Made by a program: the position numbers and the translations under genes
Origin: a virus
Taxonomy: Duplodnaviria > Caudoviricetes
Reading direction: 5' to 3' (one strand)
Virus record (IMG/VR): IMGVR_UViG_3300009095_000052
Coordinates: 1-29,873 of that record
Length of the DNA: 29,873 bases
In this document: in pieces, positions 1 through 29,873 of the stretch
Numbering within the stretch: the first letter of the stretch is position 1
How the letters are laid out: every line of letters starts with the position of its first letter
Notes under the pieces: generated by a model
What the model was told of the DNA's origin: nothing
Database searches by the model: none
What the model saw: only the letters and a program-made list of their open reading frames with translations

Positions 1-6
1 ACCGGA

Positions 7-186
7 TCACTCATCGCAGGAGTCCTCATCGAAGTGCTGCTGCGACACGGACACGCTGTCCACGTGGTCGTGGCCGGACAAGTGCTCGCGCTGGAGTTCC
101 TGGAAGCGGGCGAGCGTCGCCTCGATGGCCGGGCCGGAGCCGGGCTCGTCGTTGTGGATCACCGACAGGGTGACGATGGTGGGCAC
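7..186 (-). CDS. hypothetical protein (59 aa)
   Basis: C-terminal part of ORF 7..348; GTG at 186 preceded by GAGGAG Shine-Dalgarno. Confidence 0.6.
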   Translation of the reverse strand: MPTIVTLSVIHNDEPGSGPAIEATLARFQELQREHLSGHDHVDSVSVSQQHFDEDSCDE

Positions 187-217
187 GGGGTCTCCTCGGT
201 GGATGGTGGGTGGCGGA

Positions 218-508
218 CTACGGGGCCGGGCGCAGCGGTGCAGCGCTACCGGTGTGGCCACCCGGTCCCCAGGTCCAGGACCGCAGGACCGGGCCGCAGA
301 TGCGATTGCCGTGCACACGGCAGTCCCAGCACGGCTCGTCCTCCTCACAGCGCAGCGGGAGCGGAGTCAGGACGCGGTAGTCCCTCAGCGGAAGCTCCAG
401 CGTCCGAATGGGCGCGTGGAACACCTGGGGTACCTCGGCGGCTGCCGAGCCGCCTCCGGCGACGAGAGCGGTCGCTACGGCCGCGCTGGCGGCGAGCGTG
501 CGGATCAT
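218..508 (-). CDS. secreted/membrane-anchored Cys-rich hypothetical protein
   Basis: AAGGAGG RBS; signal-peptide-like N-terminus (MIRTLAASAAVATALVAGG); CEEDEPCWDCRVHGNRICGP motif. Confidence 0.7.
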   Translation of the reverse strand: MIRTLAASAAVATALVAGGGSAAAEVPQVFHAPIRTLELPLRDYRVLTPLPLRCEEDEPCWDCRVHGNRICGPVLRSWTWGPGGHTGSAAPLRPAP

Positions 509-544
509 GGTTCCTCCTTGGGTCGGGTGAATCGGACGGTAGCG

Positions 545-1489
545 CTAGAACGTGCGCCGGGTGTGGACGACAGCGGGACGGACCTCGAACCAGTCGGCCG
601 GGGCGTGGCCGTCACGGCGCACCTGGAGCTTGGTCATGTCGGTCATCTGCATCCAGGCGTTGAAGGCGTTCACCGCCACGTCCAGGTCGGTCGCGATTTC
701 GCGGGAGTTGTTGGAGGCGGTGTTGAACGGCGAGTCACCGGCCCACCGGCGGCGCACGGCCTGGATCAGCTTCGGGGTGTGCTCGTCGGCGATGTTCTCG
801 ATCACGCGGCGCAGGAAGGTCTCCACGTGCTCACGCCGGGCACCGCTGCTGTCGAGGTAGAAGCACAGCGTGCCCAGCATCGCGGCGGCGACAGCGGACT
901 TGCCGCCCATGCGGGAGCCCTGCCGCAGGGTCAGGAACGAGGTCTTGCGCGCGGCGTTGCTCAGCGAGACACCGAGCGTCGCGGCCCACGCCAGCGGTTC
1001 GGAGTTCTCGTGGGCGAACGCGGCCACCGACTCACGGCGGGTGAACTCGGGATTGCCCTGGAGCAGCATCACCACGCGCGCCACCGCCGCCATCTGCTTG
1101 GCGTTCTTGGTGTCGGCGTCGAGCCAGTTGAGGATGTCGGCGGCCGTGCGCGGGGTGCCCTGGTCGATGGTGGGCATCGCCGCCGAGGACACGCCGCGCA
1201 CCACGAGGGTCCACGCGGGCACACCGCTGGATTCGATGGCCTTGAGCCGGTGCTGTCCGTCGAGCAGGTGGCCCTCGTCGGAGATGACGATGGTCGCGCC
1301 GTTGAAGGTGAACTCGCCCTGCCGCAGGGTCTCGGCCAGGCCGCGCACGTAGGCACCGCGCACGCGCCGGTTGTTGTGGTTGAGGGCCAGCAGCTCGGTG
1401 GCGTCGGCGGGGGTGAGCAGCACCCCGGAGACGAGGATGGCGTTGCCCTCGATGTCGATCAGCATCTCGCGATCGGTGTTCGGGTCCAT
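545..1489 (-). CDS. ParB/Srx-like (DGQHR motif) domain protein
   Basis: NHNNRRVR...GEFTFNGATI...LLDGQHRLKAI motif; GGAAGGA RBS; own upstream promoter. Confidence 0.7.
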   Translation of the reverse strand: MDPNTDREMLIDIEGNAILVSGVLLTPADATELLALNHNNRRVRGAYVRGLAETLRQGEFTFNGATIVISDEGHLLDGQHRLKAIESSGVPAWTLVVRGVSSAAMPTIDQGTPRTAADILNWLDADTKNAKQMAAVARVVMLLQGNPEFTRRESVAAFAHENSEPLAWAATLGVSLSNAARKTSFLTLRQGSRMGGKSAVAAAMLGTLCFYLDSSGARREHVETFLRRVIENIADEHTPKLIQAVRRRWAGDSPFNTASNNSREIATDLDVAVNAFNAWMQMTDMTKLQVRRDGHAPADWFEVRPAVVHTRRTF

Positions 1490-1534
1490 CGGGTTCCTTC
1501 CCTGGTGGTCACGGCTTGCTGCCGTACCCCGACA

Positions 1535-1562
1535 AAAATACCCGGCGAGCGGGTGTCGTCAA
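1535..1562 (-). promoter_or_regulatory. sigma70/SigA-like promoter for 545..1489, variant of the repeated ACACCCG-type promoter
   Basis: minus strand TTGACG-acacccgctcgccggg-TATTTT; the -35 overlaps the stop codon of the HNH gene. Confidence 0.55.
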
Positions 1563-2017
1563 GCCCAATCAGGATTCACCTGGTCCCAGCGCCATCCGTC
1601 CGGGATCATCTGCCGCGCCACGGCCTTGGACACTCCCAGCGCCTTCGCAACCTTCGAGGGCGTGGCCCCGGCCCAGTACAGCCGGGCGGCCTGCTCGGCG
1701 TCCTCCGGCGTGATGCGGGCTGCGGAGCGGTCGATCAGGTCGCGCCCCATGAAGCCGCGATGGCGTCCACGGTCGATCATGTCCTGGACGTTCTGGCTCG
1801 GCGTGCCGGTGATCAGGTGCGCAGGGTTGATGCACGGCGGGTTGTCGCACTGATGGCGGACCACATGCCCGGCGGGGATCGGGCCGACCCAGCGCTCGTA
1901 GGCGATCCGGTGTGCGCCGATGCCCTTGATGGTGCCGTAGGTCAGGTTGCCGTAGACCCAGCAACCCTTGGCGCTGACCGTCCAGCCGTGTTCGTCCATG
2001 AGGCGGTGGAGTTCCAT
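1559..2017 (-). CDS. HNH endonuclease with C-terminal HTH
   Basis: AHRIAYE...VVRHQCDNPPCINPAHLITGTPSQNVQDM HNH signature; C-terminal PSKVAKALGVSKAVAR HTH; ATG 7 nt after a TATCGT -10 (leaderless). Confidence 0.85.
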   Translation of the reverse strand: MELHRLMDEHGWTVSAKGCWVYGNLTYGTIKGIGAHRIAYERWVGPIPAGHVVRHQCDNPPCINPAHLITGTPSQNVQDMIDRGRHRGFMGRDLIDRSAARITPEDAEQAARLYWAGATPSKVAKALGVSKAVARQMIPDGWRWDQVNPDWA

Positions 2018-2024
2018 GAATCGA

Positions 2025-2052
2025 ACGATAACTCTTGACAAGCGGGTATCAA
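2025..2052 (-). promoter_or_regulatory. leaderless SigA-like promoter for the HNH gene
   Basis: TTGATA-N16-TATCGT-N7-ATG on the minus strand. Confidence 0.55.
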
Positions 2053-2395
2053 GTGTGCCATTCGCGCGCGCGCGAATCAGCCATCAACTTGACAACGTTG
2101 TTATGATCATCGTCAACGACGTTCTTCAACGACCCCTCCCCTTGTCCTTGGGATGGTTGGACGACCCCAAGGGAGGACAACCCTTCCCCTTTGACGTTGG
2201 GGTTGTCTTCTGACATTTGATGCTGTATCGCGCGCGCGTACGTGCGCGCGAGGGCTGACGCGCCCGCTCCTCCCTTGGGGTCGTCGCGCGCTCGGCTACC
2301 GCAGGCACAGGCGCAGGATCAGGGTGCGAGCGGAGCTGCGCCAATTGGGCGCACAACGACACCCCACCAGGGCGTTTTGTTCAGTTAACAGAGGG
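2053..2395. other. non-coding divergent control region with palindromes and alternating CG tracts (possible origin or packaging-related site)
   Basis: no convincing ORF; perfect palindrome ATT(CG)6AAT at 2060-2077; 22-nt alternating pyrimidine-purine run at 2229-2250; lower GC than the coding regions. Confidence 0.45.
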
Positions 2396-2410
2396 TGTTA
2401 TGGTTGCTGA
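2396..2410 (+). promoter_or_regulatory. extended -10 leaderless promoter for the rightward operon
   Basis: TG-T-TATGGT (-10 at 2399-2404) followed 6 nt later by ATG 2411, with no RBS. Confidence 0.55.
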
Positions 2411-2902
2411 ATGGACGTTGACCGGGTGTTTATCAGCAGGATCGCAGCGGGGCTGCCGACGCCGGTATTCGCCGAGCCCGGTGACCGGATCGAAGACCTT
2501 CGTCTGGTCGAGCTGCGTGAGGTGCTGATCGCTGCGCGCGGTGAGGATGTACCGGTGAAGCTGTGCCCGAACCAGGGCAGCGCCAGGGTGATCGCCACTC
2601 GGCTGCGGCGGGTGCTCGGACCGGAGTTCATCGTCACCACCGACGAGGTGGGCATCGTCTCGGCGCGGGCGAGGATGGCGGGCGAGCCCGCCCGGCTCAA
2701 GTCGTCGCTGCGGTTCGACCGGTCTCGGTGGATGACGGCGGCCGAGGCTGCGGAGTATCTGGGGCTGAGCGTGCTGTGGCTGCGTCGGCTCTCCGATCGC
2801 GGTGAGGTGACCAGGAAGTACTTCGGGCGGCGCGTGTTGTATCGGCGCTCCGAGGTGGAACGGCTGCGCGCGCGGCGTGCGGCCGAGAAGGCAAACCAGT
2901 GA
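2411..2902 (+). CDS. helix-turn-helix (MerR/excisionase-like) DNA-binding protein
   Basis: C-terminal WMTAAEAAEYLGLSVLWLRRL...GRRVLYRRSEVERL, typical HTH_17-like pattern. Confidence 0.8.
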   Translation: MDVDRVFISRIAAGLPTPVFAEPGDRIEDLRLVELREVLIAARGEDVPVKLCPNQGSARVIATRLRRVLGPEFIVTTDEVGIVSARARMAGEPARLKSSLRFDRSRWMTAAEAAEYLGLSVLWLRRLSDRGEVTRKYFGRRVLYRRSEVERLRARRAAEKANQ

Positions 2903-3093
2903 GGAAGTCGGTGAGGGACGTGGCTGATCTGTTCGCGATCCCGGCCCACAGCGACACGTCGTCGCTGTTCGAGGCGCACTACGACGGCGAGTGCGGGAAC
3001 TGCTGGCGTCCGTTCTACGAGGGCGAGCGCGTGGGCTACATCGACGGCGACACGCTCGCCTGCGAGCAGTGCTACACCCAGGAGACCCGGTGA
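2899..3093 (+). CDS. small zinc-binding hypothetical protein
   Basis: CGNC...CEQC; GTGA overlap with the upstream gene. Confidence 0.7.
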   Translation: MRKSVRDVADLFAIPAHSDTSSLFEAHYDGECGNCWRPFYEGERVGYIDGDTLACEQCYTQETR

Positions 3094-3284
3094 GCGCGCC
3101 GGACGACGCGCCACTGGGATGGCGCTCGCTGGTGCTCAACATCGCGGTGATCGGCCTGATCCTCGGGCTCATCCTGTGGATCTGGACGGGCGAGTGGCGC
3201 TGGGGAGCGTCCGGGGCGGCCCTGACCTTGCTGGCCGCCGTCGCAGGCGCTCCACGGCGCAAGGAGGCCCGCGACGATGCCTAG
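3090..3284 (+). CDS. small membrane protein (2 TM)
   Basis: GTG overlapping the previous stop; two hydrophobic segments. Confidence 0.7.
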   Translation: MSAPDDAPLGWRSLVLNIAVIGLILGLILWIWTGEWRWGASGAALTLLAAVAGAPRRKEARDDA

Positions 3285-3615
3285 CAGCGGACGGCCCGAC
3301 TTCGTAATCCTCGGCGTACCGCACTCGGACGGGAAGGTGATGGTGCTGGCCTCCACCGAGCTGCGGGAGGCCGAGTTGCAGTACGAGGCCGAGTACGCCG
3401 AATCGCTCTACCTCTCACGCCCCGAGCGCGTGTGGCAGGAGTACCGGCTGACCACGAGGATGCACGGCTACGTGATGGTCATCGGGGACAGCTACCCCGA
3501 CGCGCTAAGCAAGTTGTTCGGGCAGTGGAGCCCGAGCGAGCACCCGCAGGACGTGCTCGATGCCGTGGTGCGCCGCGTGGACCCTTCACAGCTGCGCGCG
3601 ATCGAAGGAGGATGA
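3277..3615 (+). CDS. hypothetical protein
   Basis: AAGGAGG RBS; fits the tightly packed operon. Confidence 0.75.
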   Translation: MPSSGRPDFVILGVPHSDGKVMVLASTELREAELQYEAEYAESLYLSRPERVWQEYRLTTRMHGYVMVIGDSYPDALSKLFGQWSPSEHPQDVLDAVVRRVDPSQLRAIEGG

Positions 3616-4088
3616 CCCCGATGCCCGAGACCGACGTGGAGCGCGAAATCGCTGTGGCCGAGCGGCGAGTCGCTGCGATTCGCCTGCGCAACGCCGGGGC
3701 CTCGGTCGCGCAGGTGGCCGACAAGCTCGGCATCTCGCGCGAGCAGGCCGCGCGCGACATCACCGACGGCCTGCGTGACATCCTGCGGGAACCGGCCGAG
3801 AATCTGATCGCCAACCAGCAGGCCATCGTCCGCGACGTGATCCGCGCGATGTACGCGGGCATGGCCGCTGGCGACCCGAAGGCGTCCCAGCAGGTGATGC
3901 TCGCGCTGAGCCACCAGGCGAAGTTGTTCGGGCTGTTCGCCCCGACCCGCATCGTCCACTCCATCCCCGACGAGGACTTCGCCGCGACGGCCATCGCGCT
4001 CATGCGCGAGATCGGGCTAGGCGCGCCGGAGTCGCCCCGAATCCTGGATGCCGCGCCCACCGACGAGACCGATTGGACTACCGGATGA
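3612..4088 (+). CDS. probable terminase small subunit (N-terminal HTH)
   Basis: AIRLRNAGASVAQVADKLGISREQAARDI HTH followed by a helical domain ending AKLFGLFAP; alternative start 3621 has better RBS spacing; lies upstream of the large terminase. Confidence 0.55.
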   Translation: MTPMPETDVEREIAVAERRVAAIRLRNAGASVAQVADKLGISREQAARDITDGLRDILREPAENLIANQQAIVRDVIRAMYAGMAAGDPKASQQVMLALSHQAKLFGLFAPTRIVHSIPDEDFAATAIALMREIGLGAPESPRILDAAPTDETDWTTG

Positions 4089-4501
4089 GCAAGAACTACG
4101 CACTGATCTGCCCCGGCTGCGGCCGTGGTGTCGGCCCGGCCAACCCCGAAGGCGACGAGCCGCCAGCACCGCCCGAGGGCGCGGTGCTGGCCTGCAACAA
4201 GTGCCTGGCCCTCTACATCTACGACAGCGAGTGGCGCACCCCGACCGTCAGCGAGCGCGCCCTGATCATGACCGACGAGCGCATGATCAAGATGATGAAC
4301 TTCCACCAGGAGATCGCGCTGTGGCAGGACGGGGATCGCGAGCGTATCCGCGCGTGCGTGATGCCGTTCCTGCTGTCGCTGCTCGCGCACGAGACCACCG
4401 TGGATATCGCGGCCGGGGATATGGCCGACGCGCTGATCGCGGCCGACTTCCACACCCACCCCAGCGAGGAGCTGATGGAGGCGTATGCCGATGACGAGTG
4501 A
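4085..4501 (+). CDS. hypothetical protein with zinc ribbon
   Basis: CPGC...CNKC; ATGA overlap with the upstream stop. Confidence 0.7.
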   Translation: MSKNYALICPGCGRGVGPANPEGDEPPAPPEGAVLACNKCLALYIYDSEWRTPTVSERALIMTDERMIKMMNFHQEIALWQDGDRERIRACVMPFLLSLLAHETTVDIAAGDMADALIAADFHTHPSEELMEAYADDE

Positions 4502-4721
4502 CGAGGCCGAGCGGCTGGCCGCGCAGATGGCGGCCGGTTTCAAGCGCATCGGCGACAACCTCAAGGCGATGGGCGTGCTGGGAGCGGTGATGCGCGGCGA
4601 TATCCTGCAGGCGCTGGCGAACCTGTCCCAGATGCCGGTCGAGACCATCCGCGAACTCAGCGCGGCGGCCTCGCTGCTGGGCTCTCTCGCCGACGAGGAG
4701 CTGGTGCGTCGTGAGCGCTGA
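4491..4721 (+). CDS. hypothetical protein
   Basis: GGAGG RBS at 4477-4481; helical protein in the packed operon. Confidence 0.65.
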   Translation: MTSDEAERLAAQMAAGFKRIGDNLKAMGVLGAVMRGDILQALANLSQMPVETIRELSAAASLLGSLADEELVRRER

Positions 4722-4908
4722 GCGCAGGCCTCACCTCAAGCGGTTCTGCCCTCTGCGCGAGCAGGAGGGCTGCGACTGGGAGCAGGTGACGAGCTGGTAC
4801 ATCGGCTCGCCGCTGATCACCCAGCCTGTCCCCAAGGAGCAGCTGGAGGACGAGGCGCGCCTGCACCTGGAAGCCCACTACGGACTGGTGAGGAAGTACT
4901 TCACTTGA
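4711..4908 (+). CDS. hypothetical protein
   Basis: GAGGAG upstream; overlaps both neighbours. Confidence 0.6.
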   Translation: MSAERRPHLKRFCPLREQEGCDWEQVTSWYIGSPLITQPVPKEQLEDEARLHLEAHYGLVRKYFT

Positions 4909-5303
4909 GCACGCCGCTCGGTGTCCGGGGATGGAAGCCGGACGAGAACCTGATCGAACACGTCCGGCTGGCCGGGATGCCCATTACCGAGCTGACCGGC
5001 CCCGACCGCGCCTGGGTCGTGGCCGGTCTGGCCGCCGCTGGCTGGACAGCCGAGGAGACGGCCAAGCACCTGCGATGTTCGCTCCGGCTGATCCGCCAGA
5101 TCAGGGCCGAGCCCATGTTCGTCGTCGCCTGCTACGCCCTCGGGCTGCGCGAGCAGCTGCTGCTCGCCGAGACCAGGGCCGCCGAGAACGAACGCGCCCA
5201 CCGGCGCGCAATCACCCACCTGCGCAACGAGATGCGCCAGGTCATCGCCCAGCGCAATAAGCTCATCGACAAGAAATCCACCAACCGAAGGATTACCGCG
5301 TGA
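4905..5303 (+). CDS. putative HTH DNA-binding protein with coiled-coil C-terminus
   Basis: GWTAEETAKHLRCSLRLIRQIRA HTH-like segment; TTG start overlapping the previous stop. Confidence 0.65.
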   Translation: MSTPLGVRGWKPDENLIEHVRLAGMPITELTGPDRAWVVAGLAAAGWTAEETAKHLRCSLRLIRQIRAEPMFVVACYALGLREQLLLAETRAAENERAHRRAITHLRNEMRQVIAQRNKLIDKKSTNRRITA

Positions 5304-6082
5304 TCACTCGCGTCATCACCGTCGGCGGCACCGGCGAGGTCGCTGGCACCCCGACCAACATGCTCAACCTGGCTGTGGCGCAGACCACCCGGCCGATCAA
5401 CCACACCGACCTGGACTACCCGGCCAGCGTCACCATCTCCAACCCGGACGGCGACCTGGCCGGTGCCAGCGAGCTGGAGAGCCGCGCGGTCGGTCTCGCC
5501 AACCTCAAGGCGCTGCTGGAGACCAGCCCCGAGCCGGTCATCCTGATGGGCTACTCGCTCGGCGCGCTGGTGGTCTCGGACTACCTGGAACAGCGCGCGG
5601 CCGGTCTGCCCGGTCCCCAGATCGTCGCGGTGATCAACATCGCCAACCCCTCGCGCTGGGAAGGCGACAGCTACGGCATGCCCTCGGTCGGCTACGGCCT
5701 GGACGGCCCGCACGGCCCGTGGCCGATGGTCCCGCGCTACGAAATCGCCAACCCCGGTGACATGATCACCTCGGCCAGCGCCTGGACGCCGTGGCGTCGG
5801 TTCGCCGTGGTCATCCGGGGCCTGAGCTTCGGCAACCTCGCCGCGTGGGGTCCGGCGCTGCTGGCCGGTCTGGATGAACTCAAGGCACAGGGCCTCGGCG
5901 CGAACTGGTGGAAGCCCGAGTGGTGGATCGCCTTCGCGCAGGCACCCGGCGAGCTGTACGGCTACCTCTACGGTGGCGAGCACACCACCGCCTACACCCA
6001 GCGCGCCCAGTGGGCCGACGAGGAGGGCAACCTCGTCACCGGCGTGGCACTGGCGGCGCTGCTGGTGGATGCGTACTCTTAG
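5300..6082 (+). CDS. alpha/beta serine hydrolase (cutinase/PE-PPE-like; lysin B-like)
   Basis: nucleophile elbow GYSLGA, IANP motif, later Asp (GDMIT) and His (GEHT) candidates. Confidence 0.75.
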   Translation: MITRVITVGGTGEVAGTPTNMLNLAVAQTTRPINHTDLDYPASVTISNPDGDLAGASELESRAVGLANLKALLETSPEPVILMGYSLGALVVSDYLEQRAAGLPGPQIVAVINIANPSRWEGDSYGMPSVGYGLDGPHGPWPMVPRYEIANPGDMITSASAWTPWRRFAVVIRGLSFGNLAAWGPALLAGLDELKAQGLGANWWKPEWWIAFAQAPGELYGYLYGGEHTTAYTQRAQWADEEGNLVTGVALAALLVDAYS

Positions 6083-6106
6083 ACCCGGCGATATCCGAAC
6101 ACCGGC

Positions 6107-6146
6107 GACACTGCCCCGGCTTCCCTCACTGGGCCGGGGCAGTGTC
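6107..6146 (+). terminator. stem-loop after the hydrolase gene
   Basis: 14-bp perfect stem GACACTGCCCCGGC/GCCGGGGCAGTGTC. Confidence 0.6.
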
Positions 6147-6168
6147 GTGTCCGCACAACACCCGCCCA

Positions 6169-6189
6169 TGCAGGGCGATGAGCTACCCT
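6169..6189 (+). promoter_or_regulatory. putative late promoter (TGCAGG-N9-TACCCT), leaderless
   Basis: matches a five-copy motif; ATG 6196 follows 6 nt after the -10-like box. Confidence 0.6.
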
Positions 6190-6195
6190 CGCGTC

Positions 6196-6951
6196 ATGGC
6201 CTCGAAGACCTCTGCCGCCCCGTCCGAGCTGGCGCTGTTCCACCGCAACCCCAAGCGCGGTGACGTGCCCGCCATCGAGCGCAGCCTGCTCGCGCACGAC
6301 CAGTACCGGCCCATCGTCGTCAACAAGGGCACCCACACCGGCCGACCGATGGAAGTGCTGGCGGGCAACCACACGCTCATCGCCATCCGCAACCTCGCCG
6401 AGCGCTATCCCGACGACGCGCGCTGGCACAAGGTCGCGATCCACGTCATCGACGTGGACGACGACCGGGCCACCCGCATCGTGCTCGCCGACAACCGGAC
6501 CGCCGAGCTGGGCGGGATGGACGAAGAGACGCTGGCCGAGCTGCTGACCAACCTGGGCGGAGAGCTGGACGGCACCGGCTACTCCAGCGAAGACCTGGAC
6601 GACCTCATTGCCCTCGGGCAGGAGGGCCTGGAGCACATCGAGTTCGACGCCAAGAAGAAGGGCCAGCGCGAGGACGGCCTGGTCGATGGCGACACCATCG
6701 AGGATCGCCAGGACGTGTACGCCGACCAGGCCACCCGGCTGATCATCCTCAATCTTCCGATCCCCCAGTTCATCTGGGCACAGGGCATCCTCGAACGCTA
6801 CCGCGAGGCCACCGGGGTCGAGTCCAACGCCGAGGCGCTGCTCACCTTCCTGAGCGAGTGGTCGAACGAGACGCCTCCGGCCGCCGACGCCGAGCTGGAG
6901 CCCGTGCCCGGCACCGAGGCCGAGGCGGTCAACCCCTTCGCCCAGGCGTAG
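6196..6951 (+). CDS. ParB-like nuclease domain protein
   Basis: HRNPKRGDV..I..SL...DQYRPIVV...VLAGNHTL...LADNRTAELG, ParB N-terminal signature. Confidence 0.85.
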   Translation: MASKTSAAPSELALFHRNPKRGDVPAIERSLLAHDQYRPIVVNKGTHTGRPMEVLAGNHTLIAIRNLAERYPDDARWHKVAIHVIDVDDDRATRIVLADNRTAELGGMDEETLAELLTNLGGELDGTGYSSEDLDDLIALGQEGLEHIEFDAKKKGQREDGLVDGDTIEDRQDVYADQATRLIILNLPIPQFIWAQGILERYREATGVESNAEALLTFLSEWSNETPPAADAELEPVPGTEAEAVNPFAQA

Positions 6952-6953
6952 CC

Positions 6954-7814
6954 GTGAGCACGCCGCTCGAACGCCTGTACTTGCCCCGAGTGCTGACCCC
7001 GCAGCAGGCCAGCCACCTCGTCGGCGAGATGGTGACCGAGCGCGAGCCCTCTCTGCTCGCGCCCGGCACCGTGGTCCATGATGCCGAGACCGGCGCGCCC
7101 GTGCTGGCGTATCTGCCACTGGACGAGCCAGCCGCCCTGCGCCGCGCGGCGTTGAGCGTGGACTTCGACAAGTCCACCCTCGGCCGCCAGAAGAACTACC
7201 GTTCGCGCTCGCGCACGTTCGGGTTCTCACCACGGCGGCCCGTCGTCCTGCGGGAGGGCTGCACGCTCGCCGCGCTCGCGCACGAGCAGCCCGACGTGGA
7301 GCGCGTGCTGGAGTCCTACGCCGACCGGTTCAGCGCGGCGCTGGAGACCATCGACCCCGACATCGTGTCCAAGGACCAGGCCACCCTCGGTGACGTGCTG
7401 CCGGACTGGCGCATGGGCGAGGCGAAATTGTGGACCTCCGGCGTCGTCAACGACACCGCACAACTTCCGTACCACCGCGACGGCTTCAACTTCGCCACCT
7501 GGTCGGCGATGCCCGTGGTCCGGCGCGGTGTGCGCGGCGGGCACCTGCACCTGCCCGAGTACGACGTGACCGTGCCGTGCATGGACTCCACGGTGACCTA
7601 CTTCCCCGGCTACACCTACGTCCACGGCGTCACGCCGATGACCAAGGCGCGGGCCGACGGCTACCGGATCAGCATCGTCTACTACGCCCTCAAGGGCATG
7701 AAGAACTGCCGCGAGGCGGCAGAGGAAACGCGCTACGCGCGGACCCGGCGAACCGAACGCGAGGCCGACATGGCCCGCCGTCTGGCCGCCGGAGACAAGG
7801 AGATTCCCCGGTGA
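6954..7814 (+). CDS. TET/JBP-family 2-oxoglutarate/Fe(II) dioxygenase
   Basis: HxD (YHRDGFN), distal His (VHGVTP) and 2OG-binding RISIVYY motif. Confidence 0.85.
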   Translation: MSTPLERLYLPRVLTPQQASHLVGEMVTEREPSLLAPGTVVHDAETGAPVLAYLPLDEPAALRRAALSVDFDKSTLGRQKNYRSRSRTFGFSPRRPVVLREGCTLAALAHEQPDVERVLESYADRFSAALETIDPDIVSKDQATLGDVLPDWRMGEAKLWTSGVVNDTAQLPYHRDGFNFATWSAMPVVRRGVRGGHLHLPEYDVTVPCMDSTVTYFPGYTYVHGVTPMTKARADGYRISIVYYALKGMKNCREAAEETRYARTRRTEREADMARRLAAGDKEIPR

Positions 7815-8695
7815 CCCTGCGCCGCGACCGTAGGCAGCGACTCGACCACTACGCCGAGTGGCACCACCTCCAGGTCGCGACTGGGGACATCGACCCGGCC
7901 TACCCCGTGCTGGCTCACATCGCCGGGCAGTTCGGCCGGACCGACGGCGCGTGGCTGGTGCTGCGGCACGTCGCCTACTACCACCTCGGCTCAGCGCTGC
8001 GCTCCTACGCCGAGAGCCAGGGACCGCGCCTGCCGTCGATGCTGTTGCGCCTGCCGACCGGCACCGAGCGCCGGGCGCACCGCGACGTACGCCAGTTCGC
8101 CGCGCACTGGGACGACCTCGTCCGCCAGGTCGCCGAGCACGGCGGCCCGCGCGAGTTCCTGACCCCGACGCAGACCGGGCGCGCCGGATGGGACGAGCTG
8201 ATCGAGCGGCTGTGCGGCGTCCGGGGCAACGGCCGGTGGGCCGCGTACAAGACCGCTGAGCTGGCACAGAAGGTGCTCGGCGTGCCGATCATCGCCTCCG
8301 ACGCCGGGCACGCCTACAGCACCGGCCCGCGCAAGGGCCTGGCCCTGCTCCAGGACATCCCCGGTGACAACTCGCCGGAATCCATCGCGATCCTGGACAA
8401 CATGACCGACCAGCTCGCGCGCTGGCTGCCCGAGCGCGATATCGCGCAGGTGGAGACCAGCCTGTGCGACTTCCACTCGGCGTTCCGGGGTCGGTACTAC
8501 ATCGGCAAGGACATTGACGAACAGCTCCACCACCTGCTGGCCGTCCCGTCGGACTTCACTCCGCTGGCGCTGCGAGCGCGCCAGCTCGCCTTCCCGAATC
8601 AGTACCTCGGCGAGGAGCACGGCTGGACCGAGGTGGACAAGGAGCGCTGCAAGGTCTACCGCGACACCGGCCGCATCATCGTCCGGGAGCGGTGA
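7811..8695 (+). CDS. alpha-glutamyl/putrescinyl-thymine pyrophosphorylase (amino acid:DNA transferase)-like protein
   Basis: GDIDPAY N-terminal motif, HhH-like GNGRWAAYKTAE, STGPRKGL, VETSLCDF and YYIGKDIDE; context between dioxygenase and kinase. Confidence 0.75.
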   Translation: MTLRRDRRQRLDHYAEWHHLQVATGDIDPAYPVLAHIAGQFGRTDGAWLVLRHVAYYHLGSALRSYAESQGPRLPSMLLRLPTGTERRAHRDVRQFAAHWDDLVRQVAEHGGPREFLTPTQTGRAGWDELIERLCGVRGNGRWAAYKTAELAQKVLGVPIIASDAGHAYSTGPRKGLALLQDIPGDNSPESIAILDNMTDQLARWLPERDIAQVETSLCDFHSAFRGRYYIGKDIDEQLHHLLAVPSDFTPLALRARQLAFPNQYLGEEHGWTEVDKERCKVYRDTGRIIVRER

Positions 8696-8790
8696 TGCGT
8701 GCGGCGGTCAGCGACCTGCTCGACCGCGTGATGCTGCGGGCAGCGCAATGGATATGGGACTGGACCCAGAGGAGGACACATGGCCGATGA
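8695..8790 (+). CDS. 31-aa Trp-rich micro-ORF (MRAAVSDLLDRVMLRAAQWIWDWTQRRTHGR)
   Basis: TGATG coupling to the upstream stop; fills the only gap in the operon and overlaps the kinase start; absent from the ORF track. Confidence 0.4.
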   Translation: MRAAVSDLLDRVMLRAAQWIWDWTQRRTHGR

Positions 8791-9316
8791 CCTGATGATC
8801 TACATGATCGGCGAGCCGGGATCGGGCAAGTCCACGCTTATGGCCCGGCTGACCGAACCGTGGTCGCGGCACCCCGCCGACGGCCAGCCCCGGCGCGACC
8901 TGCTGCTCGAAGGCGAGACCGTGCGCGGTGTGGAGCTGGGCAAGCGGCGCGCGGGCGGCTTCTCCGGCACCGACGCGCTCGGCTCGTCGGTGATCACCGT
9001 GGCCGAGCGCTGGCTGTACCAGCACGAAGCCCCCATCGTCCTCGGCGAAGGCGCGCGGCTCGGCAATGCGCGCTTCCTCAAGGCGGGCGTCGACGCCGGA
9101 TATCGCGTGACGCTGGTCCTGCTGGAGCACGGTGACTCAGCCCGCTGGCGCGCCGCGCGCTCCGAAGCACTCGGCCGGACGCAGAACGCTGCATGGGTGA
9201 AGGGCCGTGCCACGGCCAGCCGTCGGCTTGCCGACCACCCGCCCGCTGGCGTCGGCGTCCTGCGCGGGCACCCCGACAACCTCTACCCCATCCTCTCCGA
9301 AAGGCTCGGCGCATGA
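8780..9316 (+). CDS. P-loop nucleotide kinase (5-hydroxymethyluracil DNA kinase-like)
   Basis: Walker A GEPGSGKST; FSGTDALG and GEGARL motifs; GAGGAGG RBS. Confidence 0.8.
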   Translation: MADDLMIYMIGEPGSGKSTLMARLTEPWSRHPADGQPRRDLLLEGETVRGVELGKRRAGGFSGTDALGSSVITVAERWLYQHEAPIVLGEGARLGNARFLKAGVDAGYRVTLVLLEHGDSARWRAARSEALGRTQNAAWVKGRATASRRLADHPPAGVGVLRGHPDNLYPILSERLGA

Positions 9317-9921
9317 GCATTCTCCGCAAGCTGGACTACGACGAGCTGGACCGCTACGCCACGCTCGCCAAGGCCGAAGTCGGCCAGATGAAGGCGGCTG
9401 GCGTGCCCGCCGACCAGCTCAAGCCCGAGCGCGAGGTGCTGTCCGAGTTCAGCCTCGCCAAGCGCTGGTCGCTGGAGGCGTACCTCCTGCGCGAGTCCAC
9501 GGCCATCATCGTCGGCTTCAACAAGCGGGGCACCGACCCGTTCGGCCGGTACGCCAACGTCTACGTCGTCCACACCCGGCTCGCCGAACGCGGCAAGGGG
9601 CAGGCCGTGGAGGCGTACCGCGCGGTGATGATGCTGGCTGCGGTCCGGGGCGTGAAACGTATCGTGACGACAGCGGGCAGCTACGGCGGGTGGCGGACCC
9701 ACCGCGCCCTCGGCTTGCCCGCGTGGGGCCTCAACGACAAGGGCCAGATCATCTCCGACGGACCGGTCCACCCGCAGCTGGATGTGCCCGGCCGTCCACC
9801 ACGCGCCACCCAGGATCAGCCGATGACCCCGTACGAGCAGGTGCAGGTGCTCATCGACCCGAACGGTCCGTACCGGGTCAATCCCGCAGACCTCGAAGGC
9901 GATTGGCGGAAGCTCGCATGA
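9313..9921 (+). CDS. GNAT-family acetyltransferase-like protein
   Basis: acetyl-CoA motif A-like VHTRLAERGKGQAVEAY; ATGA overlap. Confidence 0.65.
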   Translation: MSILRKLDYDELDRYATLAKAEVGQMKAAGVPADQLKPEREVLSEFSLAKRWSLEAYLLRESTAIIVGFNKRGTDPFGRYANVYVVHTRLAERGKGQAVEAYRAVMMLAAVRGVKRIVTTAGSYGGWRTHRALGLPAWGLNDKGQIISDGPVHPQLDVPGRPPRATQDQPMTPYEQVQVLIDPNGPYRVNPADLEGDWRKLA

Positions 9922-10700
9922 ACATCCTCATCGTCGGCGCGGGCATCTGCGGCTCGGCGCTGACCATCGCGGCGGTGCGCGCCGGGCACACGGTCACCCT
10001 CGTCAACGACGATCAGCCGATGGATTCGCTCAGCGCGGCGGCCGTCCTGCGCCGCGCCTGGCACGCCGGGTCCGAGCGCGCGCTGTTCAACCGGACCCTG
10101 GACCTGTACGCCGAGTGGGACATCCAGCTGCTCACCGGAGCCGTGGTCACCAGCTACCGTCGCAGCGAGCCCAAGTACGACCCGGACTGGCGGATGATCG
10201 ACCCGGCCGCGCCGTTGGTCACGGCGTCGGTGTCCGGTCACGCCGTCGGCGTCGGCGAAGGCGTGGTGCGCGTCGGCGAGCAGACCTTCCACCCCGACGC
10301 CACCCTGTGGGCCACTGGCCGTTACGGCGGTGAGGTCACCGGCGTGACCTACGGCGTGACCTGGGTCCACGACAACCCCGACGCCGCGCTGATCGACCCG
10401 GCGCACATGCGCGTGCACCACATCGCCCCGTACAAGTCGGTCATGGCCGGTGAGGTCGGCGGCCGGGCGCGCTTCGGCTCCAGCTCGGCCACCAGCAGTG
10501 ACAAGGCGCGGCAGCAGGCCAAGGACATGTACGCGCTCGGTGTCCGCGAGGGCATCATCCGCGACGACTCCGGTTGGTACGCCGTGTCCGGGCAGCGGGT
10601 CAAGACCGCGCCGAACGCCACCCTCGGCGGGATGCACCGGACCGGCTACGCGCTGGCTCCTGCACTGGCCGAGAGGATCATCGCCCGGATAGGGAGGTGA
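9918..10700 (+). CDS. FAD-dependent oxidoreductase (DAO/glycine oxidase-like)
   Basis: N-terminal ILIVGAGICG dinucleotide-binding motif; C-terminal GGMHRTGYALAPALA. Confidence 0.8.
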   Translation: MNILIVGAGICGSALTIAAVRAGHTVTLVNDDQPMDSLSAAAVLRRAWHAGSERALFNRTLDLYAEWDIQLLTGAVVTSYRRSEPKYDPDWRMIDPAAPLVTASVSGHAVGVGEGVVRVGEQTFHPDATLWATGRYGGEVTGVTYGVTWVHDNPDAALIDPAHMRVHHIAPYKSVMAGEVGGRARFGSSSATSSDKARQQAKDMYALGVREGIIRDDSGWYAVSGQRVKTAPNATLGGMHRTGYALAPALAERIIARIGR

Positions 10701-10702
10701 CC

Positions 10703-12286
10703 ATGATCGTCATGGAGCCGCACCAGCTGCTTAGCAAGACGAGCGGCTGGTCGGATGAACAGCGGCGCGAGTTCCTGGATGACCTGCGCCTCAAGGCCGC
10801 GCGCGTGCGCTACCCGACCCCGGCCGCGATGGCCGCCGACCTGCTGCCCGGCTACAACGTCACCCCGGCCGTCGAGCTGATCAGCGAGGTGGTCAAGGAG
10901 GCTGTGCTCACGCCGAACGGCCGCTACATCGTCACCACCCCGCCGCGCACCGGCAAGTCCGAGCTGGTGTCCGTCATCGGCCCGGTGTGGGCCAACGTGC
11001 ACCGGCCCGGCATCGAGGTTATGCTCGCCAGCTACTCCGACACGCTCGCCACCGAGCACAGCCGCAAGTCACGGCGGCTGATCGTGGAGCACGGCGACAA
11101 GCTCGGCGTCCGACTCAACGCAGAGAAGACGGCCGTCGGCCACTGGACCACCAACCACGGCACCGGCCGGGGCGGGATGCTGGCGGGCGGCATCCTGTCC
11201 GGCATGACCGGCTTCGGTGCCGGGCTGCTGATCGTGGACGACATCTTCAAGAACCACCAGGAGGCGGACAGTGCGACGCTGCGCGCCCGCATCCTCAACG
11301 AGTTCCGCGAGACCCTGATGACGCGCCTCTACCCCGGCGCGTCGGTGATCATCGTCATGACCCGCTGGCACCCCGAAGACCTGGCCGGTGTCCTGCTCAC
11401 CGGCGACGAGTGGACCTACATCAACATCCCTGCGCTGAGCGAGCCCGGCATCCCCGACGCGCTCGGCCGACCGCCTGGGGTGTACCTGGAGAGCGCGCTC
11501 GGCTTCACCCCGGCCGACTTCGCTGCCCGGCGCAAGCAGATCGGCGAGCGGGCCTGGTACGCGCTGTACCAGGGCGCTCCGACGCCGCCCGAGGGCGGAC
11601 TGTTCGCGCGCTCGTGGTTCAACGCGCACCGGCTGGAGGTCCAGCCGGTGCGGACCGTGATGCGGATCGTCGCGGTGGACCCGGCCGAGACCGGTGAGCG
11701 CGACGAGGCCGGTGTCGTGGCCGCCGCGCTGCTGCCCGACGGGACGATGGCCCTCACCCATGACCGGTCCGGCCAGATGACCTCGGACGAGTGGGCGCAC
11801 GCGGCGGTGAAGCTCGCGATGGAGACCGGCGCGAGCGAGATCGCGGTGGAAACCTACACGGCGGGCACGACCTACGTGGCCGTGGTGAAGCGGGCCATCG
11901 CGGCTTACCGTGACGCGCTCCGCAAGGACTACGACGGCAGCGATCCCGAGACCAGCGCGGCCATCCGCCGTACCTACGACCTGACCGTGTACCCGTGGCG
12001 CGGCAAGGGCGACGCCGTGGCGCGCTCGGCGCTGTTCCGCCAGGCCGTTGAGGTCGGCACCTGCCGGGTGGTCGCCGATGAGATGGCCGAGATGGAGAAC
12101 CAGGCGGTGCTCTGGCAGGTCGGACAGCACCAGCCCGACCGCGTGGCCGCCAGCGTGATCGCTCACGACCGGCTGCCGTCGCTGGCCGGGCGCAAGACCA
12201 CCCTCGGCTCGCCGCTCCGCAGTGCAAACCGCCCGGCCGGGGCAAACCCCAGCCGGGCGGCGTGGTTGAGCAGGAAGGTCGGCTAG
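10703..12286 (+). CDS. terL: terminase large subunit
   Basis: Walker A PPRTGKS, Walker B LLIVDD, MTRWHPEDL, LYQG.P, nuclease VAVDPA and PDRV; GGGAGG RBS. Confidence 0.92.
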   Translation: MIVMEPHQLLSKTSGWSDEQRREFLDDLRLKAARVRYPTPAAMAADLLPGYNVTPAVELISEVVKEAVLTPNGRYIVTTPPRTGKSELVSVIGPVWANVHRPGIEVMLASYSDTLATEHSRKSRRLIVEHGDKLGVRLNAEKTAVGHWTTNHGTGRGGMLAGGILSGMTGFGAGLLIVDDIFKNHQEADSATLRARILNEFRETLMTRLYPGASVIIVMTRWHPEDLAGVLLTGDEWTYINIPALSEPGIPDALGRPPGVYLESALGFTPADFAARRKQIGERAWYALYQGAPTPPEGGLFARSWFNAHRLEVQPVRTVMRIVAVDPAETGERDEAGVVAAALLPDGTMALTHDRSGQMTSDEWAHAAVKLAMETGASEIAVETYTAGTTYVAVVKRAIAAYRDALRKDYDGSDPETSAAIRRTYDLTVYPWRGKGDAVARSALFRQAVEVGTCRVVADEMAEMENQAVLWQVGQHQPDRVAASVIAHDRLPSLAGRKTTLGSPLRSANRPAGANPSRAAWLSRKVG

Positions 12287-12483
12287 GGCTCGATGCTGGC
12301 GGCGATGTCGCGCAGGATCGCGGCGTGCACGTCGGCGTCGGTGCCGTTCACCTCGTCGCCGAACTCGCCCAGCATGACGGACTCGCCGTTGGACAGCCGC
12401 TCCAGGATGTCCTTCACCTCGGCCAGGAAGCGGCCTGCGGTCGTGGTGACCGGGGTGACCTTGGCAATGACTTCTGCGGACAT
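12283..12483 (-). CDS. hypothetical protein
   Basis: GAGGAG RBS; convergent with terL. Confidence 0.7.
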   Translation of the reverse strand: MSAEVIAKVTPVTTTAGRFLAEVKDILERLSNGESVMLGEFGDEVNGTDADVHAAILRDIAASIEP

Positions 12484-12494
12484 GGTGTTCTCCT

Positions 12495-12710
12495 CTACTG
12501 CTTCACCACGGCGATGCAGGCCGTGGTGCGGTTCTTGGTGTGGGCGAAGTGGTACATGCCGAACAGCTCGTGGCTGAACTCGTAGCCCAGCTCCTCGGCC
12601 TTCTTCACCAGCTCCCCCGCGCGGGCCGGGTCGGTGACCGTCATCACCGGCTCGTCGTGGGGGAACGGCTGGTCGGCGTAGGGGTGCTCCCAGATGGTCA
12701 GCGCGATCAC
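12495..12710 (-). CDS. hypothetical protein
   Basis: GGGAGG RBS; GTGA overlap with the upstream leftward gene. Confidence 0.65.
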   Translation of the reverse strand: MIALTIWEHPYADQPFPHDEPVMTVTDPARAGELVKKAEELGYEFSHELFGMYHFAHTKNRTTACIAVVKQ

Positions 12711-12880
12711 CGGCCGACCTCCCGCAGCGCGACGGTCTGGAACTGCCGGTAGCTCACCTCGGTGTCGTCGCCGACGCCGATGAAGGTGTGACCGTCGTGG
12801 GTGTCCTCGTAGCGCACCACCCGGCCGTCGGCGAGCACGTCGCCGGGCACCAGGTCGGTTGCCGCCTTGATCTGCCTCAT
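12707..12880 (-). CDS. hypothetical protein (57 aa, MRQIKAATDLVPGD...)
   Basis: C-terminal part of track ORF 12707..13519; ATG at 12880 with GAGAGGA RBS and its own promoter. Confidence 0.7.
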   Translation of the reverse strand: MRQIKAATDLVPGDVLADGRVVRYEDTHDGHTFIGVGDDTEVSYRQFQTVALREVGR

Positions 12881-12925
12881 TAGGGGTCCTCTCCCTCGTG
12901 GCAGGGTTCCTTCCCCACCGTAACT

Positions 12926-12964
12926 AAAATAACCGGTGGACGGGTGTTGTGTCAACACCCGTCC
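12926..12964 (-). promoter_or_regulatory. repeated cassette promoter TTGACA-caacacccg..-TATTTT embedded in a 12-bp inverted repeat
   Basis: -35 at 12950-12955, 18-nt spacer, -10 at 12926-12931; IR GGACGGGTGTTG-tgt-CAACACCCGTCC. Confidence 0.8.
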
Positions 12965-12972
12965 GGTCGGTC

Positions 12973-13479
12973 CTACTTCTTGACCTCGATGTGCAGGTCG
13001 AAGGGCGTCAACCTCGCGCGCTCCGGCAGCGACTCGTCGGCCTGCGCCCGGCCCTCCAGGATGAAGCCGGGGCTGCACGGGCACGAGCAGCCCGCCTTCA
13101 CGCTGAACTTGGCCTTGGTCCCGACGCCGGTCAGGTAGCCCGCGCGGACCGCCTCGTCCAGCAGCTCCATCAGCCGCTTGCCGCCGACCTTGGTGGTCGC
13201 CCGGCTCCACGCCTGCCACATCGCGGCCCGTACGTCGTCCTCGGCGGACCGCTCCGGCCCGGCCAGCGGGATCGAGTGGTAGCCCTCCCCGTAGTTGTTC
13301 GCGAACGGCTCCAGCTTCATCAGCTCCGGGGCCAGCGCGTCCAGCGCGCCGTAGACCCGCGTGGCCTTCGTCCAGTAGCCGCGCTCGTCCCGGCCGCGCC
13401 GGACGGCGGTGATGGTCAGGGTCTCGGTCTCGATGACGAACAGGCGGTGCTCGGGCAGGTCGGCGGTGATGACGTTCAT
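12973..13479 (-). CDS. hypothetical protein with GCSCPCSPG motif
   Basis: AAAGGAG RBS; cassette promoter upstream. Confidence 0.8.
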   Translation of the reverse strand: MNVITADLPEHRLFVIETETLTITAVRRGRDERGYWTKATRVYGALDALAPELMKLEPFANNYGEGYHSIPLAGPERSAEDDVRAAMWQAWSRATTKVGGKRLMELLDEAVRAGYLTGVGTKAKFSVKAGCSCPCSPGFILEGRAQADESLPERARLTPFDLHIEVKK

Positions 13480-13498
13480 GGGGCTCCTTTCCCTGGAG

Positions 13499-13568
13499 GA
13501 GCGGGTCCGTCCCGCTCACTGTAACTACAATAACCGCTCGCCGGGTGTTGTATCAACACCCGGCGAGC
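13499..13568 (-). promoter_or_regulatory. cassette promoter plus 5' leader hairpin
   Basis: TTGATA-N18-TATTGT; 15-bp IR 13536-13568; leader hairpin GAGCGGG-ACGGA-CCCGCTC at 13499-13517. Confidence 0.85.
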
Positions 13569-13574
13569 AGGAGG

Positions 13575-13889
13575 TCAGAAGTTCTTCGCGGGCAACTCGG
13601 GGAGGCCCAGTCGCTTCGCCATCGCGTCCGATTCCTTCACCCGGCGAGCGAAGGCGCGGTCGATCTTGGCGTCCATCCGGGCCATCAGGTCCGCGACCAG
13701 CTCGCCGGTCGTGGCGAAGATCGCCAGGCCCAGGGCCTCGATGTCGTCCATCCACTGGTCGAGCGAGGGGTGGTCGCCGTACCAGCGGATGTCGCAGCTC
13801 AGCTCGATGATCTTCCGCTCGGCGGAGGTGACGGTGCGGACCTGGCCGTGGTCGATGTTCAGCTCGGCGATCAGCTTCGTGGTAGCCAT
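13575..13889 (-). CDS. hypothetical protein (104 aa, MATTKLIAEL...)
   Basis: ATG at 13889 with GGAAGGA RBS after the leader hairpin. Confidence 0.75.
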   Translation of the reverse strand: MATTKLIAELNIDHGQVRTVTSAERKIIELSCDIRWYGDHPSLDQWMDDIEALGLAIFATTGELVADLMARMDAKIDRAFARRVKESDAMAKRLGLPELPAKNF

Positions 13890-13909
13890 CTCAGGGTTCC
13901 TTCCCTCGG

Positions 13910-13967
13910 GAGCGGGTCCGTCCCGCTCACTGTAACTACAATAACCGCTCAACGGGTGTTGTGGCAA
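13910..13967 (-). promoter_or_regulatory. cassette promoter plus 5' leader hairpin
   Basis: TTGCCA-caacacccg..(N18)-TATTGT; hairpin GAGCGGG-ACGGA-CCCGCTC at 13910-13928. Confidence 0.85.
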
Positions 13968-14004
13968 GCCCTCGGCAAGATTAATTTTCACCGTGCCGAA
14001 CGGC

Positions 14005-14034
14005 TTGACACAACACCCGTCGCGCGGGCATTCT
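14005..14034 (+). promoter_or_regulatory. rightward copy of the cassette promoter with no downstream ORF
   Basis: TTGACA-caacacccgtcgcgcggg-CATTCT. Confidence 0.65.
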
Positions 14035-14040
14035 AGGTTA

Positions 14041-14140
14041 CGGTGGGGAAGGCTCTGCGCAGCTCAGAGCCCTTCACCGAGTTGCCACCACACCAATCGG
14101 CCCTGCGCGAGCCCGGCCCGTAGACCGGGCTCGCTGTCAT
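14041..14140 (+). ncRNA. candidate ~100-nt structured small RNA
   Basis: follows the 14005 promoter; hairpin 14041-14079, single-stranded C/A-rich linker, 10-bp hairpin 14107-14134; no RBS-led ORF. Confidence 0.4.
14107..14134. terminator. stem-loop between convergent units
   Basis: GCGAGCCCGG-cccgtaga-CCGGGCTCGC. Confidence 0.55.
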
Positions 14141-14144
14141 CCTC

Positions 14145-14468
14145 TCAGTGCGGGAGCAGATCGTGCTCCTTGCCGTGCTCGTTCAGCCGCTGCCGGAGCG
14201 AGCGGTGCGCGTCCACGAACCAGCCCTGGTGCCGCACGGTGCTGGCCGCCATCTCGCTGTCGAGCAGCGCGAGGACCTGCCGGTACGACAGGTTGTCCAC
14301 GTACTCGCCCCGGCCGTCCTCGAACGGCGAGCTCGCGAAACACGCTGGGCACGAGCACCCGCTGTCGGTCCCGACCCGGTACCGCTTGGTGTCGGGGTTG
14401 TACTCCAGCCGGAACAGGTCGAACCCGTAGCTCTCCCCGCGCAGCTCCAGCTCCCCGATGAACTCCAT
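14145..14468 (-). CDS. hypothetical protein with DSGCSCP motif
   Basis: ATG at 14468 with GAGGAG RBS. Confidence 0.75.
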   Translation of the reverse strand: MEFIGELELRGESYGFDLFRLEYNPDTKRYRVGTDSGCSCPACFASSPFEDGRGEYVDNLSYRQVLALLDSEMAASTVRHQGWFVDAHRSLRQRLNEHGKEHDLLPH

Positions 14469-14478
14469 GATGTTCTCC

Positions 14479-14886
14479 TCAGATGTAGTTGCCGTTGCCG
14501 TCGTGCGTCGACAGGTAGTGGGGAGGGCCGCAGCACTCGCAGCCTTCCTCGGCCACGTCCTGGCCGGTGATGTCCTTGAACTCGGCAGCCGCGACACCCT
14601 GCGAGACGCCGTAGCGCTTCGCGCGGGTCGCCAGCTGTCCCATGTAGCGGTACTTGCCGTCCTCGGCCAGCACGGGCTCCACGAAGCCGCGCCCGACGTG
14701 CTGGGAGACCCACTCCACGACCCAGCCCGCCTCCTCCAGCGCGTACCAGTCGGCGTCGGACAACCAGAACGATCCGCCCGAGTTGTTCTCGCTCAGCTGT
14801 ACGTAGGGGCCTTCGTGGACGGCCACGACCTCGCCGACGATTTCGGCGTCGATGACCTCGGGTGCGAGTTCCAGTTCCTTGCCCAT
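14479..14886 (-). CDS. hypothetical protein with NNSGGSFW and GCECCGPPH motifs
   Basis: ATG at 14886 with AAGGAGG RBS after the leader hairpin. Confidence 0.75.
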   Translation of the reverse strand: MGKELELAPEVIDAEIVGEVVAVHEGPYVQLSENNSGGSFWLSDADWYALEEAGWVVEWVSQHVGRGFVEPVLAEDGKYRYMGQLATRAKRYGVSQGVAAAEFKDITGQDVAEEGCECCGPPHYLSTHDGNGNYI

Positions 14887-14909
14887 CGCGGGCCTCCTTC
14901 CAGAGTTCC

Positions 14910-14976
14910 GAGCGGGTCCGTCCCGCTCACGAGATAGATGCGGGCACCGGCCGGGCCGTGTCACCGGCCGGTGCCC
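14910..14976 (-). promoter_or_regulatory. leader hairpin plus 13-bp inverted repeat carrying a degenerate -35
   Basis: hairpin GAGCGGG-ACGGA-CCCGCTC at 14910-14928; IR 14942-14954/14964-14976 with GTGACA at the loop. Confidence 0.65.
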
Positions 14977-15007
14977 TCCGGGGTCCAGCGCTCACGCTGG
15001 TCCGGTC

Positions 15008-15044
15008 GGCCGATCACGAGAGCCGCGAAGTCTCGTGACCGGCC
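15008..15044 (-). terminator. stem-loop downstream of the DUF932 gene
   Basis: GGCCG-a-TCACGAGA...TCTCGTGA-c-CGGCC. Confidence 0.45.
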
Positions 15045-15060
15045 AGGGGATGGTCTGAGA

Positions 15061-16053
15061 TTAGACGGACAGCAGCTCGAACGCGCGCGACTTGATGTCG
15101 GCGAACGGGCCGCGCAGCGCCTTCTCCGGTGCGACGCCGAGCTGGCCCTCGCCACCGCGCACCGGCCACTTGTGGTCCACGTACTCGGTGACCGAGTTGT
15201 AGACGTTGTAGCGGGTGTCGCCGAGCATCCGGTTGGTGTCGCTGTCCATGCCGACCAGCACGCCGGTGACGTGCTCGATGCGGCTGTCGCGCTGGCGCTG
15301 CGTCTTGGCCTCCTCCACGCCGAAGACCGTGTGCAGCAGGCGCTCGGCCTCATCGCGCTCCACCTCGGCCTCGATCATCCGCTTCACCTGCTCCTCGAAG
15401 GCGTTGACGTACTTCCAGGTCAGCTTGAGCGATTCGCGCGCCTCGGCGACGGCATCGGTCGCGCCGCTGGTGTGGCGGATGCTCCAGCTCGACTTCGCCG
15501 ACGCCAGCGCCGCGCTCTGAGTGTTGGCGCAGACGATGCGGACCGGGGTGACGACCAAGCGGAACGCGCCCCAGCCGTCGTGGCTGTTCAGCGCCGAGAT
15601 GTAGAGGTCGGTCTGGTCGGTGCCGCCCGGCACGTCCAGGACCATCGCCTCGGGCAGCTTCATCGTCACGAAGGTCTCGCGACCGCCGCGCAGCGCTCCG
15701 GCCGTCTCGAAGTGCGCGCCGGACTCGTCCACGAGGACGTTCAGCATCTCGGCCGACTCCTCATTCTGGATGACGTGATAGCCCTTGCCGACCACGCCCA
15801 GCGGTTCGACCGCCTGGCTGATCGGGTTGGTCCGCACGGTGGCGAACTTGCCATCCACCGCGACCATGTTGCCGTCGGCGTCGGCGGTGAAGATCGGCTG
15901 CTTGCGCACGTTCCAGTTCGCCAGGTAGCTCTCGGCCATCACCTCGTCCGCCGTCATCAGGTGGCCGACCTGCTGTCCCAGCTGGTGCCAGGCGTCGGTG
16001 CGGGAGTCGGCGAAGAAGGTGGTGTTGTCGGTGCCGTCGAGGTCGTGTGCCAT
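15061..16053 (-). CDS. DUF932 / TIGR03299 phage-plasmid family protein
   Basis: AWHQLG, LGVVGKGYHVIQNEE, FETAGALRGG, NSHDG, TPVRIVCANT, IRHT and YNSVTEYVDH motifs. Confidence 0.85.
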   Translation of the reverse strand: MAHDLDGTDNTTFFADSRTDAWHQLGQQVGHLMTADEVMAESYLANWNVRKQPIFTADADGNMVAVDGKFATVRTNPISQAVEPLGVVGKGYHVIQNEESAEMLNVLVDESGAHFETAGALRGGRETFVTMKLPEAMVLDVPGGTDQTDLYISALNSHDGWGAFRLVVTPVRIVCANTQSAALASAKSSWSIRHTSGATDAVAEARESLKLTWKYVNAFEEQVKRMIEAEVERDEAERLLHTVFGVEEAKTQRQRDSRIEHVTGVLVGMDSDTNRMLGDTRYNVYNSVTEYVDHKWPVRGGEGQLGVAPEKALRGPFADIKSRAFELLSV

Positions 16054-16073
16054 GAGGGCGTCCTTCCGGTCGG

Positions 16074-16132
16074 TCAGCGGGTCCGTCCCGCCGAACAGCA
16101 GCTACGATACGGCGGCTGTTAATCGAGGGCAA
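16074..16132 (-). promoter_or_regulatory. promoter plus variant leader hairpin
   Basis: TTGCCC-N17-TATCGT; hairpin TCGGCGGG-ACGGA-CCCGCTGA with changed but still paired stem. Confidence 0.7.
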
Positions 16133-16189
16133 GTTTTCAGCGTAACTAATCTGAAAAATGTAAGCCTACCTGCGCGTTCGCCTGATCCC

Positions 16190-16220
16190 TTGACACAACA
16201 CCCGTGAAAGCGGGTATTGT
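16190..16220 (+). promoter_or_regulatory. cassette-type promoter, leaderless, for hicA
   Basis: TTGACA-caacacccgtgaaagcggg-TATTGT, ATG 7 nt downstream. Confidence 0.7.
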
Positions 16221-16227
16221 CTGTGAC

Positions 16228-16440
16228 ATGGCGAAACGAAAGATCGACACCCGCAGGCCCGACATCAAGGCGGCCCTGGAGGCTGGCTGGGTATACGTCG
16301 GCAGGACCAGAGGCTGCCACCTACGGTTCGAGCACCCCGGCACGAAGCAGCCGATGATCCTGTCCTCCACCCCGAGCGACTACCGCGCCGCTCGCAACGC
16401 CGTAGCGTGGATCAGGAGGAACACCCCACCGACACCATGA
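16228..16440 (+). CDS. hicA: HicA-like toxin (dsRBD-fold mRNA interferase)
   Basis: ALEAGWVYVGRTRGCHLRFEHPG...STPSD pattern, 70 aa. Confidence 0.7.
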   Translation: MAKRKIDTRRPDIKAALEAGWVYVGRTRGCHLRFEHPGTKQPMILSSTPSDYRAARNAVAWIRRNTPPTP

Positions 16441-16451
16441 GGGAGAACGCG

Positions 16452-16775
16452 ATGACGCTGACCACCGTCGTCGTGCTGGTGGCCTGGGTGCTGGCGCTCG
16501 CGCGCCTCACCCGGCTCATCAATGCCGACGAGCTGACCGACCCGCTGCGCATCTGGATCATGCACAAGACTGGCCCCGAGTCGAAGTGGTCCTATTTCGT
16601 CGGCTGCCCGTGGTGCGTGAGCATGTGGCTCGGCCTCGCCAGCGCGCCGTTCGCGCTGTGGCTGACCGACTTGGAGCTGTGGCTGTGGCCGGTCGTGGCC
16701 CTGGCCGGGTCGCACCTCACCGGTCTGCTCGCCGGACTGGACAACGAGCACATCGAGGTCGAGGTCGAGGAGTAG
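16452..16775 (+). CDS. membrane protein (DUF1360-like)
   Basis: LARLTRLINADELTDPLR...CPWCVSMW; three hydrophobic segments; pre-portal position. Confidence 0.75.
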   Translation: MTLTTVVVLVAWVLALARLTRLINADELTDPLRIWIMHKTGPESKWSYFVGCPWCVSMWLGLASAPFALWLTDLELWLWPVVALAGSHLTGLLAGLDNEHIEVEVEE

Positions 16776-16799
16776 CTGACCGGCCGGGCGGTGCACGGT

Positions 16800-16820
16800 T
16801 GCACGCTGGCCGGATACCTT
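16800..16820 (+). promoter_or_regulatory. putative late promoter (TGCACG-N9-TACCTT), leaderless
   Basis: five-copy motif; portal GTG 7 nt downstream with no RBS. Confidence 0.65.
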
Positions 16821-16827
16821 TGGCGCT

Positions 16828-18747
16828 GTGGCCCGTATCAGCATCCGTCGTCGTCCTCGTTCCGCGCGGTCGCTGACGGCTGCCGCCCAACGGGTGGTCG
16901 ATCCGCAGAAGTCCTTCAAGTCCTCCCCGATGGGCAGCGCCGCTGGCGACTGGCAGGAGGAGGCGTGGCGCTACCTCGAACTGGTCGGTGAGCTGGCTTA
17001 TTACGCGAGCTGGCGCGCGTCCTCGGCGAGCCGTGTCCGGTTCGTCGCCAGCGAACTCGGCCCGGACGGCAAGCCCACGGGCAACATCAGCGACGACAAC
17101 CCCGAAGCCGAGCGCGTCCGGCAGATCGTCAACGACATCGGCGGCGGATCGGCCGGGCAGGGCCAGATTCTCAAGCGCGGCGTGTACCTGCTCACCATCC
17201 CCGGCGAGTACTGGGCAGCGATGCTCGTGCGCGATCCGTCGCGCGAGGAACAGGCGGACGGGTCGCCCGGCACCTCGCTGGTGCCCTCGGCGGTGCTCGG
17301 CCCGGCCGCTGTCCCTGAGCAGTGGTACGTGTTCAACCGGGATGAGATCAAGACCAAGGGCGAGGACGTGGTTCTCACCCTGCCCGACGGCACCAAGCAC
17401 GTGTTCGACCCTAAGAACGACATCATGTTCCGGGTGTGGGAGCCGCACCCGAAGAACGCCACGCTGCCGATCAGCGCGGTGTGGTCGAACCGCGTGGTCC
17501 TCAACGAAATCGTGCGCTCCACCGCGACCATCGACAACGCAGCGAAGTCGCGCCTGGTCGGCAACGGCCTGATGTTCATCCCGCAGGAGATGAGCCTGCC
17601 GAACCAGGTCGCTCCGAGCGCGCTGCCCGTCGGCGCGTCCGACACCAACGCCCCGGACCCGGCATGGGAGCCCAGCACCAGCCAGGAGCTGCAAGACCTG
17701 ATCTACGAGGTCGCCTCCACCGCGATCAAAGACCCGGACAGCCTGGCTGCGCTGTTGCCGATCATCGCCTCCGGCCCCGGCGAGTGGATCAAGAACATCC
17801 AGTGGCTGCGCCCGTCCAGCGACATCCCCGAGACCGCGCTCAAGACCCGCAACGAGGCCATCCGGCGTCTGGCGATGGGCCTGGACGTGGCCCCGGAGCG
17901 GCTGCTCGGCATGGGCGAGAACTCCAACCACTGGACGGCCTGGCTGACCGACGAGAACGATGTGCGCGTGCACATCGCGCCTCCGGTGGAGACCATCTGC
18001 GCGGCCTACACCCAGGAGGTGTTGCGGCCCGCGCTCGTGGAGGAGGGCATCGACCCGCTCAAGTACGTGATCTGGCACGACGACACCGACCTCACCCAAG
18101 ACCCGGACAAGAAGGACGAAGCGCGCGACGCGCACGACCGTGGCGCGCTGTCGAGCGCGGCGCTGCGCGCGCACCTCGGTTTCGATGACGCTGACGGCTA
18201 CGACCTCACCACCAAGGAGGGCTGGGCCGAGCTGGCGATGGATAAGGCGTCGAAAGACCCGACCCTCATCCCGCTGCTCGCGCCGCTGCTCGGTGCGCTC
18301 GTCGCCGACGTGCAGGCCCCGGCCACAGCACCCCAGGGTGAGTTGGAACCGGCTCCACCGGCCGAGGAGCCCGAAGCTGAAGACCAGCCCGAGGAGCCCG
18401 AGTCCGTGCCCGAGGGTGAGACGGCCAACGCGGCGGCCATCACCGTGGCGCGGCTGTGCGTGAACCGCGCGCTGGAGCTGGCGAACAAGCGGCGGCGCAC
18501 CCGGACCAACGCCGAGGTGTTCCGCGACATCGCCATTGAGCTGGCGCACACCCGGATGGAACCGGTGCCCTACGGCGACGTGGACAAGCTGATCGAGGGC
18601 TGGTCCTCGGGACTGTCCGACACCGACCTGCGCCGGATCGGCCTGGACCCGAGCGCCTTCCGCGCGCTCGTGCGCGGGGTGGTCACCGTCTCGCTGGTGA
18701 CCTCAACGCAGCCGGTGCTCACGATGTCGATGCTGCGGAGGAACTGA
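16828..18747 (+). CDS. portal protein
   Basis: 639 aa between terminase and MuF/protease; WQEEAW..VGEL.Y, SRLVGNG, PERLLG..NHW motifs of cluster-B-like portals. Confidence 0.85.
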   Translation: MARISIRRRPRSARSLTAAAQRVVDPQKSFKSSPMGSAAGDWQEEAWRYLELVGELAYYASWRASSASRVRFVASELGPDGKPTGNISDDNPEAERVRQIVNDIGGGSAGQGQILKRGVYLLTIPGEYWAAMLVRDPSREEQADGSPGTSLVPSAVLGPAAVPEQWYVFNRDEIKTKGEDVVLTLPDGTKHVFDPKNDIMFRVWEPHPKNATLPISAVWSNRVVLNEIVRSTATIDNAAKSRLVGNGLMFIPQEMSLPNQVAPSALPVGASDTNAPDPAWEPSTSQELQDLIYEVASTAIKDPDSLAALLPIIASGPGEWIKNIQWLRPSSDIPETALKTRNEAIRRLAMGLDVAPERLLGMGENSNHWTAWLTDENDVRVHIAPPVETICAAYTQEVLRPALVEEGIDPLKYVIWHDDTDLTQDPDKKDEARDAHDRGALSSAALRAHLGFDDADGYDLTTKEGWAELAMDKASKDPTLIPLLAPLLGALVADVQAPATAPQGELEPAPPAEEPEAEDQPEEPESVPEGETANAAAITVARLCVNRALELANKRRRTRTNAEVFRDIAIELAHTRMEPVPYGDVDKLIEGWSSGLSDTDLRRIGLDPSAFRALVRGVVTVSLVTSTQPVLTMSMLRRN

Positions 18748-21263
18748 TGTACCCGCCCTCCAAGCGCGAAGCCCTGCTCGGCCAGCTCCAGGCCGAGAAA
18801 GCCATCGAAGACCTGACGATGTACTGCTACCGGCTGTGGCTGCCCGGCGTGAACATGGCCGTGTTCCCCAGCCTCACCGCCGCTGGCGAGGAGGAGGAGC
18901 TGCCGCCCGACCCGAACGGCATCCCCGAAACCACACCGGTGTGGGAGTTCCTGCTGGACGAGGCGCTGCTGTACGGGCTCGGCCTGCTCTACGGGGCCGA
19001 GTTCCTGGCGGTGTTCGCCGCGCTGGCCGACGATGACGAAGGTCCGCCCGAGAGCGAAGACCCGCCCGCGCCGCGCCAGCCGACCGTGGTCCCCACCGGC
19101 GTCCCCGATATCGCCGAACTCCAGCAGGAGGTGCGGCGCATGGTCGCGCGGCGGCTGGGCGAGTCGTTGGCCTCGGTGGCCGACCTGGACGAGCGTCTGC
19201 GCCAGATGCCCTCGGTGCGCCAGCTCCAATCCAATTACCTTGCGGGCGTGCGGAACAGGATGGCTGGCACGCCGGACAGCGTGTTTCGCGAGATTGCCCA
19301 GGACGTGGACGATGGCCTGGCCGCTGGCGAGTCGCCGCTGGTCATCCGCGACCGGGTGCAGAAGCGGCTCAACATCCAGACCGGCGATTGGCCGGGCCGT
19401 GCCACCACGGTCGCGCGCACCGAGGCGGTCGGCGCGCAGTCGGCGGCCACCGTGGAGGCCGCGCAGCTCCAGGCCGACATCCTCGGCGAGGAGAACCTGG
19501 AGCAGGTCTGGATGTGCACCATCGACTCCAAGACCCGGCGCAGCCACTTCGCGGCCGACGGTCAGCGCGTTCCGCTCGGCGGCCGGTTCAAGGTCGGCCG
19601 GGCCGACCTTCGGTTCCCCGGCGACAGCTCCGGCCCGGCCGAGGAGACCATCAACTGCCGGTGCCGGGTGGCTGTGCTGGCGGCCGACGAGAAGCTGCCC
19701 GGTGAGGAAGATCGGCACACCGAACGCGGCCCCGGCGATTCCACCGTGGTGAACCGCGAAGGCTCCCAGGCCGACGAGATTGCCCGGCGCGCGGCCGACG
19801 GTGTGATCCGCGCGCGTGACGACGAAGACGGCGTGGGCAGCGTCTCGGCCTCTGCACGCTTCGGTGCCAAGCTGACAGACGAGTTCCTGCGGGAGGTCTA
19901 CAACGACCTCCCCGAAGACCACCCGGCGCGCGAGGCGCTGGCCGAGCTAGTGACGACCCAGGAGAGCGAGATGGCTCAGTACCGCACTTTCAGCGCCGTG
20001 CTGGCGGTCATCGGTATTGAGACCGATGACGGCCGGATGTTCGCCAGCGACATCGACCTGACGTTCCGCGATATGCCGCTGCCGCTGCTGTGGCAGAAGC
20101 AGTCCGACATGGGGCACTTCAACAGCTACACCGTGGGCGTGATCGAATCCGCCTCGGTGTCGGGCAACCAGGTCATCGGCAACGGCTACCTGCTCGACAG
20201 TCCCGAGGCCGACGAAGCCGCCACCCAGATCGAGCACAAGGTCACCGGCCCGTCGGTGGACTTGGGCGATGTGACCTGGATGCTCACCGACGAGAACGGC
20301 AACGAGGTCGATTGGGACGACCTGGGGGACAACCCGGACATGAAGGTCATCGAGACCATCACGGCGGGCAAGCTGCTCGGCGCGACCCTGGTCTCCATCC
20401 CGGCGTTCGGCCAGACCTCCATCACCCTCGGTGCTCTGGAGGAGCGCGGTGAGGAGCAGGAGGCCATCGCAGCCAGTCTGGTCGCCTCGGTGGCCGCGCT
20501 GTACGCGCCGGTGTCGCACCCCGATGAGTTCTTCACTGACCCGGAGTTCTCCGGTCCGACGTTGCCGCACATGACGGCGGCCGGGCGCATCCAGGGCCAC
20601 CTCGCAGTGTTCAACCAGTGCCACATCGGCATCCAGGACCGCTGCGTGATGGCCCCGAAGTCGGCCACCGACTACGCCTGGTTCCACACCGCGCCTCCGG
20701 TGCTGACCGAGAGCGGCAAGCGGGTGCCGGTCGGTCGGCTCACTGTGGGTGGTGGCCACGCTGACGGGCGGCTCGGCGTCGGTCCGACGATCGACCACTA
20801 CGACAACGTCGGCACGTGTTTCGCGCTCGTGCACGTCGGCGAGGACGAGCACGGCATTTGGTTCTCCGGCGTCCCTGCCCCCGGCGCGACCGAAGACCAG
20901 ATCGCGGCCGGGCTCGCCGCGCCGCTGTCCGGCGATTGGCGCAACGTCGGCGGCAACTTGGAGCTGGTGGCCGCGCTGGCGGTCAACACCCCCGGTTTCC
21001 CCATCGTCGCCTCCGGCGCCACCAACGAGCGGGACGAGCCGTTGTCGCTGGTGGCTTCACTCGGTCCGTGCAAGGACACCGCCGGTGAGCTGGTGCTGTC
21101 CGAGCAGCAGATCAGGGTGCTCGGACGGGCAGTGGTCGCGGAGATGCGCGCAGCCCAGCGGCGCACGGCCAAGGCCAAGGAACTCATCGCGGCGGCAGAG
21201 CAGCCGAAGCGGGATGCGCGGCGCAGCGCCGCGCTGGACCTCATCTCGAAGGTAGGAGGCTGA
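18747..21263 (+). CDS. MuF-like minor head protein / capsid maturation protease fusion
   Basis: MuF motifs ARTE, W..TIDSKTRRSH..ADGQ, LRFPGD, INCRC; protease-like half from ~19971 (ETDDGR, PLPLLWQ, GATLVSIPAF). Confidence 0.85.
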   Translation: MYPPSKREALLGQLQAEKAIEDLTMYCYRLWLPGVNMAVFPSLTAAGEEEELPPDPNGIPETTPVWEFLLDEALLYGLGLLYGAEFLAVFAALADDDEGPPESEDPPAPRQPTVVPTGVPDIAELQQEVRRMVARRLGESLASVADLDERLRQMPSVRQLQSNYLAGVRNRMAGTPDSVFREIAQDVDDGLAAGESPLVIRDRVQKRLNIQTGDWPGRATTVARTEAVGAQSAATVEAAQLQADILGEENLEQVWMCTIDSKTRRSHFAADGQRVPLGGRFKVGRADLRFPGDSSGPAEETINCRCRVAVLAADEKLPGEEDRHTERGPGDSTVVNREGSQADEIARRAADGVIRARDDEDGVGSVSASARFGAKLTDEFLREVYNDLPEDHPAREALAELVTTQESEMAQYRTFSAVLAVIGIETDDGRMFASDIDLTFRDMPLPLLWQKQSDMGHFNSYTVGVIESASVSGNQVIGNGYLLDSPEADEAATQIEHKVTGPSVDLGDVTWMLTDENGNEVDWDDLGDNPDMKVIETITAGKLLGATLVSIPAFGQTSITLGALEERGEEQEAIAASLVASVAALYAPVSHPDEFFTDPEFSGPTLPHMTAAGRIQGHLAVFNQCHIGIQDRCVMAPKSATDYAWFHTAPPVLTESGKRVPVGRLTVGGGHADGRLGVGPTIDHYDNVGTCFALVHVGEDEHGIWFSGVPAPGATEDQIAAGLAAPLSGDWRNVGGNLELVAALAVNTPGFPIVASGATNERDEPLSLVASLGPCKDTAGELVLSEQQIRVLGRAVVAEMRAAQRRTAKAKELIAAAEQPKRDARRSAALDLISKVGG

Positions 21264-21264
21264 C

Positions 21265-21477
21265 ATGGGTTGCGGATGCGGCGGACGGAACCGGCGCGCG
21301 GCGAAGGCCGCTGGCGGCGGAGCGGTCGGGACCAAGGTCTACTCGGTGACGCTGCCTGGCGAAACTGAGCCCAGGGAGTACCTGACTCCCCTGGAGGCCA
21401 AGCGCGCGATCCGTCGCGCGGGCGGCGGCACGATGAAGATCGTCACCCAGAAACCGGCGCTGGCGAAGGTGTCCTGA
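21265..21477 (+). CDS. small basic head-region protein (MGCGCGG...)
   Basis: AGGAGG RBS; lies between protease and capsid genes. Confidence 0.75.
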   Translation: MGCGCGGRNRRAAKAAGGGAVGTKVYSVTLPGETEPREYLTPLEAKRAIRRAGGGTMKIVTQKPALAKVS

Positions 21478-21484
21478 GCGGCGC

Positions 21485-21505
21485 TGCACGGTGGCGCTCT
21501 ACTGT
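21485..21505 (+). promoter_or_regulatory. putative late promoter (TGCACG-N9-TACTGT) upstream of the major capsid gene
   Basis: five-copy motif in the intergenic gap. Confidence 0.65.
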
Positions 21506-21602
21506 GTGATGCGTACGACGAGTCCTGATCTGGCTGCGGGCCGAGGGCGCGTCTGGCGAGGACGTACCAACGAGAACCTGACGAAGAGAAGGGACTGGGT
21601 TC

Positions 21603-23372
21603 GTGGACGAGGAACTGTTCAAGCTCCCGGAGGAGCTGCCGACCGAGCTGGACGCTCTCGGCGATCTGCGGGCCGAGGCCCAGGCAGCATTCGACAAGAT
21701 CAAGAGCAAGGTCGAGGCCGGTGACGACCTGACCGACGAGGAACTGGACCACCTCAAGTACGTGGTCGATTCCATCACTCAGATCGACACCGCCACCGCC
21801 GCTGCGGAGGAAGCCAAGGAAGCTCGCAACCAGAGCATCGCCGACCTGATCAGGGCGGGCGATGGCGAGGACGACGAGTCGGACAAGGACGGCGACACCG
21901 ACGACGACGAGGAAGGCTCGGAGGAGAACTCCGAGGCTGCCGCCGATGTCATCGCCGAGGCCGAGAAGGCGACCGAGGAAGCGGCCAAGGAAGGCGTCGC
22001 TGCCTCCGGCGCTCGCAAGCCGGGCAAGCAGCTCGCGCGGACCAGCTTCAAAGGCCTCGCCAAGGGCAAGACCCCGGCCGTGCCGAAGTCGGAAATCGGC
22101 TGGCAGATGGACCCGCAGGCGCACGGCTACAAGCCGGGTCTGGTGTCCTTCTCCGACCTGGCCGCCGCTGTCGAGTCCGTACGCCCCGGCGCACGTGCCC
22201 GGTCGAACCGTCCCGCCACCGGTGGCTACGCGCAGCTGTCGCTCGCGCGCCTCCAGCGTGACGTGAAGGAGGTCAGCGACTCGCACGAGCTGGTCGCGGC
22301 CATCGAGGCGGCCACCGACGAGACCAAGCTGCCGGGCGGAAGCCTGACGGCGGCCGGTGGCTGGTGTGCCCCGTCGGAGACGCTGTACGACTTCTGTGAG
22401 GTGCCCTCGGCGACCGACCTCATCTCGCTGCCGGAAATCACCATCCGGCGCGGCGGTGTGCGCTGGCCCATCGAGCCGGACCTCTCGGAAATCTTCGAGT
22501 CGTTCCAGTTCTTCTTCACCGAGCCTCAGCTGGAAGCCGTTGACGGCGAAGGCAATCCGACCGCCATCAAGGAATGCGTCGAGATTCCCTGCCCCGACGA
22601 GTTCGAGGAGCTGCGGCTCAACGTCGTGGGCTACTGCGTCGAGGCGGGCATCCTCCAGACGCAGGGCTGGCCGGAGCTGATCGAGTGGTTCATGCGCTCG
22701 CTGGTCGCGGAGCACCTGCGCGCCATCTCGCGCCGGACCATCCTCGATATGGTCGCTGGTTCCACCGCGCTGACCATCCCGGCCGACACCCAGATCGCGG
22801 CGGGCAGTTCGCTGCTCAACTCGCTGTCGCTGATGGCCGTCAACCTGCGCCTGAACAAGGGCCTGGGTCGCACCGCCACCATCGAGGGCGTCGCCCCGAG
22901 CTGGCTGCACGAGCTGGTCCGCGCCGATCTGGCGAACCAGCAGGGTGTCGAGACCAAGAACGTCACCGACTCCCAGATCACCGCATGGTTCTCGGCGCGC
23001 AACATCGCGTTGCAGTTCGTCGGCGACTGGCAGACCCGCGAGGCGGGCCAGCCGGGCAACCTGGCGACCGTCCAGTGGCCGGACACCGTGCAGGTGCTGC
23101 TCTACCCGGCCGGTACCTGGTTCCGCGCGCTGAGCAACGTCATCGAACTGGGCGTGCAGTACCCGCGCGAACTCCTCCAGGTGAACCGGTACACCCGGTT
23201 CTTCACTGAGGATGCCATCGCCATCGGCAAGCGCTGCAACGAGTCGCTGGTCGTCACCGTGCCGGTCTGCCCGAACGGTGCCTACGGCGCGCAGGACGCC
23301 ATCACCTGCGGCGCGGGCAACGGCGAGGGTGAGGGTGAAGGTGAAGGTGAAGGCGAGGGTGAGGGCGAGTAA
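21603..23372 (+). CDS. major capsid (hexamer) protein with N-terminal scaffold-like domain and C-terminal (GE)8 tail
   Basis: acidic coiled-coil N-terminus, LTAAGGWCAPSETLYD start of the capsid domain, synteny. Confidence 0.88.
   Translation: MDEELFKLPEELPTELDALGDLRAEAQAAFDKIKSKVEAGDDLTDEELDHLKYVVDSITQIDTATAAAEEAKEARNQSIADLIRAGDGEDDESDKDGDTDDDEEGSEENSEAAADVIAEAEKATEEAAKEGVAASGARKPGKQLARTSFKGLAKGKTPAVPKSEIGWQMDPQAHGYKPGLVSFSDLAAAVESVRPGARARSNRPATGGYAQLSLARLQRDVKEVSDSHELVAAIEAATDETKLPGGSLTAAGGWCAPSETLYDFCEVPSATDLISLPEITIRRGGVRWPIEPDLSEIFESFQFFFTEPQLEAVDGEGNPTAIKECVEIPCPDEFEELRLNVVGYCVEAGILQTQGWPELIEWFMRSLVAEHLRAISRRTILDMVAGSTALTIPADTQIAAGSSLLNSLSLMAVNLRLNKGLGRTATIEGVAPSWLHELVRADLANQQGVETKNVTDSQITAWFSARNIALQFVGDWQTREAGQPGNLATVQWPDTVQVLLYPAGTWFRALSNVIELGVQYPRELLQVNRYTRFFTEDAIAIGKRCNESLVVTVPVCPNGAYGAQDAITCGAGNGEGEGEGEGEGEGEGE
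23322..23369 (+). repeat. (Gly-Glu)8 coding repeat
   Basis: 8 x GG(C/T)GA(A/G) directly before TAA. Confidence 0.95.
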
Positions 23373-23391
23373 TCGCCTGCGCCCTCTGATC

Positions 23392-23492
23392 TGTTGCGCC
23401 GGGGTGGCCCCCTGCCCCGGCGCAGCACCAGACCTGGAGGGTGCGCCGTAACGTGAGGCCGTCACGGCGCACCCTTCGGGGCCTACGGCCCC
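23392..23492 (+). terminator. three tandem hairpins between the two capsid genes
   Basis: stems 23392-23427, 23438-23475 and 23478-23492. Confidence 0.55.
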
Positions 23493-23507
23493 AAGAGAGG
23501 AGCTACC

Positions 23508-24323
23508 GTGACGAACCCGATGCCGGTCGTAGAGTTCGACGCACCTGCCGTCAATCCGGCTGGTCTCGGGCTGTACGCGGCGGCCACCGTCTTCGACACC
23601 GCACGGCCCAGCCGAATCCTGGCTGGCGTCAACGTTCGGCCCTATAACTGCTCAGAGGCGTTCGGCACCTGGCCGACTGACCCCTGTGCCGACCCGGACC
23701 CCGAGCTGCGCAAGTTCGGTGTGCGCCCGGAGGCCGGCGAGCCGTTCGACCCGTTGCAGCCGTGGGCCTACGACGAGTGCGGGCCGGGCGTGACCGACGA
23801 GGAGTCCCGCGCGCGGGCCGCTCAGACGCTGCGGCTCCAGGAGCCGTTGCTGGTGGAGTCCGCCTTCGCCGCGCGACTGCTCGCCGACGCGGGCGCTGTC
23901 CCTGGCGGCATCGGCACCGCGACCGACCTCGCCGATGCCATCGGCCAGCTGGAAGTCGCGCTCGGCGAGACCGGCTACCAGGGTTACATCCACGCTTCGC
24001 GGTACTGGGCTCCCCAGGCCAGCCAGTACCGCTGGGACAACCAGACCGGGGCGGTGCTCAAGACGCCGTTGCGGCACTCCTGGGTGTTCGGAGGCGGCTA
24101 CGCCTCGGTGCTCGGCAACACGCTGGTCGCCACCGGTCCGGTGTTCGTCTGGCGCGACGAGCTGACCGTCAACACCACCTTCGATTACCGGGTGAACATC
24201 AAGGCGTCGGTCGCTGAGCGGACCGTCGTCGTCGGATACGAATGCATCATCGCGGCAGTCACCATCGGCGGAGGAGCCGGTGAGGGCGAAGGCGAGGGTG
24301 AAGGCGAAGGAGAAGGCGAGTAA
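23508..24323 (+). CDS. major capsid pentamer protein (second capsid protein) with C-terminal (GE)7 tail
   Basis: GAGGAG RBS; position after the hexamer protein as in cluster-B phages; GLYAAA, LRLQEPLLVE, TPLRHSWVFGGGY, AERTVVVGYEC. Confidence 0.75.
   Translation: MTNPMPVVEFDAPAVNPAGLGLYAAATVFDTARPSRILAGVNVRPYNCSEAFGTWPTDPCADPDPELRKFGVRPEAGEPFDPLQPWAYDECGPGVTDEESRARAAQTLRLQEPLLVESAFAARLLADAGAVPGGIGTATDLADAIGQLEVALGETGYQGYIHASRYWAPQASQYRWDNQTGAVLKTPLRHSWVFGGGYASVLGNTLVATGPVFVWRDELTVNTTFDYRVNIKASVAERTVVVGYECIIAAVTIGGGAGEGEGEGEGEGEGE
24279..24320 (+). repeat. (Gly-Glu)7 coding repeat
   Basis: 7 x GGNGAR directly before TAA. Confidence 0.95.
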
Positions 24324-24733
24324 TGCCGAAGGGTATCGAGGTCGAGGTCGAAAACGGCTTCGCCAAGCTGACATTCACCGACCCGGCCCTGCGCGGCCCG
24401 TCGCTCCAGAAGATCATCGACGCCAGCAGCCCGGCGTTCGTGTCCGTGGACACCTCGGGCACCAAGCGCAGCTACGTGACCCTGGAGTCTGTCGCCCGCG
24501 ACGCCGGTCTACTGGACGAGCCGGAACCGGAGCCAGCACCGGCTCCCGAGCCCGAGCCTGTGAAGGCCCCGGCCAAGAAGGCTGCGCCGCGTAAGGCCCC
24601 GGCCAAGAAGGCCGCGCCGAAGAAGGCGGCACCGAAACCGGTCGTAGTTGAGGAGGTGACTCCCGTTGTGGAGGAGCCTGTCTCGGCCCCGACCGCCGAG
24701 GTGAACCCGTTCGATCCAGGAGGCGGTGAGTGA
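24323..24733 (+). CDS. head-associated protein with EP and PAKKAAP low-complexity repeats
   Basis: TAATG coupling; EPEPEPAPAPEPEP then KAPAKKAAPRKAPAKKAAPKKAAPK. Confidence 0.75.
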   Translation: MPKGIEVEVENGFAKLTFTDPALRGPSLQKIIDASSPAFVSVDTSGTKRSYVTLESVARDAGLLDEPEPEPAPAPEPEPVKAPAKKAAPRKAPAKKAAPKKAAPKPVVVEEVTPVVEEPVSAPTAEVNPFDPGGGE

Positions 24734-25035
24734 TGAGCGGCGGTGTGTCCCCCGAGGTTCAGCAGGCGATGGAGGAGCGCCTGCGTGAGCTTCTGGAGGC
24801 GCAGCCGTGGTGGAGGCGATACGCGAACACGGCTACGTCCATCGTCACCAACCTGGTGCTGGTGGCGTGGCTCCTGATCGCATCGGGGATGGCGTTTCCT
24901 TCCTGGCTGGAGTGGACGGTGGCCGCGATTCTGTTCGCGGGCAACGTCCTCGGAATCCGGCGCACGCCCAACGGCGTGACGCCATCTCTGATTGATCTGG
25001 TGGTTGGTGGCGCAGGCGGGCGGCACCGCCTGTGA
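24730..25035 (+). CDS. membrane protein, holin-like (2 TM)
   Basis: two hydrophobic helices; GIRRTPNGVTPS C-terminal motif. Confidence 0.65.
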   Translation: MMSGGVSPEVQQAMEERLRELLEAQPWWRRYANTATSIVTNLVLVAWLLIASGMAFPSWLEWTVAAILFAGNVLGIRRTPNGVTPSLIDLVVGGAGGRHRL

Positions 25036-25053
25036 GGATGAGGAGTTGCGGCT

Positions 25054-25332
25054 ATGGAGTTGGCCCCGTTCATCGCGGACCTGACACCGGCCGGAATCCT
25101 CGGGCTGGTCGTTGTCATGATCCTGCTGGGCTGGTTGGTCCCGGCTCGCATGGTCCGTACGCTGATGGCAGGTAAGGATGCCCTGATCAACGAGCAGAAG
25201 GCCCACATTGCTACGCAGAGCCGAGCACTGGAAGCCGCGCTCCGGGGTAACACAGCGACCGAGGCGGTGCTTACGGCGACGGCCGAAATTCAGCACCGGA
25301 GCGGAGCGGACGATGGTCAACCAGCCGAGTAA
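25054..25332 (+). CDS. membrane protein (1 TM plus coiled coil)
   Basis: GAGGAG RBS; ILGLVVVMILLGWLVP. Confidence 0.7.
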   Translation: MELAPFIADLTPAGILGLVVVMILLGWLVPARMVRTLMAGKDALINEQKAHIATQSRALEAALRGNTATEAVLTATAEIQHRSGADDGQPAE

Positions 25333-25552
25333 GCGCTGGAGCTGGTTCTGGCGGCTCACGCCGTGGGGGCGGAAGGCACTGGAGGAGCTGGGCGAGACCG
25401 ACCAGGCCATCCGGGAAGTCCGCGACGCTCGGCTTCGGGAGTGTGCGCGTTACCAGGAAATTGCTCGGCAGAGCGCGGTGTTGCAGCAGGCAGCGGACGA
25501 AAACGGTTTCGTCCAGCAGCTCAGCCAGGGATTCCACCCGAGGACGACATGA
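25313..25552 (+). CDS. hypothetical protein (79 aa, MVNQPSKRW...)
   Basis: GGAG upstream of ATG 25313; overlaps both neighbours. Confidence 0.6.
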   Translation: MVNQPSKRWSWFWRLTPWGRKALEELGETDQAIREVRDARLRECARYQEIARQSAVLQQAADENGFVQQLSQGFHPRTT

Positions 25553-25935
25553 GGCACCCGTTCACCCGGCGCAATAACGCAGGCGCACTGGCAATCTTCG
25601 CGCTAATCGGGCTCACCGCTGCCGTGCTGGTGGACGATGCCCGGACCGGCACGTATATCTTCCTCGGCGTCACCGCCGCCCAGGCGTGGTGCTTCACCCT
25701 CTTCTACGGCTTGGCCTCCACCTGGCGGGCCACCGCCGCTGCCCGCGCGCTGTTCTGGATCGTGCTGGCCTACGCGCTGCTGTCCACCCACCTGCTCGTC
25801 ACCGTGACCACCGGCTTCCGGCCGCCGTGGAACCAGGGCGTGCGGCAGGTGCTCTACTTCGGGCTCGCACTGGCGGCGATGAACCTGATCCTTACCACGC
25901 TGCGGCTGGTGCTCGACGGGCGGCGTGCCCGATAG
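25549..25935 (+). CDS. putative holin / multi-pass membrane protein (4 TM)
   Basis: ATGA overlap; four hydrophobic segments; F..FYG..STWRAT..RAL pattern. Confidence 0.7.
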   Translation: MRHPFTRRNNAGALAIFALIGLTAAVLVDDARTGTYIFLGVTAAQAWCFTLFYGLASTWRATAAARALFWIVLAYALLSTHLLVTVTTGFRPPWNQGVRQVLYFGLALAAMNLILTTLRLVLDGRRAR

Positions 25936-25939
25936 CGTC

Positions 25940-25960
25940 TGCACGCCCGCACGCTACTGT
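25940..25960 (+). promoter_or_regulatory. putative late promoter (TGCACG-N9-TACTGT), probably serving the major tail gene
   Basis: five-copy motif; next sense-strand gene is the major tail gene at 26558. Confidence 0.6.
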
Positions 25961-25988
25961 CGGTCCCGACGGCCTCACCGTTGTGGAT

Positions 25989-26522
25989 TCACTCAAAGGG
26001 AGTGGCAGGGTGCTTGTCGTCGCTGGACTTGAGGCCCGCGTACTGCGCGGCGGCTCGGTCGCGCGCACAGGTCTTGCACTTACGCCCGGCGCGGTTCTCG
26101 TAGCAGTTGTCCGGGGTGAGTTCATGCCCCCGCTTGCAGTGGGTCTTCTGGGAGTTCCAGTGCCCACCGTTACGAACCATGTCCGCCACGTTGTGCGCTT
26201 GCGTTCCCCATTCCAGGTTCTCTACGCAGTTGTTGCTTCGGTCATCGTTCAGATGACGGGCTACCTGCCCTACCGGGCGCGGCCCGACGAAGGTTTCCAG
26301 GACCAGTTGATGAACCTTCCGTCGGCGGCGTGCTCCGGTGCGGAGGCGGACTTCCAGGTATCGGGAATGCGCTGGACCACTCCAGGTTTGAGTGACCGGC
26401 TGCGCCGGTTCTACAAGTCTTCCGTGAGGGTCCAGCAGGTCCGACCTGCGTACTTCTCCACGGTTGGAAATCTCGTATCCGGGGTGTCCGGGTACGGGCT
26501 CCCAGATATCGGTGTCGGTCAT
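25989..26522 (-). CDS. NUMOD4-HNH homing endonuclease
   Basis: WEPVPGHPGYEISNRGEVR (NUMOD4); VHQLVLETFVGPRP..ARHLNDDRSNNCVENLEWGT..N (HNH); KTHCKRGH...CKTC zinc motif; antisense to the late operon. Confidence 0.9.
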   Translation of the reverse strand: MTDTDIWEPVPGHPGYEISNRGEVRRSDLLDPHGRLVEPAQPVTQTWSGPAHSRYLEVRLRTGARRRRKVHQLVLETFVGPRPVGQVARHLNDDRSNNCVENLEWGTQAHNVADMVRNGGHWNSQKTHCKRGHELTPDNCYENRAGRKCKTCARDRAAAQYAGLKSSDDKHPATPFE

Positions 26523-26557
26523 GACACTCGATTCTATGCCCTGAAAGGAACGTAAAC

Positions 26558-27406
26558 ATGGCCGTTTTCCCTGTGGTTAAGGGCACCGTGCTGAGGGCCA
26601 CAAAGGTCAACAACTGTGGTCTGCCGGTCGCCGGACCGGCGAACCGGGTGGTCACCCCCGGCTGGGTGTCGCTGACCATCTCTCCTGAGTTCCAGGAGGC
26701 CGAGGAGCTGGAGCAGCGCAACGCCGAGGGTCGCGTCTGCGTCCAGGACCGCACCCCGCCCGAGCGCAAGTACTACAACCTGGAGCTGACGCTCTGCCAG
26801 GTCAACACCTGCCTCATCTCGCTGTTCAACAGCTGGGTGCAGGAGCTGGACTGGGAGGGCAACGCGGTCGGTTTCCGCGACCAGCGCGAGGTCGAGGCCG
26901 ACTTCGGTGTGGCTCTGGAGCTGTGGGCCGGTGGCCGTGCAGGCACCGACTGCCCGCTGCCCGAGGACGATTCAATCTTCGCCTCGGCGGGCACCGGTCG
27001 TAACTACGGCTACGTGCTCACCTTCGGCACCGAGTTCGTGCTCGGCGACATCGAGATCGCGGCGTCCGTCGCGACCTTCGTGCTCACCGGCATCTCGTTC
27101 CCCGCGCCGCAGTGGGGCCGTGGTCTCTACAACGTCGTGGCAATCGACAGCTCCAACACCCCCGGCCGTCTGCTCACCCCGCTCGGCCAGGACCAGCAGC
27201 TGGTCATCCAGCGGACCCCGGTCCCGCCCCCGGACCCGACCCCTGGCGAGGAGTGCTGCCCGGTGGACATCGCCGGGGTGTTCACCGCGCCGAACTACTA
27301 CTTCGGTGGCCCGGCCGGTGAACCCGCAGCCGATATCGCGCCGGATCAGCCCGCCTGCGAGGGTGAAGGCGAGGGTGAAGGCGAGGGTGAGGGCGAAGGC
27401 GAGTAA
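26558..27406 (+). CDS. major tail (tube) protein with C-terminal E(GE)7 tail
   Basis: AAAGGA RBS; LRATKVNNCG.P, EQRNAEGRVC and WGRG.YNVV motifs of cluster-B-like tail tube proteins. Confidence 0.85.
   Translation: MAVFPVVKGTVLRATKVNNCGLPVAGPANRVVTPGWVSLTISPEFQEAEELEQRNAEGRVCVQDRTPPERKYYNLELTLCQVNTCLISLFNSWVQELDWEGNAVGFRDQREVEADFGVALELWAGGRAGTDCPLPEDDSIFASAGTGRNYGYVLTFGTEFVLGDIEIAASVATFVLTGISFPAPQWGRGLYNVVAIDSSNTPGRLLTPLGQDQQLVIQRTPVPPPDPTPGEECCPVDIAGVFTAPNYYFGGPAGEPAADIAPDQPACEGEGEGEGEGEGEGE
27359..27403 (+). repeat. Glu-(Gly-Glu)7 coding repeat
   Basis: GAG plus 7 x GG(C/T)GA(A/G) directly before TAA. Confidence 0.95.
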
Positions 27407-28038
27407 TGCCGACGTTCCCGACCGGTCCGAACACGCTGCTGTTGCTGTCGGGCGGACTCGATTCCGCCTACTGCCTCTGGAAGCATGTTCGGACCGGTCA
27501 GCCCATCCGCACGCACCATGTCGTTCTCGCCGACCACGAGGGACGACAGGAGGTCGAACGGGTCGCTACACAGCGGGTGCTCGCCTGGGTCCACGCCAAG
27601 GTGCCCGGCTCCCGCGCGCTCATCCAGCACACGGAGAGCCGCGTGAGCTTCGGGGACTTGCGCTGGATTCCGAAGAACTACCACCTGTGGGCGTACTGGA
27701 CAGGCGTCATCATGGCGGCCCCGTCCGGCCGGGCCATCACCGACATCATCCTGCCCCGGCACAGCGACGCTTTCGCTGGCGGTCCCACCGGCCCGTCGGC
27801 GCGGCGCAGCGACACGGCCTACAAGGGCCACGTGAAGCTCATTGCCGGGCGCGAACCGGTGCTCCGGTACCCAATGGCCCATCTCACCAAGGCGCAGGTC
27901 ATCGCCGACATGCCGCAGGGTCTGATCGACGCGAGCTGGTGGTGCCGTACCCCGCGCAACGGGACGCGGTGCCACAAGTGCGCGACCTGCAAGCTGGTCG
28001 ATCCCGCTCTCGCCGCGCGGGCGCGGAAGGTAGGCTGA
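27406..28038 (+). CDS. QueC-like PP-loop ATP pyrophosphatase (adenine nucleotide alpha-hydrolase superfamily)
   Basis: LLLSGGLDS PP-loop; P..HLTKAQV; C-x8-C-x2-C-x2-C zinc site (CRTPRNGTRCHKCATC); TAATG-coupled to the major tail gene. Confidence 0.8.
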   Translation: MPTFPTGPNTLLLLSGGLDSAYCLWKHVRTGQPIRTHHVVLADHEGRQEVERVATQRVLAWVHAKVPGSRALIQHTESRVSFGDLRWIPKNYHLWAYWTGVIMAAPSGRAITDIILPRHSDAFAGGPTGPSARRSDTAYKGHVKLIAGREPVLRYPMAHLTKAQVIADMPQGLIDASWWCRTPRNGTRCHKCATCKLVDPALAARARKVG

Positions 28039-28071
28039 CCGGCGCGGGCTGACCTTGCCCGCCCCATGAGA

Positions 28072-28102
28072 AACGGCCCGGACGCTCAGCGTCCGGGCCG
28101 TT
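28072..28102. terminator. probable bidirectional terminator
   Basis: 14-bp stem AACGGCCCGGACGC-tca-GCGTCCGGGCCGTT between convergent genes. Confidence 0.7.
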
Positions 28103-28116
28103 CTCGTTGTTCAGGA

Positions 28117-28272
28117 TCAGATCTCCAGCTCCAGGTCGGAGGGGAGCAGGGAGACGATCTTGGCGTCGGAGGGCAGCATCTCCATCAGCTCCTCGAAGGC
28201 GTCGGCCTTCGACTCAGCGGCGACGTGCAGGACCATCTCGGAGCCGTTGCGAACGATGTTGGCGACAAACAT
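28117..28272 (-). CDS. 51-aa acidic protein in a stand-alone cassette (MFVANIVRNGSEMVLHVAAESKADAFEELMEMLPSDAKIVSLLPSDLELEI)
   Basis: translated by hand (absent from the track); GGAAGGA RBS, leader hairpin and full cassette promoter upstream, terminator downstream. Confidence 0.8.
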   Translation of the reverse strand: MFVANIVRNGSEMVLHVAAESKADAFEELMEMLPSDAKIVSLLPSDLELEI

Positions 28273-28291
28273 GTGGGATTCCTTCCCTCGG

Positions 28292-28353
28292 GAGCGGGTC
28301 TGTCCCGCTCACTGAAACTACAATAACCGTTCGGCGGGTGTTGTGTCAACACC
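28292..28353 (-). promoter_or_regulatory. cassette promoter plus leader hairpin
   Basis: TTGACA-caacacccgccgaacggt-TATTGT; hairpin GAGCGGG-ACAGA-CCCGCTC; IR GGTGTTG-tgt-CAACACC. Confidence 0.85.
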
Positions 28354-28381
28354 GGTCGTTACCTGTCCTTATCCGTGGTGA

Positions 28382-28402
28382 TGCACGGGCACCGGCTACC
28401 GT
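28382..28402 (+). promoter_or_regulatory. putative late promoter (TGCACG-N9-TACCGT), leaderless
   Basis: five-copy motif; ATG 28410 follows 7 nt later with no RBS. Confidence 0.65.
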
Positions 28403-28409
28403 CGTGGGC

Positions 28410-29144
28410 ATGAGCTGCACGTGGCCGGTAGACCGGACATGCCTGCCGGTCTCCGAATCGGAGCCCGAGCGCATCAAGCAGGAGCACGCCGAAGACCTCG
28501 CCGTCTCGGTGCTCTGGGCGCTGTCCGGGCGGCAGTTCGGCATCTGCCCGGTCATCGCCCGGCCGTGCCCGACGGCGTGCACCAGCACGGCCTATGACCT
28601 CCTCGGTGGACCGGGCTGGTTCCCGCTGTGGGACGGCGCGAACTGGCGCAATGTGCGGTGCGGCTGCACCGGCAAGTGCGAGGCCACCGGTCCGACGGTG
28701 ATCCACCTCGGGTCCACCAAGGGTCTGCCGATCCAGGAAGTCACCGAGGTCCGCATTGCGGGCGAGATCATGGACCCGTCGCTGTACTCGCTGGAGGGCG
28801 ATCTGCTCTACCGGCGCGACGGTGCCCAGTGGCCCACCCAAGACCTCACCCGGCCGCTGGACGAGCCGGGCACCTGGTCGGTCAGCTACACCCAGGGCAA
28901 CCCGCCACCGGCCGGTACCGCCACCCTGGTCGCGCTGCTCGCCAAGGAGTTCCTGGATGCGTGCGGCGGTGGCAAGTGCCGCCTGCCCCGGCGCGTGCAG
29001 ACTGTCTCCCGGCAGGGCGTCACCTACAACATGATCGACCCCACCGACATCTACCGCGACGGCCTGACTGGCCTTCCCGAGGTGGACATCTGGATCGCGT
29101 CGGTGAACCCGCACCGCCTCCAGGGCGCGCCGAGGGTGAGGTGA
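28410..29144 (+). CDS. head-to-tail adaptor
   Basis: MSCTWPVDRTC, LWALSGRQFG.C, CRLPRRVQTVSRQGV and TGLPEVD.W...VNP motifs; synteny. Confidence 0.8.
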   Translation: MSCTWPVDRTCLPVSESEPERIKQEHAEDLAVSVLWALSGRQFGICPVIARPCPTACTSTAYDLLGGPGWFPLWDGANWRNVRCGCTGKCEATGPTVIHLGSTKGLPIQEVTEVRIAGEIMDPSLYSLEGDLLYRRDGAQWPTQDLTRPLDEPGTWSVSYTQGNPPPAGTATLVALLAKEFLDACGGGKCRLPRRVQTVSRQGVTYNMIDPTDIYRDGLTGLPEVDIWIASVNPHRLQGAPRVR

Positions 29145-29145
29145 C

Positions 29146-29667
29146 ATGGACGACCCCGTGAGCTGCGTGATCAACGGCACCATCTGCGCACTGCGCGAAG
29201 CGTTCTCACCCGAGAGCGCGGTGCCGCCGCTCGGCGGTGGTACCTCCAAGGTGCGCGTATTCGCTGGCGACGCTGCGCCGCTGGCTGCCTGGGACGCGCA
29301 CCGCGACGATTGCGAGTGCAACGAGCCGTTCCTGTGGGTCCGGCTGATGCGCCGCTACCGCAGCCAGACCTTCCCGCAGCCCTACGTCGGCCCGGACCCC
29401 TGCCCGGTGCCGATCGTCGTGGCCGTCGAAATCGGCGTTGGCCGGTGCGCGGCGATGTCCATCGAGGGCTGCTCGTGGGAGAGCTACGAGTCCGAAGCCG
29501 AAATCAGCCTGGACGATTCATGGCGCATCGAGTTGGCGCTGTGCCGCGCCGTTGCGCTGCTCAAGAAAGAGCGGTGCTCGGACCTCGTGGCAACCGACGC
29601 CGTGATCCCCTACGGTCCCGAGGGCGGCGTGGTCGCCTGGATCGGCACCCTCTACGCACAGGTCTAG
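29146..29667 (+). CDS. head-tail connector / tail-terminator region protein
   Basis: GAGGTG RBS; PFLWVRL, EIGVGRC and GPEGGVVAW; follows the adaptor. Confidence 0.65.
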   Translation: MDDPVSCVINGTICALREAFSPESAVPPLGGGTSKVRVFAGDAAPLAAWDAHRDDCECNEPFLWVRLMRRYRSQTFPQPYVGPDPCPVPIVVAVEIGVGRCAAMSIEGCSWESYESEAEISLDDSWRIELALCRAVALLKKERCSDLVATDAVIPYGPEGGVVAWIGTLYAQV

Positions 29668-29676
29668 GAGAACAGC

Positions 29677-29873
29677 ATGAAGGTCACCATCGAAGGTTCC
29701 AGCGTCGTCCGCAACACCTTCCTCGCGCCCGGCCGCCAGGTCACCGTGGAGCGGACTCCCCTCGTCGCGAAGATGATCCGGCGCGGCTACGTCAACGTTG
29801 TGATCCCCGAGCCGAAGCCGACCATCCCGGACCCGGTTACTGTGCAGGAAACGATGGCTGAGGTGGAGCGCGT
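29677..29873 (+). CDS. hypothetical virion-region protein, truncated at the window end
   Basis: AGGAG RBS, ATG 29677, open to the end (MKVTIEGSSVVRNTFLAPGRQVTVE...). Confidence 0.7.
   Translation, partial: MKVTIEGSSVVRNTFLAPGRQVTVERTPLVAKMIRRGYVNVVIPEPKPTIPDPVTVQETMAEVER

What the first reader, a model, noticed from the sequence alone, without database searches (positions are those of the whole stretch)
6196..10700. TET/JBP-initiated thymidine hypermodification operon with GNAT and FAD tailoring enzymes
Seen: contiguous genes for ParB-like, TET/JBP dioxygenase, aGPT-pyrophosphorylase-like transferase, P-loop kinase, GNAT and FAD oxidoreductase; no dUMP hydroxymethylase and no cytosine methyltransferase in the window. 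Established: in phages such as M6, ViI and PaMx11, 5hmU in DNA is phosphorylated by a kinase and substituted by an amino acid:DNA transferase; PaMx11 then uses a flavin enzyme and an acetyltransferase to give 5-acetylaminomethyl-U. Those phages obtain 5hmU at the nucleotide level. Inference: here 5hmU is made after replication by a JBP-like thymine hydroxylase, making the pathway entirely DNA-level and ending in an acetylated aminomethyl-U or a new base. TET/JBP-kinase-transferase neighbourhoods have been predicted computationally in actinophages, but I do not know of this six-gene version being characterised.
Basis: partly seen in the sequence, partly recalled or inferred. Interest (0 to 1): 0.82.

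Follow-up and report, generated by a model that had tools for sequence, protein, structure and literature searches.

The report
Phage all-DNA-level thymine acetamidomethylation cassette
Six adjacent genes in an uncultured actinobacterial phage likely convert thymine in finished DNA, step by step, into an acetylated aminomethyl-uracil; each kind of step is already published for other phages, so what is new is mainly an untested acetyltransferase family and an end product nobody has measured.

Summary
A cluster-B-like actinophage fragment has six same-strand genes before the terminase: ParB-like, TET/JBP dioxygenase, amino acid:DNA transferase (AADT), P-loop kinase, GNAT and FAD oxidase. The AADT keeps PaMx11 gp46's catalytic and glycine-binding residues. 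The FAD enzyme's best structural match is PaMx11 gp47. The GNAT fold is confirmed, but it is not a gp48 orthologue. Four complete cultured relatives lack a cytosine methylase and a thymidylate-synthase-family gene. Likely route: T, 5hmU, 5-phosphomethyl-U, glycinyl-T, 5-aminomethyl-U, 5-acetylaminomethyl-U.

Lee 2022 predicted TET/JBP-fed thymidine hypermodification. O'Toole 2026 showed ParB-activated phage thymine dioxygenases. Phages Phelemich and Reprobate carry five of the six genes. All six functions recur in 16 of 74 related viral loci, with three different GNAT families. This scan also noted similar five- and six-gene cassettes on other genomes.

Still open: the window's dioxygenase branch, kinase clade and ~200-aa GNAT family differ from the tested enzymes, and I found no end-to-end chemistry in print. 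Verdict: new variant of a known kind.

The parts
6106..6145 (+). G+C-rich hairpin of about 16 bp between the upstream alpha/beta-hydrolase (lysin B-like) gene and ParB; no U-tract; possibly a terminator or processing site (inferred)
   Evidence: region folds at -54.5 kcal/mol, z -3.3; not called by the terminator scan
6178..6951 (+). ParB-like protein (N-terminal ParB domain, acidic linker, C-terminal region; start 6178 or 6196); likely activator of the dioxygenase
   Evidence: PHROG 6392 E 1e-82; 44-52% identical to gene 1 of Wooper, Phelemich, Tonitrus and Prince; role by analogy to PMC13229309
6954..7814 (+). TET/JBP Fe(II)/2OG dioxygenase, actinophage-type branch; likely T to 5hmU on DNA
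   Evidence: Tet_JBP E 3e-5, below cut-off; close relative L027 passes the cut-off; H174, D176, H224, R238 and C252 invariant
7811..8695 (+). Amino acid:DNA transferase (aGPT-Pplase2/AADT); likely glycine:DNA transferase
   Evidence: PF18724 E 6.5e-27; 25-28% identical to PaMx11 gp46 and M6 gp51; D28, W143, K147, E215, T216, C219 match gp46 D24, W146, K150, E243, T244, C247
8780..9316 (+). P-loop kinase of family PF18751; likely 5hmU-DNA kinase
   Evidence: PF18751 E 1.4e-52; tested kinases M6 gp54 and PaMx11 gp49 hit PF18748 instead; only the Walker A region aligns to gp49
9313..9921 (+). Divergent ~200-aa GNAT-fold acyltransferase of an unnamed family; likely acetylates the aminomethyl group
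   Evidence: AF2 pLDDT 81.7, Foldseek hits all GNATs; Atlas; 102 representatives at E<=1e-3; no similarity to gp48 beyond the fold
9918..10700 (+). FAD-dependent glycine-oxidase-family enzyme, homologue of PaMx11 gp47/NGTO; likely cleaves glycinyl-T to 5-aminomethyl-U
   Evidence: hhalign 97%, E 3e-11 over 257 columns; top PDB profile hits 8z2o and 8z79; Foldseek ranks 1-3, TM 0.70-0.76
10697..12286 (+). Large terminase, directly coupled to the cassette (context, not part of the chemistry)
   Evidence: Terminase_6N E 2e-9; PHROG 38

Best explanation
The six genes likely form a post-replicative thymidine hypermodification pathway whose predicted end product is 5-acetylaminomethyl-uracil (5-AcNmdU) at a fraction of thymines. 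Predicted steps: (1) the ParB-like protein activates the dioxygenase, which oxidises T to 5hmU in duplex DNA; (2) the kinase makes 5-phosphomethyl-U; (3) the AADT attacks C6 through Cys219, expels phosphate and adds glycine; (4) the FAD oxidase cleaves the glycine N-C-alpha bond, leaving 5-aminomethyl-U and glyoxylate; (5) the GNAT acetylates the free amine. The likely purpose is protection from host nucleases, with modification near the time of packaging. Shown here: gene identities, folds, conserved active-site residues and co-occurrence. Inferred: every activity. Confidence by step: T-based DNA-level pathway about 0.9; glycine to aminomethyl-U about 0.75; acetyl as the final group about 0.55.
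For: AADT catalytic and glycine-binding residues are conserved against gp46 (residue roles from PMC11472151, and PMC8989533). The FAD enzyme's closest solved structure is NGTO. NGTO's P179, Y180, W51 and carboxylate-binding R242 map to P171, Y172, W48 and R227; K48 and K268 map to R45 and R241; P171, Y172, R227 and R241 are invariant in 65 homologues. Complete relatives Wooper, Phelemich, Tonitrus and Prince have no PF00145 (0 of 4) and no PF00303 (0 of 4), while PaMx11 as control has PF00303. Of 74 viral loci with AADT and kinase in view, 71 have a TET/JBP gene, 2 are cut short and 1 (L117) has a thymidylate-synthase-like gene instead. This fits TET and dUMP hydroxymethylase being alternative 5hmU sources. 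In 16 of the 74 the TET carries the motifs seen in the tested clade C1 enzymes, within the same ParB-AADT-FAD-kinase chassis. GNATs occur in 18 of 68 loci with an FAD oxidase and 0 of 6 without; some are gp48-like (L050 E 7e-7, L064 E 7e-12).
Against: No activity or base was measured. The window's dioxygenase lies on a separate branch (100/100 support) from the C1-motif enzymes, at 23-32% identity. Its motifs are absent from all 12 supplementary files of PMC13229309. Many tested clade C1 pairs gave little or no 5hmU. The kinase is in PF18751, not the tested PF18748. The GNAT is unrelated to gp48 at profile level (probability 0.1% and 0.9%). The GNAT-FAD association is not significant once kin are merged: 8 of 30 FAD lineages against 0 of 2 FAD-less lineages. 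L011 has AADT-kinase-GNAT followed by a non-FAD gene, although its upstream DNA is missing. Some pocket residues differ: gp46 Y47, H95, F173 and D175 map to H, A, S and G; gp47 Q182 and Y244 map to S174 and K229. 56% of this phage's genome is unseen. PaMx11's own 5-AcNmdU was reconstituted in vitro, not seen in virion DNA.
Confidence: 0.55

Rival explanations
1. Same pathway up to 5-aminomethyl-U, but the divergent GNAT adds a group other than acetyl (another acyl-CoA or an aminoacyl donor), or the AADT uses another amino acid or amine. The result is an undescribed base.
For: The GNAT belongs to a separate ~200-aa family with its own conserved motifs and a C-terminal extension, unrelated to gp48. 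AADT and FAD pocket residues partly differ. AADTs are known to vary in ligand: glycine, serine, putrescine, diaminopropane.
Against: Glycine-binding D24/W146/K150 and the carboxylate-binding Arg are conserved. gp48-like GNATs fill the same slot in sister loci.
Confidence: 0.22
2. The DNA product stops at 5-aminomethyl-U (or is only partly acetylated), and the GNAT is a passenger acting on a protein, a small molecule or another base.
For: 50 of 68 FAD-bearing loci have no GNAT in view. Phelemich, Wooper and Tonitrus lack PF00583 in their complete genomes. L011 has this GNAT without an adjacent FAD gene.
Against: The window-type GNAT was found inside this cassette in every locus with context (L007, L010, L011, L065; 4 of 4, the window's own record excluded). 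It overlaps both neighbours by 4 bp. Three GNAT families occupy the slot.
Confidence: 0.15
3. The dioxygenase works mainly on 5-methylcytosine supplied by a methylase elsewhere or by the host, or the unseen part of the genome supplies 5hmU at the nucleotide level.
For: The record is 44% complete. Tested T-dioxygenases also oxidise 5mC in vitro. This dioxygenase branch is absent from the tested set I could read.
Against: 0 of 4 complete relatives encode PF00145 or PF00303. No C5 methylase appeared among 101 of 111 neighbour-cluster representatives scanned. The AADT and NGTO partners are uracil-ring enzymes.
Confidence: 0.05
4. The cassette is a packaging accessory or a decayed module with no base chemistry; databases label the kinase 'terminase small subunit'.
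For: Tight coupling to terL; PHROG 800 label.
Against: The same label is given to the proven kinases PaMx11 gp49 and M6 gp54. Active-site residues are intact, and the module is conserved across 32 AADT lineages.
Confidence: 0.03

Closest known systems
Pseudomonas phage PaMx11 gp46-gp49 (AADT/PUGT, NGTO, acetyltransferase, 5-HMUDK) making 5-AcNmdU; Lee 2022 PMC8989533, Wen 2024 PMC11472151
   Same: Same four downstream enzyme classes; AADT and FAD oxidase are true homologues with conserved active sites.
   Different: PaMx11 has a thymidylate-synthase-family gene and a PF18723 protein; the window has ParB plus TET/JBP instead. The kinase is of another Pfam clade. The GNAT is a different family. 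Gene order differs.
ParB-dependent phage T-dioxygenases (5mYOX clade C1, e.g. 5mYOX176/ParB176); O'Toole 2026 PMC13229309
   Same: ParB-like gene beside a TET/JBP enzyme with a C-terminal extension, no C5 methylase, linked to AADT, kinase and terminase.
   Different: The window's enzyme is on a separate branch with different motifs, 23-32% identical to C1-motif relatives. The paper tested only the first step.
Cultured actinophage cassettes: Mycobacterium phages Phelemich and Reprobate; Gordonia phage Wooper and kin; Rhodococcus phage Tonitrus (five-gene system noted in PMC11955845)
   Same: Phelemich has ParB, TET/JBP (63%), AADT (62%), FAD oxidase (47%) and kinase before terL. Wooper and Tonitrus have the same set with a second, DAO-like clade in the FAD slot.
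   Different: None has the GNAT. No base chemistry for them turned up in my paper searches.
TET/JBP-containing contigs 22-25 in Fig. 2 of Lee 2022
   Same: The text proposes that TET_JBP replaces dUMP hydroxymethylase to make 5hmU in situ for adjacent hypermodification genes.
   Different: Prediction only. The figure is not held, so I could not see whether any of those contigs has both FAD and GNAT.

Membership tests
ParB-dependent T-dioxygenase (5mYOX clade C1) | Fe(II)/2OG motifs HxD...H and distal Arg | tested here: met
   H174, D176, H224, R238 invariant in 12 aligned sequences
ParB-dependent T-dioxygenase (5mYOX clade C1) | Adjacent ParB-like gene with N-terminal domain and C-terminal region, no HTH | tested here: met
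   PHROG ParB hits and no HTH hit; alignment; likeness of the C-terminal region to ParB176 judged by eye
ParB-dependent T-dioxygenase (5mYOX clade C1) | C-terminal extension after the last conserved Cys | tested here: met
   C252 followed by 34 residues; feature defined
ParB-dependent T-dioxygenase (5mYOX clade C1) | No neighbouring C5 cytosine methylase | tested here: met
   None among window ORFs scanned; 0 of 4 complete relatives; own genome only 44% seen
ParB-dependent T-dioxygenase (5mYOX clade C1) | Phylogenetic placement inside clade C1 | tested here: inconclusive
   Separate branch from C1-motif enzymes of my loci; the paper's own sequences were not in the tree; its motifs are absent from the paper's supplements
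ParB-dependent T-dioxygenase (5mYOX clade C1) | T to 5hmU activity raised by cognate ParB | not testable with these tools
   Needs expression and LC-MS
Amino acid:DNA transferase (aGPT-Pplase2, PF18724) | Profile match above cut-off; catalytic Glu/Thr/Cys | tested here: met
   95 bits against cut-off 26.2; E215, T216, C219
Glycine:DNA transferase (PUGT, M6 gp51 type) | Glycine-binding D24, W146, K150 | tested here: met
   D28, W143, K147; four DNA-wedge or pocket residues differ, and specificity itself is untested
5-hmdU DNA kinase (PF18748; M6 gp54 type) | Match to the PF18748 profile of tested kinases | tested here: not met
   Window hits PF18751, not PF18748; gp54 hits PF18748 at E 8e-18 and gp49 weakly. 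It likely works like one but is another clade
N-alpha-GlyT oxidase (PaMx11 gp47/NGTO) | Full-length homology, fold, and substrate cage with carboxylate-binding Arg | tested here: met
   W48, P171, Y172, R227 kept; Q182 and Y244 equivalents differ
GNAT superfamily | GNAT fold and acyl-CoA-binding RxxGxG-type loop | tested here: met
   R93-G94-K95-G96 conserved; the motif's meaning is recalled
PaMx11 gp48-type 5-NmdU acetyltransferase | Sequence orthology to gp48 | tested here: not met
   hhalign probability 0.1% and 0.9%

The most novel reading that the evidence does not exclude
The unnamed ~200-aa GNAT family is a new class of DNA-acting acyltransferase that adds a non-acetyl acyl or aminoacyl group to 5-aminomethyl-uracil. 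This would give an undescribed DNA base through a five-step route run wholly on finished DNA, started by a so far untested second branch of ParB-activated thymine dioxygenases.
Probability: 0.2. Interest if true: 0.7.

Novelty: new variant of a known kind. Interest (0 to 1): 0.36.

Why it matters
If the best reading holds, six small genes would install 5-AcNmdU on ordinary DNA with no change to the nucleotide pool. That would join two separately published half-pathways and give a portable way to put an amine handle on thymine. It also makes a cheap prediction for cultured phages: Reprobate and Phelemich, which lack the GNAT, should carry 5-aminomethyl-U. The wider survey shows a modular chassis with interchangeable 5hmU sources, two FAD-oxidase clades and three GNAT families. 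A specialist would find this useful and testable rather than surprising.

Tried and rejected
GNAT annotation by Pfam, PHROGs and NCBIfam gave nothing for the window protein. No cultured phage has a tblastn match to it or to its L065 relative. Attempts to fetch genomic context for the wider GNAT family failed: the 37-sequence alignment was too divergent to search, a distant subset found nothing in viral or genome contigs, and a close subset found only L007. The neighbourhoods of most of the 102 relatives are therefore unknown. A Mom-like reading of the GNAT was considered: no Mom-type PHROG appeared among 37 members, only weak generic acetyltransferase hits, so it is neither supported nor excluded. 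The database labels 'queuine tRNA-ribosyltransferase' for the dioxygenase and 'terminase small subunit' for the kinase were rejected as mis-annotations. A single-sequence scan for FAD relatives found none; the alignment scan found 54 loci. The Wooper gp5 family matched the NGTO-like profile only weakly (25%) and no PDB sequence; its DAO-like assignment rests on the Atlas feature search and a Rossmann motif. No sigma-70-type promoter was found. Iyer et al. 2013 is not held and the supplement of Burke 2021 could not be read, so whether TET67, TET79 or clade D are of the window's branch is open. No complex prediction or read mapping was run.
Full report
Setting. The window is a whole virus record of 29,873 bases, estimated 44% complete, with G+C about 0.68-0.70. 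Portal, capsid, major tail and terminase genes, and DNA similarity of 66-70% over parts of the region to Gordonia phages such as Wooper and to cluster-B-type mycobacteriophages (the cluster label is recalled), make it an actinophage of that lineage. In those phages the ParB gene is gene 1 and the cassette runs into the terminase.

Observation. Six + strand ORFs lie between 6178/6196 and 10700. Junctions are a 2-bp gap, a 4-bp overlap, an 84-bp gap, and two more 4-bp overlaps, followed by terL; GC3 is 0.87-0.93. ParB-like, AADT (PF18724) and kinase (PF18751) calls are strong. The dioxygenase scores below Pfam's Tet_JBP cut-off, but a 47%-identical relative passes it and the HxD/H/R residues are intact. 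The order AADT-kinase-GNAT-FAD recurs in L007 and L010, which are near-identical to each other.

AADT and FAD oxidase. Against PaMx11 gp46, 17 of 22 residues checked are identical in the alignment. They include catalytic E243/T244/C247, glycine-binding D24/W146/K150 and the phosphate-pocket E92, Y51, K261, D262, E265. Y47, H95, F173, D175 differ, as does L142; H256 maps to R and the count should be read as 16 identical if that position is included as a change, so the safe statement is that six positions differ (Y47, H95, L142, F173, D175, H256) and sixteen match. The FAD family profile aligns with gp47 over 257 columns. Its two best PDB sequence hits are the gp47 structures, and the AlphaFold model (pLDDT 95.5) ranks gp47 first to third in Foldseek. 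The wedge Tyr, the flanking Trp and the carboxylate-binding Arg described in PMC11472151 are kept; Q182 and Y244 are not.

GNAT. The 202-aa protein has no library hit and no match in 50,697 phage records. Its model (pLDDT 81.7) matches only GNATs among the listed hits, and the Atlas agrees. A profile search found 102 representatives; of 13 scanned, 8 hit PF00583 at E<=0.01 and 2 passed the cut-off. It is not related to gp48 beyond the fold.

Source of 5hmU. Four complete cultured relatives have neither PF00145 nor PF00303; PaMx11 has PF00303. I then took the best 80 of 114 viral loci encoding an AADT relative; 74 had AADT and kinase in view, and the other 6 were dropped as truncated. Of the 74, 55 carry the window's type of dioxygenase, 16 a second type, 2 are cut short, and 1 has a thymidylate-synthase-like gene instead. 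The second type shows the motifs of the clade C1 enzymes tested in PMC13229309 (by eye). The two types split with full support and share 23-32% identity (the tree warns of long branches at L118). Their exchange within one chassis argues for one function. It also means the window's branch is outside the tested set that I could read. The kinase is likewise of a different Pfam clade from tested 5-HMUDKs.

How common is the six-gene form? All six functions are in view in 16 of 74 loci: 7 with the window-type dioxygenase and a short GNAT (members of which match gp48), 8 with the C1-type dioxygenase and a 162-aa GNAT, and 1 (L065) with the window-type GNAT and a second, DAO-like oxidase clade. GNATs occur in 18 of 68 oxidase-bearing loci and 0 of 6 without. 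After merging AADTs at 70% identity this is 8 of 30 against 0 of 2 lineages, which is not significant. L011 has the window-type GNAT with no FAD gene beside it, but its upstream DNA is missing. Labels came from my own profiles and single-sequence searches; 101 of 111 unlabelled neighbour clusters scanned against Pfam gave no further GNAT and no C5 methylase.

Mechanism. By analogy with PMC13229309, PMC8989533 and PMC11472151: T to 5hmU (dioxygenase with ParB), to 5-phosphomethyl-U (kinase), to glycinyl-T (AADT), to 5-aminomethyl-U (FAD oxidase), to 5-AcNmdU (GNAT). Only a share of thymines would be changed; tested pairs reached at most about 35% in E. coli and many far less. Nuclease protection is the usual role (function here inferred). 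All activities in this phage are inferred.

Literature seen. PMC13229309: parts 1-5 of 7 of the text, Dataset S2 part 1 of 2, Dataset S11 parts 1-3 of 4, and term searches of all 12 supplements. PMC8989533: passages and sections 15, 17, 20; supplement search empty; Fig. 2 not visible. PMC11472151: parts 3-4 of 7 and section 22. PMC11955845: part 1 of 2. PMC8256090 and PMC13458397: passages. Iyer 2013: not held, recalled only. Seven searches returned no paper that measures a base from a TET/JBP-AADT cassette or treats this six-gene form; subscription journals are largely missing from the library, and listings were judged by title and abstract start.

Verdict. The concept is predicted (2022), its first step is shown (2026), five of six genes sit in cultured phages, and six-function sets are common. 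What remains is a new variant: an untested dioxygenase branch, kinase clade and GNAT family, and an unmeasured end product. Interest 0.36.

Noticed in passing
window 27406-28038 (+): QueC-like gene (Pfam above cut-off on the N-terminal motif; PHROG 1550 E 7e-42) directly after the major tail gene, with no other 7-deazaguanine genes seen in the fragment.
   Followed up: no
L001:3054-3926, L003:3761-4642, L065, L110-L114, L117, L123, L124: The 'hypothetical' fifth gene of the Wooper and Tonitrus cassettes belongs to a family that looks like a DAO/glycine-oxidase flavoprotein (Atlas 0.97-0.98 for the L113 member); probably a second glycinyl-T oxidase clade.
   Followed up: partly
L014, L016, L018, L045, L063, L070, L099: Variant cassettes insert a ~290-aa gene with no Pfam hit (amidoligase-like by eye) and an LMW-phosphatase-like gene (PF01451) between AADT and FAD; L045 adds a methyltransferase. 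These suggest other end products.
   Followed up: partly
L117:4101-8373: The same AADT-oxidase-kinase chassis with a thymidylate-synthase-like fusion gene and no TET/JBP in view.
   Followed up: partly
L096, L098, L101, L105, L109, L116; L004: Cassettes with AADT and kinase but no oxidase or GNAT, predicted to stop at the amino-acid adduct. Prince gp3, annotated 'DNA glycosylase', is a divergent AADT.
   Followed up: no
window 6106-6145: Strong hairpin without U-tract at the position where cultured relatives' genome records begin.
   Followed up: no
L120:354-1145; L111:3454-3864: DpdA and a weak PTPS-like gene close to thymidine cassettes: possible double modification of T and G.
   Followed up: no
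window 12283-16370 (-): About 4 kb of leftward genes, including DUF932 at 15061-16053, between terminase and portal where relatives have RuvC; an HNH gene at 25989-26522 (-) precedes the major tail gene.
   Followed up: no

Follow-up and report, generated by a model that had tools for sequence, protein, structure and literature searches.

Close relatives of a QueC-fold enzyme encoded in this phage DNA are found almost exclusively in phages with capsid or tail-tube proteins that end in Gly-Glu tails, and we consider it probable that the enzyme is a writer that adenylates the carboxylates of these tails and likely amidates or conjugates them. Throughout, "the window" means the whole 29,873-nucleotide stretch of DNA that was analyzed.

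Enzyme gene and Gly-Glu tails of the window

The features of the window that bear on this pairing are as follows.

21603..23372, + strand: major capsid hexamer protein (phrog_777)
23322..23369, + strand: (GE)8 C-terminal tail of the hexamer protein, candidate tag
23508..24323, + strand: capsid pentamer protein (phrog_779), named from the syntenic Glass/Pipefish gene
24279..24320, + strand: (GE)7 C-terminal tail of the pentamer protein, candidate tag
26558..27406, + strand: major tail (tube) protein (phrog_792)
27359..27403, + strand: E(GE)7 C-terminal tail of the tail tube, candidate tag
27406..28038, + strand: QueC-fold PP-loop/Zn enzyme, candidate writer (210 aa, phrog_1550)
27448..27465, + strand: SGGLDS pyrophosphate-binding loop (residues 15-20)
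27943..27990, + strand: zinc site C180-x8-C189-x2-C192-x2-C195, with R181 at the QueC Tyr position
28072..28102, + strand: terminator-like hairpin (14 bp plus T tail) closing the tail-tube/enzyme unit

The open reading frame at 27406-28038 agrees with the original prediction of a PP-loop gene with an SGGLDS loop and a Cys4 motif that starts inside TAATG, where its ATG overlaps the tail-tube stop codon, and the terminator predicted after it corresponds to the hairpin with a T tail at 28072-28102. One hairpin of that kind was found in the window against 1.5 expected from shuffles, so the count alone is no evidence; the evidence is its position directly 3' of the enzyme gene. The neighbors of the enzyme are the tail tube and a head-tail adaptor, with no CD-NTase alongside, and S-G-G-x-D-S is present in all 28 enzyme locus rows of our alignment.

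Runs of (GE)4 followed by a stop codon were matched three times in the window and never in 100 shuffles, and the GE repeats are written with mixed synonymous codons. The structural genes form a module of cluster-B type, with a tube family shared with 851 GenBank records, and the closest relative of the tube is that of Nocardia phage NTR1 (77%). At the corresponding junctions NTR1, Glass, and Pipefish carry extensions of about 90 residues, which may be surface decoration domains; this reading suggests that the tails of the window proteins face outward. Two HNH endonuclease genes are also present, at 25989-26522 (-), just before the tail-tube gene, and at 1559-2041 (-). Separately, four copies of an 18-base motif (0.22 expected) lie at 13502, 13913, 14913, and 28295, immediately upstream of small genes on the reverse strand, and a sigma-70-like promoter adjoins the one at 28295; the motif is likely a shared early promoter or operator.

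Enzyme and tails occur together across unrelated phages

Among 50,697 GenBank records, 25 matched the enzyme, comprising 11 strong matches (Muddy group, 8; DS6A, 2; PIS136, 1) and 14 weak matches to jumbo phages. The Muddy capsid ends in GGGSGEGEGESE and its tube in GGGGEGEGEGE, with the enzyme gene next, and the PIS136 capsid ends in GEGEGEGGEGGEG. DS6A bears (GE)6-7 on capsid and tube and has its enzyme about 8 kb off, beside the terminase genes; adjacency is therefore not the cause of the coupling. Metagenomic loci supplied more carriers; a DNA pattern for the zinc motif gave 29 loci, of which 25 held the enzyme family.

We scored a tail as present when the last 12 residues held at least 3 G, at least 2 E/D, and at least 2 G-E/G-D steps, a rule fixed after the tails had been seen and with a base rate of 3 in 1972 ORFs. 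Of the 17 phages of the enzyme clade in which the end of the capsid or tube could be seen, 16 had at least one Gly/acid tail; the tailed carriers are Muddy, FF47 (near-identical to Muddy), DS6A, PIS136, and metagenomic phages. In one of these (L086) the tailed protein is an unnamed head-module gene product encoded just upstream, instead of the capsid. Left out of this count were L008 (capsid end off the contig; a small ORF ends GEGEGE), L054 (1 kb), L105 (with its first base already within the gene), L073 (tailed, with the contig ending 71 bases on), and duplicates. Tailed capsids span at least four families (phrog_777, 10, 247, and 29), as do tailed tubes (phrog_792, 117, 885, and 3884).

Distinct ends picked by scaffold, each with at least 1 kb downstream, had tail and enzyme in 7 cases, a tail only in 0, the enzyme only in 1, and neither in 98. 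By family, the L087 capsid (80 loci, 53 distinct scorable ends) gave 1 with both and 52 with neither, the Muddy tube (80 loci, 28 distinct ends) gave 2 and 26, and the window tube (25 ends) gave 4 and 20, plus the single enzyme-only case, the PIS136 tube, from a phage whose capsid is tailed. Because the positives include the query loci and kin are not independent, the telling figure is that none of the 98 scaffold relatives without a nearby enzyme has a tail, even at 76-87% identity; one of the 98 (L233) is the L089 phage discussed below, whose enzyme lies further off. NoShow (78%) and JacoRen57 (76% to the Muddy tube) have no tails and no gene between tube and chaperone, NTR1 carries unrelated extensions where the window proteins have tails, and capsids 86-87% identical to that of L087 end bare. 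Profiling of the clade against the tails, with 16 of 17 tailed and 0 of 98 tailed without a nearby enzyme, thus supports the coupling of candidate tag and writer that had been proposed from the window alone. In enzyme-less relatives (L062-L068, L059, and L061), capsid and tube often end at the same junction in short Pro/Thr runs (VTP, PTP, PEPEP), which are perhaps the tags of another writer.

Several results stand against a strict pairing. The complete provirus L089 carries a clade enzyme, yet its tube ends LGGGG and its capsid is untailed; this carrier, without Glu in its end, has an enzyme with a net charge of -6 and Leu at position 90. In IMG/VR, 39 stretches match (GE)4-stop and 19 loci have an in-frame tail of (GE)≥3, of which 3 are DS6A or Muddy; the other 16, including 6 giant-virus bins, show no enzyme within the locus, and the four of these 16 that were searched whole gave no enzyme match, so GE ends do not need an enzyme of the window type. 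From three of the four whole-searched phages, the tailed proteins are not recognized capsids or tubes. Likewise, (GE)4-5 C-termini with no enzyme detected were seen in L011, L033, L040, L046, and L025/L044, on proteins unrecognized as capsid or tube, and no ATP-grasp or PP-loop gene was present among 64 of the 115 listed ORFs of tail-only phages (those of G001 and G003). Conversely, 11 more distant rows of the enzyme family have no such tail nearby. Two distant members, L096 and L101, are found close to packaging genes within clusters of glycosyltransferase, methyltransferase, Stealth, and epimerase genes, which may form a further pathway for decorating virions or DNA. The tails themselves are not uniform in repeat or last residue.

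A QueC-superfamily enzyme that has lost several QueC motifs

The window enzyme scores 29.7 bits against the Pfam QueC family PF06508, above the gathering cut-off of 22, and 15.6 bits against NCBIfam TIGR00364, far below the cut-off of 150.3. Its AlphaFold2 model (pLDDT, 94.5) matches Cap9 (PDB 9nto_B; Z 17.1, rmsd 2.7, 171 aligned) and Bacillus subtilis QueC (PDB 3bl5; Z 16.2, rmsd 3.6) as tied best folds, with Z no higher than 13 for other PP-loop enzymes. Judged by the Pfam score and this model, the enzyme has a Rossmann-like PP-loop fold with a Cys4 Zn site and belongs to the QueC superfamily.

The QueC signature is defined in PMC13329287, in the accessible part of which Y35, R99, Y131, and Y189 are given as essential. 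The YxQxHxxE motif (Y35) is lost, with DHEGRQEVE in place of the DYGQRHVVE of phage Glass QueC and Glu alone kept; at the VPxRN position (R99) IPKN replaces the VPNRN of Glass, K90-N91 aligning with R-N across a gap in the sequence alignment; the YPDC motif (Y131) is absent, the region reading RHSDAF; and at Y189 the window enzyme has W-C-R against S-C-Y in Glass. In the profile comparison with Glass QueC the last 60 columns alone aligned. The ten clusters described in the part of PMC13329287 available to us do not include that of the window enzyme, whose family comprises 137 clusters at E ≤ 1e-30 and 1021 at 1e-10, is labeled QueC-like in databases, and has copies in Mycolicibacterium; the nearest Atlas clusters are 76-100% viral. 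Plasmids searched for the family gave no match, and the lone match from a scan of genome contigs covered 16 residues and was rejected as spurious. Tandem-domain fusions or tandem paralogues were seen in P0025, P0062, P0063, P0070, P0076, P0077, P0123, P0133, L091, and L100, hinting at two-step chemistry in some lineages.

In a tree of the 28 locus rows, the 16 tail-linked rows and L089 form one clade (86/82), its inner 14 rows being supported at 98/93. A single enzyme lineage has thus passed between unrelated virion modules, and these modules acquired tails together with it. Clade rows differ from the others at position 90 (K/R in 12 of 17 versus 0 of 11 outside), H119 (14 of 17 versus 1 of 11), W95 (14 of 17 versus 0 of 11), and D121 (14 of 17 versus 4 of 11), and all 17 have R181, where QueC has Tyr. 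The enzyme cores of tail-linked rows have net charges of 0 to +16 and those of outside rows -5 to +8, the +8 row being L109, the tube of which ends in an acidic run. The jumbo-phage homologues of PA1C and RSL2 (23-27%) fall outside the clade and have no GE tail within 8 kb.

Proposed mechanism and comparison with known systems

PP-loop enzymes use ATP to turn a carboxylate into an acyl-adenylate, which an amine then attacks. Because its close kin occur almost only in tailed phages, the window enzyme likely alters the tails using ATP. The carboxylates adenylated by this QueC-fold ATP pyrophosphatase would be the Glu (sometimes Asp) side chains of the tails, presumably exposed on the virion surface and held in a remodeled basic pocket of R47, K90, H119, D121, and R181; an amine would then displace AMP, so that the virion would bear amides or conjugates. 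For the nucleophile, ammonia would be the simplest candidate, with Gln as the product, and alternatives include a polyamine, an amino sugar, lysine, or a backbone amide; no second enzyme is conserved beside the gene, which in our view favors ammonia or a common host amine. A RimK-like ATP-grasp gene adjoins the enzyme in PIS136 and a YheC/D ATP-grasp is fused to it in P0061, isolated cases that may point to carboxylate-amine ligation. Candidate benefits are charge masking, adsorption, and evasion of host sensing. More tentatively, at a little short of an even chance, the QueC-fold ligase and the Gly-Glu tag may form a portable virion-coating system, borne by unrelated phages, that turns carboxylates into amides or conjugates of a host amine; thousands of surface carboxylates would then be converted per particle.

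Two well-known reactions offer working analogies from other enzyme families with other targets: lasso-peptide cyclases adenylate the side chain of a peptide Glu/Asp by PP-loop chemistry, and tubulin/RimK glutamylation forms amides, at the expense of ATP, on acidic C-terminal tails. Mycobacteriophage-encoded glycosyltransferases, reportedly described by Freeman et al. in 2023, are said to act on hydroxyl acceptors of capsid and tail-tube proteins; there too phage writers would serve capsid and tube alike, but an adenylating ligase with Gly-Glu tails differs from them. Canonical QueC (3bl5; Glass gp3) shares SGGxDS, C-x8-CxxCxxC, a conserved Lys, and the fold (Z 16.2) with the window enzyme, which lacks Y35, Y131 (YPDC), and Y189 and shows no queD/queE/folE context in the window. 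QatC (qatABCD) is likewise a QueC-family, protein-modifying enzyme with a remodeled site, according to the accessible portion of PMC13329287, but it has about 400 aa, a C-x19 Zn variant, and qatA/B/D neighbors, none of which was seen with the window enzyme of 210 aa, with C-x8 and a structural-gene context.

The closest likeness is to Cap9 of type IV CBASS, the best fold match and a minimal PP-loop/Zn unit, which modifies a flexible Gly-rich protein terminus via an acyl-adenylate; in the part of its description available, the acid is CDG, the amine is the Gly-rich protein N-terminus, and Y115, D117, and R86 hold the base (10.1101/2025.04.06.647259). Cap9 keeps YxDC and RN, whereas the window enzyme is without YxDC and is tied to acidic C-terminal tails; the Cap9 motifs Y/FxQ(x)5E, H(x)4YxDC, and CE(x)6CxxCxxC, as given in the accessible part of PMC13329287, are absent from it, and PADLOC returned only a weak QueC match in the window (E 2e-5). 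The loss of the base-stacking motif together with a carboxylate-rich partner suggests that the roles are reversed, with the tail as acyl donor. The analogy with Cap9 drawn in the original prediction thus stands for the chemistry and falls for the substrate, since Cap9 joins CDG to a protein amine.

Alternative explanations for the pairing

The tails could instead be docking handles that recruit a basic enzyme to procapsids or virions, the substrate adenylated being another, such as a target in the infected host or a small acid destined for an amine of the virion. Matching of charge between enzyme and tails suits binding as well as catalysis, and the activated acid of Cap9, in the portion of the report seen, is a small molecule for which the protein gives a Gly-rich amine tail (10.1101/2025.04.06.647259). 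Several homologues bear C-terminal appendages of a head-module type; small ones (SAP-like or GGGWY-type) were seen in P0030, P0032, P0033, P0035, P0038, P0044, P0126, and P0171, that of P0032 being SAP-like, and could serve to anchor the enzyme at the head module. However, hundreds of tail copies on capsid and tube would seem to exceed the needs of docking, and the pocket residues change with the tails, beyond surface charge. The accessible part of a cryo-EM study that includes Muddy also speaks against docking, in that the major capsid protein alone is described as seen in the maps, and makes no mention of the tail (10.1101/2022.09.09.507160); the sequence of PDB 8edu includes the Muddy capsid tail. 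We regard docking as unlikely, though it is the strongest of the alternatives.

Less likely still, and in our judgment improbable, is that the C-terminal alpha-carboxylate on a flexible Gly-rich linker is activated, as by ubiquitin E1, and ligated to an amine, cross-linking or capping virion proteins. The GGGG extension of L089, lacking in its enzyme-less kin L230 and L232, would fit, as would the tails of L004, L005, and PIS136, which end in Gly. The tails vary, however, in repeat (GE, GGEN, GES, GD) and in last residue (E, G, A, V, I, T), so that what is conserved is the internal G-E/G-D steps and not the end, and GE runs are internal in the PIS136 and L091 pentamer genes.

We think it very improbable that enzyme and tails have no functional link and simply travel together on a single mobile DNA segment. 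The enzyme does directly follow the tailed gene in most loci, and a single insertion could bring both, but each genome has its tails on two or three different genes, some of which lie kilobases from the enzyme, those of DS6A are far from it, and the repeat codons are mixed.

The enzyme is most unlikely to be a preQ0 synthase or a CDG ligase for 7-deazaguanine DNA modification or deazaguanylation, a reading favored by the PF06508 score, the QueC/Cap9 fold, the QueC-like database names, the tgt-named gene of a B1 phage in the corresponding slot, and the fact that only the 29,873-base contig of the window phage genome could be searched, and opposed by the TIGR00364 score (15.6 versus 150.3 bits), the missing YxQxH, YPDC, and Y189, the searches for pathway genes described below, and its inability to account for the tail coupling.

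Deazaguanine genes and the DNA-modifying cluster of the window

The original prediction saw no queD, queE, folE, or dpdA/tgt in the window, and tblastn with Glass dpdA, queC, queD, queE, and folE and a B1 tgt-like gene upheld this, finding none in the window or in 16 carrier loci; the same search matched only two control loci. The suggested check for QueD and FolE was run on four complete carrier genomes (DS6A, Muddy, PIS136, and L087), and both families were absent from all four with Glass as a positive control; the TGT family PF01702 gave no match in that same control. The full annotation of Muddy names no deazaguanine pathway gene. A caveat raised earlier, that cluster-B phages can hold deazaguanine genes after the tail gene, is correct for the B1 phage AltPhacts, which has a tgt-named gene in the slot after the tail tube, but does not apply to the window enzyme, for which a role in DNA modification is highly unlikely.

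The window has a DNA-modifying cluster of its own, different in kind from deazaguanine systems. This thymidine-hypermodification-type cluster, at 6858-10700 (+) before the terminase, encodes a Tet/JBP oxygenase, PF18724 (amino acid:DNA transferase, ADDT), PF18751 (P-loop kinase 3), a 201-aa ORF, and an FAD oxidoreductase. The label "queuine tRNA-ribosyltransferase" (PHROG 6059) for 6948-7811 was rejected, as this gene is the Tet/JBP oxygenase; the same mislabel recurs in several RefSeq phages. Matches to the window Tet gene were found in 100 GenBank records, and the 25 listed include no phage from the GenBank set of enzyme carriers.

Implications for phage virions

A literature search, with most subscription papers beyond its reach, brought up no publication that deals with the tails or with the function of the enzyme. 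There is a real chance that this candidate QueC-family protein modifier represents a new kind of virion modification. The orphan "QueC-like" gene of Muddy, FF47, and DS6A is thereby given a candidate function, and an overlooked chemical modification is predicted on the most abundant surface proteins of these phages, which could affect adsorption, stability, and antibody recognition; Muddy serves in phage therapy, as noted in the part of PMC12582341 available. If the proposal is true, the QueC scaffold would gain a third use, one in which a protein is the acyl donor, over a hundred uncharacterized clusters would be wrongly labeled as queuosine enzymes, and the tag-and-writer pair would be usable for protein labeling. 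Muddy would, in that case, have carried unnoticed a form of virion modification that is new and distinct from glycosylation.
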